The position numbers and the translations under genes were made by a program. From Treponemataceae bacterium (GTDB lineage Bacteria; Spirochaetota; Spirochaetia; Treponematales; Rectinemataceae), in contig CAXXHO010000005.1 in NCBI GenBank assembly GCA_963667725.2, forward strand, positions 160,001 through 224,000: a stretch of DNA of 64,000 nucleotides, read 5' to 3'. Below the pieces are notes generated by a model. That model was not told the DNA's origin and searched no databases. It worked only from the letters and a program-made list of their open reading frames with translations. Below are positions 1 through 64,000 of the stretch, in pieces; position 1 is the first letter of the stretch; each line of letters begins with the position of its first letter.

Positions 1-203
1 TGAAGGCCCGCCATCAGCCGCGTGGGGACCGCCGGACGGCCGTTGTTGGAGCAATACATGGGCCGGAACGCGGCGGCAATGGCCTCCCGGTTAATCGTCT
101 GCGCCAGACGGACCAGTTCGTGGTCCATGTCCAACGCGAGATCGAGGCGCATGGTCCCGATCATCGCCTGCTGGTGGGTCTTCATCTTCGGTTTCGGCTT
201 CAT
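1..203 (-). mobile_element. IS5-family transposase, N-terminal part (truncated by the window edge)
   Basis: Not in the ORF track. Manual translation from ATG at 203 gives MKPKPKMKTHQQAMIGTMRLDLALDMDHELVRLAQTINREAIAAAFRPMYCSNNGRPAVPTRLMAGL, matching the IS5-type 'HELVRLA..I.W.......GRP..PTRLMAGL' N-terminal pattern. Confidence 0.85.
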
Positions 204-295
204 TCGTACACCAGATTCCGTGCGTTCATCCCCACCTTTCTGGTGTACGGCATACGTGAAAGGTTCCCGTAAATCCCCGTCAAATATGGATCTAT

Positions 296-322
296 GGGGT
301 TATGCAAAGTCGACTGCCCTAG
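296..322 (-). repeat. Candidate left terminal inverted repeat of the IS5 element (GGCAGTCGACTTTGCATAACCCC on the minus strand) next to a CTAG target
   Basis: About 95-115 bp upstream of the transposase start, begins with GG, abuts CTAG at 319-322; partner IR is outside the window. Confidence 0.5.
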
Positions 323-413
323 GGTGAACGCTTGTTTTTCGCGTGACTAAGGGAGTTGCCGAAAGGCGTTAGTTTACCTTTGTACCTTCCGGGGAGGTCG
401 TGCGCGCTATACA

Positions 414-1007
414 ATGAACCAAACCGTTCCTTTTTTTGGAGAACCTATGTGGTCCGTTCGGTCCTGCCAATTCCTAATCTGTGCATTCCTGATTCCAGGA
501 CAAATACTGATTCAAGGGCAGGACTCCAAAAAATCGGCCCTTCAGGTCACTCCAGTTGAAGACTCCGCAACAGTGATTACTTCTAAAGGACTGAAGTCCA
601 ACCCTGCAGTTGCTTCGGCTTCTTCTGGTTCCCAGATTATGGTGGCTCAGGGGTTTCCTGCGAATCCGGGGGGGCCTCTGGAAGGTGCTAGATATCAGGA
701 AAAAGTGGATAAGACTGAACAACCGAATGGGACTGAAGTTTACGGATTCCTGCTACAGCCAGGCGAGCGAATCATAATATCGAAATCCGGCGACAGTCCT
801 AGCAAGGTTGCAATGCGGATTTCTGAGCCACTCACAATGAATAAAATGACCCCACTTGTTCAACGTGCCAACAGAGCGGCTAGGCCGGTTCGCTGCAGAC
901 GCATGGACCTTCAGAATGTCCTAAGTGAGCCTTTCCATATGATTCTCCTGCTCTACGGAGAGGTTGGGTATGCATACGAATTAAAGATCGATAGAAGTCG
1001 GAAATAG
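414..1007 (+). CDS. Hypothetical exported protein
   Basis: 197-aa ORF with an N-terminal hydrophobic stretch; visibly lower GC than downstream genes; start uncertain. Confidence 0.55.
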   Translation: MNQTVPFFGEPMWSVRSCQFLICAFLIPGQILIQGQDSKKSALQVTPVEDSATVITSKGLKSNPAVASASSGSQIMVAQGFPANPGGPLEGARYQEKVDKTEQPNGTEVYGFLLQPGERIIISKSGDSPSKVAMRISEPLTMNKMTPLVQRANRAARPVRCRRMDLQNVLSEPFHMILLLYGEVGYAYELKIDRSRK

Positions 1008-1051
1008 TTTCTGCGAGCTTGGATTATTGGGTTCCTTGCTACTATTTGGTT

Positions 1052-2038
1052 ATGGCTATATCGGTAATCCTCATCCACACCGGCGGTACCCTCGGCATGG
1101 CCCCTTCGGGGGAGCCGACTTCGCTGGCGCCGGGGCCTTCGCTGGACCTGATTCTGGAGCAGGTGCCGGAGCTGCGGCAGTTGGCGGAGCTGAAGCTGGT
1201 GGTGGCGTTCAATCAGGACTCTTCCACCAACGAACCCGGAGACATCCTACGGCTGGCAGGGCTTATTCGTGCGGAGTCGGCGGACTGCCGGGGCGTGGTG
1301 TTGGTGCATGGCACGGACACCATGGCGTTTACCGCGTCGATGCTCGGCTTCCTGCTGGCGGATCTGGGCAAGCCGGTGGTGCTCACGGGGTCGCAGCGGC
1401 CCCTGGCCTATGTTCGCAGCGATGCTCGCAGCAACCTGGTGGACGCGGTGACGCTGGCCACCAAGGGCGTCGCCGAGGTGGGGATCTGTTTCGGGGATCA
1501 CTGGTATCGCGGGGTGGCCGCAGACAAGCTGAGCGTGCATCGCTACGAGGCCTTTGATACGCCCAACCTGCCGCCCCTGGCGGAGCTGGGGCTGCATGTG
1601 CAAGTTCATCCCCACGCGGGTTGCTTCGAGCGGCAGGTTCCAGAGAGCATCGGCGCGGCCTTCGAGACGCGCCTTGCGGTCTATTCACCCTTTCCGGGGA
1701 TGCCCTGGGCAATCCCTCCCGAGGGCACTCGGGGGGTGGTGGTGGAAGCGTACGGCGCCGGGAATCTGCCCATGGGGCAGCAGGATCTGCAGAACCTGTT
1801 TAACCATTGCCGAGAACGGCATATCCCCGTGGTGATCACCAGCCAGTGTCTGTGGGGTGGTGTGGATCTGGAAACCTACGAGCTCGGCGCCCTGGCGGCG
1901 GAAGCGGGGGCCATCGGCGGTGGCCTGCACACCCGGTGGGCGGCCCTGGCTAAGCTAGGTTTGACGCTTGGGGCTGGCGGCGGGATTCCAGAGGTGCGGC
2001 AGGCCTTCAGGTGTTCCTGGGCGGGTGAACCTGTTTAA
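1052..2038 (+). CDS. ansA: L-asparaginase (type I-like)
   Basis: HTGGTLGM and HGTDTM catalytic Thr motifs, KPVVLTGSQRP. Confidence 0.9.
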   Translation: MAISVILIHTGGTLGMAPSGEPTSLAPGPSLDLILEQVPELRQLAELKLVVAFNQDSSTNEPGDILRLAGLIRAESADCRGVVLVHGTDTMAFTASMLGFLLADLGKPVVLTGSQRPLAYVRSDARSNLVDAVTLATKGVAEVGICFGDHWYRGVAADKLSVHRYEAFDTPNLPPLAELGLHVQVHPHAGCFERQVPESIGAAFETRLAVYSPFPGMPWAIPPEGTRGVVVEAYGAGNLPMGQQDLQNLFNHCRERHIPVVITSQCLWGGVDLETYELGALAAEAGAIGGGLHTRWAALAKLGLTLGAGGGIPEVRQAFRCSWAGEPV

Positions 2039-3456
<1,418 letters not shown>

Positions 3457-3457
<1 letters not shown>

Positions 3458-4104
3458 TGCCCCTGCTGGAGGTGCAGGATCTGGGGGTTCGGCGGGGCGA
3501 CCGCTGGATCCTAAGGAACCTGTCCTTCGAGGTCCAGGAGGGCCAGGCCGCGGGGGTTGTGGGTCCGAGTGGCTCCGGGAAGACAACGCTGGCCTGGACT
3601 CTTCTGGGGCTCCTGGAGGCGGAGGAAGGCGAGGTACGCCTGGATGGCTTGCCGTGGTCGGCCCTGGTCGAAGGGGATCGCAGGCCTCGCCGGGCCGAAA
3701 TCCAGGCGGTCTTCCAGGAGCCCCTGGCCTCGCTGCCACCCCACCGGACAGGCTGGGAGATCCTGGAAGAGCCGCTGGTGATCCACGGGCGGGGATCTGC
3801 GCCGCAGCGCCGGGAGCAGGCTGCGGCCATGGCCGCGCGGGTGAAATTCCCGGAAGCCTGCCTGGATCAATGCCCCGGCCAATGGTCCGGTGGCTTGGCC
3901 CAGCGCCTCTCGGTGGCCCGGGCGCTCATGTCGAAGCCCAGGCTGCTGGTGCTCGATGAGCCCCTTTCGGCCCTGGATCCCACCTTGGCGGGCCATCTCC
4001 TTCAGCTTTTCCTGGAGCTGAAAGCCGAGGGCCTCGCGCTGATCTTCATCAGCCACGATCCGCATGCCGTGGCGAGGCTTTGCGATTGCACGCTGGATCT
4101 ATGA
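3457..4104 (+). CDS. ABC transporter ATP-binding protein (Dpp/Opp-like, orphan)
   Basis: TGATG overlap with serS; Walker A GPSGSGKT, VFQEP, signature WSGGLAQR, LLVLDEP, FISHD. Confidence 0.85.
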
Positions 4105-4117
4105 GTGCAGAGAAAAG

Positions 4118-4151
4118 AAACAAGGGCCGCCCTTCTGGACGGCCCTTGTTT
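4118..4151. terminator. Bidirectional intrinsic terminator
   Basis: AAACAAGGGCCG ... CGGCCCTTGTTT inverted repeat between convergent genes. Confidence 0.75.
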
Positions 4152-4165
4152 CAGGCTTCGGAACA

Positions 4166-6082
4166 TTAGAACTCGGCGGCTTCGCCCTTCGCCTTGGTTT
4201 CGGTGTTGATCCAGATGCCCCCGAAGCGGCCCCAGAGAGAACTGAAGCCTGGGCGCAGACGACCCTTGGCATCGAGATCCTGAAGCTCGGAGACGAGCAG
4301 CTTTTCGCTCGCTGCGCGCTGCAGTTCGCGCACCAAGGTCTGGCGCTTTTCAAAGGTGAGAGGGTCGGCGGCCACGCGACCCTTGATGCGAGCCACCCAG
4401 AGTTGGCCCTCGGGGTTCCAGAGGATGGGGGTGAGCTTGCCTTCGGGAGTATCGAGCAGCGCCTTGCGGATGCCCGGGTGCTGGCCCAGTTCTCCGAGAC
4501 TGGTGAGGGTGGTGTTCTCGTGGTTCTTGGGCTCACCCAACACCTTGAGATCGCCGGAGGAAAGAGCCGTCTTGGCCTTTTCCAGGGCCGCCTTGCGGGC
4601 CTCCTCCAGCTTCCAGGCGATCAACACGCGCTCACGGATCTCGGCCAGGGGGGGCACGGCAACGGGGCGCTCTTCCTGCACACGGAAGACAGTGAAGCTG
4701 GCGCCCGTCGGAAGGAGTTTGGAGACCTGGCCGACTTTCAGGGTGAAGGCCTCGTTCACAACGGGACCTGCATCCGGAAGGCCGGAAAGGGTGGCAGCGG
4801 GCTCGTTGAGGAAGGGCTGACTGGTCTGTACCTTGAGGCCGAGGTTGCGGGCCGCCGCGGCGAGATCACCCCGTTCTCCGGCGCGTTTGCGAAGCTGCTC
4901 CAGACGCTCCTTGGCCTTGTTCGCGTAGCGCTCGCGGGTGAGCTGGGCGCGCAGTTCCTCCCGGGCGTCCTCGAAGCTGCGGGTGCGCTTGCCTTCGAGC
5001 CGGAGGAGGTGGATGCCGTACTGGGTGCGGATGGGCTGACTGATCTCGCCGGGTTTGAGGGCCATTGCACCCTCTTCGAAGGGCTTGACCATGGTGCCGG
5101 ACTTGAACCAGTCGTACAGGCCCCGGTTGGCCTTGGCCGTGGGATCCTCGCTGCGTTCTTCCGCGATCTTGTTGAAGTCCTGACCGGCGAGCAACTGGGG
5201 ACGAAGTTCCTCGGCCTTCTTCAGGGCCTCGGCAAACTGGGCCTCGTTCTCGGCCTTGAAGAGGATGTGGCTGACCTTCAGCTCTGTATATTGGGCGAAC
5301 TTGGAGTCGTAGGCCGTCTTCAGCGTGGCATCGTCGACCTTGAGGGTGTCGCCGAAGAAGGCTTGATCCAGGGAGACGAACTGGATCACGCGGCGGGGGG
5401 GCACCTGGAAGCGGGCGCCGCCCTCCTTGAGGAAGGTGGCGAGCCTGGCATCGCCGGGATCCGGAACGGTCCCAGGGTCAGGGCTCACACTCACCGCCTC
5501 GAAGCTCAGCTTTTCGTTCTGAACCCGGTTTTCCAGGTTCAGCCAAGCCTCGTCCACGGGCACCTTGGCGGCTTCCTGGTCCAGGAGCTTGCGAATGGTG
5601 AGCTCGGCGCGGACTTCCTGCTCCCATTGCGCCAGGCTCTGTCCTGCCTGCTGGAGGATGGCACGAATCTCGGTCGTATTCTGCAGCTGCCCTTCGGGGG
5701 TCAGGAAGGCGGGGTATTTGCGAAGCCTTGCTTCCAGGGCCTGGCGCACTTCGGGGTCGGTGATGAGGATCCCGTGACGCTCCGCCAGCTCTTCGCGGAG
5801 CTTCTGCCCCACGAGCTCGCTGACGGCACGCTGCTGGATGAAGGGGAGCATCTGCTCCACGTTGGCCTGGCGTCCCATGCGGGTCACCATCTCGGAGATG
5901 AGCTGGTCCGCGTCACGCTTCAGCACATCCCGGCCGTACACCCGGGCCAGAACATTGTCCGGGGCTTCGGGGTTGCCGGAACTGGGGGCAAGGTAGGCGA
6001 CGAGCCCAACGAGCACCACCCCCATCACAACGGTCATGGGCATCTGGTTGCCCTTGAAGACTTGGCGGAAATTGCGAAGCAT
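4166..6082 (-). CDS. PpiD/SurA-type peptidyl-prolyl isomerase chaperone
   Basis: N-terminal TM anchor, SurA-N-like region, parvulin domain (SHILFK...FNKIAEERSEDP...MVKPFEE...PIRTQYGIHL); GGAG RBS before ATG at 6082. Confidence 0.85.
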   Translation of the reverse strand: MLRNFRQVFKGNQMPMTVVMGVVLVGLVAYLAPSSGNPEAPDNVLARVYGRDVLKRDADQLISEMVTRMGRQANVEQMLPFIQQRAVSELVGQKLREELAERHGILITDPEVRQALEARLRKYPAFLTPEGQLQNTTEIRAILQQAGQSLAQWEQEVRAELTIRKLLDQEAAKVPVDEAWLNLENRVQNEKLSFEAVSVSPDPGTVPDPGDARLATFLKEGGARFQVPPRRVIQFVSLDQAFFGDTLKVDDATLKTAYDSKFAQYTELKVSHILFKAENEAQFAEALKKAEELRPQLLAGQDFNKIAEERSEDPTAKANRGLYDWFKSGTMVKPFEEGAMALKPGEISQPIRTQYGIHLLRLEGKRTRSFEDAREELRAQLTRERYANKAKERLEQLRKRAGERGDLAAAARNLGLKVQTSQPFLNEPAATLSGLPDAGPVVNEAFTLKVGQVSKLLPTGASFTVFRVQEERPVAVPPLAEIRERVLIAWKLEEARKAALEKAKTALSSGDLKVLGEPKNHENTTLTSLGELGQHPGIRKALLDTPEGKLTPILWNPEGQLWVARIKGRVAADPLTFEKRQTLVRELQRAASEKLLVSELQDLDAKGRLRPGFSSLWGRFGGIWINTETKAKGEAAEF

Positions 6083-6197
6083 GAAGACTCCCGAATGCGA
6101 GGCCAACGTGATCCCTGGGCGGACGCCGACAGGGACCCGAACCTCCTAGCGTATCAAAGGAACGCCCTCTGGAATAAACTTGAAGCCAGGAGAACGC

Positions 6198-6704
6198 ATG
6201 GCCGTCCGACCCGTCATCACCTGGGGGGATCCCCGACTCAAGATCAACAGCGCCGATATTGGCGAATGGACCCCCGAGCTGGATGTCCTGGTCCAGGATC
6301 TGTTTGATAGCACCCTGGCCGAGGAAGGCCTGGGCATGGCCGCACCCCAGGTGGGCGTCAATCTCAATCTGGCGGTGATCGATGTCTCCTGCGGCCAGGA
6401 TCCGGCCCAAAAGCTGGTGCTCATCAACCCCGAGATCGTGCGGGCAGAGGGCTCCCAGATTGGCAGCGAAGGCTGTCTCTCCATCCCGGGCGTCCACGAG
6501 ATCCTGGAACGGCCGCAGCATGTGTGGGTGAAGACCCGTCGCCCCGATGGCACCTGGTACGAGATCGAGGGCGAGGATCTGCTGGCCCGGGCCTTCTGTC
6601 ACGAGATCGATCATCTGCGGGGGCGCCTCTTTGTGGAGTATTTCGGCCCGGTGAAGCGGCAGGTCATTCAGCGCAAGTACCAGAAGCTCCGTTCGGGGCG
6701 CTAG
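6198..6704 (+). CDS. def: Peptide deformylase
   Basis: GLGMAAPQVG, EGCLS and HEIDHL motifs. Confidence 0.97.
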   Translation: MAVRPVITWGDPRLKINSADIGEWTPELDVLVQDLFDSTLAEEGLGMAAPQVGVNLNLAVIDVSCGQDPAQKLVLINPEIVRAEGSQIGSEGCLSIPGVHEILERPQHVWVKTRRPDGTWYEIEGEDLLARAFCHEIDHLRGRLFVEYFGPVKRQVIQRKYQKLRSGR

Positions 6705-6705
6705 G

Positions 6706-7629
6706 GTGGTCCGCACCGCCTTTCTGGGCACACCCGCAGTGGCGGTTCCAACGCTCTCGGCACTGGCCGAGGCCCAACCTGTTCAGGCCGTGTTCTGCAA
6801 TCCGGATCGACCCCAGGGCCGAGGTCGTCACCTGGAGGCCCCACCGGTGAAGGCGGCAGCCCGGGCCCTGGGGCTTTCCGTCCATCAGCCCGAGAGCTGG
6901 AAGCTCCCGGAGACTCGGAGTATCTGGGAAGCAATGGAGATCGAGCTGGCCGTTGTGGTGGCCTATGGCCACATCCTGCCCCGGTGGATGCTGGATTCCT
7001 GCCCACTGGGGGTCTGGAACCTGCATTTCTCGCTGCTGCCGCGGTGGCGGGGCGCCTCGCCCGTCAATCACGCGATTCTCATGGGCGACCAGGAAACCGG
7101 CGTGAGCCTCATGCGCATCACCCCGGGTCTCGATGCGGGGCCGGTGTTGGCCGTGAGTCGGAGGCCCATCCTGCAGTCGGATACAGCGGAGGAGTTGTTG
7201 GCGCGGCTGGCTGAGGATGCGGCGAAGCTGCTGGCGAGTGAGCTGCCGGGCCTGCGGGCAGGGACGGTCATGCCCCACGCCCAGGACGATGACTTGGTCA
7301 CCCTGGCGCCCAAGCTCGGCCGAGAGATGGCGCGGCTGGATTTCACCCGGTCTGCTCTGGAACTCCACCGGCAGGTGCGAGCGCTTCAGCCCTGGCCAGG
7401 AGTGGAATTCTCCCTGGCGGATTCCGTGGTCAAGGTGAGCGCCGTGGGGGGCCTGCGCCCAGCTTCGGACCCGCCCGGTACCTTGCGCTGGGATCGCGAT
7501 GGAGCCTGGCTGGCCGCTGGGGATGGTCAGGCGATGGAGCTGACATACCTGCAGCGCCCGGGCAAACCCATTCAGCCTGCCCTTCAGGCCCTCCAGCCTT
7601 GGGGGCCTCAGGGCCGCTTTGTCGGGTAA
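6706..7629 (+). CDS. fmt: Methionyl-tRNA formyltransferase
   Basis: FLGTP, VVVAYGHIL, NLHFSLLPRWRGASP, LDAGP; follows def. Confidence 0.97.
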   Translation: MVRTAFLGTPAVAVPTLSALAEAQPVQAVFCNPDRPQGRGRHLEAPPVKAAARALGLSVHQPESWKLPETRSIWEAMEIELAVVVAYGHILPRWMLDSCPLGVWNLHFSLLPRWRGASPVNHAILMGDQETGVSLMRITPGLDAGPVLAVSRRPILQSDTAEELLARLAEDAAKLLASELPGLRAGTVMPHAQDDDLVTLAPKLGREMARLDFTRSALELHRQVRALQPWPGVEFSLADSVVKVSAVGGLRPASDPPGTLRWDRDGAWLAAGDGQAMELTYLQRPGKPIQPALQALQPWGPQGRFVG

Positions 7630-7703
7630 GCTGGCCTCATCCGATCCTCACCCTTGGTGTCGGGAAGGTTGTTTATGACTGTCGACTCGGCTCTGGTCCT
7701 TCC

Positions 7704-9158
7704 ATGACCGCGGCGCGCTGGATTACACGGCGGCCCCGTTGGCATGTCGCCGTCATCCCTGCGGTTCTGCTCCTGATGATCGGGCTCGGCCTCTGGCTGT
7801 TTTCGGGATCCCCCCGGATTCTTGGGCGCGGCAAGTGCGTGGTGGTGGTCTTGGACACCCGGAATGCCTTCGACGCGCGAACTGGGCAGGGGCTGCTGGG
7901 AGTTCTGGAAGAGGCGTTTGACTATGCCGGGAACACACCGCTGTTCCAGGCGCCCGTGGGATGGGCTTGGAAGCCAGAAGCCGGTCCATTCCTTGAAGTC
8001 GAACTGGGGCCCCGGAGGCAGGGCACCTCCCTCGCATTCACGGGGCGCTGGCGTCAGGTCCAGCAGGGCCACCCCTTCGATTGGAGGCCTATCGACATGG
8101 CTCTACGGCCACCGAGGGAGGCCATTCGGGAACTGGGGAAAATTCTTGATGTGCCCCTTTCGGACACCAGGCTGGATGCTGCGATTCCAGGTGAAGCCGC
8201 CCTCTTCTGGGATGGCGTTCGCATCGACCAGATGCCCGTCGAGGAGGCCCGGCGCCTCATCGGTTCCTGGGAGGGGAAGATGGAGCCGGGCTCCCTTCTC
8301 GAGGTTCGCCACGCTGCGGCCCTTCGGGGGGCGCTGTGGGATCTTCCCCTGGAGGGGCGACGCCTCTGGGGGGAGGCCAGGGCCTTGAGCGATCGTGGCC
8401 TGCAGCGCACCTCCGAGTCACCGGCTGCGATGAAGGAATGGGCTCACCATGCGGTCCACGCCGGTGAAGGGAGAAGCGCCCTGAATCGGTTGCTCAAAGC
8501 GCTCAAAGAGAATCCCCACTCGCCCACCCTGGCCTACATGACCTCTTACGCAGCGCGCTATGCCGGTCGCCTGGATATTGCCATCGCAGCTCTGGATCGC
8601 ATGGAAGCGCTGGACCCCAGGGGCCGCGCCCATAGGCCGAACCAGACCGCCCGTCTGTACTCCGGCGATCTGAAGGGATATGCAGAGAGCCTCGTGGCGA
8701 ACCCAGGGGCCTACTGGCAGGCCTATACCGAGGTCCAGAGGGGGCGCCTCGCCCTGATGAATGGAGATCGAGAGAAGGCCCAGGGGCATTTCCTGGGTGG
8801 GACATCGGCTCCTGGTTCGCATCAAGCCGGCCATCGGTTGGCAGAAGGTTTTCTGGCCGCGATGGAAGGGCGGAACGAAGAGGCGATCCGGGTGTTCCAG
8901 GAACTGGATCGACACCGGGGGGAGCGAGGCCTGTTCGATGGAGAGCTGGCCCTCTTTCTCGCCGAAGGAGCCGTGCTTGCCGGGGATCATCAGGCGGGGC
9001 AGGCATACCTCGAGCGGGCCTACACGGAGGGCTTCAGCTGCTCTGAATGGCTGCGGAGGGACCCTCTGCTCCTGCCCCTGCAAGGAACGCTCCGGTGGAA
9101 GGCGCTGATCTTCCGGGTCCAGGAGCGTGAAGGCCGCGTGCAAGGCCTTGCGCTCTGA
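7704..9158 (+). CDS. Membrane-anchored TPR-like helical repeat protein
   Basis: One N-terminal TM segment, Ala-rich helical repeats, C-terminal EGFSCSEWLRRDPLLLPL. Confidence 0.6.
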   Translation: MTAARWITRRPRWHVAVIPAVLLLMIGLGLWLFSGSPRILGRGKCVVVVLDTRNAFDARTGQGLLGVLEEAFDYAGNTPLFQAPVGWAWKPEAGPFLEVELGPRRQGTSLAFTGRWRQVQQGHPFDWRPIDMALRPPREAIRELGKILDVPLSDTRLDAAIPGEAALFWDGVRIDQMPVEEARRLIGSWEGKMEPGSLLEVRHAAALRGALWDLPLEGRRLWGEARALSDRGLQRTSESPAAMKEWAHHAVHAGEGRSALNRLLKALKENPHSPTLAYMTSYAARYAGRLDIAIAALDRMEALDPRGRAHRPNQTARLYSGDLKGYAESLVANPGAYWQAYTEVQRGRLALMNGDREKAQGHFLGGTSAPGSHQAGHRLAEGFLAAMEGRNEEAIRVFQELDRHRGERGLFDGELALFLAEGAVLAGDHQAGQAYLERAYTEGFSCSEWLRRDPLLLPLQGTLRWKALIFRVQEREGRVQGLAL

Positions 9159-9185
9159 TCGCGGGCTGGGTTTGGCGGGTGCTGC

Positions 9186-11879
9186 TCAGGCCAATTTCTG
9201 GGCCACTTCCCGGTACTCGGGGTCCATGTCGTAGACGGTCTGGAAGTTGCTCTGGGCCTCGTCCTGGCGACCGAGCTGCGTGAGCATTTCGCCCAGATCG
9301 TAGCGCAGGCCGATGGAGTCTTCGGGAGGGAAGCCGGGGGCGTCGATGCCCTGGTGGAGCCAATCCACGGCGGCTTCGAGATTGCCCTGAGCTTGCTCAC
9401 AGATGGCCAGCATCGAGCAGCATTCCAGGGTGCGCTCGGGATCACGCATGGCCTTCTTGAACTCCTCGATGGCGGGGTCGATGAGCATCATCTCCTTGTA
9501 GGCGATGCCCAGGTTGTAGTGGGTCTCGTAGTCGTCGACCTTCACCTGCTGTTCAACGCCTTCGCGGAAGGCATTGAACAGCTCGTCCACGCTGTGGATC
9601 TTCTCCACCACATTGGTGGCATCGTGCATTTCCTCACCTTCGCCGGGTTCCAGCAGCGAATCGCCGAGCACATCGGTGAGGTCGAAGAAGGAATGGGCGA
9701 AGTCGGCGTCATCATCCAGGCTGGCGGGGGCGGCTTCGTGGCCCAGGCGGTGCAGGGCCTCTTCGACCCGATCCATCCGGGACAGCAACTCGGGCTGGTT
9801 GGGCCAGTCCTTGAGGGCATTCTGGATCTCGATCTTGGCATCGTCCGGGCTGCCGTAGTCCAACTGGAAGTCGATATCCGAAAGGATGGAGACCAGGTCG
9901 TCGCTGATCTCCACAGGCCTGGCGGGTACCGGAGCAGGGCTTGGCTTGGGCATCGGCGACTGGGGCGGCGCCACGGGCACCTTGCCCTGGGCGAAGGGCA
10001 GGGGTTCCAGCTCCAGGGGCTCGATCTCCGGTGGAATTTCGGATTCGACGGGGAGGGTCTCCTCCTCTTCCGGCGGCATCCATTGCAGATCACTGGCATT
10101 GAGAATGTCTGGCTCGGGGGCCTGCCCGGGGGTGCCCAGGGCAATGAGGGGAATACTCGCCGGTGCCTCGGGGGCAGGGGCTGCGGGAGACGGATAGCCT
10201 TCGCGGGCATCGTCGAGGGCAATGAGCACATCCAGGTCATCCGCAGGAGGAGGTGGAGGCGCGGTGGGCACTGCGATGGGAACGGAAACCGGGGCGGCGG
10301 GCCTGGCCAGGGGCGGAGGAGGGGCCACCGGGTCGGTGAGGCCGAGCATGCGGCGGTGGAGACGGGTTGAGCCTGGGAAGAGTTCCTCGGCCTTGTCCAG
10401 CATCTCCAGGGCCAGGTGGCGCTGGCCTATGGGCGCCAGTTTCTCGGCCATCTTGACGTAGTGCTGTTGCACCTTGGTCATGACGCCCGAGGCCTTGTAG
10501 ATCTCGGCGATGCGGTTGATGGCGTCCAGATTGGCGGGGTCGAGCTCCAGGATCTTCTGGTAGGCGTCCTGGGCCCGATCGTTGAAACGGCTGCGGATGT
10601 AGCTCTCGGCTTCGCGCTGCAGCTGTTGGATCTGCATCCGCTTGATGGGGTCGACTTCCGTGGATTCGTAGGAGGGCAGACTCTGGCGAGGCGAACCCGG
10701 CATGTCCCGGAAGGGTTCGGGAATGGCTGGCAGCGGGGGGGCCTCGATCTCGCTGGCCTCTACTCCGAGGCCTCGGAGTTGCTCCTCCAGGTTGCGGACG
10801 AGGGCACCATCGTTGGAGGCCTTGGCAAGGGCATGGGCTTGGCTGAGGGCATCGATGCGCCCCTGGCGATCACCACTCTGGTGGGCCACATCCGCCAATT
10901 GCACCCAGGCTTCAAGGGGTACGGGTTGCCCCTGGAAGGCGCTGTGGATGGTGCGAGCAGCCTGCTCGCCCATGCCCCGCCGGGCAAACTCCAGGCCGAT
11001 GGGCTTGAAGAGGCGCAGTCCCTCGTCCACGGCGTTGGTGCGGATCATGTCGCGCAGGGCCCGCTCGCAGAGCACTGTGGCCTTTTCCGGCAACTGGGGG
11101 ATCTTGGCCAGCACCTCCAGGGCCCGCTCCGGCGCCTTGGCCTGCAGTTCGACCTCGGCGAGGGCCTCTAGGATTTCGGAGCTGCGGGGGTTGGCGGCCA
11201 GGCCTTCGCGCAGGTGCTCGGCGGCGCCGTTCAGGTCCTTCTGCACGATGCAGAGCCTGGACTGGGTCAGGAAGACCTTGGGCGAAGTGGTCATGGCTTT
11301 GGCCCGGTCCAGCACCTGAATGGCCTCGGCGGGCATTTGCTCGAAGGCCAGGGCCTCGGCCACATCCAGATAGATCTCGGCGGCGCGCTCCTTCATGCCC
11401 TCTTTGTTGTAGAGGTCGGCGAGCTTGACCTTGTTCTTCAGATTCTTGGGGTCGAGTTCGACGACCTTGGCGAACTCCTCAAGGGCGCGCTTGAGGAGGC
11501 CCTTCTTGGTGAAGTAGTCGGCCACCTCGATGTGAATCTGGATGGCTTCCTTGACCATGTTGGTGGCCCGGTAGGTCTCCGCCAGTCGCGCGGCCACATC
11601 CACATCCTCGGGAGCTGTGCGATGGGCCTTCTTGAAGACGGCGGCCGCCTTGTTGGTGAAGCCGCTGCGCTCGAAGCCCTGACCCGCCCGCTTGAACATG
11701 TCGAGGGCATCGGCCTGTCTGCCGATCTGCAGTGAGGCGTCCCCGATGCGGTTCATCAGGTTGAAGTCGTCGGGCTTGTCTTCCAGGAGCTTCCGGAGCT
11801 CGTCGATGGCCCGGTCAACCTTTCCGCTGGCCATGTAGGTTTCGGCCTGCTTCTGGACTTTTGCGCGGTCAATGGCCAT
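9186..11879 (-). CDS. Large TPR protein (SgmX-like architecture)
   Basis: Multiple N-terminal TPRs, Pro/Glu-rich linker, C-terminal ETHYNLGIAYKEM TPR block. Confidence 0.75.
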   Translation of the reverse strand: MAIDRAKVQKQAETYMASGKVDRAIDELRKLLEDKPDDFNLMNRIGDASLQIGRQADALDMFKRAGQGFERSGFTNKAAAVFKKAHRTAPEDVDVAARLAETYRATNMVKEAIQIHIEVADYFTKKGLLKRALEEFAKVVELDPKNLKNKVKLADLYNKEGMKERAAEIYLDVAEALAFEQMPAEAIQVLDRAKAMTTSPKVFLTQSRLCIVQKDLNGAAEHLREGLAANPRSSEILEALAEVELQAKAPERALEVLAKIPQLPEKATVLCERALRDMIRTNAVDEGLRLFKPIGLEFARRGMGEQAARTIHSAFQGQPVPLEAWVQLADVAHQSGDRQGRIDALSQAHALAKASNDGALVRNLEEQLRGLGVEASEIEAPPLPAIPEPFRDMPGSPRQSLPSYESTEVDPIKRMQIQQLQREAESYIRSRFNDRAQDAYQKILELDPANLDAINRIAEIYKASGVMTKVQQHYVKMAEKLAPIGQRHLALEMLDKAEELFPGSTRLHRRMLGLTDPVAPPPPLARPAAPVSVPIAVPTAPPPPPADDLDVLIALDDAREGYPSPAAPAPEAPASIPLIALGTPGQAPEPDILNASDLQWMPPEEEETLPVESEIPPEIEPLELEPLPFAQGKVPVAPPQSPMPKPSPAPVPARPVEISDDLVSILSDIDFQLDYGSPDDAKIEIQNALKDWPNQPELLSRMDRVEEALHRLGHEAAPASLDDDADFAHSFFDLTDVLGDSLLEPGEGEEMHDATNVVEKIHSVDELFNAFREGVEQQVKVDDYETHYNLGIAYKEMMLIDPAIEEFKKAMRDPERTLECCSMLAICEQAQGNLEAAVDWLHQGIDAPGFPPEDSIGLRYDLGEMLTQLGRQDEAQSNFQTVYDMDPEYREVAQKLA

Positions 11880-11915
11880 CGGAGCTCGTCTCGGAGAATC
11901 GGATCAGGGAATCAT

Positions 11916-12344
11916 TCAGGCGGGATCGAGGAGATTCCGCCCGGTGAAGGCATGGGGCAGCAACTCGGAAATGGAATGAAGGGAACGTGCATGACGGTTG
12001 GCCAGGAGGATGGGCATATCCTCGGCGAATTCGGCGATGACCTGGCGACAGAGCCCGCAGGGGGGTGTGAGCGTCTCAGCCTCGGTGACCACCACCAGGG
12101 CCAGCATGTCGCCGGGGCGCATGCCCTGGGCCGCAGCGGCGCAGATGGCGTTGCGCTCGGCGCAGATGGTTCCACCGTAGCTGGCATTCTCGACATTGCA
12201 GCCGGTGTGGAGGGTGCCATCTCGATCCAGGAGTGCCGCACCGACATGGAAGTGGCTATAGGGCGCATAGGCGCAATCCCGGGCCCGCCAGGCGGCCTCG
12301 AGAAGGGGGTTCCACTGGGGATCCTGGGGGGTCGTGAAGGTCAT
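11916..12344 (-). CDS. cdd: Cytidine deaminase
   Basis: AYAPYS, GCNVENASY, CAER and PCGLCRQ zinc motifs. Confidence 0.95.
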   Translation of the reverse strand: MTFTTPQDPQWNPLLEAAWRARDCAYAPYSHFHVGAALLDRDGTLHTGCNVENASYGGTICAERNAICAAAAQGMRPGDMLALVVVTEAETLTPPCGLCRQVIAEFAEDMPILLANRHARSLHSISELLPHAFTGRNLLDPA

Positions 12345-12365
12345 TCTGCTCCCGGATTTCTGGAT

Positions 12366-13334
12366 CTAGGTTAATCGCGGGGCCGGACTCGCGCTAGCAG
12401 AGTCAGTCTCGGGGCCGGAAAAAGCCGGGGGAGTGTCTTCGGCTTGGGCCAGAGCCAGGGCACGCCAGCAGGGGACGAAGCCCTGGGTTTCCCGGCGGCC
12501 TCGGCGGGACAGGATTTCCAGAAAGACCTCCCGTTTCTGGAGCCGGGCCTGGAGGATGGCCCCGGAGAGACGTTCCAGTTCCCGCTCGAAGGCACGGCCG
12601 GGGCCCCAGGCGCGGAGATCCAGCCGAAGGTGGAGGCCCGCCAATTCCTCATCCTCGAAGGTGCGGACCCAGGGGGCACCTCGCTGGGCGGTGCGCTTCC
12701 AGTGAACCCGCCCCAGCGGATCACCCTCTCGAAAGGGTCGGGCTCCTTCTGGGGCCGAGGCTCCCGGTTTGGGAATGGGCCGCACCGCTTCGCCCCGGAG
12801 ACCGCTGGGCTGGGTGGTCGCCCGGGGGTGGGGCAGCACGAGGATCTCCTGGGTGAGGGGAAAGCGGAGGGCCTTTTCCAGGAATCCGAAGGGGAAGGCG
12901 GTGCGCAGCTCCAGGCTCACGAGCCTGCAGGTGCCTCGGCGCTCGGGGCGGGCGTGGAGAACCACCAGGGCATCCCCTCGACCTTCGCCACCGGCGTAGA
13001 AACCGGGCTCGATGCGGCCTTCTTCCATTTCCAGGCGCACTTCCAGGGCTCGGATCCGGCGGGGCGCGCCATCCTTGAGGCGGAGGCGAATTCCGCCCCG
13101 CACCCGCGCAAAGATATTGCCTTCCTCAATGCGGTCGATGCCGATGTGCTGAAGGGTGCGGCGGCTCACCCAGCCGGAGACGAGGAAGAGCGCGACCATC
13201 AGCGAAAACACCAGGTAGAGCAGGTTGTTGCCGGTATTCACGGAAAACACACCCACCAGCAGCATGGCGGCCAGGTATTCCAGGCCGAGGCGGGTGATGG
13301 AGAGCTGAAGGCGGCGGTCGTTCCAGAGTTTCAT
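12366..13334 (-). CDS. DUF58 domain membrane protein
   Basis: C-terminal part of the 1241-aa track ORF; NTGNNLLYLV TM motif, FPFGF, RPFREGDPLGRVHWKRTA. Confidence 0.85.
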   Translation of the reverse strand: MKLWNDRRLQLSITRLGLEYLAAMLLVGVFSVNTGNNLLYLVFSLMVALFLVSGWVSRRTLQHIGIDRIEEGNIFARVRGGIRLRLKDGAPRRIRALEVRLEMEEGRIEPGFYAGGEGRGDALVVLHARPERRGTCRLVSLELRTAFPFGFLEKALRFPLTQEILVLPHPRATTQPSGLRGEAVRPIPKPGASAPEGARPFREGDPLGRVHWKRTAQRGAPWVRTFEDEELAGLHLRLDLRAWGPGRAFERELERLSGAILQARLQKREVFLEILSRRGRRETQGFVPCWRALALAQAEDTPPAFSGPETDSASASPAPRLT

Positions 13335-13385
13335 GGTGAGAAATCGTAATGCCACGATAGCCTTGAAAACACACCCGGACGGCCC

Positions 13386-14960
13386 ATGTTCAAGAATCTT
13401 TTCCGTACCAAGTCTCTCGAGCAGCTGAAGGCCAAGGCCGAGGATCCCGAGCACCAACTCAAGAAGAACCTGGGCACCTTCGATCTGACCATGTTCGGCA
13501 TCGGCGCCATCATCGGCGCCGGCATCTTCAGCGCCATCGGCACTGCCGCCGCAGGAGGGCTCGATGGTCGCCCGGCGGCGGGTCCGGCCCTGGTCATCAG
13601 TATCCTCATCGTGGCGGTGGCCTGTGGTTTCACGGCCCTGGCCTATGCGGAGATGGCCTCGATGATTCCCGTGTCGGGGTCCGCCTACACCTACGCCTAC
13701 GCCACCCTGGGCGAGCTCATGGCCTGGATCATCGGCTGGGATCTGCTGCTGGAGTACGCCGTGAGCAACGTGGCGGTGGCTATCTCCTGGGGCGACTACA
13801 CCAAGAGTTTTCTCGCGAATGTGTTGAACGTGCATGTGCCAGGCTGGCTCTCTATGGATCCCCGCACAGCCCTGATGCTGCCGGACGGGGCCGCAGCCAT
13901 GACCCTTTCCGAAAAACTCCATGCCTTGGCCCAGGCCAAGGCGGGGCTGCTGGATGGCGCTGCCACCTTCGCCAACTGGGCCACCCTCAAGGATGCGCCG
14001 ATGGTCTTCGGCTTTCCGATCGCCATCAATATGCTGGCGGTGGTGATCACCGTGGCGATCACGTGGCTCGTGTACCTCGGCATCAAGGAGAGTGCTCGGG
14101 CCAACGCCATCATGGTGGTGGTGAAGGTGGCCATCCTGCTGGCGGTGGTGGGTATTGGCATTAAGTTCATCGACACCCAGAACTGGGTGCCCTTCGCGCC
14201 CAAGGGGCTCATGGGGATCCAGGCGGGCGCCGCCATCATCTTCTTCGCCTTCATCGGCTTCGACGCCGTGAGCACCACGGCGGAGGAGTGCAAAGATCCG
14301 GGCCGCAACCTGCCCCGGGGCATCCTGTTCTCTTTGGGCATCTGCACCCTGATCTATGCCGCCGTGGCCCTGGTGGTGACGGGAATGTTGAAGTACACCG
14401 AGCTGGGCAAGCAGGCGGATCCCCTGGCCTACATCTTCACCCAGCACGGCCTCAACGGCTGGGCGGGCGTCATCTCCTTCGGCGCCATCATCGCCACCAC
14501 CGCGGCGCTGCTCGTGTACCAGGTGGGCCAGCCCCGCATCTTCATGTCCATGAGCCGCGATGGTCTGCTGGGCCCCTGGTTCGGCAAAGTCAGCAAGAAA
14601 CACGGCACCCCCGGCAACGCCACCTTCCTCACGGGATGCATCGTGGCGGTGCCTGCGGCGCTGCTGAACATTTCCGAGGTGGTGGAACTCTGCAATATCG
14701 GGACGCTCTTCGCGTTCGCCCTCGTCTGCGCCGGGGTGATGATTCTGCGCTTCCGCAGGCCCGAAGTGACACGCAGATTTCGTATGCCATGGGTATGGGT
14801 GACGGCCCCTCTGGGCATTATTTTCTGCATCTGGCTCGCCAAGGGTCTGCCCGGTGTCACCTGGATCCGCTTCTTCATCTGGCTGGGGCTCGGCATGTTG
14901 GTGTACCTGGTCTATGGCATCCGCAACAGCGCCCTGCACGAATCCGGGAAAAACACGTAG
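13386..14960 (+). CDS. Amino acid permease (APC family)
   Basis: GIGAIIGAGIF, GSAYTYAY, FFAFIGFDAVST; many TM helices. Confidence 0.93.
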   Translation: MFKNLFRTKSLEQLKAKAEDPEHQLKKNLGTFDLTMFGIGAIIGAGIFSAIGTAAAGGLDGRPAAGPALVISILIVAVACGFTALAYAEMASMIPVSGSAYTYAYATLGELMAWIIGWDLLLEYAVSNVAVAISWGDYTKSFLANVLNVHVPGWLSMDPRTALMLPDGAAAMTLSEKLHALAQAKAGLLDGAATFANWATLKDAPMVFGFPIAINMLAVVITVAITWLVYLGIKESARANAIMVVVKVAILLAVVGIGIKFIDTQNWVPFAPKGLMGIQAGAAIIFFAFIGFDAVSTTAEECKDPGRNLPRGILFSLGICTLIYAAVALVVTGMLKYTELGKQADPLAYIFTQHGLNGWAGVISFGAIIATTAALLVYQVGQPRIFMSMSRDGLLGPWFGKVSKKHGTPGNATFLTGCIVAVPAALLNISEVVELCNIGTLFAFALVCAGVMILRFRRPEVTRRFRMPWVWVTAPLGIIFCIWLAKGLPGVTWIRFFIWLGLGMLVYLVYGIRNSALHESGKNT

Positions 14961-14972
14961 GCTGGAGGTTCC

Positions 14973-15608
14973 ATGTTCACCGGCCTGATTCGACACTTCG
15001 GCACCCTCGACGCCCGCACGCCCCGCCCTGGGGGTGCGCGGTTGCGCATCGCGGCACCTGGGGAGCTTCTGGAACGGGCGGAGCTGGGGGCCAGCATCTG
15101 TGTGAACGGGGCCTGTCTCACGGCGGTGGCCCGGGACGGGAAGGCCTTCGAGGCGGAGCTCTCGGAGGAAACGCTCCAGAAGACTACTTTTGGGCGGTTG
15201 CCCATGGGTGCCCTGCTCCATCTGGAACCTTCGCTGCGGGTGGGCGATCCCCTGGATGGCCATCTGGTGTCGGGGCATGTGGATGGCGTGGGGCGGCTGC
15301 TGGAGCGGCCTCAGGGTGAGGGCCTCTGGCGTTTTGCCATGCCCGCCGAGCTGGCTCCCATGATCGCTCCCAAAGGCTCGGTGGCCGTGGATGGTATTTC
15401 CCTGACAGTGGTGGACTGTGGTTCGGATTGGTTCACCGTGGCCCTGATCCCCGAAACCGTGCGGCGGACGCGGCTGGAAACGGTGCGGCCCGGCGCGGAG
15501 TTCAATCTGGAGGCCGATCCCATTGGTCGCTACGTGGCCAGGGCCCTGGCCCTGAGGGGCGGGGAGGCCCGGTTGCATCGTTTCGCGCGAGAGGGTTGGT
15601 CGGGCTGA
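14973..15608 (+). CDS. ribE: Riboflavin synthase (alpha chain)
   Basis: MFTGLI N-terminus, GASICVNGACLT, GHLVSGHVDG, KGSVAVDGISLTV. Confidence 0.95.
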   Translation: MFTGLIRHFGTLDARTPRPGGARLRIAAPGELLERAELGASICVNGACLTAVARDGKAFEAELSEETLQKTTFGRLPMGALLHLEPSLRVGDPLDGHLVSGHVDGVGRLLERPQGEGLWRFAMPAELAPMIAPKGSVAVDGISLTVVDCGSDWFTVALIPETVRRTRLETVRPGAEFNLEADPIGRYVARALALRGGEARLHRFAREGWSG

Positions 15609-15623
15609 AGTAGACTCATCTCC

Positions 15624-16067
15624 ATGCTGAAACCCCAGCTTTCCGACCTTTTCGCCGCGGACCTCCCGGATCGCCTCCGGGCGCGCTTTGCGCGCTTCGG
15701 CGTGGTGGAGGGGTGGGGCCTCGAGATCCTGGAAATGGGGCCGGGCCGGGCCCTGCTGCGGATTCGCGCCAATGATCGCACCAGCAACCCCGGGGGCGAG
15801 ATCATCAATGGGGGCGTGCTGGCGGCCCTGGGGGACATGACCAGCGCTCTGGCGCTTTCCACGGCCTTCGACGGGGCCATGCCCTTCGTCACCTCGGACC
15901 TGAACATCCGCTACCTGGAGCCTGCCCGGGGCGATGTGGAGGCCGAGGCCACGGTGCTTCGACTCTCCACCCGCAGCGCCATCATCGCCTGCGAAATCCG
16001 CTGCGGAGAAGAAACCGCCGCGATCTGCACCAGCCACTTTGCCGTCAAGCGCAAGCCGGGGAACTGA
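15624..16067 (+). CDS. PaaI-family hotdog thioesterase
   Basis: NPGGEIINGGVLAALGD and TSDLNIRYLEPA. Confidence 0.85.
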   Translation: MLKPQLSDLFAADLPDRLRARFARFGVVEGWGLEILEMGPGRALLRIRANDRTSNPGGEIINGGVLAALGDMTSALALSTAFDGAMPFVTSDLNIRYLEPARGDVEAEATVLRLSTRSAIIACEIRCGEETAAICTSHFAVKRKPGN

Positions 16068-16069
16068 AC

Positions 16070-17134
16070 ATGCCGCTCCGCCGGAATTCACCGCCCCTCC
16101 AGCGTCTGCGGCACACTCTGATGCTGCTTACGCTGGTCGTCCTGGCGGGGGTTCTGGGCTACCGCTGGCTGGCCCATCTGAACTACCTCGACAGCTTCTA
16201 CATGGCCATCACCACTCTGTTCACCGTGGGATTCCGGGAACTGGGTGATGTCAGCGATGCCACCAAACTCTTCACCATCGCCTATCTCATCACGGGCCTG
16301 GGGGTGGCGACCTACGCCATTTCCAATCTCACGGCCCTCATTGTGGAGGGTGACCTCCAGGGCTACCTACGGGAGCGCCGCATGGAAAAACGTCTTTCCA
16401 ACCTGAGTAACCATGTCATCGTCTGCGGCTTTGGAAAGATGGGCTTCCAGGCCGCCTGGGAATTGAAGCAGGCGGGCGTTCCCTTCCTGATCATCGAGAA
16501 GGAACAGGGCAAGGGCTCCAAGAATCCTCGCTTCGAGGGTGAGCTGTTTCTCTACGGCAACGCCATGGATGAGTTGATCCTCGAGCGGGCCGGAATCACC
16601 CGGGCCCGAGGCCTCATCACCACCCTCACCACGGACGCGGATAACGTGCTGGTGACGCTCACCGCCAAGCAACTGGCGCCGGATGTGCCCATCGTGGCGC
16701 GGTCCGCCCAGCTCGGCACGGAGAACAAGCTGAAGGCCGCCGGTGCGAATCACATTGTGAGCCCCTACGAAATCGGGGGGCGGCGCATGGCGGCGCTGCT
16801 GCTGGAACCGGACCTGATGAATTACGTGGACGTGGTGCTCGACCACAAGCAGATGGAGATGGCCATCGAGCATGTCCTCGTGAGTCCGGGCTCTCAGCTG
16901 GTGGGCCTCTCCATGCGCGAGGCGCGCCTCCGAGATACTACCGGCGCCCTGATCGTGGGCATCCACCGCACGGAGCAGGGCCTGCTTTTCAATCCTCGGG
17001 GCAACGAAACCTTTCGGGCCGGGGACGTGCTGTTGGCCATGGGCAGCCACGACACGCTGAACGCCTTGGTGGGTGTGGCCCGGGGGGAATCGCGGTTGGC
17101 GGTGGAAACTACCGGATCGGCAGGGCAAAGCTGA
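16070..17134 (+). CDS. Two-TM potassium channel with TrkA-N/TrkA-C (RCK) domains
   Basis: Pore helix plus TVGFRE filter, Rossmann [12 protein letters not shown]-terminal TrkA-C. Confidence 0.88.
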
Positions 17135-18467
17135 AGGTCGAGCCGATCCCTTTCTCGCTCTCCACCCAGATGCGCCCGCCGTGGGCCTCCACGATGCGCT
17201 TGGCGATGGCGAGGCCGAGACCGGTGCTGGTCTCGCCCGCGGTGGGCTTCACGCTGAGGCGCCCGAATTCGGTGAAGGCCTTACCGATTTCATGCTTGGG
17301 GATGCCCTGGCCCTGGTCCCTTACATAGATCTGGATCTCGTTTGCACCGAGCCTGGCGCCCAGGGTGATGCGGGTCTGGGGCTGGCTGAACTTGATGGCG
17401 TTGGTGACCAGGTTGGTCAGCACTTGGTGGATGCGCTGCGCGTCCATGGTGAGGAACAGAGGTTCCGAGGGCAGTTCCAGGCAAACCTCCTGCTCTTTGC
17501 GCTGGGCAAGTAGGCTGCTCTCGGCGTGGACTTCCTCCAGAAAAGCGGCCAGGGGTTCGGGTTCGAGCCGCAGTTCCAGGCTCCCGGCCTCGATGGCGCT
17601 CACATCCAGCAGGTCATTGACCAGGGTCACCATGGTCTTGGAGGCCTCCTGGAGGGTGCGCAGCACGCGGATCTGGTTTTCCGGCAGCGGTCCCAGGACA
17701 CCCCCCACCAGCATGTCCAGGTAGCCCTGCATCACGGTGATGGGGTGGCGCAGATCGTGGGCTGCCATGCCCAGGAAGCGGTTCTTGACCTGATTGAGCT
17801 CCTGGAGCTGCTGGTAGAGCTTGCTCTTCTCCAGGATCATGGCGAGCTGCCCAGCGATCTGCATGAAGAGGTCCACGTGGAGATGAGCGTAGGTGTGTTT
17901 CTCCATGCTGGAAAAGAACATGAAGCCCACAGGCTTGCCTGCGGCCACCAGGGGGCAGGTGAGGCTGGAGCGCATGCCCTCCTCCAGGATGAGGCGCGTG
18001 GCCTCGGAGGTGGGATGGCTCGCCAAGTGGGTCTCCAGATCGTTGAGGATGCGCGGCTGGCCATTCAGCAGGATGCCCTGGAGGCTGCTGCCTTCCATTC
18101 GAGCGGTGTAGCCTCGGGGGACGCTCAGCGCAGGTGCTTCCGAGTGGGCCCAGCGGGCGCGGAGCAGTCGTCCGTCATCTTCCAGCAGGGCAAAACCAAT
18201 GCGGTCGTAGGGGATGATGGGGCGAAACGAGGCGTAGACCTTCTCGAGCACTTCATCCAGCAGTAGGCCCGCATTGGCCTGTTCGGTGACCTTGGCGAGG
18301 GAGGAAATTTCCTCGAATTTCCGCTCCAGGGTGCGTCCTAGCTCCGCCAGCGCCAGCCCGAGCTGGCCCACATCGTCATTGCCGTCGCCGGGGATGGTCA
18401 CCACGAAGCGCCCCTGGGCCATGGCTCGGGCAGCCTCGCGGTAATGGATGATCCGATCGTCCCCCAT
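17109..18467 (-). CDS. Soluble HAMP-GAF sensor histidine kinase
   Basis: HAMP-like N-terminus, GAF, AHDLRHP H-box, [31 protein letters not shown] before ATG at 18467. Confidence 0.88.
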
Positions 18468-18685
18468 GGTCGCCCTCCCACGCCCATGAATCGAGGCTTG
18501 GTCAGTCTCTCTATCGGCGGGGGCTGCGCGGGCTGAAGTTCGGGCAAGCTGTGGTCGTGCGAATCTCGGGAAATAAAGGGCTCTCTCGGATTTCTTCGTG
18601 TGACTTCGTGCCCTGAGCCTTTTAGGCGGGGTTGACGGGGCGATGGGCCAGTGCTGCGGGCCTTTCCGCAAATCAACGAAGAACC

Positions 18686-18713
18686 AAATAGAAGGGGCCC
18701 CGTGAGGGGCCCC
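18686..18713 (-). terminator. Intrinsic terminator after the SOD gene
   Basis: GGGGCCCC-gtga-GGGGCCCC hairpin followed on the minus strand by TTCTATTT. Confidence 0.6.
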
Positions 18714-18734
18714 ATCCACGGGCACAGGGATGAA

Positions 18735-19319
18735 CTACTTGGCGGCAGCGAGGCGCTTGCTGGCTTCGCTCCACTTGATGTTGTCGACGAAGGCAGCGAG
18801 GTAGTCGGGACGCTTGATGCCGTAGTCGACCATGAATGCGTGCTCCCAGCTATCCAGCACCAGCAGCAAATCCTGGTCGATGGGTACGCCCAGGTGGTGC
18901 TCGGCGAAGAAGTAGGTGTGCAGCTTGTTGTCGCGGCGGTTGCGGGTGAGGATGGCCCAGCCGGGGCCGCCCATGGCCGCAGCCTTGAGGTCGGCCACAA
19001 CCTTGTCCTTGCCGCCCGCGGCCTCCAGGGCCTTGGCCAGCTCGGGGCTGATGTCACTGTCGGCGCCCAGATTCTCGAAATAGAGTTCATGCAGGAAGGA
19101 GCCATTGAAGGCCACGGCCTCCCGGCGCTTCAGTTCGCTGTACTCGTTGAAGGAGTAATTGGGCTTGGAGTTATCGATCTCGGCCAATTTCGCCTCGATC
19201 TCATTGAGCTTGGCGATGTAGCCCTTGTAGAGGGTGAAGTGCTGGTCGAGCTGGTTGTCGGAAAGACCCTTGAGCTTGCCGCCCTTCAGGTGGTCATAGT
19301 TCTTCGCGTCGTACGCCAT
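18735..19319 (-). CDS. Fe/Mn superoxide dismutase
   Basis: Metal ligands QHFTLY, LHELYF, LDSWEHA. Confidence 0.9.
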   Translation of the reverse strand: MAYDAKNYDHLKGGKLKGLSDNQLDQHFTLYKGYIAKLNEIEAKLAEIDNSKPNYSFNEYSELKRREAVAFNGSFLHELYFENLGADSDISPELAKALEAAGGKDKVVADLKAAAMGGPGWAILTRNRRDNKLHTYFFAEHHLGVPIDQDLLLVLDSWEHAFMVDYGIKRPDYLAAFVDNIKWSEASKRLAAAK

Positions 19320-19426
19320 GGAATCTCCTCGAATGTGCCGGTGGGCGGAAAAGAGTCTACCCATCCGGTCCATTCATGGGATGCCTGGACTCGGGGATTC
19401 GTTCGGGGGTCGGACCTTCTTTCAAG

Positions 19427-19459
19427 AACAAGAAGCCCCGCGCTGCGGGGCTTCTTGTT
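19427..19459 (-). terminator. Intrinsic terminator after the prolyl oligopeptidase gene
   Basis: Perfect 15-bp stem AACAAGAAGCCCCGC-gct-GCGGGGCTTCTTGTT. Confidence 0.8.
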
Positions 19460-19467
19460 GACGGAGG

Positions 19468-21579
19468 CTACTTCAGCTTCTGCCAGAGGAACGTGTAGTC
19501 CAGGGCGGTCATGTGGGCGCGCTGGCTGTTGTTGGCGGCGCCCCCGTGGCCGCCTTCGATGTTCTCGTAGTAGCGGACATCGGCACCCATCTCCTTCATC
19601 CGGGCCATCATCTTGCGGGCGTGGCCGGGATGCACCCGATCATCCCGGGTGCTGGTGGTGAAGAGCACCGGCGGATAGGTCACGCCTGCCTTCAGGTTGT
19701 GGTAGGGGCTGAAGTGCTGGATGTAGGACCATTCCTCAGGCTTAGAGGGATCGCCGTACTCGCCCATCCAGGAGGCGCCGGCCAGGAGCTGGCTGTAGCG
19801 CTTCATGTCCAGGAGGGGCACCTGGCAGACGATGGCGCCAAAGTGCTTGGGGTAGAGGGTGATCATGTTGCCCATCAGCAGGCCGCCATTGCTGCCGCCC
19901 TGGGCACCCAGGTGCTTGGGGGATGTGATCTTGCGGGCGAAGAGATCCTCGGCCACGGCGGCGAAATCCTCGTAGCAGCGCATGCGGTTCTGCTTGAGGG
20001 CCGCCTGGTGCCACTGGGGGCCGTACTCACCGCCGCCGCGAATGTTGGCCAGGATGTAGACGCCGCCCTGGGTGGTCCAGGCCAGCCCGCTCACGGGGTT
20101 GTAGCCCGGCGTGAGGGACACCTCGAAACCACCGTAGCCGTAGAGCAGGGTGGGATTGGTGCCGTCCAGCTTCAGGCCCTTGGGGGCGATCTGGAAGTAG
20201 GGGACTCGCGTGCCGTCCTTGGACTTCACGAAATGCTGGCTGACCTCGACCTTGCTGGCGTCGAAGAAGGCCGGGGCCTTTTTGAGGGTCTCAAATTTGG
20301 CACCGCCAACCACGCCGTACTGGAGGCTGGTGGGGGTGGTGAAACCGCTGACGGTGAAGAAGACCTCGTCGGAGTGCTCGGGGTCCACGGCACCCACGGA
20401 GAGGGTGGCGAAGGCGGGCGCGCCGGGGAAGGCCCGCTGGGTCCAGCCCTTGGGGCCAGGAGTGTGGATGGTCACCTGGTTGATCACATCCTGGAGCACA
20501 TTGAGGATCAGGTGGTTCCGCGTCCAGCTGTAGCCTGCCAACGAGCGGGTGGCCGTGGGCTCGAAGAGCACGGTGAAGTCCCGCTTGCCCGCCATGAAAT
20601 CCTCGAAGCGGGTCACCAGCAGGCAGCCGGCGCCGTAGGTCTTGCCGCCCACGGTCCAGGGGCTGCGCAGGCTCACGGTCATCCATTCCCGGTAGGGGCT
20701 GGCGTTGGCATCCTCGGGCACGTCGATCTTCTGGAGCTTGCCATCGGGCTTCTTCAGGAACAACTCGGAGGTGTACATCGTGATGCCACGCCCCACGTAG
20801 TCGCGCTCGAAGCCCTTGGTGTCGTCATGGAAGGCGTTCACGCTGATGTCGGTCTGCTTGGCTTCGTACAGCGGCGTGGCCTGGGCCAGCGGGGTGCCGC
20901 GCTTCCATACCTTGGCGATGCGGGGATAGCCAGAGTCCGTCATGGAGCCGGGGCCAAAGTTGGTGGTGACATAGACCGTGTCCTTGTCTACCCAGCTCAG
21001 GCCGCCCTTGGCCTCGGGCAGTTCGAAGCCGCCCTTCACAAAGCTGCGGGTCTTGAGGTCGAACTCCCGCACCACCGTGGCGTCGGCGCCACCCCGGGAC
21101 AGGGTGATGAGGACGTGGCGATGGCCACCTTCCTTGAGCACATCGGCTCCGCCCCAGACCCAGTTCTCCTTCTCGGCCTTGCCGAGGGCATCCAGATCGA
21201 GGATGACGTCCCAGGCTGGCTCCGCCTTGCGGTATTCCGCCAGGGTCGTGCGGCGCCACAGGCCCCGGGGGTGCTTGGCATCCCGCCAGAAGTTGTAGAA
21301 GTGATTGCCGATCTTGCCCACAAAGGGAATACGGGCGTCAGAATCCAGCACCTTCAACACTTCGCCCTTCAGGCGCTCGAAACGGGCATCGCCGCCCAGT
21401 TCCTTCATGGTCTCGCCGTTCCGGGCCTTCACCCAGTCCAGGGCCTTTTCGCCGGTGACATCCTCCAGCCAGAGGTAGGGATCCTCGTGGGTCGCGATCA
21501 GAGCGGCTTTGGGTTCTTGGGCGGCCATGCTCCAGCCTAGCGTGAGGCCGAGCGCAAGCAGGATCCAGGGGCGTCGCAT
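19468..21579 (-). CDS. Secreted prolyl oligopeptidase (S9A)
   Basis: Signal peptide, DPYLWLE, GGSNGGLL nucleophile, DDRVHP, GGHG. Confidence 0.95.
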   Translation of the reverse strand: MRRPWILLALGLTLGWSMAAQEPKAALIATHEDPYLWLEDVTGEKALDWVKARNGETMKELGGDARFERLKGEVLKVLDSDARIPFVGKIGNHFYNFWRDAKHPRGLWRRTTLAEYRKAEPAWDVILDLDALGKAEKENWVWGGADVLKEGGHRHVLITLSRGGADATVVREFDLKTRSFVKGGFELPEAKGGLSWVDKDTVYVTTNFGPGSMTDSGYPRIAKVWKRGTPLAQATPLYEAKQTDISVNAFHDDTKGFERDYVGRGITMYTSELFLKKPDGKLQKIDVPEDANASPYREWMTVSLRSPWTVGGKTYGAGCLLVTRFEDFMAGKRDFTVLFEPTATRSLAGYSWTRNHLILNVLQDVINQVTIHTPGPKGWTQRAFPGAPAFATLSVGAVDPEHSDEVFFTVSGFTTPTSLQYGVVGGAKFETLKKAPAFFDASKVEVSQHFVKSKDGTRVPYFQIAPKGLKLDGTNPTLLYGYGGFEVSLTPGYNPVSGLAWTTQGGVYILANIRGGGEYGPQWHQAALKQNRMRCYEDFAAVAEDLFARKITSPKHLGAQGGSNGGLLMGNMITLYPKHFGAIVCQVPLLDMKRYSQLLAGASWMGEYGDPSKPEEWSYIQHFSPYHNLKAGVTYPPVLFTTSTRDDRVHPGHARKMMARMKEMGADVRYYENIEGGHGGAANNSQRAHMTALDYTFLWQKLK

Positions 21580-21706
21580 GGGGATCTCCTTGAAAAAGAA
21601 CGAGGCCGAGGCAAGGACCGGCCTGCTTTCGCCTGCCAGCATAGCGCATGCCTCTACTCGCGAGGCAAGATCCGGTGAAATTACCTGGTTGGAGACGTGT
21701 CTCGAC

Positions 21707-22249
21707 TCACCGGAAGGCTTCGGGCGCCCTTTCCTTCCAGGCGCCACCCAGCAGCAGGGTGGTCACGGGCACCCCTGGGGTCTTGACCCCCCGGTGGCTC
21801 ATGCAGGTGTGTTCGGCCACGAATTTCACGCCCCAGGCCTGGGGGCGCAGGTGGATTTCCAGGGCTTCGAAGATCTGACGGGTCATGCGCTCCTGTACCT
21901 GCAGCCGGCTGGCAAAGGCTTGGATCACGCGCACGAGTTTGGAGAGCCCTACCGTGCCTCCGGCACCCGGCAGGTAGCCGATGCTGGCGAAGCCGGAGAA
22001 GGGGGCAAGATGGTGCTCGCAGGTGCTCACGAAGGGGACGCGCTCGAGGATGACGGGGCAGGGGGCCAGCTCCCCCGGCAGCGGCTGGAGCTCGGCGGCG
22101 ACGTCGATGGCGTAGCCATTCAGTCGTTCGGCCCAGTACTCCGCCACCCGGTGGGGCGTGTCCCGCAGTTCGGGGCACTCGGGATCTGCGCCAAAGCTGG
22201 CCAGCAGTTCGTGAATGGCCTTGGTGGCCCGTGCCTCGTCGATCCCCAT
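21707..22249 (-). CDS. folE: GTP cyclohydrolase I
   Basis: DTPHRVA, CEHH, GLSKL, RLQVQER, HTCMSHRG. Confidence 0.92.
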   Translation of the reverse strand: MGIDEARATKAIHELLASFGADPECPELRDTPHRVAEYWAERLNGYAIDVAAELQPLPGELAPCPVILERVPFVSTCEHHLAPFSGFASIGYLPGAGGTVGLSKLVRVIQAFASRLQVQERMTRQIFEALEIHLRPQAWGVKFVAEHTCMSHRGVKTPGVPVTTLLLGGAWKERAPEAFR

Positions 22250-22332
22250 GGATGCCCCCGTTCAAAGCTGATGCCTGGGACACCATACCGCAGGCCATGG
22301 GGAATCAGGCACGGAGGCGTCGGTCTCCCTCG

Positions 22333-24108
22333 CTACAGGCCCAGCTCCCGCAGGCTTTCCTGGAACTGCGCATAACTGAAGGGTTTCGCCAGCGTGCCTA
22401 CTCGGGCATGGTCCTTCGTGAATTCCTCCGGCAGCGCGTCCAGGAATCCACTGACGATGAGGACGGGAAGATCCGGGGCAAGGGTCCGCAGTTGTCCGAA
22501 GGTCTGGGGTCCGTCCAACCCTTGCATGTTCAGGTCCAGCACCACCAGTTCCGGCACCTGACCGCCCGCCACCCGCCTCTCGGCGGCTGCCCCGTCGGCG
22601 GCGACCTCCACCTGGTGACCGCCCTCCGCCAGCAGAGTTGCCAGGGCCGTGCGCACGAGGTCGTCATCGTCGACAAGTAGGATGCGACGACCCTGGATTT
22701 TTGGTGCCTCCCCCTCCAGTCTATCCCCGTGTCCGTCGCCCTCGGACTCTACCCCTAGGGCCGGAAGGCGGAGGGTGATCCGCGTGCCTCCGCCCAACTT
22801 GCTTTCCAGGTCCAGGTGGCCGCCGTGGGCTTCGACTACTCCTCGGACCGTGGCCAATCCCAGCCCGGTACCCTTCCCGACCGGCTTGGTGGTGAAGAAG
22901 GGATCTGTGGCGCGGGCCAGTACCTCCGGGGGCATCCCCTCCCCAGTGTCCTCGACGGTGACGGCCGCCCACCCTTCGAGCGCCCGGGTTCTCAGGGTGA
23001 GGACGCCACCCCCGGGCATGGCATCAACGGCGTTGACGCAGAGATTCATGAGGGCATTTCCGAGGCTGCTCCGGGCGCCACGAATCTGCGGGAGGTCCGG
23101 GGAGAGATCCACCGCGACCTGTACGCGCATGAGCAGGGTGCGCTCCAGCAGGGCCGCCTCCTCGCGCACAAGCTCGTTCAGGTCCAGATCTTCTGGGGCC
23201 TCGGAGAGCCCCTTTCGGGCGAAGGCCGTGAGCCCCCGAACCAGATCCCGGCCCCTTCCGGTGGCCATCAGGATCAGCCCTAGGGATCGGGCCAAGGGCC
23301 CTCCCTCGGGCTGATGGGACTGCAGCAGTTCTGCGGAGGCCTGGATGGCGGCAAGCACATTGTTCATGTCGTGGGCCACGCCGCTGGCCAGGCGTCCCAG
23401 ACTCTCCAGCCGCTGAGCGTGCTGGATCTCCGATTCCAGCCGCCGATGCGCCTCTTCCTCGCGAATCCTGTCTGTGATGTCCCGGGCGATTCCGAAGAGA
23501 CCCACCAGGTTGCCATCGGGCCCCCTCAGCGGGCCTTTGGTGGCCAGGAAGATCCGGGGGCCTTCTGGAGTCGTGAGGTGCTCCTCCAGCGTGGCGACCT
23601 CGAGCCCGTCCATGATCCGCCGGTCGGCGGCCATCAAGGTGTCGGCCTCGCCTGGGGGGAACACGGCCCGGTCATCTCGCCCCAAGATTTCCTGCGGTTC
23701 CCTTCCGGTCATCCGTCCCGCGGCCTTGTTGAACAGCAGGTAGCGGCCCTCCGCATCCTTTACGTAGATGGCGTCGGTGGAGGCCTCAGCCAGCCCGTGG
23801 AGAAGGAGCAGGGTGCGCTGGCGTTCCGTTTCTTGGCGTCGGACTTCCGCATCTCTGGCGGCGAGCTTTGCGACGAAACGGCGCAGGTGGAACGAGAGCA
23901 GCAGGGAGGTAACCGCCACGAAGAACCACCCCTTGAGCATGCTCACCCACGTCCGGGCTGCCGAGTCCGGAACCAGGGCCTCGGCGGCGCGATCGGAGAG
24001 GAGGATCCACATGGCGGCGAAACCGGCGTAGCCCAGCACGATCCGCGCAACTCCCCGCCGCGCCATGCGCTCGGAGGAAGTGCCTGGAGAGGGTGCCGCA
24101 CCTGTCAT
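22333..24108 (-). CDS. Hybrid PAS histidine kinase/response regulator with two N-terminal TM segments
   Basis: WILLSD...KGWFFV TM pair, PAS, AHDMNN H-box, PFFTTK, GTGLGL, C-terminal receiver (LLVDDD, LDLNM). Confidence 0.9.
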   Translation of the reverse strand: MTGAAPSPGTSSERMARRGVARIVLGYAGFAAMWILLSDRAAEALVPDSAARTWVSMLKGWFFVAVTSLLLSFHLRRFVAKLAARDAEVRRQETERQRTLLLLHGLAEASTDAIYVKDAEGRYLLFNKAAGRMTGREPQEILGRDDRAVFPPGEADTLMAADRRIMDGLEVATLEEHLTTPEGPRIFLATKGPLRGPDGNLVGLFGIARDITDRIREEEAHRRLESEIQHAQRLESLGRLASGVAHDMNNVLAAIQASAELLQSHQPEGGPLARSLGLILMATGRGRDLVRGLTAFARKGLSEAPEDLDLNELVREEAALLERTLLMRVQVAVDLSPDLPQIRGARSSLGNALMNLCVNAVDAMPGGGVLTLRTRALEGWAAVTVEDTGEGMPPEVLARATDPFFTTKPVGKGTGLGLATVRGVVEAHGGHLDLESKLGGGTRITLRLPALGVESEGDGHGDRLEGEAPKIQGRRILLVDDDDLVRTALATLLAEGGHQVEVAADGAAAERRVAGGQVPELVVLDLNMQGLDGPQTFGQLRTLAPDLPVLIVSGFLDALPEEFTKDHARVGTLAKPFSYAQFQESLRELGL

Positions 24109-24294
24109 GGGGCCTCGAACGAAGCGGGTGCATCAGTGGAGACGTCTGGCCCAGAGTGTGCCACCGTATCTTCCCCTTTCGGGATCGCGAATCGGGAGAA
24201 CAAGAAATTCTTGAGTCAGGAATCATCGAAACGACGATTTCCCCGTGACCCATTCCCGGGGCGCCTGTGGGAAAATCTATGCCTGGAGGCCCTC

Positions 24295-25332
24295 ATGAGC
24301 CAGCAGCCGGTCACCTACGCCACCTCGGGCGTGGACATCAATCGTCAGGATGAGGCGCTGCGGCGCATCAAGCCCCTGGTGAAGGCCACCAAGACTGCGG
24401 GGGTGCGCTCGGACATCGGCCTCTTCGGCGGCCTCTTCAGCGCCCAGTTCCCCGAAGCCCAGCCCATCCTGGTTTCCTCCATGGACGGCGTGGGCACCAA
24501 GATGAAGGTGGCCCGTCTCGCCAACACTTGGAACACCGTGGGTGGCGATCTGGTGAACCACTGCATCAACGACATCCTGGTGCAGGGCGCCCGGCCCCTC
24601 TTCTTCTTGGACTACATCGCCGCCCAGCGCCTGGAGCCCGAGGTCATCGAGTCCATCGTTTCCGGCATGGCCAATGCCTGCCGCAACGCGGGCTGCGCCC
24701 TCATCGGCGGTGAGTTGGCGGAGATGCCCGGCGTCTACGAGACGGGCGAAGTGGATGTGGCGGGCACCATCGTGGGCGTGGTGGATCAGGCCGAGCTGCT
24801 GCCGCGCCTGGAGGCCATGGGCGAAGGCGATGTGCTCATCGCCCTGCCCAGTTCCGGCCTGCACACCAATGGCTACTCCCTGGCCCGCAAGGTCTGCTTC
24901 GAGGTGGCTGGGCTCAAGGTGACGGACAAGCTGCCGGGCACGGAGCAGACCGTGAGTGAAGCCCTGCTGGCCATCCACCGCAGCTACCTCACCCAGCTCA
25001 TGCCGCTGGTGAAGGCCAAGAAACTGGTGGCCATGGCCCATATCACCGGCGGCGGGCTCACGGACAATATCCCCCGGGTGCTGCCGGAACACCTGGACGC
25101 GGCCATCGAGACGGGCAGCTGGCAGATTCCGGCCCTCTTCAATTTCCTCATCGAGAAGTCCCAGATGCCCCTGGAAGATGCCCGCCGCAGCTTCAATCTG
25201 GGGGTGGGCATGGTGGTGATCGCCAAGAAAGCCGATGCTGCCGAAGTTCTGCTGGCCCTCAAGAACGCGGGTGAAGCCGCCTGGGTCATCGGCGAGCTGG
25301 TGGCAGGCAAGGGCGAAGTTCGCTACCGGTAG
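24295..25332 (+). CDS. purM: Phosphoribosylformylglycinamidine cyclo-ligase (AIR synthase)
   Basis: YATSGVDI, DGVGTK, GGELAEMPG, SSGLHTNGYSL, HITGGG, FNLGVGM. Confidence 0.97.
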   Translation: MSQQPVTYATSGVDINRQDEALRRIKPLVKATKTAGVRSDIGLFGGLFSAQFPEAQPILVSSMDGVGTKMKVARLANTWNTVGGDLVNHCINDILVQGARPLFFLDYIAAQRLEPEVIESIVSGMANACRNAGCALIGGELAEMPGVYETGEVDVAGTIVGVVDQAELLPRLEAMGEGDVLIALPSSGLHTNGYSLARKVCFEVAGLKVTDKLPGTEQTVSEALLAIHRSYLTQLMPLVKAKKLVAMAHITGGGLTDNIPRVLPEHLDAAIETGSWQIPALFNFLIEKSQMPLEDARRSFNLGVGMVVIAKKADAAEVLLALKNAGEAAWVIGELVAGKGEVRYR

Positions 25333-26010
25333 ATGTCCGGCGACATCCTCATCATCGAGGACGAATCCGCCATCGCGGATACCATCGCCTACGCCCTGAA
25401 GACCGAGGGTTTCACGCCCCATCGCAGCGAATTGGGGGGCGAGGCCCTGGAACGCCTCCGCCGCGAATCCTTCCGGCTGGCCATTCTCGATGTGGGTCTG
25501 CCGGATCTCTCGGGCTTCGAGGTTTGTCGGCGCCTGCGCACCTTTTCCGCCATCCCGGTCATCTTCCTCACGGCCCGCAGCGAGGAAGTAGATCGCATCG
25601 TGGGGCTGGAAATCGGCGGGGACGATTACATGGCCAAGCCCTTCAGCCCCCGGGAACTGGTGGCGCGGGTCCGCGTGATCCTGCGGCGGATGGAGCGCAT
25701 GGAAGCGGCGCCGAGCACCACGGGGTTCGAGTTGGACGAAGGGCGCCATCGCATCCGCTTCTGCGGCCAGGATCTGGACCTCACCCGGTACGAATACCTG
25801 CTGCTGAAATGCCTCATGGCCTCGCCGGAGCGGGTGTTCACGCGCCTGCAGCTCATGGAGCAGGTGTGGGCCGGGGCGGAGGAGAGCGGAGATCGCACCG
25901 TGGATACCCACGTGAAGACCCTGCGCGCCAAGTTGCGGCTGGCGAATCCCCAGCTGGATCCCATCCAGACTCACCGGGGACTGGGCTACAGCCTCGCGAG
26001 GCTGACATGA
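25333..26010 (+). CDS. creB: OmpR-family response regulator CreB
   Basis: Receiver (LDVGLPD) plus winged helix (DRTVDTHVKTLRAKL...THRGLGY); adjacent to creC/creD. Confidence 0.92.
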   Translation: MSGDILIIEDESAIADTIAYALKTEGFTPHRSELGGEALERLRRESFRLAILDVGLPDLSGFEVCRRLRTFSAIPVIFLTARSEEVDRIVGLEIGGDDYMAKPFSPRELVARVRVILRRMERMEAAPSTTGFELDEGRHRIRFCGQDLDLTRYEYLLLKCLMASPERVFTRLQLMEQVWAGAEESGDRTVDTHVKTLRAKLRLANPQLDPIQTHRGLGYSLARLT

Positions 26011-27434
26011 AGCTCAGCGTCCGGGTCCTGCTGGGGTTCTTCCTCATCGTGGGGTTGGCGGCCTTCTTCGTGCTGCGCATCTTCATGGCGGAGGTGAAGC
26101 CCGGCGTGCGGCAGGGTATGGAGGTGGCCCTGGTGGATTCGGCGCACCTGCTGGCGGAGCTGGCGGCGCCGGAGTTGGAAGCGGGCACCCTGGCCCAGGG
26201 CGAATTCGCACAGGCCGTGGAACGCTACGTCCATCGCACACCCAAGGCCAAGATCTGGGGCATGGAGAAGCGTGTGGCCGAGTTCCGGGTGTACGTCACC
26301 GATGCCCGGGGCTTCGTCGTCTTCGATTCCGAGGGCCAGGCCGCAGGCCAGGACTATTCGCGCTGGAACGATGTGCTCCTGACCCTGAAGGGGGAATACG
26401 GGGTGCGCAGTTCCCGGGCGGTGGCCGGGGATGAGAAGACCTCCCGGATGCATGTGGCCGCGCCGATCCTCAGGGGGGATCGACTGCTGGGGGTGCTCAC
26501 GGTGGTGACGCCCACGGCGAGCGTGGTGCCCTACGCCCAGCGCAGCCAGCGGCGCGTTTTCCGGGCGGGGCTGCTGCTGATGGGGGGCGCCCTGCTGACG
26601 GGCCTGGCCCTCTCCTGGTGGCTCACCCGGAGCCTGGGCAGGCTTCAGACCTACGCCCGGCAGGTCGCGGAAGGACACAAGGCCAGCCTGCCCGCCCTGG
26701 GGGGAGGGGAGTTGGCGGAACTGGGCCAGACCCTTGAGGCCATGCGCGAGAAACTGGAGGGACGGAAGTACCTGGAGCGTTACATTCAGGCCCTCACCCA
26801 CGAGATGAAGAGCCCCCTGGCGGCCATCCACGGGGCGGCGGAACTGCTGGAGGAACCCTTGCCCGAAGCGGAGCGGCGCCTCTTCGTGGCCAACATCCAG
26901 GAACAGGAACTGCGCCTCCAGCGCCTGGTGGAGCGCATGCTCGGCCTGGCCGGACTCCAGCATCGCCAGGGCCTCGAGGCTTCCGTGCCGCTGGTCCTTG
27001 GAGAGATCGTGGCCACTGTGGCTTCGGCCAAGGCGGCGGGTTGCGCCGCGAAGGATCTGAGGGTCGAAATCGTCGGCGCACAAGGCTCCCAGATCCGAGG
27101 CGAGGCCTTCCTGGTGGAACTGGCCCTGTCCAATCTGCTGGACAATGCCATCGACTTCTCGCCGGTGGGTGGGCGCATCCAGGTGGTCCTTGAAGCCACC
27201 GAGGCGCGGGTCGCGGTCATCGTGAAGGATCAGGGGCCGGGCATTCCCGAGTACGCGGCCGGTCGGATCTTCGAACCCTTCTACTCGCTGCCCCGGCCTG
27301 CCACGGGCAAGAAGAGCACCGGCCTAGGCCTGAGTTTCGTGCGCGAAGTGGCGGAGCTCCACGGCGGAAGGATCGAGGTGCGCAATGGGGTCGGCGGGGG
27401 CGTGGAGGCGCGGCTGGAGTTTCCTGCCATCTGA
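26007..27434 (+). CDS. creC: Sensor histidine kinase CreC
   Basis: ATGA overlap with creB; EVKPGVRQ, DYSRWNDV, THEMKSPL, FYSLPRP..GKKSTGLGL. Confidence 0.92.
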   Translation: MKLSVRVLLGFFLIVGLAAFFVLRIFMAEVKPGVRQGMEVALVDSAHLLAELAAPELEAGTLAQGEFAQAVERYVHRTPKAKIWGMEKRVAEFRVYVTDARGFVVFDSEGQAAGQDYSRWNDVLLTLKGEYGVRSSRAVAGDEKTSRMHVAAPILRGDRLLGVLTVVTPTASVVPYAQRSQRRVFRAGLLLMGGALLTGLALSWWLTRSLGRLQTYARQVAEGHKASLPALGGGELAELGQTLEAMREKLEGRKYLERYIQALTHEMKSPLAAIHGAAELLEEPLPEAERRLFVANIQEQELRLQRLVERMLGLAGLQHRQGLEASVPLVLGEIVATVASAKAAGCAAKDLRVEIVGAQGSQIRGEAFLVELALSNLLDNAIDFSPVGGRIQVVLEATEARVAVIVKDQGPGIPEYAAGRIFEPFYSLPRPATGKKSTGLGLSFVREVAELHGGRIEVRNGVGGGVEARLEFPAI

Positions 27435-27439
27435 TGCGC

Positions 27440-27455
27440 TTCACAGAGCCTTCAC
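27440..27455 (+). promoter_or_regulatory. cre-tag (CreB-binding site)
   Basis: TTCAC-AGAGCC-TTCAC, exact TTCACnnnnnnTTCAC repeat 63 bp upstream of the creD start. Confidence 0.85.
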
Positions 27456-27518
27456 ACAGGCTCATCCTCCCTTCTTGAACGCGCGACATGCTTCCTCCAT
27501 TCCTCATGGAGGCTGTTT

Positions 27519-28852
27519 ATGCGAAGAATCTTGCTCTGGAAGGGCCTGGCTGTGTTCGGGCTCGCGTTGTTGCTGCTCATTCCCCTGGCCATGATCCAGG
27601 GCCAGGTCGAGGCCCGGAACCAGCGGCAAAAGGAGGTCAAGGCCAACGTCGCCGAGAGTGCGGCGGGCTGTCAGCAGGTGGTGGGGCCGCTGCTGGTGTT
27701 CACCTACACCGAGCGAGTGGAGGAGGCCGAGACCAACGAAAAGACCGGCCAGGTCACGCTGCGCACTCGAGAGATCCATGGCCATCAAATCCTGCCGCCC
27801 CAGGATCTCCAGATCCAAGGCGAGGCCCGGGTGGAGGAGCGCCATCGGGGCCTCTACAAGGCCCAGCTCTATCATCTGACGGCGCGGCTCACAGGCCGTT
27901 TCTCCCTGACGCCGAGTTTTGGCATGGATCTCTCGGGCCGCGCCATCACGCCCGGCCCCAGCTTCCTGGTGGTGGGCATTCCCGATCTGCGGGGCATCCA
28001 CAACCGGCCCCAGGTCAAGTGGGAGGGCAGGGCCCTGGATTTCCGCCCGGGGGTTTCCCGGAGTCGCGTCCCCATGGGCATCCAGGCCGATCTGGGCACC
28101 CTGACCTTCCAGGACAAGAAGGACTTCGCCTTCGAGATTCCCCTGGAACTCACGGGCTCCCAGAGCCTTTCCTTCGCCCCGGTGGGCGAGAATACCCAGG
28201 TGTCCCTGCGCGCCAATTGGCCCAGCCCCAGCTTTGGGGGCCGATTCCTCCCATTGGATCACCAGGTTGGGGACAAGGGCTTCGAGGCCCAGTGGCAGGT
28301 CTCCAGCTTGGCCCGGAGCCTGGATTCCATCCTCAAGGTAGAAGGGCACGGACCCACCGAGGAGGCCTTCGACATCGCCTTTATCGAGCCGGTGAACATC
28401 TACCTGCAGACGGAACGGGCCGTGAAGTACGGCTTCCTCTTCGTGGGGTTGGTCTTCGCGGGGTTCTTCTTCTTCGAGCTGCTCCGGAAACTGCGGATCC
28501 ATCCCATGCAGTACCTCCTGGTGGGTTTCGCCCTGGCGATGTTCTTCTTGCTGCTGCTGAGCCTCACCGAGCACATCCCCTTCCTGTGGGCCTACCTCGC
28601 GGCCAGCGCAGCCTGCATTGCTCTGCTGGGTGCCTACCTGATCCATGTGCTCAAGAGTGTGGCCCATGGCCTTGGTTTCGCAGGGGGGACTCACGCTGCT
28701 CTTCGGCGTGCTCTACGGACTCCTGATGTCCGAAGACAATGCGCTGCTGATGGGCTCGGTGCTCCTGTTCACGGCCTTGGCGGCGGTGATGCTGGCCACC
28801 CGAAAGCTGGATTGGTTACGGCCTCTCGGGGAAAGAGAGTGGGGCCGAATAA
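27519..28852 (+). pseudogene. creD: Inner membrane protein CreD with two apparent +1 frameshifts (probably sequencing errors)
   Basis: WPSPSFGGRFLP, RAVKYGFLF, IHPMQYLLVG; SEDNALLMGS lies in another frame after the G6 run at 28683-28688; removing one T at 28816-28817 gives the ending KLDWYGLSGKESGAE*. Confidence 0.85.
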
Positions 28853-28934
28853 GACGCAGGCCTCCTGGTTCTCGTAGGATGAGAGCTGGGAGGCCCGCAT
28901 CGATGATGGACGGCAGCGTATCGGCGGTGCGGCT

Positions 28935-29285
28935 TTGAGCGTGAACGCTCCCGGGCGCCTGCACGGCCTGGACATCCTGCGGGGCCTCATGGCCCTGGCG
29001 GTGGCGGTGTACCATCTGTCGATCTGGTCGCGGATCTTTGAGTCGGGAACCCGAATCAACAATGTGGTGGCCATCCTGGGGCATTACGGGGTAGAGGGCT
29101 TCTTCCTCGTCAGCGGCTTCTGTTTTTTCCACCTCTATGGTGAAACCTCCTGGGATCGGGGTGCGCTGCGGCGCTTCCACATCAAGCGCTTCTTCCGCAT
29201 TGCGCCCCTCTACCACCTGGCGGTGGCGCTGAACCTGGTGTTGCACAACCCCGTGGGGCCGGAGGTCACGCTCCGGATGCTGGTG
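28935..29285 (+). pseudogene. Acyltransferase-3 (OafA-like), N-terminal fragment truncated at the junction
   Basis: RLHGLDILRGLMALAVAVYH, GVEGFFLVSGF, KRFFRIAPLY; coherence lost after ...TLRMLV. Confidence 0.85.
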
Positions 29286-30019
29286 GCTGGGACGAAGCCG
29301 ACCCTAAGGATATCGTCAACTCGACGCACTGGTATGACGCCTTCACCCTGACCTTCAAGCTGTGGACAGGCTTCCTCGCCTTCGATGCCGAACAGGCCAG
29401 GGCTGTCATAGGGCCAGGAGCCGTGCGCGATTATTTCAGGCAAGCCCTCGCCAGGATAGCGGCGCATTCCCGCGAGCGGATGGGCCGGGCGCCGAGCCTT
29501 GTCGGGGAATTCGGTCTCCCCTTCGACTTGAACGGGCGGAAGGCTTACCGCACGGGCGATTTCCGCCTTCAGGAAAAAGCCCTCTCGGCTTATTACGACG
29601 CCCTCGACGCCAATCTTCTCAACGCGACGCTCTGGAACTACACGGCCGACAACACGCACGAATGGGGCGACGGCTGGAACGGCGAGGATCTGTCGGTATT
29701 CTGCGCCGAGGATTCGGGAGGCAGGGGTCTTCGCGGTTTCGTCAGACCCTACGCCTACGCGACTGCGGGAAGCATCGTGGAGATGTCCTTCGACATGCGC
29801 TCCGGAACCTTCCATCTGTGCTACGAACCGGACCATGCCATCCTCGCGCCCACCGAGATTTTCGTGCCTGATGTTCAGTATCCCGCGGGTTTTTCCCTCG
29901 AATCGTCGGGATGCGTCGTCGCCAGGCGGCTGTCGCAGGATTCGGGCTGTCTTTCCTGGCTGGACGTAAGGCCGGAACCCGGGGCCGAGGAATGCGAGAT
30001 AACGCTGAAAAGGCTATAA
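29285..30019 (+). pseudogene. GH5-like glycoside hydrolase (endoglycoceramidase/steryl-glucosidase-like), C-terminal fragment
   Basis: Frame reads GWDEADPKDIVNSTHWYDAFTL...VGEFGLPFD...WNYTADN...GDGWNGEDLS...RPYA...PTEIFVP with no start of its own. Confidence 0.8.
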
Positions 30020-30031
30020 GGAGAAAGCGCG

Positions 30032-31324
30032 ATGGGCGGAACAATCGAAAAGCGGAAAACCGCGAGCGGGGCGAAATCGGCGTTCTGGATCATGTTCGGC
30101 TTCATGCTGCTCCATCAGGCCGACAAGCTTCTCATAGGCCCCCTGACGACGCAGATCATGGATACTTTCCAGATCACCCGCACCCAGATGGGGGCGGTCA
30201 GCACCGGAGCCCTCATCGTCGGGGCCATCTGCTATCCGCTCTGGGGCTGGCTCTATGACCGGTTTTCCAGGCCGAAGCTCCTCGCCCTCGCCTCCCTCCT
30301 TTGGGGAGCGACCACCTGGCTCAACGCCGTCGTGCCCACCTACCCTCTCTTTCTCATGACGAGGGCGGGCACGGGCATCGACGACTCGAGCTATCCCGGC
30401 CTCTACAGTCTCATCTCCGATTATTATCCACCGAAAAAACGCGGCAAGATCTACGGTTTTCTCCAAGTTGCCCAACCGCTGGGCTACCTACTCGGTATGA
30501 TCCTCGCCCTCGCCTTCGGCGCGGCCTTCGGCTGGAGGAACGTGTTCTTCCTCACCGGCGGCCTCGGCATCATCCTTTCCGTCATAATCTTCCTCTTCGT
30601 CAAGGACAGACCTCGCGGCGCCGCCGAGCCCGAACTCGCCGGGGCCGAACACCTTGAGCGCTTCAAGTTCAGCTGGAAAACGGTGGGCGGACTCTTCAGG
30701 AAGAAAAGCCTCGTCATCCTCTTCCTCCAGGGCTTTATCGGCGTTTTTCCCTGGAACGTCATCACCTACTGGATTTTCGACTACCTGGGCGCCGAACGAG
30801 GCTACGACGAGACCCAGACCCTGCTCACCATGGTGCCCGCCGTCCTCATCATGGCCGCCGGCTATCCTATCGGGGGAATGCTGGGCGACCGGCTTTTCAA
30901 AAAGACGCTGAAAGGCCGCGTCATCGTGGGCGCCGCGGGAGTGGCCGTCGGCTGCGTTCTCCTGTGGCTGGCGATGAAGACACCCGTGGCCGACAAATTG
31001 GCCTTCGGCATCCTCCTTGCCGCCACCGCCTTCTTCATGCCATGGGCATCGCCCAACGTCCTTTCCTCCTTCTACGACGTCACGGAGCCGGAGATCAGGG
31101 CGACGACCAACGCGGCGCAGAATTTCGTGGAGTTCGGAGGTTCGGCCATGGCCCCCCTCATGGCGGGCATCATCGCGGACAAGAGCAGTCTCGGCAACGC
31201 CATACTCCTTATCTGCACGGTGTCATGGGTGATATGCTTCGCCTTCTTCATATTCGCCGGGCGTTTCATACCCAAGGATATTGAGGATCTCAGGGAGAAG
31301 CTCGCGACGCGAGCCATGGAGTAA
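30032..31324 (+). CDS. MFS transporter
   Basis: About 12 TM helices, WGWLYDRFSRPK motif A, ISDYYPPKKRGK. Confidence 0.9.
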   Translation: MGGTIEKRKTASGAKSAFWIMFGFMLLHQADKLLIGPLTTQIMDTFQITRTQMGAVSTGALIVGAICYPLWGWLYDRFSRPKLLALASLLWGATTWLNAVVPTYPLFLMTRAGTGIDDSSYPGLYSLISDYYPPKKRGKIYGFLQVAQPLGYLLGMILALAFGAAFGWRNVFFLTGGLGIILSVIIFLFVKDRPRGAAEPELAGAEHLERFKFSWKTVGGLFRKKSLVILFLQGFIGVFPWNVITYWIFDYLGAERGYDETQTLLTMVPAVLIMAAGYPIGGMLGDRLFKKTLKGRVIVGAAGVAVGCVLLWLAMKTPVADKLAFGILLAATAFFMPWASPNVLSSFYDVTEPEIRATTNAAQNFVEFGGSAMAPLMAGIIADKSSLGNAILLICTVSWVICFAFFIFAGRFIPKDIEDLREKLATRAME

Positions 31325-31330
31325 CAAGGA

Positions 31331-33175
31331 TTGCAGGCTTCCGAGAACATAAATAGGACCGAGATTTTACGGACGCTGAAAAAATACTGGGGCTACACTG
31401 AGTTCAGGCCGTATCAGGAAGAGAATATTCTCTCGATACTGGAAGGGGCCGACACGCTCACGATCCTGCCCACAGGCGGAGGCAAGTCGCTCTGCTTCCA
31501 GCTCCCCGCCCTCCTCTCCGACGGTCTCGCCATCGTGATTTCGCCCCTCATCTCCCTAATGAAAGACCAGGTGGACGATCTCAAGGACCTTGGGATCGCG
31601 GCCGAGTGCCTCAATTCCAGCCTTCCGCCAATTGAACAGCGCTCGATCATGGAGCGCCTTGCCGCCGGCGCCCTCAAGCTTCTCTACCTTTCGCCGGAAC
31701 GCCTTTTGATGGAGCATATGCTCTGTGCGCTCAAATCCGTCAGGATAGCCTATTTCGTGGTGGACGAGGCGCATTGCATAAGCCATTGGGGCCACGACTT
31801 CAGGCAAGAATACCGGCAGCTCGGCCTTCTCAAAAGGGAATTCGAAAACATTCCCATACACGCGTTCACGGCCACGGCCACCGAAACCGTGCGGGATGAC
31901 ATCGCGCTAGAGCTCGGCCTCCGCGCGCCGCGCATCGTCGTCGGCGACATCGATCGGCCCAATCTCACCTATCGAGTGATCCAGAGACAGAACGGTCTTA
32001 TCAAGCAGATCGGCGAGGTCATCGAAAAGCACAAAGGCCAGCCGGGCATCATCTATTGTCTCAAAAGAAAGGACGTCGACGAAATTTCAAAATCGCTCAA
32101 CGCTCTTGGCTATAAAAACCTGCCCTATCACGCCGGCCTTGACGACGCGACGCGAAAAAATAATCAAGAAAAATTTCTTCGAGAGGACGTCGATATCATT
32201 GTGGCGACGATAGCCTTCGGCATGGGCGTCGACCGCTCCAACATACGTTATGTGATCCACTGCGCCATGCCCAAGTCCATCGAGCATTTCCAGCAGGAAA
32301 CCGGCCGCGCCGGCAGGGACGGGCTTCCTTCCGACTGCTATTTCTTCTACTCGGGCGCCGACTACGGAATCTGGAAGAGCCTTCTCGCGGATTCTTCCGA
32401 GAGCGAGGTCATGTTGAGGAAGTTGGGCGAGCTCTACGATTTCTGCGCGAGGCCGCAGTGCCGGCACAGATCTCTCGCCCAGTACTTCGGCCAGACCTAC
32501 GCACAAGAAAACTGCGGCGCCTGCGATTTCTGCCTCGGCGAAGTCGATATGGCGGAAGAGCCTCTCCTCATCGGCCAGAAAGTGCTCTCCTGCGTGGCGA
32601 GGGTGAGGCAGAGCTTCGGCGCCGACCATGTCGCCGACATCCTCAAAGGCAACGCGACGGAAGCGGTGCTGAAGTGGCGGCACGAAAAGCTCTCCACCTT
32701 CGGCCTGATGGAAGCCGAGACGAAAGTTTTCATACGTTTTATGATCGAACAGCTCGTGGGCCAGGGCTTTCTGAGAAGGGAGGGCGACTACGGCACCCTC
32801 GCGATCACGAAGGAAGGAACCTCGCTTCTCAAGGGGCTGGCGACGCCCCGCCTGGCGAAACCGGTCACGAGGGAAAAGAAAAAGGAGATAGAGAAGAAGC
32901 GGCGTTCCCGGAGGGCTGAGGACTGGGAAAACGTCGACGAGGGGCTTTTCGACGCGCTGCGGCTGCTCCGCGCTAAAATCGCCCGGGACAAGTCGGTGCC
33001 CGCCTACCTGGTTTTCAGCGACAAGGCGCTCAAGGACATGGCGTCGAAAAAACCCCGGGACAGAGAAGCCTTCGCCGGCATCTACGGCGTCGGCGAGGCC
33101 AAGCTCAAAGAATACGCCGACGCCTTCATCGAGGCGATCGGGGACTATCGAACTTCGCCGCCCGAATCGAATTGA
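31331..33175 (+). CDS. recQ: ATP-dependent DNA helicase RecQ
   Basis: PTGGGKSLCFQLP, DEAHCISHWGHDFR, QETGRAGRDG, RQC cysteines, C-terminal HRDC. Confidence 0.96.
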   Translation: MQASENINRTEILRTLKKYWGYTEFRPYQEENILSILEGADTLTILPTGGGKSLCFQLPALLSDGLAIVISPLISLMKDQVDDLKDLGIAAECLNSSLPPIEQRSIMERLAAGALKLLYLSPERLLMEHMLCALKSVRIAYFVVDEAHCISHWGHDFRQEYRQLGLLKREFENIPIHAFTATATETVRDDIALELGLRAPRIVVGDIDRPNLTYRVIQRQNGLIKQIGEVIEKHKGQPGIIYCLKRKDVDEISKSLNALGYKNLPYHAGLDDATRKNNQEKFLREDVDIIVATIAFGMGVDRSNIRYVIHCAMPKSIEHFQQETGRAGRDGLPSDCYFFYSGADYGIWKSLLADSSESEVMLRKLGELYDFCARPQCRHRSLAQYFGQTYAQENCGACDFCLGEVDMAEEPLLIGQKVLSCVARVRQSFGADHVADILKGNATEAVLKWRHEKLSTFGLMEAETKVFIRFMIEQLVGQGFLRREGDYGTLAITKEGTSLLKGLATPRLAKPVTREKKKEIEKKRRSRRAEDWENVDEGLFDALRLLRAKIARDKSVPAYLVFSDKALKDMASKKPRDREAFAGIYGVGEAKLKEYADAFIEAIGDYRTSPPESN

Positions 33176-35276
33176 GGGTGGCCAGAAGGGCCACGCCGAC
33201 ATCGGCGATCACCGCTTCCCACATGTTCGCCTCGCCCGCCGCGCCGAGGATGAGGAAAGCGGCCTTCACCCCAAGGGCGAAAACGATATTCTGCATGACG
33301 ATGCGCCTCGTGAAAACGGCGATTCTCATGGCGAGTGGAATGCGCCCGATCTCGTCGTCCATGATCACGATATCGGAAGCCTCGATGGCCGCGTCGGAGC
33401 CGAGGCCGCCCATCGCTATTCCGAGGTCAGCCCTCATCAGGACGGGAGCGTCGTTCATGCCATCCCCAACGAAGACGACTTTTTTCCCGGCGGGAGCCGA
33501 GGCCTTCAAGGCCTCTAGCCGCGCGACCTTGTCTTCGGGCAGGAGGCCGGCGAAGTACTCGTCGACGCCTACCGCGGCCGCGATCTCCGCCGCCGTCGAT
33601 TCCCTGTCTCCGGTGAGCATGATGACGCGGCGGACCCCAAGGGACTTGAGTTGGCCCACAATTGAGGCCGCTTCATCCTTGAGTACGTCGGCGACGAGAA
33701 TCTGGCCGGCGTAGGTTCCGTCGACAGCCACATGAACCAGGGTTCCCGCCCTCGTCATTCCGGCCTCGATCGCGATGCCCTCGTCTTTCAGGAAGCCTTC
33801 ATTGCCCGCGAGCACTTTCCGGCCATCGACGATGGCTGATACGCCACGACCCTTCACTTCCCTCACCTCGCCAGCTCTGCTGGGCTCGCTTACTTCGCCG
33901 ACCTCGCTTGTCTCACTCGCCGAACTCTGCCAGTCGGCATCGCTCGCCTTCCGAATCGCCCTGGCTATGGGATGCGGCGAATAACGCTCCGCGGCGGCCG
34001 CGTAGCGAAGCACCTGCTCGGCGCTGAATTCGTGGGCCGCGTCCACCTTCACCACCTCGAAGACGCCCTTCGTGAGCGTGCCCGTCTTGTCGAAGACGAC
34101 CGTATCCACCTTGAGGAGAGCGTCGAGGCTGTTCGCGCCCTTGACGAGGATCTTGTGGCGGGAGGCGCTGCCCACGCCGCCGAAATAGCCCAGGGGAATG
34201 GATATGACAAGGGCGCAGGGGCAGGAAATGACGAGGAGGACGAGGGCGCGATAGAGCCAGTCTGAAAGCAGGGCGCCGGGGATGAGGAGCGGAGGAACGA
34301 AGGCGATGAGGGCGGCCGAAATGACGACGAAGGGCGTGTAGTAGGCCGCTACTTTCGTGATGAACTTTTCTGTCGGCGCCTTGTGCGTCGCCGCGTTTTC
34401 CACGAGATCGAGGATACGCGCCGCCGAGGACTGGCCGAAGGGAGCGGTCACCTCCACAAGAATCCGCCCCGTATCGGTGACATAGCCCGCCTTGACCGCT
34501 TCCCCGATGCCCACGGACCGGGGCACGGCCTCGCCGGTGAGCGACGAGGTGTCCACGAAGGAATCGCCCTCGACGATGGTTCCGTCCAGAGGAATCCTCT
34601 CGCCGGGCCTCACCTCGACGACATCGCCCACGATCACCTGTTCGGGATCGACGATCCTTCCTTGCCCGGCGGTGACGATGCGGGCGAACTCGGGCCGGAG
34701 GTTCATGAGGCGCGAAATGGAGCTTCGCGATCTCGCCACGGCCCTTTCCTGCAGGTATTCGCCGACGGAATAGAAAAGCATGACCCCTACCGCTTCCGGC
34801 AGCTGCCCGATGGCGAAGGCTCCCACGGTGGCTATGGCCATGAGAAACATTTCGTTGAAAATCCTGCCGCGCAGAAGGTCCATCCAGGCGCTTCTAAGCA
34901 CCGGATAGCCCACGAGGAGATATGCCGGAACGAGAACGACATATTCGGCGAAATCGCCCGCCGTCGCGCGCAACTGCCTTCCGAAGAGAACGCCTACCAG
35001 TAGGAGGACGGCCGACGCGATGATCCGCACGATGGACCAGGTTCCGAGGGATTCCTCTTTCTTCGGGGCGCCCGAATCGGCGCGCACAAGCTCAACGGAT
35101 GGCTCGATGTTCCCGATAATGTTCTTGGCCAGTTCCTCCGAATCGGCGTCGAGGGCTAAGGTCTTGGTAGCGAAATTGACGGTGGCGAATTCGAAACCCT
35201 TGTTCTTCCTCAGCTCATTCTCGATTTTATTCGCGCAGTTGGCGCAGTCGAGACCTTTCATATAGTACTTCGTCAT
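33126..35276 (-). CDS. cadA: Heavy-metal (Cd/Zn/Co) P1B-type ATPase
   Basis: GLDCANCA HMA domain, TGEA, SCPCAL, DKTGTLT, HP, GDGMND. Confidence 0.93.
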   Translation of the reverse strand: MTKYYMKGLDCANCANKIENELRKNKGFEFATVNFATKTLALDADSEELAKNIIGNIEPSVELVRADSGAPKKEESLGTWSIVRIIASAVLLLVGVLFGRQLRATAGDFAEYVVLVPAYLLVGYPVLRSAWMDLLRGRIFNEMFLMAIATVGAFAIGQLPEAVGVMLFYSVGEYLQERAVARSRSSISRLMNLRPEFARIVTAGQGRIVDPEQVIVGDVVEVRPGERIPLDGTIVEGDSFVDTSSLTGEAVPRSVGIGEAVKAGYVTDTGRILVEVTAPFGQSSAARILDLVENAATHKAPTEKFITKVAAYYTPFVVISAALIAFVPPLLIPGALLSDWLYRALVLLVISCPCALVISIPLGYFGGVGSASRHKILVKGANSLDALLKVDTVVFDKTGTLTKGVFEVVKVDAAHEFSAEQVLRYAAAAERYSPHPIARAIRKASDADWQSSASETSEVGEVSEPSRAGEVREVKGRGVSAIVDGRKVLAGNEGFLKDEGIAIEAGMTRAGTLVHVAVDGTYAGQILVADVLKDEAASIVGQLKSLGVRRVIMLTGDRESTAAEIAAAVGVDEYFAGLLPEDKVARLEALKASAPAGKKVVFVGDGMNDAPVLMRADLGIAMGGLGSDAAIEASDIVIMDDEIGRIPLAMRIAVFTRRIVMQNIVFALGVKAAFLILGAAGEANMWEAVIADVGVALLATLNSIRAAKFDSPRSPR

Positions 35277-35287
35277 TTTCCGCCTCG

Positions 35288-35638
35288 CTAAAGCTTCTCG
35301 ATGTAGTGGTTTCTGGCGATCTGCAGCAGTTCCAGCACATGGCTGTCGGAGAGGGCGTAGAACACCTGCTTGCCGTCCCGGCGCGAACGTACGAGGTTGA
35401 GGCTTCTCAGGAACCTCAGGTGATGGGAAATGGCCGGCAGATTGGTCTCCAGAAGGAAGGCGAGGTCGCAGACGCAGAGTTCCTGCTGCGACAGCAGGTA
35501 GAGAATCTTTATCCTCGACTCATCGGCCATGGCCTTGAAAAGCTCGGAAAGCCCCGCCACGTCGAGGAGGGAATCCCTCAGCCGCGGCGCCTTGTCCTGA
35601 CAAGAAATGCCGAACTGACTGCAAACATCTTCATTCAT
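35288..35638 (-). CDS. ArsR/SmtB-family metal-responsive repressor (CadC-like)
   Basis: FKAMADESRIKIL, ELCVCDL, ISHHLRFL, RRDGKQVFY; N-terminal cysteines. Confidence 0.92.
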   Translation of the reverse strand: MNEDVCSQFGISCQDKAPRLRDSLLDVAGLSELFKAMADESRIKILYLLSQQELCVCDLAFLLETNLPAISHHLRFLRSLNLVRSRRDGKQVFYALSDSHVLELLQIARNHYIEKL

Positions 35639-35662
35639 ATGGGCTCCATCGATCTATTCATA

Positions 35663-35726
35663 TAAACGATTGCTCAATTAAGCAATCGTTTAATCGTAAG
35701 ATAACACTAGGTCCAATTCCTGTCAA
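35663..35726 (-). promoter_or_regulatory. Sigma-70 promoter and palindromic operator for the ArsR-cadA operon
   Basis: Minus strand TTGACA (35726-35721), 17 bp, TATCTT; perfect inverted repeat TAAACGATTGCT-caatta-AGCAATCGTTTA at 35663-35692. Confidence 0.75.
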
Positions 35727-35871
35727 TATAGATTCCGCCGTCCCGGATTCTTGACAGGACATGAAGTGAGGCGACACAATGCGTTATCGATAAAAAAATG
35801 ATCGAAAGCCCTACTCCGCGGCCTTTCTCGCGGCTCAGAGGGTTCCGCTCAACCACACAAGGAGGTTCTTC

Positions 35872-36669
35872 GTGCGAAAGATGACATTCATGCTTACGGT
35901 ATTCGCCATGGTCTTCGCGATGGTCTTCGCCGCCGGCGCCCAAACCGCCAAGCTTCCCGACCTCAAGGGAAGAAAAATCATCGCCGTGACCGAAAACGCC
36001 TATCTCCCCCTCAATTTCGTCGACGCTAAATCAGGCAAGGCCATGGGATGGGAATACGACGCGGTGAACGAGATCGGCAAGCGTCTCAACGCCAAGATCG
36101 AGTGGAAGATCACTTCCTGGGACACCATGATCCAGGCCGTGCGCGACGGACAGTTCGACGTGGGCATGGACGGCATCACCATAACGGACGAAAGGAAGGG
36201 CCAGGTCGACTTCTCCAGCCCCTACATGGTGAGCCAGCAGTTCATGCTCGTGCGCGCCAGCGAAAACCGCTTCCAGGACGAAAAGGCCTTCTCGGCCAAC
36301 CCCAAACTCCTCATCGGGGCCCAGGCGGGCACCACGAACTTCTATGTGGCCGTCTACAGCGTCCTCGACGGCGACGAAGCCAATCCCCGCATCAAGCTTT
36401 TCGAGACCTTCGGCGCCACGGTCCAGGCCTTGATAGCCGGAGACATCGATATGGTGCTTATGGACGCCGCCTCCAGCAAGGGCTACATCGGCGCCTACCC
36501 CAACAAGCTGAAATCGGTCGGCGGCGCCCTCGGCACCGAAGAATTCGGATTCATCTTCAAGAAAGGTTCCGACCTCGTCGGCCCCTTCAACGCGGCCATC
36601 GCCGCCCTCAAGGCCGAGGGATTCCTCGACAGGCTTAACACGAAGTGGTTCTTCGAGTACAAGCCTTAA
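35872..36669 (+). CDS. Polar amino acid ABC transporter substrate-binding protein
   Basis: Signal peptide, ENAYLPLNF, GITITDERKGQVDFSSPY. Confidence 0.9.
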   Translation: MRKMTFMLTVFAMVFAMVFAAGAQTAKLPDLKGRKIIAVTENAYLPLNFVDAKSGKAMGWEYDAVNEIGKRLNAKIEWKITSWDTMIQAVRDGQFDVGMDGITITDERKGQVDFSSPYMVSQQFMLVRASENRFQDEKAFSANPKLLIGAQAGTTNFYVAVYSVLDGDEANPRIKLFETFGATVQALIAGDIDMVLMDAASSKGYIGAYPNKLKSVGGALGTEEFGFIFKKGSDLVGPFNAAIAALKAEGFLDRLNTKWFFEYKP

Positions 36670-36721
36670 AACTGCGGTAGCCCGCCCCAAGGGAAAAACC
36701 GTTGGCGCGGTTCCCCAAGAA

Positions 36722-36778
36722 CCCTGTCTGTGCCAGTAATGGCACAGACAGGGGATTTTCTGTGCTAAATAATGAACA
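36722..36778 (+). promoter_or_regulatory. Tandem candidate enhancer-binding-protein sites; the first lies within a 14-bp hairpin that may also act as a terminator
   Basis: TGTGC-N8-GCACA at 36729-36746 and TGTGC-N8-GAACA at 36761-36778, 32 bp apart. Confidence 0.55.
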
Positions 36779-36900
36779 TAGAATTTAAAAATAAGCGAAG
36801 CACCCTACGCATTGGCTTTTCGGGCAGGACGCCGTATCGGCAATTTATTTCATGGAATGAAAATAGCACATTGCTAGATTCACTGCTTTGGTCAGGCTCT

Positions 36901-36916
36901 TGGCATGGGCTTTGCT
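36901..36916 (+). promoter_or_regulatory. Sigma-54 (-24/-12) promoter
   Basis: TGGCATGGGCTTTGCT, GG-N10-GC, 43 bp before the SBP start codon with an AAGGAGG RBS between. Confidence 0.85.
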
Positions 36917-36959
36917 ATTGCTACCTTGAGTTTCCAGATTATCTTAAGGAGGTTTCTAC

Positions 36960-37892
36960 ATGAAACGAATCGTTGGCGTTCTTTTGTGCGCGTTGGTGCT
37001 GATAACCGGTGTTTCCGCCCAAGCCAAGAAGAAGCAGGTCGCCGTCTGTCTTCCTGGATCAGTCGAGTTCTTCGCCGTGGAGCGCAAAGGCATGGACAAG
37101 GCAGCCGCCGAGTTCAACCTTCAGCTCACCTATTCCGACGCCGAATGGGACGCGGGAAAACAACTGAACCAGGTGGAGAATTTCGTGGCCAAGGGCGTGG
37201 ACGCCATCATGCTCTGCTCCCGCGATCCTCTCGCCCTGCTTCCGGCGGTAAAAATGTGCAACGAAGCCAAGATCCCCCTCATTACGTTCACCAACACGCT
37301 CGGCTCCGACAAGAACGGACAGTATCCCGGCGTCGTTACCTTCATTGGCATCAACGACCTCTCCTATGGCACCATGATGGGCAAGATGGCCAAACAGCTC
37401 CTGGGCGACAGAGCCGCGAACATCGTCCTCATCGAGGGTGAGCCTGGAACCAGCGCCCAGCGCATGAGAAACGACGGTTTCAGGGCCGAACTCGCGAACA
37501 GCAAGTACAAGATCATCTACAGCCAGGCGATTCCCGGCTGGACCAAGGAAGGATCGCTCGCCGCCATGGAAGCCTTTCTCCAGAAAGGACAGGATTTCGA
37601 TCTCGTCTCAGCCGAATGGACGGACGGCGCGGTCGCGGCTGCCAAAGCCATCAGGGAAGCCGGACTCAAGGGGAAATACATCACCGCCCTCGAGTATTCC
37701 AAGGCGCTCCAGGCCGAGATCAAGGCTGGAAGCGTCAACATGACGGCCTACGCTTCCATCATAGACATGGGTTATCTGGCAGTCCAGAAAACCGCCGAAT
37801 TCCTCTCCGGAAAGAAGATCGATTCCTACATCGAAGTCATTCCCGTCATCGTCGACAAGAACAATGTGAGCAAACACGTTCCCGAGATGTGA
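36960..37892 (+). CDS. Sugar ABC transporter substrate-binding protein (RbsB-like)
   Basis: Signal peptide, DAEWDAGKQLNQVENF, IEGEPGTSAQRMRNDGF. Confidence 0.9.
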   Translation: MKRIVGVLLCALVLITGVSAQAKKKQVAVCLPGSVEFFAVERKGMDKAAAEFNLQLTYSDAEWDAGKQLNQVENFVAKGVDAIMLCSRDPLALLPAVKMCNEAKIPLITFTNTLGSDKNGQYPGVVTFIGINDLSYGTMMGKMAKQLLGDRAANIVLIEGEPGTSAQRMRNDGFRAELANSKYKIIYSQAIPGWTKEGSLAAMEAFLQKGQDFDLVSAEWTDGAVAAAKAIREAGLKGKYITALEYSKALQAEIKAGSVNMTAYASIIDMGYLAVQKTAEFLSGKKIDSYIEVIPVIVDKNNVSKHVPEM

Positions 37893-37909
37893 TCCCATCC
37901 TCCAACAGT

Positions 37910-37943
37910 CGGCGGGGAATCCGCTTCGGTGGATTCCCCGCCG
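37910..37943 (+). other. Intercistronic stem-loop after the SBP gene
   Basis: CGGCGGGGAATCC-gc-TTCG-gt-GGATTCCCCGCCG; C(UUCG)G loop, no U-tract. Confidence 0.7.
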
Positions 37944-37957
37944 CTCAAGAGAAAACA

Positions 37958-39223
37958 ATGGAACCTAAATCGATACGAAACGGCGGTAAAATCGCCGCGC
38001 AGCTGATGGTCGGCCCCGAACAGCTGGCCTATTTCGGCGAAGCCGGAATACTGGCATGTCTGGACTATGCGCTCGATGTCCTCGCTCCCCGGGAGCTGAT
38101 TCTTTCCATAACCGATTCATCGAGCGACCTGGCTCGAAAGATCACGGAGCGCTGTGACAAGGTGGGTACAAGGGTTTCTCTATGGGTGATGGTTTTCGCC
38201 GACCGCCCCGCCGGCCTGTCTTCTTTTCCCCATGTCCAGGACGCTGAAGGCAGGACGGGATACGGCGCCACCGGCGCCTGGGAGAATATCGGAAAGGGCG
38301 ACGAAAAGTTCCTATTCTATTGTCCCAGCGCCCTGGATAAGGACGAGAAAGGCATAGAATCCGCGCTTCGGGCGGCGAAATCCATTGGCGCGCGGGGCAT
38401 CTTCCTCGACCGGATACGATACCCCTCCCCCGCCAACGGCTTCGAATTCATGAGCGCCTGTTCCTGCCCCCTATGCAGGGAAGCCTTTCGCGCCTGGAGC
38501 GGCGAAAAATGGCCAGACCTAGCTTCGCTCTTTGTCCGGCATGCGGCTCATGGCGTCGGCGGCCCTCAAGCCTTCGTCGAGAGCGCCGAGAAAGTACTTC
38601 AATTCCGCTCGCGGATGGTCAATAACGCGGTGGCGCGTTACGCCGATGCCGCTCACGCGGAGGGCCTCAGCGTCGGTCTGGATCTCTTCGCGCCCGCGTT
38701 GGCCGGTTTCGTCGGCCAAGATTATCATTCACTGTCGCGCCACGCGGATTTCATGAAACCGATGCTCTACTGCAAAGCCTGGGCGCCGGCAGGCATGCCC
38801 CTGGAATTTTTCCTTTTAATGAAGGGGCTTGAAGAATCAGGCATCGACGCATCAACAGCCGTAAGCTTCGTTTCCAAGTTCTCCGGAATAGACCGAGAAT
38901 ACCTGGATGCCGTGCGCCGGAAAGGAAATTTCCCGGCTTCGCTCGCCGCATCAGAACTGCTCCGCTGTCAGCGGGAAATAGATCCCGCAGCGGCTCCAAA
39001 ACCAGAAATCTACGCGGGCATCGAGCTGGTTCAGCACGAAGCCTACGATACTCAAATCGACGACGGTGTACGCGACTCGTACCTGGAAAGCCTCTCGGGC
39101 CAAAACATCGCCGTATGCTGGAATATATTGTACGTGCCCAAGCGGCATATCGAGGCGATAGCCTCGATGGACGCTATCGCGTCGATCGACGCGATTTCAC
39201 CGCATCACGAGGACTCTAAATGA
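37958..39223 (+). CDS. Hypothetical protein, possibly a glycoside-hydrolase-like TIM barrel
   Basis: FYCPS...GIFLDRIRYPSP...CSCPLC...DFMKPMLY pattern; located inside a sugar ABC operon. Confidence 0.6.
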   Translation: MEPKSIRNGGKIAAQLMVGPEQLAYFGEAGILACLDYALDVLAPRELILSITDSSSDLARKITERCDKVGTRVSLWVMVFADRPAGLSSFPHVQDAEGRTGYGATGAWENIGKGDEKFLFYCPSALDKDEKGIESALRAAKSIGARGIFLDRIRYPSPANGFEFMSACSCPLCREAFRAWSGEKWPDLASLFVRHAAHGVGGPQAFVESAEKVLQFRSRMVNNAVARYADAAHAEGLSVGLDLFAPALAGFVGQDYHSLSRHADFMKPMLYCKAWAPAGMPLEFFLLMKGLEESGIDASTAVSFVSKFSGIDREYLDAVRRKGNFPASLAASELLRCQREIDPAAAPKPEIYAGIELVQHEAYDTQIDDGVRDSYLESLSGQNIAVCWNILYVPKRHIEAIASMDAIASIDAISPHHEDSK

Positions 39224-40764
39224 ACATTCAAGAAAATTTGCGAACGCCAGAGGGCGGAAATGCGGCTGCCCCTCCCGTCATTCTCGCGATGAAGAACATT
39301 TCAAAAAGCTTCCTGGGCGTCCGGGTATTGGACAACGTCGATTTCTATCTCAGAAAAGGCGAAGTCGTCGCTTTTCTCGGCGCCAACGGAGCGGGAAAAT
39401 CGACGCTCATGAAGATTCTCTCCGGCGTCTATAACGCGGACAGCGGCCAGATATTCCTTCACGACAAACCGGTTCAATTCAGCAAACCGATCCATGCCTA
39501 CAGGGCGGGAATCAGCGTCGTGCACCAGGAATCGAGCCTCATTCCCACCCTGACCATCATCGAAAATCTATTTCTCGGCCGTGAATCCACAAAGGGTTCG
39601 GGGATACTGAACGGCAAGCTCATGCAAGCTGAATACGAAAAGCTCTGCGAACGTTTCGATTTGGATATTCCCTCCGCGACGAAGGTACGCGATCTCAGCC
39701 CCGCGCAGAAAAAAATGGCCGAGATAATGAAGGCGGTGTCGCGCAACTGCAGCATCATCATAATGGATGAGCCCACCGACGCTCTCAGCTCCCAGGAAAC
39801 CGCCCTCCTGTTCAAAACCGTCGGTGACCTTAGGCGCGAGGGCATGAGCATCGTTTTCATAACGCATTTTCTGGACGAAGTAAAAAGCATCGCCGACAGC
39901 GCGACGGTGATCCGCGACGGGAAAATAGTCGCCGAGCGCGTCTCGCCTCTTCTGCCGATCAAGGAAATAGTCACCTTGATGCTCGGCAAGGAAGTGGCGG
40001 AACGAAAACCCTTCGTAAGGGCTCATGGCGAAAAGGAAGAGCTGGTGGTAAAGAACCTCGGCCGCCGCGCCGAATTTTCGGATATTTCATTCGAACTTCA
40101 CGCGGGCGAAGTGCTCGGAATCGCCGGCGTCGTGGGATCGGGCAAGACGGAACTGGCGAGGACACTCTCAGGCGCATCGGTCAGCCACAGCGGTTCCATG
40201 ACACTGGAGAACAGACCGATACAGCTCCGTTCCCCATACGATGGGGTCAAGCATGGTATCGGCATGGCGCCGGAAGACCGTAAAACGCAGGGACTGATCC
40301 TCGACCATGACATTCAAGGCAATATTTCCCTTTCATCCCTGCCCAGCATCGTCAAGTTCGGATGCATCAACGCAAAAAAGGAAAAAAGCCGTACGATGTC
40401 TGTGGCCGCCCAACTTTCGATAAAGTTCGCCAGCCTTGATCAGCGGGTAAAATTCCTGAGCGGCGGCAACCAGCAGAAATGCGTTCTGGCTCGATGGCTG
40501 CTGGCCTCCCCGAAGGTTCTTATTCTGGATGAGCCCACGCGCGGCATCGATGTCGCCACGAAGGAACAGATCTACGCGACGGTGCGCGATCTCGCGTCGA
40601 AAGGAAAATCCATCATCTATTTCTCTGGAGATCCCGCCGAACTCCTTGTGGTCTCCGACAGGGTGTTGGTTATGCAAAAAGGGAAGATCAAGCGTTCTTA
40701 CGCGATTCCGCCATCTGAAGATATACTACTAAAAGATATGATTGAGGTGAACAATGAGCGGTAA
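39220..40764 (+). CDS. Sugar ABC transporter ATP-binding protein (RbsA/MglA-type, two NBDs)
   Basis: GANGAGKST, MDEPT, FITH; second NBD with PEDRK, LSGGNQQK, LDEPTRGIDV. Confidence 0.95.
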   Translation: MNIQENLRTPEGGNAAAPPVILAMKNISKSFLGVRVLDNVDFYLRKGEVVAFLGANGAGKSTLMKILSGVYNADSGQIFLHDKPVQFSKPIHAYRAGISVVHQESSLIPTLTIIENLFLGRESTKGSGILNGKLMQAEYEKLCERFDLDIPSATKVRDLSPAQKKMAEIMKAVSRNCSIIIMDEPTDALSSQETALLFKTVGDLRREGMSIVFITHFLDEVKSIADSATVIRDGKIVAERVSPLLPIKEIVTLMLGKEVAERKPFVRAHGEKEELVVKNLGRRAEFSDISFELHAGEVLGIAGVVGSGKTELARTLSGASVSHSGSMTLENRPIQLRSPYDGVKHGIGMAPEDRKTQGLILDHDIQGNISLSSLPSIVKFGCINAKKEKSRTMSVAAQLSIKFASLDQRVKFLSGGNQQKCVLARWLLASPKVLILDEPTRGIDVATKEQIYATVRDLASKGKSIIYFSGDPAELLVVSDRVLVMQKGKIKRSYAIPPSEDILLKDMIEVNNER

Positions 40765-41764
40765 CAATATCGATGCTAAGGCAGCGGCAACCATTCAAGC
40801 GGGCGGTATGGATGCCTCAAAGAAGAGGGGGCAGTACTACAAAGAAATTTTAAAACGCTACGGCCTGCTCATCAGCTTCTTTGTGCTCTCGCTGGGGATA
40901 TCCCTGCTGACGCCCAACTTCCTCTCCTCCAGGAACCTGCTCAACATCCTCAGGCAGAGTACGATCGTCGGCATCATGGCCATAGGCACCACCTTCGTCA
41001 TCATCGGTGGCGGATTCGATATCTCGGTCGGATCGGTGCTTGCCTTGTCCGCGGCGTTGGCGCTCGGGCTCCAAGGCTCGATGCACTGGGCCTTGGCCGC
41101 CACGATCGCTATCCTCGCCGGCGCGCTGATAGGTCTCTTCAATGGTATTCTCGCCGCGAAGATTCACATCGTTCCCATGATTGCGACGTTGGGTACCTCC
41201 ACCATCGTACGCGGCCTCGTCTACCTCTATACCGGCGGCTACCCCATCAACGGTCAGCAGCCAGCCTTCGAGGTGATCGGCTCCGGCTATCTGTGGGGCA
41301 TCCCCGTACCCGTCATCATAATGATCGCGCTTGTCGTCATTTTTCAATTCATTCTCTCCAAGACGCAGCTCGGCCGCTACTGCTGCGCCGTCGGCGGCAA
41401 CAAGGAAGCGACGAGGCTCGCCGGCGTCTCCGTGGACTTCTACCACGTCATGACTTTCCTCATCGGCGGTCTCATGGCGGGCATCTCGGGCGTCGTCTAT
41501 GCGTCGCGGCTTTCGTCGGCCACGCCCCTAGCGGGGCAGAATTACGACATGGACGCCATCGCGGCGGTGGTCATCGGCGGCACATCGGTTTCAGGCGGCG
41601 AAGGCACGGTTCTCGGCGCCATGATAGGCGTCCTTCTTCTCACCGTCGTCACCAACGCCTTCAATCTCCTCGGCGTGCCGGTCTTCATCCAGTACGTCAT
41701 AAAGGGCCTGATCATCCTGGTCGTCGTGGGCATCGACTCCTACTCCAAGAAGAGGCCCCGCTAA
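40754..41764 (+). CDS. Sugar ABC transporter permease (RbsC-like)
   Basis: GGFDISVGS, AVGGNKEATRLAGV, AIAAVVIGGTSVSGGEG. Confidence 0.95.
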   Translation: MSGNNIDAKAAATIQAGGMDASKKRGQYYKEILKRYGLLISFFVLSLGISLLTPNFLSSRNLLNILRQSTIVGIMAIGTTFVIIGGGFDISVGSVLALSAALALGLQGSMHWALAATIAILAGALIGLFNGILAAKIHIVPMIATLGTSTIVRGLVYLYTGGYPINGQQPAFEVIGSGYLWGIPVPVIIMIALVVIFQFILSKTQLGRYCCAVGGNKEATRLAGVSVDFYHVMTFLIGGLMAGISGVVYASRLSSATPLAGQNYDMDAIAAVVIGGTSVSGGEGTVLGAMIGVLLLTVVTNAFNLLGVPVFIQYVIKGLIILVVVGIDSYSKKRPR

Positions 41765-41815
41765 GCGATTCGCCTTTGTCCTTTCGAGCCAAATGGTATA
41801 CACTGGCGGCACGGT

Positions 41816-43195
41816 ATGAAAACGAAGGTACTTATCGTCGACGACGAGCAGCCCATGAGGGCTTCGCTCGGCGAACTCTTGCAGAGTGAAGGCTACCAGA
41901 CGATGTTGGCGGACGGCGCATCTTCCGCGCTCGAACAGACCAGCGACGGCCATCCCGACATAGCCATCGTGGACGTGCGCATGCCGGGCCGCGGCGGCCT
42001 AGACCTCATCCAGGAGCTCCGCGATATATCCCCCAACCTCAGGATTTTCATGATGACAGGCTACCCGTCCGTGGAAACCGCGGTGTTGGCCATGAAATAC
42101 GGCGCAATGGACTTTTTCACCAAGCCGCTGGATTTCAGGAAGCTGCGTGACCAGCTGAATCAATGCAAAATGGCAGGCGCCAATCAGCAGCCGGAAACGC
42201 CCAATCATGCCGTCGGCGCCCTCTACGGAGAAAGCCTGGTCATTCGCGAACTGCGGGAATCGATCGAGCGCATCGCCCCCACGGAAGCCTCCGTCATCAT
42301 CACGGGCGAAAGCGGCACGGGAAAAGAATTAGTAGCCGAAGCCATACACAGCCAATCACTGCGTTCCGCCCATCCTTTCATGAAGATCAACTGCGCGGCG
42401 ATACCTGACACACTTCTCGAAAGCGAGCTGTTCGGCTATGAAAAAGGTGCCTTCACGGGCGCTCTTGCCCGAAAAGCGGGGCTTTTCGAAAGCGCCAGTC
42501 AGGGCAGCGTCTTCCTCGATGAAATCGGGGATATGGACATCCGCCTTCAGTCGAAACTCCTTCATATACTTCAGGGAGGGGAATTCCGCAGGTTGGGCGG
42601 CACAAAGGACCTCAACGCCAATACCCGGATCATATCGGCGACCAACCAGAACCTGCATACGCTCATCGAAAAAGGCATGTTCAGGGAAGACCTTTATTAC
42701 CGGCTCTCGGTGATATGCATCCAGACTCCCCCGCTTCGCGAGCATATAGAGGACATTCCCGCGCTCGCGAAACGCTTCGTCGCCGATTTTTCGCGTTCAT
42801 ACGGCAAGGAAGAACCCCTCATCGACGATGAGTTCCTGGCTATCCTCGAGGCGCAGCCCTGGCCCGGAAATGTCCGTGAGCTGAAAAACTGCATCGAGCG
42901 CGCCATCATCTTCTGTGACGGTCGCCATCTCGGCACTCGCCATCTTCCGCAGCAGTACAAGATGGGAATTGGCAGAAATGTGGTCGTTTCCTGTCTCGAT
43001 GAATCGAAGGAATCGGATGCATCCCGGAATTCGATGAGCGAGGCGCGGCAGGACCTGGAACGCAGCATGATTCTTGAAGCGCTCGACAAGGCAAAGGGAA
43101 ACAGGACGGAGGCCGCCAGGCTGCTTGGAATACCGCGACGAACCCTCTATAACAAGCTCGAAAGGCTTGGCATGGACGACGATGCAAGGTCTTGA
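41816..43195 (+). CDS. Sigma-54-dependent NtrC-family response regulator
   Basis: Receiver (VDDE, DVRMPG), AAA+ (GESGTGKE, GAFTGA, FLDEIG), WPGNVREL, Fis-type HTH. Confidence 0.95.
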   Translation: MKTKVLIVDDEQPMRASLGELLQSEGYQTMLADGASSALEQTSDGHPDIAIVDVRMPGRGGLDLIQELRDISPNLRIFMMTGYPSVETAVLAMKYGAMDFFTKPLDFRKLRDQLNQCKMAGANQQPETPNHAVGALYGESLVIRELRESIERIAPTEASVIITGESGTGKELVAEAIHSQSLRSAHPFMKINCAAIPDTLLESELFGYEKGAFTGALARKAGLFESASQGSVFLDEIGDMDIRLQSKLLHILQGGEFRRLGGTKDLNANTRIISATNQNLHTLIEKGMFREDLYYRLSVICIQTPPLREHIEDIPALAKRFVADFSRSYGKEEPLIDDEFLAILEAQPWPGNVRELKNCIERAIIFCDGRHLGTRHLPQQYKMGIGRNVVVSCLDESKESDASRNSMSEARQDLERSMILEALDKAKGNRTEAARLLGIPRRTLYNKLERLGMDDDARS

Positions 43196-45056
43196 GCTCC
43201 GTGGCGTCACGGCTTCCTACAGGGAGACGATAGCCCTCGATGAGTTCAGCCTGATAGCGGCGAGCGGCGAAGTGCATGCCATCATCGGGGAACGCAGGGC
43301 GGGAAAATCATGTATCGTTTCCCTCCTCGAAGGAAAGATGACCCTCAATAAAGGCAAGATTCTCATCGATGGCATCCCCCTGGCGAAACGCAATCCAAAG
43401 ATTATGGCCCAGGCTGGTATTGGCGTTTTCCATCAAACGCAAAACATCATTCCCACACTTTTGCCCTGGGAAAACATCATGGCCGGGAGGATGCCCATCG
43501 GTTTTTCATCGGGCAACAAGCGCGATGAAACTGAGGCCTTTATCCTGACGCTCTGCGAAAAGTGGAGTCTCCGTCCAGATCTGCGCCTGCCTATGCATCG
43601 ACTGACGAGAATAGAATCCACCGTTATCGAGCTTGGGCGAGCCTTGGCGTTCAATCCAAGGATCCTTATCCTGGATGAGCCTTCCGGTCGCTTTACCGCC
43701 GATGAGATGCAGGTCCTCTATTCCGTGCTGGCGGAAAGGCGGAGCGGCAATGAGGCAGTTCTCTATGCGGCCTCCAATGTCGACGAGGTGCTGAGGATCG
43801 CCGATATCATCTCGATTATAAAAGCGGGGAAAATTGTGGAAACCCAGCCGGCAAGAAGCCTGGACCGAGAGGACATTGTCGATCTCGCCTATTCTTTCAA
43901 CGAGTCGAGGGAAGAGCTGTTCAGCAAGAACATTCGCCTGTTGAAATACAAGAAGTACAATGAGGAAATAGTCTCCAATCTCCCGCTGGGAACGGTCTTT
44001 TTCGACGGGGAAGGCGAAATATACCTTTCCAATCAATCAGCCTGCGACATTATCTGCACGGATCCAAAAACGTTGATTCCCGCGTCAAAGGCGGGAGAAC
44101 CTGCTGCGGCGATTCCACTTACCGCCTTGGCGCTGCGGAATGGTTTCGGCGATAAACGACTGGCGCTGATCATGGATTCCATAAGATCGGGAGTATCGGC
44201 GAAATGGAAACAGTGGCCGACGGCAAACGGCAGATTCGTCAACGTGATGACCTACCCCTTCCACGATAGTTTGAAGCAGCTATTCGGAACCATCCTCGTA
44301 CTTCAGGACGTAACGGAAGAGAGGGCGACGCGGGACTATCTGGCAAGCCTTGACCGAACTTCGTCCATCGCCCAGCTGGCGACGGGCATAGTTCACGAAG
44401 TGAACAATCCTCTCGGCATCATTTCCAACTATGTGGAACTCCTGCTCATGAAGACAAACGACGAGTATGCTCGTGAAAGGCTCGAAATTATCCGAAATGA
44501 AATAAAGCGAATTCATGGAAGCATGCTCAATCTCCTGTCCTTTTCGAGCGTCGATTCGTCAGCATTGAGCCCGCATGACATCAACGCGGTCATCAAGGAT
44601 TCGCTTGTCCTGCTTGAATACGAAGCGGAACGTCTCGGCATCAGCCTGGAAGCTGATATACCTAGCGAACCGGTGATGCTGCGCATAGATCCCGCCAGAA
44701 TCAAACAAGTCCTGATCAATCTCCTCATGAATGCGCTCGATGTTGCGGGACGATGTGGTTCCATAGTAGTCCGACTTCGAAAGCAGGCCGATAATAGCGC
44801 CCTCCTGCAGGTACAGGACAGCGGCCCCGGCATCCCGCCCGCCAAGATCGCCAGTCTTTTCACGCCCTTCCTGAGCGAAAAAAGCGGAAGCGGACATGCC
44901 GGACTTGGTCTTTCAATCTGCAAGCATATAACGGAAGTCCATGGCGGCAGGATTTGGTGCGAAAGCGAACCGGGCAATACCGTCTTTTTCATTGAACTAC
45001 CCTGCGAGGGACCAATGCAGGTAAAAGGACCGCATTATGCGCAGACCGCGAATTAA
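43182..45056 (+). CDS. Fusion of a degenerate sugar-ABC ATPase domain, PAS-like domain and histidine kinase
   Basis: GEVHAIIGERRAGKS, ILILDEPS; then IVSNLPLGTVFFD (PAS-like), HEVNNPL, INLLMNA, DSGPGIP, GLGLSIC. Confidence 0.85.
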   Translation: MQGLELRGVTASYRETIALDEFSLIAASGEVHAIIGERRAGKSCIVSLLEGKMTLNKGKILIDGIPLAKRNPKIMAQAGIGVFHQTQNIIPTLLPWENIMAGRMPIGFSSGNKRDETEAFILTLCEKWSLRPDLRLPMHRLTRIESTVIELGRALAFNPRILILDEPSGRFTADEMQVLYSVLAERRSGNEAVLYAASNVDEVLRIADIISIIKAGKIVETQPARSLDREDIVDLAYSFNESREELFSKNIRLLKYKKYNEEIVSNLPLGTVFFDGEGEIYLSNQSACDIICTDPKTLIPASKAGEPAAAIPLTALALRNGFGDKRLALIMDSIRSGVSAKWKQWPTANGRFVNVMTYPFHDSLKQLFGTILVLQDVTEERATRDYLASLDRTSSIAQLATGIVHEVNNPLGIISNYVELLLMKTNDEYARERLEIIRNEIKRIHGSMLNLLSFSSVDSSALSPHDINAVIKDSLVLLEYEAERLGISLEADIPSEPVMLRIDPARIKQVLINLLMNALDVAGRCGSIVVRLRKQADNSALLQVQDSGPGIPPAKIASLFTPFLSEKSGSGHAGLGLSICKHITEVHGGRIWCESEPGNTVFFIELPCEGPMQVKGPHYAQTAN

Positions 45057-45852
45057 GCAGACGGCGCTGGATCGCATCCCCTGGTGGCTCGTCGCCATCG
45101 TAGGCCTAGGGGGCTGGCTCCTCGCGTCCGCCATGGCCACGGCCGATTATCGCGTCATATTCGGCGCCGTATCCCGCGGCCTCGGCGTCACGCTGATGGT
45201 ATCGCTCATCGCGTATGCCGCATCGATACTGTTCGGTCTAGGGCTGGGGCTTCTGCGCGCTTCGCGGCTTCGCGCCGCACGCGAAGCCGCGACCTTCTAC
45301 ATCGAGCTGGTACGCGGCCTTCCAATGCTCGTCATTCTGTACTACATAGCATTCGTTGGCGCTCCCGCCCTAGCTCAAGCGCTCAACGTCATCCTGACCC
45401 CACTCATCGCGACGGGGCTCATCGGCCGCGTCGAAGCGCGCAGCTTCGATTTCGCCACGCGCGCCGTCCTGGCCCTCACCCTCGGCTACTCGGCTTTCAT
45501 CGCGGAAATCTTCCGCGCGGGCATAGAGAGCGTGGACAAAGGCCAGGTCGAAGCCGCCGAAGCCCTCGGGATGTCACATCTTCAGGTGATGTGCCGCATC
45601 GTTCTGCCCCAAGCCATCAAGAATGTCCTGCCCGCCCTCGGCAACGAATTCGTCGCCATCATCAAGGATTCCTCCCTGGTCTCGGCCCTCGGCGTCCAGG
45701 ATATCACCCAGCTGGGCAAGGTCTATGCCGCGTCCACTTTCAAATTTTTCGAGACTTACAACGCCGTCGCGTTCTTCTACCTCTGCCTCACGCTCAGCCT
45801 ATCCCTTCTCGTGCGAGCCCTTGAAGCTCGCCTGAAAACGGGAAAACGCTGA
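45037..45852 (+). CDS. Polar amino acid ABC transporter permease
   Basis: YIELVRGLPMLV, AEIFRAGIESVDKGQVEAAEALG (EAA loop), IIKDSSL. Confidence 0.93.
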   Translation: MRRPRIKQTALDRIPWWLVAIVGLGGWLLASAMATADYRVIFGAVSRGLGVTLMVSLIAYAASILFGLGLGLLRASRLRAAREAATFYIELVRGLPMLVILYYIAFVGAPALAQALNVILTPLIATGLIGRVEARSFDFATRAVLALTLGYSAFIAEIFRAGIESVDKGQVEAAEALGMSHLQVMCRIVLPQAIKNVLPALGNEFVAIIKDSSLVSALGVQDITQLGKVYAASTFKFFETYNAVAFFYLCLTLSLSLLVRALEARLKTGKR

Positions 45853-45956
45853 GAAAATAATACGAATAATCCAGGTAAATATAAATGCAGGTTTCATGCT
45901 ATTATGCGTTCAGTAAAAGACCCGGTATACCGTGAGGCATGAAACCCGCGAACGAA

Positions 45957-46322
45957 TTATTGTTTTCTATAAAAGACATACTCAGAGGCTTGCCATCTAT
46001 ATTCTTCCGAAAAATACATCTCTGTGATGATATCTCCATCCAGATGGAGCATTGTCGTATCCCATCCAGGTCCCTTGCCCCATTCAATAAACAATGCTTC
46101 TTTTCCATCGCCGCTAAAATATAGCTCATGCTTTAAATGAACAAATTCGATGATATAATACAACTCACCTTCTTTTATAATTCTAATGCTGTTTGAATTG
46201 TCCTTAAGTTTCCACGTCCCCAAGAAATCATCCCTACCTTTCGCTTCAGTGAAGGAGACTACTAAAAGAACAAGGGTAATAGCTAATACGTACTTCTTTA
46301 GCATTCTAAACACTCCCATCAT
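45957..46322 (-). CDS. Small exported protein, candidate immunity protein
   Basis: TAATG coupling to the upstream gene (alternative start 46304); signal peptide MLKKYVLAITLVLLVVSFTEA; AT-rich. Confidence 0.65.
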   Translation of the reverse strand: MMGVFRMLKKYVLAITLVLLVVSFTEAKGRDDFLGTWKLKDNSNSIRIIKEGELYYIIEFVHLKHELYFSGDGKEALFIEWGKGPGWDTTMLHLDGDIITEMYFSEEYRWQASEYVFYRKQ

Positions 46323-46915
46323 TAACGATCAAAATCCCAAAAACGTGATCTATTTCCCCAACAAGCGTTTCTAGAATTTCTATACTGATAGCCCCGTGAT
46401 CCTTCCCACTTTTCTGTTGTCGGAGTTCTTCTATTCAATCCTTGATGGTATAAATCAGCAGAACCATCAGCCTTCACCCTCACAAGGGCAACATGACCAT
46501 CATCGATTATTTCGATGCTCCACCCCAGAGGTGGTTGATCCAACAATTGGTCAGATAAAATTTTCACATGCCCCGCCACGCTAGTTGAGGAAGCGGAACC
46601 CCACTGATTTGAAATGTCAGTTCCCGCCTGTTTCAAAACCGTTTCCACCCAAATGTCACAATCATTGACCCCTTCCTTGTACCTCTGGCCTTTGTTGTTG
46701 AGGCACTTGTCCTCGATGGGATCGTATTCCGGGTCGTGACAGCATCGGGGCAAACCGCCGAATATCTCGTTCATCTCCAAGGTTCCCAGGGGCAAACCAT
46801 CCAGGTCGATGACCGCCGTCAGCTCTCCGGTTAGGTCTTCGGCGGAGACCTCCAAACCGGACAGCCCGAAGAAAAACACCGCGATTAGGAGAACACAGCA
46901 GAATTTTTTCTCCAT
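46322..46915 (-). CDS. Sec-signal + double-glycine-leader + NlpC/P60-like domain protein (candidate cell-wall toxin)
   Basis: GGAGGTG RBS; signal peptide ending EVSA; LGTLEMNEIFGG; GQRYKEGVNDC(86)DIWV, GH(141)VALV, LYH(157). Confidence 0.7.
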   Translation of the reverse strand: MEKKFCCVLLIAVFFFGLSGLEVSAEDLTGELTAVIDLDGLPLGTLEMNEIFGGLPRCCHDPEYDPIEDKCLNNKGQRYKEGVNDCDIWVETVLKQAGTDISNQWGSASSTSVAGHVKILSDQLLDQPPLGWSIEIIDDGHVALVRVKADGSADLYHQGLNRRTPTTEKWEGSRGYQYRNSRNACWGNRSRFWDFDR

Positions 46916-47012
46916 CTTCACCTCCAGAAAAGATTTTTTCAAAAACCGGAAGCAACGCTTCATCTTCTACACGTGTATGCCATGAAGGTCCGCTTCAAAA
47001 GGAGGTGATGTT

Positions 47013-47609
47013 TTGTTCGTAAAGCTCGCGATTTTTCTTCTCGCATTTTCTGAAACCATCGACAAGGAATCTCTGCGCTTCGCCTATAGCACCGAACAAG
47101 GATATGACAGCTCCTGCGGCCTGACGACGCTCACCTGCCTCATGGACAGATTTTGGGGAGTTCCGGCCGATGAAACAGCCCTCGCCAAAGAATTCTTAGC
47201 CGACAAGTGGGCAACAGGAGACCTGACCGTGACTTTCGCCGAAATGGCTCGGATCCTGGAAGCAAAAGGGTTCGCGTGGAAAGCCTACAAGATGAATTTC
47301 AGGCAGCTGGAAGCGGCTACCGCCAGCTATGCGCCAGTCATCGTTCACTACGATAGACCGGAAGGACACTTTGCCCTTGTCCTCTCGCTGGACAACGGAG
47401 CGATAACCATCTCCGATCCGGCCGAGGGTACGATCGCTCTTGAGCAAGCCCGTTTCGAGTCGAGGTGGTCAGGCGCCGTGCTGGTCGCGGTCCATCCAAA
47501 GGGAGGATTGAATGAGACGCTTCTCGATCAGGCAAGCCGCAATGTTTATGGAAGAAAGATGCTGCTCGAAAGAGCGGCCCGCCGCGGGGCGGGATTCTCC
47601 TCACCATAA
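47013..47609 (+). CDS. Stand-alone C39-family cysteine peptidase (FapD-like)
   Basis: GGAGGTG RBS; QGYDSSCG, GHFALV, ISDPAEG (Cys-His-Asp), FESRWSG; no ABC domain. Confidence 0.88.
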   Translation: MFVKLAIFLLAFSETIDKESLRFAYSTEQGYDSSCGLTTLTCLMDRFWGVPADETALAKEFLADKWATGDLTVTFAEMARILEAKGFAWKAYKMNFRQLEAATASYAPVIVHYDRPEGHFALVLSLDNGAITISDPAEGTIALEQARFESRWSGAVLVAVHPKGGLNETLLDQASRNVYGRKMLLERAARRGAGFSSP

Positions 47610-47613
47610 AACC

Positions 47614-48447
47614 TTGACGGGAAGGATCGCCGTCGCCTGCGTTCTCCTGTTGATCGCTTTACGTGTTGGAGCGCAAGCCGCGACCCATCAGCGGATCGGT
47701 GTCGAAGGAACCGCCCCCCTCATGTTGGTGGCGGGCATATCCGTCGAGACCGTCGGGATCGAAAACAAAGGAGGGACGGCTCTGGAAATCGACCCATCTT
47801 TCATTTTCGAGGCGCTCTATGGACAACGTTTCGGGCTTTCGGTTGAGGTCCCTATCGCGTTGAAGCTGGCGCTGGGCAGAAGCATCTCGCCTCGAATCGC
47901 CGCGGCGGCCGGCGACCCCGGCTTTAGCCTTTCGTATACATTTCGCGTCGATGACTGGCGGCTCGGAGTCGAACTCTCCTACAGCCATCCCCTGGGAATA
48001 TGGAACTCCTACGAAGCGGATGAGATGAACATCATGTCGGGATCAGGATATCGAAAAATCGGCGTTTCCTGTTCCTCCGTGCGCTATATGGATCCGCTCA
48101 TCGCGGGAGTCGCGATCAGCGCCGACAGCTATTTCGACAGGAAGGAACGCTACGGAAGCGGATGTCGGCCTCTCGTCCTCACGGCAAGCCTCTACGCCAC
48201 TGAGGCGCTCAACAATATCGTGGCACTTACGGGCGGACTCTCGCAGCGGCTTGCCTGGCCGCTGCGCTCGGATGAATCGCCGGCGGAAACCGGTCTGTCC
48301 TATTCGCTTTCCGGCAGGATGTCTATCGTATTCACGGAAGGAAGACGAACGACGAGCCTCGGCATATCGAAGCTTTTAAGCGCAGCTTCGTCGCCCATCG
48401 TATTCGCCGTGGGATTTATGTTCAGACTAAGCGCGAAGGAGGGTTGA
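47614..48447 (+). CDS. Outer-membrane beta-barrel transporter (FapF-like)
   Basis: Signal peptide from probable TTG at 47614; alternating strands; AGDPGFSLSYTF, HPLG...GSGY...VRYMDPLI. Confidence 0.6.
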   Translation: MTGRIAVACVLLLIALRVGAQAATHQRIGVEGTAPLMLVAGISVETVGIENKGGTALEIDPSFIFEALYGQRFGLSVEVPIALKLALGRSISPRIAAAAGDPGFSLSYTFRVDDWRLGVELSYSHPLGIWNSYEADEMNIMSGSGYRKIGVSCSSVRYMDPLIAGVAISADSYFDRKERYGSGCRPLVLTASLYATEALNNIVALTGGLSQRLAWPLRSDESPAETGLSYSLSGRMSIVFTEGRRTTSLGISKLLSAASSPIVFAVGFMFRLSAKEG

Positions 48448-48450
48448 ATA

Positions 48451-48900
48451 ATGCGATACTTCAGGCACAAGAGCAGAAATGACGGAACCGAAAACGGCAA
48501 CGTTCGGAAAGACAGTCACCGCATCTCCGCGACTGCCGCGATTCACGCTTCACTCGCCCTCTGTACCGCGCTTGCTATAGCGGCCTGCCATGTCGATTCA
48601 GCGTCCTGGTATCCTTCCGGCAAGGCGACGGTGGCTGCTTTCTATGAGTACGTTTCCTCTGGCGAAAAAGCCTGCGTAGCGACGATTGAAGTCGCCAACA
48701 CCGGAAAATCAACAATCAATTCGTGTACCCTATCGGTATCGGCCACGACGGATGCCCGGACATACCATCAGACGATCATTAGGGAAATAATGATTCTCCC
48801 AGAGAAACGCGTCTACCTCACCGTGGAGATAACGTATGTGTCGGAGACCGAAACACTCGGAGAATCGGGCTTGGGCATAGTGGACGAGTATTATCTCTGA
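48451..48900 (+). CDS. Putative lipoprotein with a beta-sandwich-like domain
   Basis: Hydrophobic stretch ending LAIAAC; IEVANTG; start codon uncertain. Confidence 0.6.
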   Translation: MRYFRHKSRNDGTENGNVRKDSHRISATAAIHASLALCTALAIAACHVDSASWYPSGKATVAAFYEYVSSGEKACVATIEVANTGKSTINSCTLSVSATTDARTYHQTIIREIMILPEKRVYLTVEITYVSETETLGESGLGIVDEYYL

Positions 48901-48984
48901 CATAGAAACCGATACAAAAGGGCTGCCAGCAATCATTCCCTGGACAGCCCGCCTATGTCTGTCAGTAAATCCGTCAGGCCGCGG

Positions 48985-50247
48985 CTAAAGAATCCACATC
49001 ACCGAGGCCGGCACATACGTGATGATCATCAAGACCAGGATCATCGCGCCCAGGAAGGGCCAGGTTTCCTTGATCGTATCCTTGAGGTCGGCCTTCAGCA
49101 CGCGCGACGCCGTGAAGAGCGTCAGCCCGAAAGGAGGTGTGAGCATGCCGATAGCGAGGTTGGTCGTCAGAATGATGCCGAAATGCACGAGGTCGATCTG
49201 CAGCACTTCGAGTATGGGAAGCAGGAGGGGCACGAGGATGATCTGTATCGAGCCCGATTCCATGAACATGCCTGCTATCAGGACGATTATATTGACGACA
49301 AATAGAAGCGTGTACTTGTTCATGCCCAAGGAGAGTACGGCCTCGAAAGCTTTCTGGGGAATCTGCATGTAAACCATGGTCCAGGCGAATAGGGAGGCTG
49401 CCGCCACGATGATCATGATGCCCGCCGAACTGATAGCCGACTGGAGGAAGATGCCGGGCAACTCCTTCAGCTTTATTTCCTTGAACACGAAAACGCCGAT
49501 TATTATTGAATAGATGACGGCCGCGACCGCGGATTCGGTGGGGGTGAAGACGCCGAGGAATACGCCGCCCACGATGATGACGGGCGTGCCGAGGGCGACA
49601 AGGGTGTCGATCACGACTTCCTTCACTGACTTGGTGCCTAAGCCTTTGGATTCGCGCGGGATCCTGTGTTTTTTCGCGGTGAAAAAGGTGACGATCATCA
49701 AGGCGCCGCCGACCATGACTCCGGCCGGAAATCCGACTCTATAGAGCTGGCCTACAGAAGCCTTGGAGAGGGTTCCGTAGATGATAAAGGCTATGCTCGG
49801 GGGGATTATGATGCCTATCGGGCTCGCCGAACCCACGATGGCCGACGCGTAGGCGGGTTTGTATCCGTGGTCCTTGAAGCCCGAAATCATGACGCCGCCT
49901 ATGGCGGCCGCCGTGGCGATGCCAGAGCCCGAGATGGCGGCGAAGAGCATGCAGGCAAGGATGGCCGTCATGCCCATGCCTCCCGTCACCTTCGATACGA
50001 AGAGGCCCGCGAAACCGATGAGGCGCTTCGCCAGGCCGCCTTTGTTCATGAGGTCGCCGGCGAGGATGAAGAAGGGAATGGCAAGCAAAGCCGCGGAATC
50101 GATGCTCGCGAAAAAGCGCTGTACCGCCGTTGTGGCATTGATGCCCGAAGCGAAAATGGTGACGAGGGCCGAGCCGCCCATGGCCGTGACGATGGGAGCG
50201 CCCACAGCGAGAAGCATGAGGACGGAACCGAAGAGCAGCAGGGTCAT
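48985..50247 (-). CDS. dctM: TRAP transporter large permease
   Basis: LAIPFFILAG, FAAISGS, IIPPSI, TPTES, GMLTPPFG. Confidence 0.95.
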   Translation of the reverse strand: MTLLLFGSVLMLLAVGAPIVTAMGGSALVTIFASGINATTAVQRFFASIDSAALLAIPFFILAGDLMNKGGLAKRLIGFAGLFVSKVTGGMGMTAILACMLFAAISGSGIATAAAIGGVMISGFKDHGYKPAYASAIVGSASPIGIIIPPSIAFIIYGTLSKASVGQLYRVGFPAGVMVGGALMIVTFFTAKKHRIPRESKGLGTKSVKEVVIDTLVALGTPVIIVGGVFLGVFTPTESAVAAVIYSIIIGVFVFKEIKLKELPGIFLQSAISSAGIMIIVAAASLFAWTMVYMQIPQKAFEAVLSLGMNKYTLLFVVNIIVLIAGMFMESGSIQIILVPLLLPILEVLQIDLVHFGIILTTNLAIGMLTPPFGLTLFTASRVLKADLKDTIKETWPFLGAMILVLMIITYVPASVMWIL

Positions 50248-50741
50248 GCCTTAGCCTCCTGTACGGACTTCGCTTCCTGCACTCCCTTGAGAATTCCTAC
50301 GAAGGTCTGGAATATGAAGACTCCGAAGGCAGGCGGGAAAATCCAGTATACCCAACGTTTGGGTATGCGCATGTTGGTGCTCACCTGGGTGCCGGCGAGC
50401 TTGATGAATTTAAAGGCGATGAAAAACATCGCGACGAAGAATATGAGGGAGAGGAGTTGCTGAAAAACGAGGAGCCAAGCCTTGGGAGCCTTGGGCAGGT
50501 ACTCCTCGAGCACGCTCACGTTGATATGGCTCCTGCGCTTGGCTATCATCGCCGCGCCGATCATGACTGCCCAGATATCGGCGTAGCGAGTGAGCTCTTC
50601 CGTCCACATCAGGCCCGTTCCGAAAACATATCTCAACAAAATCTGCGTGGCATAGGTGGCCGTCATCAACATGAACAGCGTGACGATGACCCAGCCGCAT
50701 ATCTTGTCAAGGATGTCACTGGTTCTCAGCAACGCTTTCAT
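50244..50741 (-). CDS. dctQ: TRAP transporter small permease
   Basis: Four TM helices, RYVF...WTEELTRY, HINV. Confidence 0.92.
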   Translation of the reverse strand: MKALLRTSDILDKICGWVIVTLFMLMTATYATQILLRYVFGTGLMWTEELTRYADIWAVMIGAAMIAKRRSHINVSVLEEYLPKAPKAWLLVFQQLLSLIFFVAMFFIAFKFIKLAGTQVSTNMRIPKRWVYWIFPPAFGVFIFQTFVGILKGVQEAKSVQEAKA

Positions 50742-50837
50742 ATCGATACTCCTTGCGTTAGGCATGCGAGAAAAGGCTGTCCTGGAAGTTGGTCGCTACC
50801 GGGGCAGCCCCTCAAGAAAATTATTTACTGGTCTCGA

Positions 50838-51809
50838 TCACTTAATCGCCAGGATGGCGTCATAGAATTTTTTCACGTCGCCCTTGGCGTATTTGTTGAT
50901 GACGGGCTGGACTGCCTTGACGAAGGGTTCGGTGTCGAGGCTGTTGAAGACCATGCCCTTGGAGATGAGTTCGGCTTTGGCTTTTGCCTCGTTGCCTTTC
51001 TGGTCGAGTCCGAGCTTGTAGGCCGCGTCCGTGGCGGCTTTCTGGATGACGGCCTGATCCGCGGCGGGGAGCTTCTTGAACCAATCTCCCGAGGCCAGGA
51101 GCGTGGCCATGGCGAAGACATGTCCCGTCTCGGAGACATATTTCTGTACTTCGTTGATCTTGTAGTCGCGGGTAGTGATGATGGTGTTCTCATGACTGTT
51201 GACGGTGCCCTGCTGGAGCGCGGTGTAGACTTCGGACCATGCCATGGCCTGAGCGTTGGCGCCCATCGCCTTGAAGGCTTCGACGAGAACGGGGCTTTCG
51301 CTGATGCGCATCTTGAGACCCTTGAGGTCTTCGGGCTTGGTGATGGGGAATTTGGCGTTCGTCACGTGGCGGTAGCCGCGGGGCATCAGGGAGAGCGACT
51401 TCAGGCCGTACTGATCGGAGAGGTCGAGGAGATCCCTGGCTGTCTTGGAAGCGATGAATTTCTCGACATGGTCCCAGCTCCTGAACAGGAAGGGCATATC
51501 GAGGACGTTGATGGCGTTGATGAACTGGCTGGCGTCGCCAGAAGTGATGACGGCGAACTGGAGGTTGCCGGCCTGCATGGCTTCCATGAGGGGGCCGGAA
51601 TCGCCGAGCTGGCCGCCGCCATAGATGACGATCTTGTACCTGTTGCCGGTGCCGGCTTCGACCTGCGCCTTGAATTCCTTTGCCCAGTTGTCGTAGGCGG
51701 TGTTGGGCGCGGCGATGTGGCCGAGCTTGAGTTCCTTCTGGGCGAAAGCGCCGGCGGTTGCGCCGAACATCATAGCGGCGACGAGCAGAGCGATAATCCC
51801 TTTCTTCAT
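50838..51809 (-). CDS. dctP: TRAP transporter substrate-binding protein
   Basis: Signal peptide, GGGQLG, DLKGLKMRI, EVYTALQQGTVNSHEN. Confidence 0.93.
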   Translation of the reverse strand: MKKGIIALLVAAMMFGATAGAFAQKELKLGHIAAPNTAYDNWAKEFKAQVEAGTGNRYKIVIYGGGQLGDSGPLMEAMQAGNLQFAVITSGDASQFINAINVLDMPFLFRSWDHVEKFIASKTARDLLDLSDQYGLKSLSLMPRGYRHVTNAKFPITKPEDLKGLKMRISESPVLVEAFKAMGANAQAMAWSEVYTALQQGTVNSHENTIITTRDYKINEVQKYVSETGHVFAMATLLASGDWFKKLPAADQAVIQKAATDAAYKLGLDQKGNEAKAKAELISKGMVFNSLDTEPFVKAVQPVINKYAKGDVKKFYDAILAIK

Positions 51810-51832
51810 GATGATCCTCCTTGAATACCTTA

Positions 51833-51855
51833 AATGTGCCACTATGTAGCACATT
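51833..51855. promoter_or_regulatory. Palindromic operator upstream of dctP
   Basis: AAT-GTGCCACT-A-TGTAGCAC-ATT; near-copy of the site at 55513-55529. Confidence 0.65.
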
Positions 51856-51909
51856 GTTCACATACAAAGTCGCGGACCGACAGGTTTTCCCGCCGTCGCC
51901 TCGCTCAGC

Positions 51910-52935
51910 TCAGACCGTCTTTCCCGCGGCCTTGGCTAAGTCGTAGGCCACCTGGATGATCCAGTCTTCCTGACCGCCCACGGCCTTGCGTTTCCCAAGC
52001 TCGATGAGGACGTCGCGCACGTCGACGCCGAAACGCTCGGCGCCCTTCTTAGCGTGGAGCATGAAGCTGGAATAGACGCCCGCGTAGCCCATGATAAGGG
52101 AGTTGGAATCGTGCCGAGGGAGAGGTTTGCCCTTCGCCGCCACGAGGGGGAGGAGGACTTTCTCCGCCGCGTCCATCGTTTTGAAAAGGTCGGCGGCCAC
52201 ATCGGCGCCGGACTTCTTCAGTGCGCCTACAAGCATCTCAGTGGCCGCGTTGCCGGCCCCGGCGCCCATGCCTCCCAGGGAACCGTCGATGTAGGTGGCT
52301 CCGGCCTTGACGGCGGCGAGCGAATTGGCGACGGCGCAGCCCAGGTTGTCGTGGGCATGGTGGCCGACGGGAATCTTGAGCGCGGCTTTCAGGGCCGCGA
52401 CGCGTTCGCCTACCTGGTCGGGCAGAAGGGCTCCTGCCGAATCCGTGGCGTAGACGACGTCGGCGCCGTAGGATTCCATGATGAGGGCCTGCTCCACGAG
52501 CTTGGCCGTGTCGGCCATATGGGCCATCATGAGGAAGCCCACGACGAACATGCCCATTTTCTTGGCCGCTTTGATGTACTCTTCGGAAACGTCGGCTTCG
52601 GTGACGTGGGTAGCCACGCGCACGACGCTGGCGCCCCGGCGCTGGGCTTCCTCGAGGAGATCGAGGGTGGCGATGCCGGGCACGAGGAGGACGGCGATTT
52701 TAGCCTTCTTCACTACCCTGGCCGCCGCCTGGATGAGGTCGAGCTCATTTTCGAGTGAAAAGCCGTAGGTGAGGGAAGCGCCGCCGAGACCGTCGCCGTG
52801 GTTCACCTCGATGATGTCGACGCCGGCATCGTCGAGGGCAGCCGCTACTTTGGCCACATCGGCGCTCGTATACTGATGCGAGACGGAGTGGCTGCCGTCC
52901 CTCAGGCTCGTGTCGGTGATATAGACTTTGCTCAT
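51910..52935 (-). CDS. dmpG: 4-hydroxy-2-oxovalerate aldolase
   Basis: [48 protein letters not shown]. Confidence 0.95.
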
Positions 52936-53807
52936 CGTTTGCCTTCCTGAATGCGTTGGGCGAATTTCTCCGCCACCGCCACCGCGGCCGCGTTGATGAT
53001 GTCCAGGTTGCCCGTATGCTTGGGCAGGAAATCGCCCAGGCCTTCCACTTCGATGACGGTGGTGACCGTATCGCCCTGGAGGATGGGTTCGACGAGGAAG
53101 CGGTAGCCGGGAACGTAAGTTTTTACGTCGGCGAGAATTAGATCTATCGAGGCTCGGATGGCCGTCAGGTCGGGCCTGCGAACCCTGCAGAGGATGGTGT
53201 TGCGCATCAGGATGGGGGGATCGGCGGGATTGAGGACGATGATGGCCTTGGCCTGGTCGGCGCCGCCGATGACCTTGAGCGCCTTCGTCGTCGTCTCGAT
53301 GAACTCATTGAGGTTCTGCCTTGTTCCCGGCCCCGCGCTCCTGGAGGAGATCGAGGAGACGACTTCCGCGTAATAGACGTCTGCGGCGCGGTTGATGGCG
53401 TACACGATGGGCGAGGTGGCCTGTCCGGCGCAGGTGACCATGTTGACGTTGTCGAGCTTGAATATTTCCTCGCTGAGATTGACCGAGGGCACGACATAGG
53501 GGCCAATGGCGGCAGGGGTCAGGTCGATGGCGATCTTACCAGCGGCCTTGAGCCTGGGCGCATGGATGAGGTGGGGTCCTGCCCCGGTGGCGTCGAACAC
53601 TATCCTTATGTCATCCACCGCAAGCATCTCGTCGATGCCTTTGATGGTCGTGGGGATGCCGAAACCCTTGGCGATCTCAATGCCGGGGGATTCCTTGACG
53701 CCCACCACATAGGCTACTTCGAGGAAGGGACTCCTCCTCAGCTTGACGAGAAGGTCGGTGCCGATATTGCCGGGGCCGATGATGGCCGCCTTGATCTTTT
53801 GTGCCAT
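52932..53807 (-). CDS. mhpF: Acetaldehyde dehydrogenase (acylating)
   Basis: [45 protein letters not shown]. Confidence 0.95.
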
Positions 53808-53820
53808 TGTTCCTTTCCTT

Positions 53821-54609
53821 TTAATAGAAAGCGATTTCGACGGAGCCGAGCGTCGAATAATCCGCCCTGAAGCGATCGCCCTTGCCGGCGCTTATGGCCG
53901 CGGAAAGTGCCCCAGAAAGAATCACTTCGCCCTTTTTGAGCATGGTGCCGTACTTCCTCATGGAATTGGCCAGCCAGGCCACGCAGTAGGCGGGATCGCC
54001 AAGGACGTCGGTGCCTTTGCCGCCATTCTTGCGTTCGTCATTCAGGGAAAAATCCATAACCTCGGCCTTGAGGTCGATTTCGGCGATCTTCTTCCGCACC
54101 CTGCCCAGCACGTACCTGCCCGAGGACGCGTTGTCGGAGACCGTGTCGCAGTAGCCGATCTTCCAGTTGCCGATGCGGCTGTCCACGATCTCGAGAGCCG
54201 CGACGACGTAGTCGGTCGCGGCGAGCACATCGGCCGCCGTGATCTCGCCGGCCATATCGAGGTCGCGGGCGAGGACAAAGGCGATCTCCGCCTCCACCTT
54301 GGGCTGGACCATGGTGGCGCGCTCGATCCGTTCGCCCGCCGCTTCCATGTCGGAGAAGAGGTGGCCGAAATCGGGCGTTGTGACGCCGAACATGTCCTGC
54401 ATGGGCTTGGAGGTGAGGCCGATCTTCTTGCCGGATATCTTTCTGCCCACGGCCAGCGCTCGCTCAACATTGCGCATCTGCACGGCATAGGCGTCGTCGA
54501 CGTCGATGGCCGGGTAGGTAACGGTAAGTTTCTCGATGGGGACGCAGGTCCTGGAAGCGGCGTCGAGGGCGTCGGCGGCCGCGACGATTTCAGCTGGTGC
54601 GAGAGCCAT
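53821..54609 (-). CDS. mhpD: 2-keto-4-pentenoate hydratase
   Basis: [38 protein letters not shown]. Confidence 0.92.
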
Positions 54610-55448
54610 CAGAAGACTCCCGCGAGGAAGGACTCGACCACGGCGCAGAAGCGCGCGTTCTGCTCGATCTGGGTCCAGTGGCCGCAGTTGCCGAACATGT
54701 GAAGCTGGGCATTGGGGATGAGCCTGAAAAGCATCTGGGAAGTCTCGACGGGAATTACCTGATCCTCCCGCCCGTGGATGATGAGTGTGTCGTGCTTGAT
54801 GGATGCTATGTCGGCCGAGGCGCAGGCCATGGCGTCCACGCTGCGCTGGCGAGGCGCCGGGAACATGGAGCCGAAGCTTTCCTGATAGCCAGGACGGATC
54901 GAGGCTTCGTAGCGCATCTTCACCAGATCCGGCGTGATGATAGCCTTGTTCGAGACGAAGTGATTGAGGGCTTCGGACATGGCCTCATAGGAAGGCTCAT
55001 AGCCCCAGACCTTGTCGAGCCACTCGGTGATGGGGAACTGGACGCCCATGGCTCCCATGAGGACGACCTTGCGGATGCGCTCGGGATAGTGGATGGCCAT
55101 GTAGAGGGCGAGGCCTCCCCCGAAGGAATTGCCCACCAGGTCGACCTTGTCCAGCTTCATGGCGTCGAGAAAATCCTTGAGCTGCTTGCCCCATACGTCC
55201 ATGTTGAACTGTATGCCAGTGGGCCGCTCGGTGTAACCGAAACCGATCATGTCCAGGGCGATGACCCTGCGGGTGGCAGCGAGCTTGGGAAGAACGAGGC
55301 GCCAGTTGGCCCAGGCGGTCACGCCGGGTCCGGAACCGTGGACGAAGACGACGGGATCGCCTGAACCCATGTCGTGATAATTGACGGCGATGCCGCCCGC
55401 CTGGATAGTCTTTCCGATCTCAGGATTGCCCTGTTTCTGTTCTGCCAT
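54609..55448 (-). CDS. Meta-cleavage product hydrolase (DmpD/XylF/BphD family)
   Basis: HGSGPGVTAWANWR, GNSFGG nucleophile, HGREDQVIP, CGHWTQIE. Confidence 0.93.
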   Translation of the reverse strand: MAEQKQGNPEIGKTIQAGGIAVNYHDMGSGDPVVFVHGSGPGVTAWANWRLVLPKLAATRRVIALDMIGFGYTERPTGIQFNMDVWGKQLKDFLDAMKLDKVDLVGNSFGGGLALYMAIHYPERIRKVVLMGAMGVQFPITEWLDKVWGYEPSYEAMSEALNHFVSNKAIITPDLVKMRYEASIRPGYQESFGSMFPAPRQRSVDAMACASADIASIKHDTLIIHGREDQVIPVETSQMLFRLIPNAQLHMFGNCGHWTQIEQNARFCAVVESFLAGVF

Positions 55449-55512
55449 AACAACATCCTCCCAACGGGATTTTCCCGCATTGATTTGCTATTTGCTTTAC
55501 GGTATTCTTATC

Positions 55513-55578
55513 GTGCTACATTGTAGCACACCGTTCTTATATATAAACATGATAATAGCCCTTTCTCGAACCTGTCAA
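55513..55578 (-). promoter_or_regulatory. Sigma-70 promoter and palindromic operator of the hydrolase operon
   Basis: Minus strand TTGACA (55578-55573), 18 bp, TATCAT; perfect GTGCTACA-T-TGTAGCAC at 55513-55529. Confidence 0.75.
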
Positions 55579-55595
55579 GCGGGATTTTTCAACTA

Positions 55596-56390
55596 TCAGC
55601 TAGATTTATAGCCGAGGGCTCTCGAGATGGCCTTCGCGGCCTCGCTGACCGCGCGATCGACGAAGGCTACCCTTTCCGGATCCGATCGGATCGTGGGGGC
55701 TGAAACGCTGATGGCCGCGCATACGAGCCCGCTGCTGTCCCGCAGAGGCGAGGCGGAGCAGACGAGCCCTTCGGCGAATTCCTCGTCGTCGCGGGCTCTG
55801 TCCTCCCTGCGGACTCTGGCGAGCTCCGCCTTGAAAGCTTCCGGATCGACAATCGTCTTGCTGGTCCGCGCCAGAAGGCCGTGACCTATGACGCGCTCAA
55901 TCTCCGTCGCCGGCTGGAAGGCGAGGAGGCACTTCCCTACCCCGGTGCAGTAGGAGGGATTTCTCTTTCCGACGAATGATGAAATCTTGAGAGTGTTGTC
56001 GGCCTCCACCTTGTCGATATAGACAACTTCGCCCCTGTCGTACACGGCGAGATGAGCCGTTTCCCCGAGCTGATCCACCAGGCCGCTGAGAACCGGATGG
56101 GCGACGCCCGCGACATCGAAGCCGGCGAGCTTGGCGTTGCCCAGCTCCAGCGTTCTCAAGCCCAGCCTGTATCTGCCGTTGTCGGGATTCTGTTCGACGT
56201 AGCCTCGGCGTTCCAGGGTGCACAAAAGCCCGAAAGCCGTGCTCTTATTGAGATGGAGTCCGCGGGCGATATCAGAGACACCGGCTTCGGGCCTGTCCTT
56301 CGAGAAATATTCGAGTATCGTCAGGGCGCGGTCGACCGACTGGATGAATCCCGAGGGTCGAGGAGCCACGTGTTCGGGTTTTATGGACAT
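55596..56390 (-). CDS. IclR-family transcriptional regulator
   Basis: IQSVDRALTIL, KSTAFGLL, GETAHL, CTGVGK, AAISVS. Confidence 0.95.
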   Translation of the reverse strand: MSIKPEHVAPRPSGFIQSVDRALTILEYFSKDRPEAGVSDIARGLHLNKSTAFGLLCTLERRGYVEQNPDNGRYRLGLRTLELGNAKLAGFDVAGVAHPVLSGLVDQLGETAHLAVYDRGEVVYIDKVEADNTLKISSFVGKRNPSYCTGVGKCLLAFQPATEIERVIGHGLLARTSKTIVDPEAFKAELARVRREDRARDDEEFAEGLVCSASPLRDSSGLVCAAISVSAPTIRSDPERVAFVDRAVSEAAKAISRALGYKSS

Positions 56391-56462
56391 GAATCCATAA
56401 TAAATGGCGATCCGAGAGAATGTAAAGACGGATGCTTGCCAGGTTCAGCCAGCAAAAAAAAT

Positions 56463-56509
56463 TTGACAGAATCGCGGAGTGATGGTAGCATCTACCTGTA
56501 GTACAGGTA
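56463..56509 (+). promoter_or_regulatory. Sigma-70 promoter with a FadR-type operator
   Basis: TTGACA (56463), 17 bp, TAGCAT preceded by TG; perfect TACCTGTA-G-TACAGGTA at 56493-56509. Confidence 0.78.
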
Positions 56510-56543
56510 TACAAGGTGATTCGCTCAAGGAAAAGAAGGGAAA

Positions 56544-57332
56544 ATGGATAAAGCGAAAACTATATCGGAAGCCCTCGCCAGCGGAAAGCTCGTCATAGGC
56601 GGCCATGTCTTCCTCACCGATCCTTCCATCTCTGAAGCCATGGCAGGTTTCGGCTACGACTTTCTCTGGATAGACGCCGAGCACGGTCCTTTCGACAAAG
56701 AAAAGCTGCTCGCCCACATAGTAGCCGCGAACGGCGCCGGCGCCGCCGCCTTCGTCAGGGTTGCCGGCAACGATCCAATCCTGATCAAGCCAGTCCTCGA
56801 AATGGGCATAGACGGCATCATTATCCCCATGGTCTGCACGGCCGGCGAAGCGAAGAAGGCGGTCGAAGCCTGCCTCTACCCTCCCAGGGGCATCCGCGGA
56901 TTCGGCCCCAGAAGGGCGATACGCTACGGCATGATTCCCATGGACGAATACCTGTCCAAAGCTGACGAGTCCTTTCTCAGGATTGTCCAGATCGAGCATG
57001 TCGAGGCGGTGAACAATCTGCGCGAAATTCTCGCCGTCGATGGACTCGACGCCGTCATCATAGGCCCCAACGATCTCTCCGCTTCCATAGGCAAGCTGGG
57101 TCATCTAAGGGATCCCGAAGTCATCGCGCTCTATGAGAAGATCGTCCGCATCTGCAAGCAGGAGGGAAAGCCCTGCGGCGTCTCAATCGGCCCTGGGGAC
57201 AGAAAGTTCATCAGGGAGTGGATAGAGCGGGGCGTGGACTTCATATCCTGTGGCGATGACATCAGCTTCATGGCGATGGGCGCCGCGCAGACGATGGACT
57301 ATATCCGCGATTGCCCTCGGCAGTCGAAATAA
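56544..57332 (+). CDS. HpcH/HpaI-family class II aldolase
   Basis: DFLWIDAEHGP, YPPRGIRG, VQIEH, IGPNDLS. Confidence 0.92.
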   Translation: MDKAKTISEALASGKLVIGGHVFLTDPSISEAMAGFGYDFLWIDAEHGPFDKEKLLAHIVAANGAGAAAFVRVAGNDPILIKPVLEMGIDGIIIPMVCTAGEAKKAVEACLYPPRGIRGFGPRRAIRYGMIPMDEYLSKADESFLRIVQIEHVEAVNNLREILAVDGLDAVIIGPNDLSASIGKLGHLRDPEVIALYEKIVRICKQEGKPCGVSIGPGDRKFIREWIERGVDFISCGDDISFMAMGAAQTMDYIRDCPRQSK

Positions 57333-57367
57333 TAAAAGCGATCGAGACAAAAAAAGGAAAGGTCGGA

Positions 57368-58120
57368 GTGGAAAGTCCGAATTGGGAGATCAAGCGCACA
57401 AATCTCTACGAGCAGATCGCCGACGCGCTGGAGAACGCGATTCTTCAGACAGGGGTCAACGCGCTCGCGGAGGGGGATTCGCGCGGCGAGGACAAACTTC
57501 CCTCCGAACAGGCGCTCGCGGCCAAGTTCGGCGTCAGCCGAACGGTCATCCGCGAGGCGCTCAAACTGGTGAAGGAACGGGGCCTCGTCGAACAGCGCAC
57601 GGGCGAAGGCTCGTACATTACAAAACCGCGCCCCGACGCGGTATCGAGCGTCATGAGCCGCATGATCCTCATGGACAACATCGGCGACGATGAAATCGTC
57701 GCCGTAAGAGGCATCCTCGAGATCGCTTCCTGCCGCCTCGCCGCGGTAAATGCCGATGAAGCGGACATCGTGCAGATGCAGTCGACGCTCGACGCCATGA
57801 GAGAGCACTGGGACGACAACGAGGCAATGATACGGATGGATACCGACTTCCACATCGCCATGGCCAAGGCCAGCAAGAATAAGCTCCTCGGTATTCTCAT
57901 AGAAGCGATGACGGTGCTTATCCGCAAATTCATCCGTAAAAGCATCTATGCCCCAGGAGCGAAACCCGACGGCATGATGCGGCACGCGCTTATCATGGAC
58001 GCCATCAAGAGCCGCGACCCGGATGTGGCCGAGGCGGCAATACGAAATCACCTTGAAGTCTCGCGCCAGAATGTCGAATGGTTTACACTTCACTATGGTT
58101 CCAAGAGGACGGATGCCTAA
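57368..58120 (+). CDS. GntR/FadR-family regulator
   Basis: KLPSEQAL..KFGVSRTVIREAL; FCD domain with DTDFH; GTG start assumed. Confidence 0.92.
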   Translation: MESPNWEIKRTNLYEQIADALENAILQTGVNALAEGDSRGEDKLPSEQALAAKFGVSRTVIREALKLVKERGLVEQRTGEGSYITKPRPDAVSSVMSRMILMDNIGDDEIVAVRGILEIASCRLAAVNADEADIVQMQSTLDAMREHWDDNEAMIRMDTDFHIAMAKASKNKLLGILIEAMTVLIRKFIRKSIYAPGAKPDGMMRHALIMDAIKSRDPDVAEAAIRNHLEVSRQNVEWFTLHYGSKRTDA

Positions 58121-58159
58121 GGCGCCGCCCCAAGCAATATGTTTTCAGGAGGAGTCACG

Positions 58160-59155
58160 ATGAAAAAGCTGATGATCGCGCTCTTGGTCCTCGCGTTGGC
58201 GGGCAATGCGGTTTTTGCCCAGGCCGCCAAAAACAAGCCGGTGGAACTCGTCTATACAATGACCGCCGTGCCCACTGACGCCCATGCCGGGGCGATGCGG
58301 GTTTTCAAGGAAGTAGTCGAGAGAGTTTCCGCCGGAAACATCAAGGTTAAGACCTACGATTCCGCCTCGCTCTTTAAGCAGGAACAGGAAGTCTCGGCCG
58401 TCAAGTCCGGACAGGCTGACATCACCGCGACCGCCGCTCCCTGGCTCACCGACGGTTCGCCCTGGCTTTCGATGTTCACGGCCGGCTACATGTTCAAGAG
58501 CTATGACCACATGACGAAAGTGCTCAACGGCGAGATCGGCAAGCAGGCATTCGAACGCGTGGCCAAGGAACAGGGCATCCGTCCCCTCGGCGCCCAGTAT
58601 CTCGGCACCCGCCAGCTCAACATGGTCAAGGACGTATGGATCAAGACTCCGGACGATCTCAAGGGCGTTAAGCTCAGAATGCCCAATTCCGATTCCTGGA
58701 TATTCCTCGGAAAGGCACTCGGCGCCAATCCCACGCCCATTTCCTTCTCGGAACTGTACATGGCGCTGCAGACCAAGACCGTCGACGGACAGGACAATCC
58801 CCTGCCCAGCACCAAAAACGCGAAATTCTATGAAGTGACGAAGTCCATCACTATCACCAACCATATCGTCGACTCCGTATGGCCGGCCATCAACGAAGCC
58901 AAGTGGCAATCCCTGACCGACCAGCAGAAGGGCTGGGTCATGGAAGGCGTAAAAGCAGGCATCAAGTACTGCGACGACACCAACCTGAAAGCGGAAGCCG
59001 AACTCGTCGCCTTCTTTGAGAAGGCCGGTCTCAAGGTCTACAAGGCTGACATCGACGCATTCAGCAAGTATGTACTCGACCAGTATCTTAATTCCCCATA
59101 CGCCAAGAAATGGGACATGGATCTTTTCAAGAGAATCCAGGCTGCCGCTAATTAA
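58160..59155 (+). CDS. dctP: TRAP transporter substrate-binding protein
   Basis: Signal peptide, DLKGVKLRMP, ELYMALQTKTVDGQDNP. Confidence 0.93.
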   Translation: MKKLMIALLVLALAGNAVFAQAAKNKPVELVYTMTAVPTDAHAGAMRVFKEVVERVSAGNIKVKTYDSASLFKQEQEVSAVKSGQADITATAAPWLTDGSPWLSMFTAGYMFKSYDHMTKVLNGEIGKQAFERVAKEQGIRPLGAQYLGTRQLNMVKDVWIKTPDDLKGVKLRMPNSDSWIFLGKALGANPTPISFSELYMALQTKTVDGQDNPLPSTKNAKFYEVTKSITITNHIVDSVWPAINEAKWQSLTDQQKGWVMEGVKAGIKYCDDTNLKAEAELVAFFEKAGLKVYKADIDAFSKYVLDQYLNSPYAKKWDMDLFKRIQAAAN

Positions 59156-59181
59156 GGTTCGGGAGAGAAATCTCGCATAGT

Positions 59182-59242
59182 CGGAAAGAGGGAGGATGTT
59201 CATCCGGGCATCTTGTCCGGATGGGGGCCCTCCCTCTTTCCG
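59182..59242 (+). other. Long intercistronic stem-loop after dctP
   Basis: CGGAAAGAGGGAGG ... CCTCCCTCTTTCCG outer stem and CATCCGGGCA-tct-TGTCCGGATG inner stem. Confidence 0.65.
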
Positions 59243-59262
59243 TAATTCGCGGAGGAATATTC

Positions 59263-59781
59263 GTGAAAAAGCTGCTGTTCGCCGTTAGGGACATTTTCGA
59301 AATATATGTTCCCGCCATCGCCTTCCTGACGATGTTCGTCTCTTTCATTATGCAGGTCTTCAGCCGCTATGTTATAAACATGCCGCTGACCTGGACCCAG
59401 GACCTCATCGTCATGGGGTTCGTCTGGACCGTGCTTTTCGGCGCATGCTACACCATGAGGGCGCGCCGGCACGTCAAGTTCACCATGGTGTACGACAAGC
59501 TCAACCCCCGTCCTGCGGCGCTTTCTCGCCTTGCGGGCAACGCGATCATCGTTTTGACCTTTCTGATGCTGATCATCCCTTCGTGGAAATATGCCTTTTT
59601 CCTGTATTTCCAGAAGACAGCCGTTCTGCGGATCAATTACACGTATATTTTCCTCCCTTTTGTCTATCTGGCCATTTCAGTCATCGTCTATACCATCGAG
59701 GAAATGATCGAAGACATTAAGGTACTGCGCGGCAAGCTTGCCGATTCCAGGGATCACATGCAGGAGGAGTTCATAAAATGA
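59263..59781 (+). CDS. dctQ: TRAP transporter small permease
   Basis: Four TM helices, QVFSRYV..PLTW, HVKF. Confidence 0.9.
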   Translation: MKKLLFAVRDIFEIYVPAIAFLTMFVSFIMQVFSRYVINMPLTWTQDLIVMGFVWTVLFGACYTMRARRHVKFTMVYDKLNPRPAALSRLAGNAIIVLTFLMLIIPSWKYAFFLYFQKTAVLRINYTYIFLPFVYLAISVIVYTIEEMIEDIKVLRGKLADSRDHMQEEFIK

Positions 59782-61070
59782 GCGCAGCCCTTCTCGTCGC
59801 CTTGATCATATTCGTCCTCATTTTCCTGCTCCGGATGCCTATAGCATTCGGTATGATTTCCTCCGCCGTCGCCTATCTTCTCATAAAGGGCCAGGATTTG
59901 GGGCTCGTAGCCAACCAGATCGTCAACACCTATTATACGAATTACGTGATCATCGCGGTTCCCCTGTTCATGTTCACCGCCAATGTGATGAACTCGGGCA
60001 AAGTGACCGACATGATCTTCAATTTTTCCAACGCGTTGTGCGGCAGAATGCGGGGAGCGCTCGGGCACGTCAACATCCTCGGTTCCCTAATCTTTTCGGG
60101 CATGACGGGATCGGCCATCGCCGACGCGGCGGGACTTGGGAAGATCGAGCTCCAAGCCATGAAGTCGAACGGTTTCGATGATTCCTTCTCCTGCGCCATC
60201 ACCGCCGCGTCATCCACGCTCGGGCCGATTTTTCCGCCGAGCATACCGCTCGTAATCTACGCCATGCTGTCGGGAACCTCAGTCGGCGCCTTGTTCATGG
60301 GAGGCATGGTCCCGGCGATTCTTCTCACGGTTGCCTTGATGGTCTATGTCGCCATTGTTTCAAAGGTAAGAAATTACCCGCGCGGCCCGCAGTTCAAACT
60401 GAAGGCGTTCATCGCGCTCACGATCCAGGCACTCCCATCCCTCCTCACGCCGGTAATCCTTCTCACCGGCATTTATACTGGCGTCATGACTCCTACCGAA
60501 GCGGGCGCCATTGCCGGCCTGTACGCCATTCTGATCTCCATCTTCGCGTACAAATCGCTCAGTCCGAAAGAATTCTGGAAAGTGGTCAAGACTACCATCC
60601 AGGATGTCGGCGCAACCAGCATCATCATCGGAGCAGCTGCCATAATCTCCTATGTCGTGGCGAGAGAAGATATTTCGACAGGACTGGCGAAATGGATAAT
60701 GGGCATATCGAGCAACAAGAACTTCTTCCTCTTCCTCGTGAATATCGTAATCCTGCTGCTCGGCATGTTCATCGACACTTCCACGATCCAGCTAATTTTC
60801 GTCCCCATCCTCTTCCCCGTGGCAAGGGCGCTGGGCATCGATATGGTCCACTTCGGCCTCGTCGTCACCTTCAATATGATGATAGGCCTCTCTACGCCGC
60901 CCTTCGGCATGCTGCTTTTCATCACATCCTCGATTTCCGGCACGCCACTGAAGGACATCGTCAAGGAAATTTTCTGGCCACTTCTCGCGATGATAATCGT
61001 GCTGCTGGTCATCACCTACATCCCGGACACTGTGCTCTTCCTGCCCAGGGCCGCGGGTTTGCTTAAATAG
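59778..61070 (+). CDS. dctM: TRAP transporter large permease
   Basis: AVPLFMF, FSGMTGSAIADA, PPSIP, TPTEAG, STPPFG. Confidence 0.95.
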   Translation: MSAALLVALIIFVLIFLLRMPIAFGMISSAVAYLLIKGQDLGLVANQIVNTYYTNYVIIAVPLFMFTANVMNSGKVTDMIFNFSNALCGRMRGALGHVNILGSLIFSGMTGSAIADAAGLGKIELQAMKSNGFDDSFSCAITAASSTLGPIFPPSIPLVIYAMLSGTSVGALFMGGMVPAILLTVALMVYVAIVSKVRNYPRGPQFKLKAFIALTIQALPSLLTPVILLTGIYTGVMTPTEAGAIAGLYAILISIFAYKSLSPKEFWKVVKTTIQDVGATSIIIGAAAIISYVVAREDISTGLAKWIMGISSNKNFFLFLVNIVILLLGMFIDTSTIQLIFVPILFPVARALGIDMVHFGLVVTFNMMIGLSTPPFGMLLFITSSISGTPLKDIVKEIFWPLLAMIIVLLVITYIPDTVLFLPRAAGLLK

Positions 61071-61079
61071 GAGAAATCA

Positions 61080-62003
61080 ATGTATAAGGAATATCGCGGC
61101 TGCTGGCCGACAATGATCACGCCCTTCACCGAAGACAACCGCGTGGATTTCAAGGCCATCAAAGCCATGGTCGAATGGTACGTTGAGCGCGGCAGCGACG
61201 GCATTTTCGCCGTTTGCCAGTCGAGCGAAATGTTTTTCCTGAGCGAAAGGGAAAAACTGGATATAGCCACCGCGGTCCGCGAGGCTGCGGCAGGCAGGAT
61301 CAAGGTAATCGCCTCAGGCCACACCGCAGACGATCCCGCGAAGCAGATCGACGAACTGGGACGCATGGCGCAGACCGGCGTCGACGCTGTCGTGCTCGTG
61401 AGCAACCGTCTCGCCAGGGAAAACGAAGGCGAGGAAGTTTTTCTCGCGAGCGCGGAACGCATTTTCGCCCAACTGCCTGACGTGACCTTCGGCATGTACG
61501 AATGCCCCTACCCCTATCGGCGCCTCTGCTCGGACGACTTCCTCGCCGACTGCGCCGCGAAAGGACGGATGGTTTTCCTTAAGGACGTTTCCTGCGCCAA
61601 CGAAATACTGAAAAGGCGCGTCGGTATTGTGAAGGGAAGCAAGCTCTCCCTGTTCAACGCCAACACTTCGACGTTGCTCGATTCTCTCATCGCCGGTTAC
61701 GACGGCTATAACGGCGTCATGGCCAACTTCCACATCGATCTCTACAAATGGATGTACACGCACTTCGCCAAGGAACAGAAGCTGGCGAGGGAAGTGAGCG
61801 ACTTCCTCACGGTGTCAGCCATCGTCGAGATGAGGACCTACCCCACCTGCGCGAAATATCACATGAACGCGACGGGCATCCCCATGTCCTTGGTCACGAG
61901 ATCCAAGAATGCCGCCGACTTCAACGAAAACGCCGTCCATGAAGTTGAGAGCATCATCAGGATGGAAAACGCGTTGCGCGCGAGACTGGGTCTCACCATC
62001 TAA
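61080..62003 (+). CDS. Dihydrodipicolinate synthase/N-acetylneuraminate lyase-family protein
   Basis: TMITPF, CQSSE in place of GTTGE, YECP, Schiff-base Lys in LKDVS. Confidence 0.88.
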   Translation: MYKEYRGCWPTMITPFTEDNRVDFKAIKAMVEWYVERGSDGIFAVCQSSEMFFLSEREKLDIATAVREAAAGRIKVIASGHTADDPAKQIDELGRMAQTGVDAVVLVSNRLARENEGEEVFLASAERIFAQLPDVTFGMYECPYPYRRLCSDDFLADCAAKGRMVFLKDVSCANEILKRRVGIVKGSKLSLFNANTSTLLDSLIAGYDGYNGVMANFHIDLYKWMYTHFAKEQKLAREVSDFLTVSAIVEMRTYPTCAKYHMNATGIPMSLVTRSKNAADFNENAVHEVESIIRMENALRARLGLTI

Positions 62004-62009
62004 CATGGC

Positions 62010-62049
62010 GAATACTAAGAAGGACGTCAGTCCTTCTTAGTATTCTTTT
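62010..62049 (+). terminator. Intrinsic terminator overlapping the GGDEF gene stop
   Basis: Perfect 16-bp stem GAATACTAAGAAGGAC-gtca-GTCCTTCTTAGTATTC followed by TTTT. Confidence 0.8.
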
Positions 62050-63511
62050 CGATATACATTGCGTCGTCGGCACGTTTGAGCGTCATCTCGAGCGGCTCGC
62101 CGGGAAGACGTGTCGCGGTTCCGAGCGAAAGACTCAAGGAATTCCACTCTGTAGTTCCCGCTAGGGCTTTGCGTTTTTCGTTGAACCCCTCGATTCCTTT
62201 TTTTATCCTTTCGACAACCTCACCGGCTTCAACTTCTCCCGCGCCGTCGAGAATCACGAGAAACTCGTCTCCTCCGGCTCGGGCTAAAAGCCCCGTCCCT
62301 CCCACCGTTTCCGCGAGTAGCGCTGCGGCTGCGCGGATCATGTTGTCCCCCTCGCCGTGGCCTCGCGTATCGTTGAGCGCTTTCAAGCCATCGAGGTCTG
62401 CCATGATCAGGGACAAGGCCGAGTGGCTTTTTTCGAGCCTCGCGAATTCCATTTCATAGCGCTGTCGATTGAGCAAGCCGGTGAGAATGTCATGAGTGCT
62501 CCGATAATGAAGCTCTTCGTTGATTTTTTTCTGCTGGGAGACATCCCTAAGCAGAAAAACGCGCCCATGAAGACTTCTTTTCTCCTCGTTGAAGTTCGAC
62601 ATCTGCACATCGTACCAACGGTCGCCTATGTCCAACTCGAACCTAGCCTCAAGGCCTTCGGAAAATTGGGCGGCTTTGTCCTTCCAGCGGGCATTATCCC
62701 CGGGGAAAATCGTTCCAATATCTTTCAGATCGATGCCGAGTATCGAACGCGCGGAAGGATTGATGTCGACAAGTCTATTCCTGTCGTCAACGACGATAAA
62801 ACCCTCTGACATATGCTCGACGAGATAATCGCGTGCAACAGGGATGATATCCATCAACTTGTACTTGAAAAGACCGTAGGCCAGTACGATGCCGCTTAAT
62901 GTGAATAAAAAAGGCGTCAAATCAAGGCCGGGAAGCGGGCTGAGGCCTATAATGCTCATAATGTTGCCTATCCAGGGAAAGACGAGGGCAAAAATAAGGA
63001 TGTATATCTGCCGGACATAGAAGCCTTTAACCTTGACGGCCATCTTCACAAGGATGACAAGCGTGACGATATTCAGAATGTACAGATAGACGGCATTTAC
63101 GAAAAACCAGGGGCCGCCGGTGAGTATCGCCGTCGTCGTCCTCGCTCCGCCATAAAAGAATCCGTGATATTTATCGATCCAGATGAGAAGGAGAGTGACG
63201 CATGGCATCGCGGCCATGAGAAGTATTTTTTTTGGGGAAAGCGAACTCCTCCCGTTTGCGAACTGATAGGCAAGGCAGAACATGGCCGAAGGCGCGACAA
63301 CGACACCGAGATAGGTCGCGTCGAGCCAAAAGGCGGCGGTCGAGTCGCTGGACATCAGCCATCGGATGCCATAGGTGCCTGCCCAGACTACAAGCGCTGT
63401 CATGGCGGCAAAAAGTCCGCCCGCGCCCGGTGTCCCGCGCCTTTTCCACGCGATGACCGCTACGGCCGCGGCAACGAATGCCGAGATAAATAGAGCCACT
63501 GCGTATGTCAT
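62027..63511 (-). CDS. Diguanylate cyclase with HisKA_7TM-like and PAS domains
   Basis: About seven N-terminal TM helices, PAS-like segment, DILTGLLN, GGDEF, RADDAMY. Confidence 0.92.
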   Translation of the reverse strand: MTYAVALFISAFVAAAVAVIAWKRRGTPGAGGLFAAMTALVVWAGTYGIRWLMSSDSTAAFWLDATYLGVVVAPSAMFCLAYQFANGRSSLSPKKILLMAAMPCVTLLLIWIDKYHGFFYGGARTTTAILTGGPWFFVNAVYLYILNIVTLVILVKMAVKVKGFYVRQIYILIFALVFPWIGNIMSIIGLSPLPGLDLTPFLFTLSGIVLAYGLFKYKLMDIIPVARDYLVEHMSEGFIVVDDRNRLVDINPSARSILGIDLKDIGTIFPGDNARWKDKAAQFSEGLEARFELDIGDRWYDVQMSNFNEEKRSLHGRVFLLRDVSQQKKINEELHYRSTHDILTGLLNRQRYEMEFARLEKSHSALSLIMADLDGLKALNDTRGHGEGDNMIRAAAALLAETVGGTGLLARAGGDEFLVILDGAGEVEAGEVVERIKKGIEGFNEKRKALAGTTEWNSLSLSLGTATRLPGEPLEMTLKRADDAMYIEKNTKKD

Positions 63512-63655
63512 AAAAAAGACAGTAGCCGCAGAATCGAGCGAGGTCAAGAAAGAACATTTGAAATTAGCCGATGACAATCCGCGCGCCAATACCATTTTCT
63601 CGGTCCGAGAGGTACAATACCGGGAACACAGCAGGGGAACACGAGGAGGATTAGC

Positions 63656-64000
63656 ATGAAATTTCTTGTCTGCTATTATTCCAAGACGGGGACAACGGCC
63701 GAGATCGCCGGAAGGGTAGGAAAAATCCTGGAGGAGAGAGGCGCCGATGTTGAGATAAGAGCTATCGATTCGATAACCGATCTTCGAGGCTATGACCGGC
63801 TGATCCTGGGCTGCCCCATCAATGGCATGAAGGTGATTCCGGAATTCAAGACTTTCCTGGCCGAGAAAGTCGTCGGCTCAGGCATTCCCTCGGATATTTT
63901 CATCGTATCGTACCTGTTCGAAAAGGGCAGGAGTTTTTTCAGGAAGATGATCGTCAAGAACACGGAAAGCATCAGGGCTTCGTTGAATCCCAGGTCCATG
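63656..64000 (+). CDS. Flavodoxin-domain protein (HemG-like), truncated by the window end
   Basis: Not in the ORF track; GAGGAGG RBS; MKFLVCYYSKTGTTAEIA...YDRLILGCPI. Confidence 0.85.
   Translation, partial: MKFLVCYYSKTGTTAEIAGRVGKILEERGADVEIRAIDSITDLRGYDRLILGCPINGMKVIPEFKTFLAEKVVGSGIPSDIFIVSYLFEKGRSFFRKMIVKNTESIRASLNPRSM

Follow-up and report, generated by a model that had tools for sequence, protein, structure and literature searches.

A spirochaete histidine kinase family with an RbsA-derived nucleotide-binding domain in the sensor position, proposed to read a CUT2 sugar importer

What could a histidine kinase sense through the ATPase domain of a sugar importer? The question is raised by one gene in the window analysed here, a stretch of 64,000 nucleotides from a Treponemataceae bacterium (contig CAXXHO010000005.1); all coordinates are positions in this window, and all features lie on its + strand except two predicted enhancer sites, which carry no strand. 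At 43182..45056, a single unbroken ORF encodes 624 amino acids with Pfam matches above cut-off to ABC_tran (residues 20-168, 58 bits vs a cut-off of 25), HisKA (397-459), and HATPase_c (503-608). Its AlphaFold model (pLDDT 83) comprises a nucleotide-binding domain (NBD), a helix at 243-265, a PAS-like fold at 270-376, and the DHp and CA domains. Because the hydropathy of a 19-residue window peaks at 1.28, we consider the kinase to be without a transmembrane (TM) helix, and by its sequence it is a soluble protein with a sugar-importer-type NBD in the usual sensor position. The kinase core (44370..45005, by Pfam) has the H-box histidine and the HATPase_c domain of HisKA-type kinases, and the histidine, H405 (44394-44396), is invariant in the 197-row family alignment (100% of rows). 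The PAS-like domain (residues 268-378, 43983..44315), delimited by alignment and the AlphaFold model, is the most variable part of the protein, with a mean identity among relatives of 21% vs 30% for the NBD. A sequence-only reading of this DNA had described one frame without an obvious TM helix and a PAS-like segment followed by an intact HisKA/HATPase, as found here by ORF call, hydropathy, Pfam, and the AlphaFold model.

That reading also worried that the fusion might be an assembly artefact or a singleton. The whole gene is spanned by one contig of run X2 with 0 differences (X2 may be the source sample) and by a contig of run X5, from a separate study, with 29 differences and 0 gaps; the RNA-labelled run X21 gave short contigs only. 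With contigs from two studies running across the gene, the fusion is real. It also belongs to a large family: the genome carries 2 copies, up to 4 occur per genome elsewhere, and intact relatives number in the hundreds. NBD and kinase core were both present in 138 of 146 newly listed representatives at 50% identity. The family alignment was built on 50 full-length clusters, with residue statistics taken on 197 rows. Fusions were found in 13 of 69 genomes of the taxonomic family and in 14 of 401 genomes sampled across the phylum, while a genome scan by kinase H-box patterns gave fusions at 3 of 80 loci, the remainder being left out of the counts. With this spirochaete fusion as query, no full-length match appeared in 121 Chloroflexota genomes or 5 other genomes.

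The first 238 residues (43182..43895) were assigned to an RbsA-NBD1-derived domain by motifs, alignment, and tree. Residues 4-236 have their best NCBIfam matches in the CUT2 ATPases AraG, YtfR, RbsA, and MglA, all under cut-off (103 bits vs a cut-off of 745 for the RbsA model); the kinase has one NBD, not the tandem pair of such ATPases. Its identity to the neighbouring ATPase is 27% with the first NBD and 25% with the second. The 75 fusion NBDs all fall into one clade (FastTree 0.996), with RbsA NBD1 as its sister, and by sequence the fusion NBD has a single origin from the first NBD of RbsA, in keeping with the parallel to RbsA/MglA that had been drawn for the first ~240 amino acids. A recent copy of the neighbouring ATPase was rejected as the source, scoring 90 bits vs 123 for another paralog. 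The domain shares with RbsA/MglA NBD1 the fold, Walker A/B, Q-loop, and degenerate signature, and differs in having no NBD2 and a kinase after it, a P-loop remodelled at positions 38-39, a remodelled D-loop, and a new conserved exit helix.

Compared with an active ATPase, Walker A, the Q-loop, and the Walker B D-E pair are present, and the signature and the H-loop histidine are absent. The altered Walker A noted earlier, GERRAGKS (43287-43310), is indeed there, but it still fits G-x4-G-K-[ST], being changed only at positions 38-39 (NG to RR) with K42 kept. Walker B is retained as claimed, LILDEP (43662-43679) including D165 and E166, and Q85 is kept as well; across the 197 relatives, K42 is conserved in 97%, D165 in 97%, E166 in 91%, and Q85 in 83%. 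The H-loop loss (YAASNVDEV; S198, 43773-43775) is true of this protein but not of the family, in which 59% have H and loss is confined to some lineages. At the signature position (43602-43616) the sequence is LTRIE; the SGG signature occurs in 0 of 197 fusions, 2 of 46 NBD1, and 47 of 47 NBD2 sequences. The description of the domain as catalytically impaired is thus probably right, but the family-wide hydrolysis defect is probably due to the missing LSGGQ signature, inherited from RbsA NBD1, rather than to Walker A or the H-loop. The domain is under purifying selection (dN/dS 0.06-0.09).

The kinase closes a six-gene operon with a binding protein, a hydrolase-like protein, an ATPase, a permease, and a regulator. 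The CUT2 sugar-binding protein (RbsB-like, 36960..37892) matches Peripla_BP_4 with 166 bits, and its best PDB matches are ribose/monosaccharide-binding proteins. The unannotated product of 37961..39223 is predicted to be a glycoside-hydrolase-like barrel (AlphaFold pLDDT 94.6), with the PgaB C-terminal domain and GH42 as top Foldseek matches; DUF4015 matched 23 of 65 of its relatives at E<=0.01. The two-NBD CUT2 ATPase (RbsA-like motor, 39220..40764; sequence, Pfam, and NCBIfam) has intact Walker A/B and H-loop in NBD1 and an LSGG signature in NBD2, and is followed by the RbsC-like CUT2 permease (40754..41764; BPD_transp_2, 159 bits). The NtrC/AtoC-type sigma-54 response regulator (REC-AAA+-HTH, 41816..43195; Pfam/NCBIfam and motifs), with intact GAFTGA and Walker motifs, runs 14 nt into the kinase gene.

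Co-occurrence with RbsABC-like genes, proposed earlier as a check, proved near universal. CUT2 sugar-ABC genes lie beside the kinase at 38 of 39 genome loci and at 60 of 80 metagenome loci; in each of the 20 misses, the contig extends less than 1.7 kb to one side. Within the genome studied here, both fusion kinases have a CUT2 permease within 8 kb, as against 1 of 22 other kinases and 8% of random segments. A complete additional permease adjoins a spirochaete-family kinase at L255 only; the apparent extra permeases downstream in L182 and L232 turned out to be fragments.

The output side, namely the sigma-54 activator, promoter, and enhancer, had no place in the sequence-only reading. The activator gene is directly upstream of the fusion kinase in 39 of 40 cases. 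A predicted -24/-12 promoter of the operon lies at 36901..36915 (motif and alignment of orthologous upstream regions). Upstream of it, the first predicted enhancer site, a perfect 7-4-7 palindrome (36729..36746), is kept in 5 orthologous upstream regions and, with up to 2 mismatches allowed, has one other match in the genome; a weaker copy 32 bp downstream (36761..36778) is marked by conserved alignment columns. We take this tandem spacing to be like that of NtrC-type enhancers. Sigma-54 sites were found at 28 of 40 hand-picked operon starts vs 43 of 622 ORFs, at 29 of 46 vs 12 of 437 in a repeat count, and, within this genome, at 2 of 2 kinase-linked operons vs 1 of 23 other two-NBD ATPases. 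As rpoN is also present above cut-off, the locus has by motif the -24/-12 site, tandem upstream sites, GAFTGA activator, and rpoN of an enhancer-dependent operon.

We propose, with a probability of about 0.55, that the kinase, as a dimer, takes the motor's place on the permease and reports the sugar-loaded binding protein to the sigma-54 activator that controls the importer operon. In this dimer, the two NBDs would bind the two coupling helices of RbsC2 and would bind ATP, hydrolysing it slowly or not at all because neither NBD supplies a signature, so that the complex would act as a conformational latch rather than a pump. Arrival of the loaded binding protein would be the trigger; NBD closure would move the exit helix and linker and, via PAS, set kinase vs phosphatase activity. 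The phosphorylated activator would then bind the tandem enhancer and open the -24/-12 promoter of the whole operon, its own genes included.

Docking on the co-encoded permease or ATPase had been suggested earlier, and for the permease the evidence points both ways. In complex prediction, two RbsC copies with kinase residues 1-240 scored 0.55 vs 0.00 for the best of 3 controls, with at least 95% of contacts shared between runs and partner pLDDT at least 78. Among solved complexes, 116 of 157 reached the mark, and among mismatches, 2 of 215; as passes at 0.60 or under comprised just 18 solved complexes and both mismatches, the score is weak support, and the pass may also reflect a general resemblance to NBD-permease pairs. 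No PDB chain matched RbsC by sequence in the PDB copy searched. Putative groove residues I90, L93, and R153, placed by motif position, presumably correspond to F90, L93, and R150 of LptB as described in PMC5082905; these positions are hydrophobic or basic at frequencies of 0.88, 0.93, and 0.83 in fusions vs 0.96, 0.89, and 0.96 in RbsA NBD1, which may be structural. The exit helix and linker helix (residues 227-267, 43860..43982), the predicted signal path, stand out by alignment and by dN/dS of 0-0.05: the Y237-P268 span is 32 residues in 166 of 197 relatives and 31-33 in 187, and T221, D228, L232, and Y237 are near-invariant. On the other hand, kinase NBDs do not co-diverge with neighbouring permeases in a mirror-tree analysis of 15 non-redundant transporter types (r = -0.07, p 0.69), whereas RbsA NBD1 does in the same types (r = 0.37, p 0.02), and over all 43 loci the partial correlation, controlling for the kinase core, is -0.06. 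Further points count against docking. More than 15 other CUT2 permeases are encoded in the genome, from which the kinase must tell its own; as the motor ATPase is nearly always present and the operon has one permease, the kinase must compete with RbsA; the PAS domain could sense alone; E after the Q-loop glutamine falls from 83% of NBD1s to only 22% of fusion NBDs; and no CUT2 gene lies within about 9 kb of L177, whose genome carries one elsewhere. Because co-divergence was not found, docking is something we infer, supported indirectly by the fixed-length linker, the complex prediction, and Chloroflexota fusions with dedicated permeases.

These Chloroflexota proteins form a second fusion family (NBD with HisKA_3), found in 9 of 121 genomes. 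At L314 and L317 (the latter at a contig end), the gene just before the kinase encodes a permease that stands separate from a complete importer, and at L315 a binding protein and permease lie near the kinase with no motor ATPase in 19 kb. In the best trees their NBD groups with single-NBD ATPases (0.968; SH-aLRT 85). Since an AU test does not reject one joint clade of spirochaete and Chloroflexota fusions (p 0.204), a separate origin stays a candidate. Tentatively, and at somewhat less than even odds, CUT2 importers may have been made into receptors at least twice through exchange of the motor for a kinase dimer with non-hydrolysing NBDs: in spirochaetes with RbsA NBD1 as the source and HisKA/sigma-54 signalling, and in Chloroflexota with a single-NBD ATPase as the source and HisKA_3/LuxR signalling.

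Other explanations were weighed against docking. The NBD could be a free cytoplasmic sensor of nucleotides or phosphometabolites (the ATP/ADP ratio, or a sugar phosphate on the added basic residues) that gates the kinase by energy state without touching the transporter. The kept P-loop K, Q-loop, and Walker B D would suit such a sensor, as would positive charge added near the phosphates (N38 to H/R in 85% of the family, G39 to R in 31%, K/R170 in the D-loop in 79%) and the missing co-divergence. We nonetheless consider it unlikely, for a global signal explains neither the strict linkage to at least 15 CUT2 importer types nor several copies in one genome, the A-loop aromatic is down from 98% to about 62%, and the Chloroflexota permeases are dedicated. 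Slightly less probable still is that PAS binds the imported sugar, or a product of the hydrolase-like enzyme, while the NBD merely anchors the kinase at the exit of the transporter or serves for dimerisation. The variability of PAS is expected if ligands differ, and kinases are reshuffled among transporter types, yet a tether needs neither a linker of fixed length nor its near-invariant residues, and the Chloroflexota fusion P0350 has no PAS match. Lower again we place the idea that the kinase NBD replaces RbsA NBD1 as the partner of RbsA NBD2, the two making up one active ATPase site through which transport turnover is read directly. Descent from NBD1, the half giving Walker A/B to the active site, favours it, as do the retention of all of K, Q, D, E, and H in 100 of 197 relatives and a two-NBD ATPase that usually adjoins; against it, the D-loop expected to face NBD2 is remodelled (P167 in 98% of NBD1s vs under 11% of fusions), this member has lost the H-loop histidine, and at several loci (L164, L178, and L205) the only ATPase has a single NBD. 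A chance decaying fusion or assembly chimera can practically be dismissed: the gene is split into two frames in the close relative L141 and in L232, against hundreds of intact relatives in one clade with dN/dS under 0.1 and the contigs from two studies.

Docking on the permease would differ from known systems. According to PMC5775613, PstSCAB-PhoU-PhoR of E. coli has a kinase that lacks an outside sensor and follows the conformational state of an ABC importer, and locking the NBD states yields opposite signals. PhoR, as described there, is membrane-anchored and reads a working ATPase via the adaptor PhoU, whereas the fusion kinase is soluble and has its own signature-less NBD; neither PhoU nor a Pst transporter is among the six genes of the operon. 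BceAB-BceS, according to PMC10314905, PMC7828314, PMC6978683, and PMC3023708, uses an ABC transporter as co-sensor and controls the transporter's own operon. BceS makes TM-helix contact with BceB, the transporter being a peptide-resistance pump, and, unlike the fusion kinase, has no NBD. The present locus is not of Bce type, as its kinase has no TM helix and its permease is BPD_transp_2. To our knowledge, the Bce-module regulator is not of the sigma-54 type. CbrA/CrbS, as described in PMC5715377, PMC8871633, and PMC11109136, do fuse a transporter part to a histidine kinase; there it is an SLC5 membrane domain joined via a STAC domain, here a cytoplasmic ABC ATPase domain. With AtoS/NtrB kinases and their AtoC/NtrC regulators, the fusion kinase shares the PAS-DHp-CA core and sigma-54 output, but it scores far under the equivalog cut-offs and has an NBD as input. 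No description of an NBD-kinase fusion was found in the literature searched, which covered only a minority of subscription journals.

In the ABC-linked sensing considered here, a separate kinase reads a working transporter. If our reading is true, the coupling interface of the transporter would double as the receptor interface for a kinase that brings its own NBD, in a permease family that lacks a sequence match in the PDB copy searched. The two-family proposal, if true, would define a new receptor class of binding protein, permease dimer, and kinase dimer, with ABC coupling reversed to run from membrane to NBD. The system would also allow a direct test, separate from hydrolysis and transport, of whether a loaded binding protein suffices to close the NBDs, and any pair of binding protein and permease could be built into a modular sugar biosensor. 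For free-living spirochaetes, it would explain how one importer among many is induced without a periplasmic sensor.

The intact 624-aa NBD-kinase fusion gene (43182-45056, + strand) shares its strand with genes for a CUT2 binding protein (from 36960), an unannotated hydrolase-like (glycoside-hydrolase-like) barrel protein of 420 aa (37961-39223), an RbsA-like ATPase (from 39220), an RbsC-like permease (from 40754) and a sigma-54 regulator with an intact GAFTGA motif (from 41816). The barrel protein has 252 homologues and conserved cysteines (C121, C167, C169 and C172). By motif, a -24/-12 site is predicted upstream of the operon (36901-36915), and this site and two predicted upstream sites 32 bp apart (36729 and 36761) are kept in five orthologous regions; rpoN is present in the genome. 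Using a general -24/-12 consensus and a threshold of our own choosing, we found sigma-54 sites before 28 of 40 hand-picked starts of linked operons versus 43 of 622 control ORFs, and before 29 of 46 starts in a second set versus 12 of 437 control ORFs. Within the window's genome, 2/2 linked operons and 1/23 others had such sites. Gene linkage and site enrichment support the output well, suggesting that the regulator-kinase pair likely induces its own importer; the input of the fusion, through its NBD (the ABC ATPase domain), is inferred.

The translation matched ABC_tran, HisKA and HATPase_c above Pfam cut-offs, and a structure model comprised the NBD, a helix (243-265), a PAS-like fold and the kinase core. 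No membrane helix was found in model or sequence, in line with the uninterrupted ORF without an obvious transmembrane helix described in the sequence-only reading. Nor is the fusion a singleton: a first search returned 18 fusions in the best 120 rows, a profile search raised the family to 50 full-length clusters, and 138 of 146 new 50%-identity representatives, among 150 listed from a longer series, had both NBD and kinase core. Fusions were matched in at least 13/69 genomes of the host's family and at least 14/401 genomes sampled from the phylum; both are lower bounds, as scoring was limited to 19 candidates in each genome for the former and 3 for the latter. A second NBD-kinase and regulator pair in the window's own genome (L144, G000:C3:373253-376430) has GEHGAGKS and an intact H-loop; its kinase lies behind a sigma-54 regulator, and a CUT2 operon with a sigma-54 site, which encodes a binding protein, an aldehyde dehydrogenase, an ATPase, a permease and a RidA-like protein, is transcribed divergently from the pair. 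Automatic annotation detects this architecture: the ESM Atlas contains Spirochaetota clusters with ABC_tran, HisKA and HATPase_c. In the tree, all 75 fusion NBDs formed one clade sister to RbsA NBD1, which indicates that the fusion is old and not copied from the neighbouring ATPase.

The regulator lies directly upstream of 39 of 40 intact fusion genes, the sole miss being at a contig end. Co-occurrence with RbsABC-like genes was confirmed, with CUT2 genes at 38/39 genome loci, although loci are partly kin (the 43 single-permease loci represent 15 transporter types). Among the best 80 of 249 metagenome loci, 60 had CUT2 genes and 72 the regulator, and all 20 lacking CUT2 genes were truncated by the contig on one side. 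Only 1 of 22 other kinases in the window's genome lay as near to a CUT2 permease as fusion kinases do. Two loci (L028 and L143) carry two regulator-kinase pairs, each adjoining its own CUT2 operon; at L133, L143 and L225 the importer is followed by a second binding protein and a permease without their own ATPase, these permeases being 45-51% alike.

A second fusion family, with NBD and HisKA_3 adjoining a REC-LuxR regulator, was found in 9/121 Chloroflexota genomes (L288:6346-8004 and L311-L319). In the ten NBDs listed, the P-loop lysine is likewise retained, and both the signature and the histidine of the H-loop are missing. One locus encodes a binding protein and permease, with the motor absent across 19 kb; at L311, a second NBD-containing ORF (565 aa) adjoins the fusion. 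Trees and differing kinase classes favour separate origins of the spirochaete and Chloroflexota fusions, which the AU test does not establish. ESM Atlas clusters with ABC_tran, GAF and HisKA (166 and 64 members, most commonly Actinomycetota) are possibly a third NBD-kinase fusion.

Across 197 spirochaete relatives, each below 80% identity, the NBD kept K42 (97%), S/T43 (97%), Q85 (83%), D165 (97%), E166 (91%) and H198 (59%), and all five catalytic residues in 100. The SGG signature occurred in 0/197 fusion NBDs, 2/46 RbsA NBD1 and 47/47 RbsA NBD2. The earlier claim of catalytic impairment is therefore probably right, but for a different cause, as the signature is missing family-wide and the catalytic K, Q, D and E are mostly kept. 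On the same grounds, a kinase homodimer would contain a pair of sites that could bind ATP, with the signature to complete them absent. The window's kinase falls within a derived branch that carries RR in the P-loop and serine for the H-loop histidine. Family-specific changes, in which N38 becomes H/R, G39 often becomes R, P167 is lost and K/R170 is gained, occur on both faces that meet in an NBD dimer, a pattern that fits remodelling of the homodimer interface. Purifying selection acts on the NBD (dN/dS 0.06-0.09), whose mean identity is 30% versus 21% for the PAS domain. That the NBD, free of the transporter, senses a nucleotide or phosphometabolite is unlikely. The helix leaving the NBD carries newly conserved residues, and the NBD-to-PAS linker has 32 residues in 166/197 relatives. 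Sensing by the PAS domain, with the NBD as tether, is unlikely, since such a fixed length is what a signalling helix requires, unlike a loose tether.

We assign a probability of roughly 55% to the kinase docking on the permease in place of the motor ATPase. At some Chloroflexota loci a permease lies directly before the kinase, apart from a full importer, which counts for docking, as does the Chloroflexota locus without a motor. Putative groove positions, placed on the kinase NBD by motif position from the LptB groove (PMC5082905), keep their character in relatives compared with RbsA NBD1. Complex prediction of the kinase NBD with RbsC scored 0.55 versus 0.00 for the best of three controls, rated weak by the tool in a job unlike its calibration set. 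The mark was reached by 116/157 solved complexes and 2/215 mismatches, with 18 solved complexes and both mismatches at or below 0.60; contact agreement between runs was at least 95% and partner pLDDT at least 78. The proposed docking on the co-encoded permease, making transporter state the signal, is weakly backed by the prediction and indirectly by the comparison among relatives. Several points count against docking: no co-divergence of kinase NBD and neighbouring permease was seen, the glutamate after the Q-loop is mostly lost, and the choice among many CUT2 permeases is left without account. Further, the motor is nearly always present in the spirochaete family, and a full extra permease lies beside the kinase only at L255. 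Pairing of the kinase NBD with NBD2 of RbsA is quite unlikely.

An artefactual fusion is scarcely credible, because the fusion is widespread and contigs from two studies cover the whole gene without gaps. The closest orthologue (L141:8995-10976) is split by a frame change within the PAS region, either real or an assembly error. The whole sugar/kinase module looks like an insertion between two flanking genes, one for an amino-acid binding protein (35872-36669) and one for its permease (45037-45852), and L141 and L129 have these flanks too. In run X2, a low-depth contig connects position 36665 with position 45079 through 27 different letters, which points to a relative that lacks the module. Elsewhere in the window (48985-55448), we named by eye, from sequence likeness, TRAP transporter genes and meta-cleavage enzymes (aldolase, acetaldehyde dehydrogenase, hydratase and hydrolase). 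Because the nearest named relative among the matches listed (89% identical) is labelled Rectinemataceae, a free-living spirochaete is the probable host.

The fusion would work like PstSCAB-PhoU-PhoR (PMC5775613) and BceAB-BceS (PMC10314905) and shares the idea of a fusion with CbrA/CrbS (PMC11109136), yet belongs to none of them. No NBD-kinase fusion was found in the literature searched, which took in few subscription journals and included reviews or surveys (PMC6978683, PMC7828314 and PMC1183210) and a sigma-54 regulon survey (PMC12316311). The sensor design is real, widespread and apparently undescribed, and would represent a variant of transporter-coupled sensing.

Follow-up and report, generated by a model that had tools for sequence, protein, structure and literature searches.

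A five-gene spirochaete locus best read as a Fap/Nap-type exporter serving a polymorphic toxin–immunity repertoire

Within a 64,000-nt stretch of a Treponemataceae bacterium genome (the window; contig CAXXHO010000005.1, positions 160,001 to 224,000), five genes surround a 97-bp divergent gap. The question raised by this locus is whether a FapD/FapF-like pair of peptidase and barrel matures and exports an antibacterial enzyme here rather than an amyloid, as a first-pass annotation of the sequence had proposed. All five ORFs (45957..48900) were recovered with the coordinates and motifs given there, the gap between the cargo and C39 genes spanning 46916-47012, and its attribution of the DNA to a spirochaete agrees with the closest named contigs, which belong to Rectinemataceae and Spirochaetaceae. 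The features are listed below; signal peptides were assigned by visual inspection and hydropathy.

45957..46322, minus strand: putative cognate immunity protein, a signal peptide and a beta-rich domain of about 95 aa, of no known family
46322..46915, minus strand: cargo precursor, 197 aa, with Sec-type signal, linker, double-glycine leader and toxin domain
46325..46753, minus strand: mature cargo of 143 aa, modeled as an NlpC/P60-fold cysteine hydrolase
46754..46801, minus strand: double-glycine leader, G40(-15), L43(-12), E47(-8), M48(-7), I51(-4), G53-G54
46841..46915, minus strand: Sec-type signal peptide of the cargo, residues 1-25, probable cut after V-S-A, assigned by eye
46971..46997, minus strand: conserved TGAAGC-N18-CGT element resembling a promoter and directed at the cargo gene
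47013..47609, plus strand: stand-alone C39 peptidase (Q29, C35, H119, D135) with a short hydrophobic N-terminus
47614..48447, plus strand: outer-membrane beta-barrel of FapF/COG4313 fold by model, with signal peptide, plug helix and 12 strands
48451..48900, plus strand: accessory lipoprotein, lipobox LAIAAC, Cys46, all-beta

The peptidase (198 aa, TTG start behind AGGAGG; motifs QGYDSSCG, GHF and ISDP) proved to stand alone, as annotated, with a PF03412 match above the Pfam cut-off (E 4.7e-19) and no ABC domain, and its profile also matches PCAT protease domains in the PDB. Among NCBIfam models it matches FilB (2.3e-10, 40.3 bits against a cut-off of 475) and FapD (5.1e-9); the latter score, 35.7 bits against an equivalog cut-off of 330, led us to reject its assignment as a FapD orthologue. 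Q29, C35, H119 and D135 are invariant in 21 stand-alone homologues. An export signal is not obvious from the gene alone, the hydrophobic N-terminal run comprising just 9 residues and missing in the homologues L047 and L050. In 13 relatives, C39 and barrel are fused into one ORF that keeps the catalytic Q, C, H and D, and these fusions, which must be exported, are headed by the same short N-terminus. Searches of the host genome, which is 97% complete, gave no PCAT, T6SS sheath or secretin; the sole other C39-like match there is an unrelated lipoprotein, and the idea of a PCAT encoded outside the locus was dropped.

The first-pass annotation had taken the 47614 product for an outer-membrane barrel, and modeling bears this out: the model (pLDDT 79, pTM 0.71) is a 12-stranded barrel with a plug helix at residues 24-30, and its best Foldseek matches are FapF (5o67, E 1.1e-12) and the COG4313 channel (4rl8, E 1.4e-12), followed by an unrelated barrel at 2e-8. 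Agreement with FapF reaches a TM of 0.64-0.68 at 13-15% identity. In the model, as in 15 aligned homologues, the plug helix comes directly after the signal peptide, with no periplasmic coiled coil between them, and P-L-G occupies the place of the family’s PTG motif. By sequence the barrel has no Pfam or PDB match; one of 15 members weakly matches PF13557 (E 0.058), a family for which a search of the host genome gave no match, and a weak barrel match in G329 was ignored as it contains stops. A homologue of the lipoprotein lies behind the barrel in 43 of the 66 loci with room for it. This protein, possibly Ig/CARDB-like (a weak DUF2393 match and a CARDB-like atlas lead below 0.9), is a candidate periplasmic helper of the barrel.

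On the other side of the gap, the cargo ATG is preceded by a ribosome site (GGAGGT) and opens a basic N-terminus followed by an uncharged run of 17 residues. Behind this Sec-type signal lies the leader motif LGTLEMNEIFGG, whose last residue, G54, is the residue after which the C39 is predicted from sequence to cut. The leader agrees with the consensus L(-12), E(-8), hydrophobic -7 and -4, and GG of PCAT-exported class II bacteriocins and microcins, for which the main text of PMC6363468 describes recognition through L(-12), E(-8), L(-7) and V(-4). Since GG is found at this position in 49/49 homologues containing the junction (50 homologues were found), with L or M at -12 in 48/48 and M or L at -7 in 49/49 while the linker around them varies, the motif is more than chance. 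A profile trained on the leaders of these homologues scored no other signal-like ORF above 6.5 in the host genome (2986 scanned); at related C39 loci, 20 of 945 scanned ORFs, with unrelated C-termini, score at least 9.7.

Searches by sequence did not identify the family of the mature cargo: it has no Pfam match, its Foldseek matches are weak (E 1.1e-3), and atlas searches returned unnamed clusters only. Its model (pLDDT 86) is most similar to CwlO (Z 10.8, rmsd 3.1, 110 residues aligned), and the 26 chains at Z of at least 8 are nearly all titled NlpC/P60, CHAP or wall hydrolases; the T6SS effectors Tse1 (Z 7.1) and Tae3 (Z 6.3) score below the housekeeping NlpC/P60 structures. The Cys-His-polar triad and upstream Tyr of NlpC/P60 hydrolases are present, Y79, C86, H141 and H157 being invariant in 49 sequences, and two further invariant cysteines could form a disulphide ahead of export. 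Six RHS proteins (6/8 long matches) carry the same domain as their C-terminal tip, directly after the end of the RHS core and with Cys and His kept, and one of these proteins comes from Spirochaetia. As to the other long matches, P0212 has an unassigned N-terminus, and P0205, which links the domain with a metabolic enzyme of no relation and is probably a chimera of the assembly, was disregarded. The earlier proposal of a cell-wall enzyme thus gains a modeled fold and a precedent as a toxin tip, and we predict that the mature cargo is a peptidoglycan peptidase toxin.

The partner gene, low in G+C (0.38), starts at an ATG that overlaps the stop codon of the cargo; 46322 is the likely start and 46304 a second plausible one. 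Its product has no Pfam match. Of the 18 loci with this cargo family and room for a partner, 16 have a homologue immediately behind the cargo; no other cargo family is followed by one, and L042 carries tandem copies. Complex prediction for the mature cargo and its partner gave no usable answer (score 0.02) and speaks neither for nor against the pairing.

Could the cargo be an ordinary periplasmic hydrolase that happens to lie beside an unrelated peptidase–porin operon? The divergent orientation would allow this, and modules without cargo (5/22 two-gene modules have none adjacent, the leader profile finding none elsewhere in G037, G014 and G016) as well as cargo without a module do exist: G046, 99% complete, has two leader-tagged cargo–partner pairs and no C39 or barrel match. 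The linkage counts nonetheless largely refute such a chance neighborhood, to which we assign next to no probability. Every one of the 22 family genomes that carry C39 and barrel as two genes has them side by side, and a barrel is present in 12 of the 13 family genomes that carry this NlpC/P60 cargo, the 13th being 70% complete. The expectation that homologous C39/barrel loci would hold GG-type cargo was likewise confirmed, in 17/22 family genomes with the two-gene module and in 35/39 metagenome loci that extend 1.5 kb or more upstream, and this linkage stays even where the orientation of the locus differs.

What varies is the cargo itself. Once three C39s, one barrel and one RND transporter, all false positives, had been dropped from the hits of an iterated leader profile (73 to 68), the 68 leader-tagged ORFs, from 62 loci, fell into 22 unrelated C-terminal clusters; six further cargos, whose leaders are divergent or have GE or GQ, were noticed by eye and missed by the profile. 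The clusters include M23 peptidases (E 8e-13, 1e-17), YkuD-like domains (6/14 members, best 2.6e-7) and several glycine-rich hydrophobic peptides with membrane partners, and one cargo type other than the NlpC/P60 one has a weak Tlde1a match (E 0.25). In the 22 closest pairs of non-homologous cargos, DNA identity is 0.74-0.99 before the GG junction and 0.23-0.38 after it, and different cargos sit beside C39s that are 95-100% identical. The sequences thus show the leader to be a constant module, with the part behind the GG codons swapped by recombination together with the partner gene. Partner families match cargo clusters one to one, with the exception of one partner cluster common to two cargo clusters. 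Enzyme cargos have signal or lipoprotein partners and peptide cargos have multi-pass membrane partners, a topology that suits the place where each toxin is expected to act.

The junctions of these cargos bear on whether the leader is cut at all. It might serve instead as a recognition tag bound by the C39 as a chaperone, with any cut lying elsewhere or being dispensable: a minority of junctions are GE, GD or GK (9/68), further GQ, GE or GN junctions were seen by eye, and to our knowledge PCAT proteases have not been described as cutting any of these. The Fap papers, too, leave the target of FapD unassigned in their main texts (PMC5557850, PMC6173800). We consider this very improbable, as the junction is GG or GA in 59/68 cargos, the catalytic residues are invariant in stand-alone and fused C39s alike, and FapD is described as requiring its catalytic cysteine (PMC5557850/PMC6173800).

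A more serious alternative keeps the machine and turns the cargo on the producer, where it would serve autolysis, DNA release or wall remodeling under a partner that is a regulator rather than an immunity protein. Housekeeping autolysins are commonly NlpC/P60 enzymes paired with a dedicated inhibitor, and the fold matches include LytE-IseA and MepS-NlpI; the nap peptides of Neisseria are described as having killed no competitors and promoted autolysis (PMC11798529); and many related loci have poly-G tracts in their promoters, which hint at phase variation as in nap. An arms race fits better than housekeeping, however, because 22 unrelated domains are rapidly exchanged with matching partners, this cargo is patchy (13/69 family genomes), partners occur in tandem and the domain is used as an RHS tip. 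We therefore regard a self-acting cargo as unlikely, if the least unlikely of the alternatives considered here.

The role of the barrel can be questioned in turn. A C39-matured toxin–immunity pair might remain periplasmic and leave in vesicles or by lysis, with the barrel serving for uptake or as an anchor for the protease. The COG4313 uptake channel matches the barrel as well as FapF does, folded disulphide enzymes would pass a 12-strand pore less easily than disordered amyloid subunits, the G046 cargo is an orphan, and a fused barrel could act as a membrane anchor. Set against this, C39 and barrel are constantly linked or fused, the mature parts of leader-tagged cargos do not exceed 179 aa, COG4313 uptake pores are not reported beside C39 genes in the main text of PMC6173800, and FapF is a proven polypeptide exporter; we hold a barrel that does not thread the cargo to be improbable.

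A Fap/Nap-type exporter serving a polymorphic toxin–immunity repertoire is therefore our best reading of the locus, one in which we infer cleavage, barrel passage and killing. We consider a two-step, ABC-transporter-free export of polymorphic antibacterial proteins likely. Judging from their signals, cargo, partner, barrel, lipoprotein and probably the C39 would cross the inner membrane through Sec. By its motif and by PCAT biochemistry, the periplasmic C39 would then bind the linker–leader remnant through -12, -7 and -4 and cut after G54, and the cargo, by analogy with Fap, would thread the plugged FapF-type barrel, probably unfolded. We envision that the released 143-aa domain, whose fold and catalytic residues are predicted, would cut the peptidoglycan cross-links of neighbors, and that the coupled periplasmic partner would shield the producer and its kin. 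We also lean towards a wider proposal, that these loci represent an undescribed polymorphic-toxin route, from Sec through a periplasmic C39 reading a bacteriocin-type leader to a FapF-type pore, also in the form of a single C39–barrel fusion. Its cargo would be an arsenal reshuffled by recombination, made up of small enzymes that degrade the wall, peptides that act on membranes and perhaps nucleases, every toxin being paired with its own immunity gene. The leader would both be the signal that FapD-class peptidases recognize and serve as a transferable tag for the export of small enzymes.

The closest published case is the Neisseria nap island (Poncin et al. 2025, PMC11798529), with the C39 NapP, the FapF-like channel NapF, the GG peptides NapA-C, and NapI. 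As far as its main text describes it, it has in common with our locus a stand-alone C39, a FapF-like barrel, GG cargo, an adjacent immunity-like gene, the lack of an amyloid and probable phase variation. Its cargos are cationic peptides of 16-36 aa, autolytic and without antibacterial activity, for which the main text names no Sec signal and a holin is proposed (PMC11798529). In the spirochaete system, by contrast, a Sec-type signal precedes a 143-aa enzyme in a slot that is polymorphic with cognate partners, an extra lipoprotein is present and C39–barrel fusions occur among relatives; compared by description, NapR, NapH and a short cationic peptide cargo have no counterpart among the ORFs of the locus. 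The polymorphic cargo slot, the fusions and this non-amyloid precedent (PMC11798529) go beyond the first-pass annotation.

Pseudomonas Fap likewise pairs an intact C39 with a plugged 12-strand barrel of the same fold and has Sec-dependent cargo (Rouse et al. 2017, PMC5557850; Rouse et al. 2018, PMC6173800). Our locus lacks a FapB/C/E-type repeat subunit, FapA and the barrel coiled coil, and identity with the Fap system was rejected on the missing amyloid subunit and coiled coil. The spirochaete cargo also bears a canonical double-glycine leader, whereas the Fap proteins are described in the main texts as being without one (PMC5557850/PMC6173800). The absence of an amyloid-repeat subunit, noted earlier for the window, holds: no repeat protein is present at the locus, and amyloid cargo was rejected on finding the published FapB/FapC Asn/Gln repeat pattern in 0/32609 genome ORFs, a pattern search that can miss divergent repeats. 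Barrel fold, GG cargo at relatives and NlpC/P60 fold together support the proposal of a FapD/FapF-like module for an enzyme cargo.

With RHS, CDI and MafB polymorphic toxins, as described in the main text of Zhang et al. 2012 (PMC3482391), the system shares a constant N-terminal trafficking part, a C-terminal domain swapped at a fixed motif, a cognate downstream partner, tandem and orphan cassettes, and NlpC/P60 tips as in RHS. The spirochaete toxins differ in being very small and in lacking repeats and an autoprotease, and the pathway table of that paper contains no C39-plus-FapF route (PMC3482391). The PCAT bacteriocins of Bobeica et al. 2019 (PMC6363468) share the leader; here, however, it stands behind a Sec-type signal with no ABC transporter, membrane-fusion protein or cytoplasmic processing, and many of the cargos are folded wall-degrading enzymes. 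Folds and exported partners are shared with T6SS wall-targeting pairs (Tse1/Tae, Tlde1), which differ from the signal-plus-leader delivery seen here, in a genome where no T6SS sheath gene was found. In the literature consulted, mainly open-access main texts, we found no account of the system in spirochaetes and no C39–FapF route for enzymatic toxins.

If the proposed route is correct, polymorphic toxin systems would gain a further way of delivery, the exports of a Fap-type pore would extend beyond amyloid subunits or short peptides to cargo that folds into enzymes, and FapD-class periplasmic peptidases would have a canonical, testable substrate with natural cut-site variants. The route would also point to interbacterial competition among free-living spirochaetes and supply about twenty uncharacterised toxin–partner families, and the C39–barrel fusions offer structural work a one-gene version of the machine.

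Finally, scans of the locus for sigma-70 promoters and terminators stayed at chance level. The TGAAGC-N18-CGT element, which resembles an ECF-sigma promoter, occurs with fixed spacing and a variable spacer in 18 of 22 upstream regions of the NlpC/P60 cargo family, against a mean of 0.19 and a maximum of 2 of 64 in shuffles, a count that is not independent of the same loci in which the motif was first spotted.

The five-gene export locus proposed in the first-pass annotation was recovered in every element (five ORFs, a 97-bp divergent gap, C39 motifs and a double-glycine leader running to G54), together with a promoter-like element:

46915-46322 (-), cargo gene, a 197-aa precursor with Sec-type signal, linker, leader and mature domain
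46322-45957 (-), partner gene, putative immunity
46971-46997 (-), promoter-like element TGAAGC-N18-CGT, conserved ahead of genes of this cargo family
47013-47609 (+), C39 peptidase gene
47614-48447 (+), barrel gene
48451-48900 (+), lipoprotein gene

The host genome (4.2 Mb, 97% complete) is probably that of a spirochaete, as first suspected, its nearest named contigs lying in one Rectinemataceae and one Spirochaetaceae bin; it holds no paralogues of the five locus proteins. G+C is low (0.38-0.44) in the partner gene and the 3' end of the cargo gene. The promoter-like element resembles an ECF-sigma promoter, which suggests that the cargo is expressed under stress. By eye, genes for a TRAP transporter and for aromatic meta-cleavage (aldolase, aldehyde dehydrogenase, hydratase, hydrolase; 48985-55448, -) lie beside the module in this genome and several related ones, and this flank is probably no more than where the module inserted.

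At the level of sequence and models, the system comprises a C39 retaining its catalytic residues, a FapF-type barrel, a cargo with signal and canonical leader, cognate partners and, in relatives, C39-barrel fusions; its NlpC/P60 domain is common to RHS tips, and cargos are exchanged at the GG. It is real, conserved and of the Fap/Nap kind. We envision that the cargo would cross the inner membrane by Sec, be cut after G54 in the periplasm, pass the barrel and, once released, hydrolyse the wall of neighbouring cells, while the partner would neutralise it; we regard this chain as a whole as likely, with real room for doubt. Searches of the genome for alternative exits found no T6SS sheath or secretin genes.

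The C39 protein (198 aa) scores above the Pfam C39 cut-off (E 4.7e-19), carries no ABC domain, and keeps Q29, C35, H119 and D135 invariant across 21 homologues; its profile recovers PCAT protease structures. The FapD and FilB models both matched, but with scores far under both cut-offs. The genome holds just one further C39-like match, an unrelated lipoprotein whose gene sits in an integron-cassette-array-like region outside the window (G000:C5:465000-476000) with many short unrelated genes and repeated elements between them. A periplasmic site is not evident from the C39 gene itself, because its N-terminal hydrophobic run spans only 9 residues and is missing from two homologues.

Sequence searches did not identify the barrel protein. 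Its model (15 homologues, pLDDT 79) shows 12 strands together with a signal helix and a short plug helix, and the predicted FapF likeness was borne out by Foldseek, with FapF as top match (E 1.1e-12), the COG4313 channel practically equal (1.4e-12) and remaining barrels from 2e-8 on. That the barrel is equally like an uptake channel and FapF counts against the chain. A P-L-G with an invariant proline corresponds to the PTG motif that FapF and COG4313 proteins are described as having (PMC6173800, in part). The barrel family has 182 representatives at 50% identity.

A broader C39 profile matched in 49 of 69 family genomes, and in 13 of these the C39 ORF, with invariant Cys, His and Asp, runs in frame into a beta-rich domain:

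L172:6363-7796 (-), related locus, C39-barrel fusion in a single ORF, C39 catalytically intact by sequence
L178:5851-7233 (-), related locus, the same
L179, L180, L181, L183, L189, L190, L191, L194, L028, L031 and L033, remaining loci with fusions

In profile comparison the N-terminal half matches the stand-alone C39 (99.8%) and the C-terminal half the barrel (96.8%, E 2e-10), here without the plug motif. The architecture is autotransporter-like. The fusions are headed by the same short hydrophobic stretch as the stand-alone C39, suggesting that this stretch functions as an export signal after all, with the protease acting at the barrel.

Among 50 cargo homologues, the 49 containing the junction all have GG, with L/M at -12 (48/48), E at -8 (39), M/L at -7 (49) and I, V, A or T at -4 (49). 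Double-glycine proteases recognise this pattern (PMC6363468, in part), here located after a Sec-type signal. The 143 residues past the GG (model pLDDT 86) align to NlpC/P60 hydrolases (CwlO, Z 10.8; 26 chains with Z >= 8); in Foldseek the matches, to CHAP and NlpC/P60 proteins, were all weak. Y79, C86, H141 and H157 are invariant; two additional cysteines likewise are, which counts against the chain. Among longer proteins a search matched the domain in eight, six of them RHS-repeat proteins that retain the Cys and His. In all six it starts shortly past the RHS core end, placed by the core-end motif, and stops 4-50 residues before the C-terminus, the position of a polymorphic-toxin tip. Tips of the NlpC/P60 type have been predicted to be toxins that degrade the wall (PMC3482391, in part). 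In one relative (G033; L038:3213-3813, -) the cargo is frameshifted between signal and leader, and its partner gene is intact.

The machine works like Fap, but the system is not Fap: it has no coiled coil in its barrel, no FapD orthology and no amyloid-repeat subunit, none being visible in the window at first pass and none matching in a repeat-pattern search of the genome. FapD is periplasmic and requires its cysteine, with no target assigned in the portions available of PMC5557850 and PMC6173800 or added in those of a 2026 preprint; fapD-fapF pairs are noted in five further phyla (PMC6173800, in part). The nearest published locus, the Neisseria nap island, pairs a C39 with a FapF-like channel and has an immunity-like gene and GG peptides; these cargos, however, are short and cationic, and the available text describes no polymorphism (PMC11798529). 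Those peptides are autolytic without antibacterial activity (PMC11798529, in part), which counts against the chain. The available parts of a polymorphic-toxin survey (pathway table; PMC3482391) and a microcin survey (PMC12219008) respectively lack a C39-plus-FapF route and mention neither FapF nor spirochaetes, and we found no description of such a system in the main texts of openly available papers. New relative to Fap/Nap are the enzymatic, predicted wall-targeting cargo, the recombining putative toxin-immunity repertoire and the fusions.

The two-gene form (C39 adjoining barrel, single copy) occurs in 22/69 family genomes. The expectation that homologous pairs would adjoin GG-type ORFs was confirmed in 17 of the 22; of the five modules with none adjacent, two lie in genomes with leader-tagged cargo elsewhere and three have no detectable cargo. 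This cargo family occurs in 13/69 family genomes, 12 with a barrel match. Across 79 metagenome loci from partly redundant samples, cargo was present in 51 (three added by eye), and in 35/39 with at least 1.5 kb upstream. Outside the family the module clade is rare (barrel 4/400, C39 5/400 sampled phylum genomes). One genome (G046, 99% complete) has two YkuD/Tlde1-like cargo-partner pairs yet no detectable C39 or barrel; this and the three cargo-less modules count against the chain. Such stand-alone pairs, distant from the module, lie at L150, L171, L156, L157, L159, L161, L163, L165, L166 and L167. Two loci in one genome of a distant spirochaete family (L061:3398-6675, L062:6010-6474) carry cargo arrays downstream of the barrel, with a common N-terminus, G-N junctions and unrelated C-termini. 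A toxin-antitoxin pair that by eye is CcdAB-like takes the cargo slot upstream of C39 at L036 (G037), and at L035 and L037 (G008, G009) an additional signal-peptide gene (~200 aa), possibly orphan immunity, lies between cargo and C39.

With a weight matrix trained solely on this family's leaders, none of the genome's other signal-like ORFs (2986 scanned) exceeded 6.5, but 20 ORFs at C39 loci, their C-termini unrelated, reached at least 9.7. Iteration passed 73 ORFs, or 68 after removal of five false positives, in 62 loci and 22 C-terminal clusters (up to 179 aa). Their junctions are GG (56), GA (3), GE (4), GD (4) and GK (1), under a selection that favours the motif; the non-canonical ones also count against the chain. 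Most clusters matched no family. Two of 28 scanned representatives are M23 peptidases above cut-off, 6/14 members of another group are YkuD-like (best E 2.6e-7; Tlde1a match weak), and some are glycine-rich hydrophobic peptides (glycine-zipper match weak). The genes that follow the cargos fall into partner families specific per cluster, one being common to two; for this cargo family a partner is present in 16/18 loci with room, six more ending too early. Enzymatic cargos have signal-peptide or lipoprotein partners and hydrophobic peptides multi-pass membrane partners, a topology matching putative immunity at each toxin's expected site of action; tandem partner copies occur. At L134:697-1038 (-), L096 and L099, the cargo (hydrophobic N-half, His-rich C-half, no Pfam match) precedes a partner without signal peptide and is possibly a metal-dependent toxin acting in the cytoplasm. 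At the AT-rich loci L125, L128, L131 and L136 the cargos are duplicated, have an SCN motif and conserved His, and are accompanied by lipoprotein-like partners.

For the 22 closest non-homologous cargo pairs, DNA identity falls from 74-99% over the 90 nt before the junction to 23-38% over the 90 nt after it, and different cargos adjoin C39s of 95-100% identity; together these place cargo swapping at the GG codons. Upstream of other types of cargo, about 21 of 42 regions, counted by eye, have a poly-G tract of variable length between TTGACA and a -10-like box (L060:8413-8512, L094, L081, L102, L096, L134, L089, L123, L086, L091, L100, L103, L104, L130 and L135), and these promoters are likely phase-variable.
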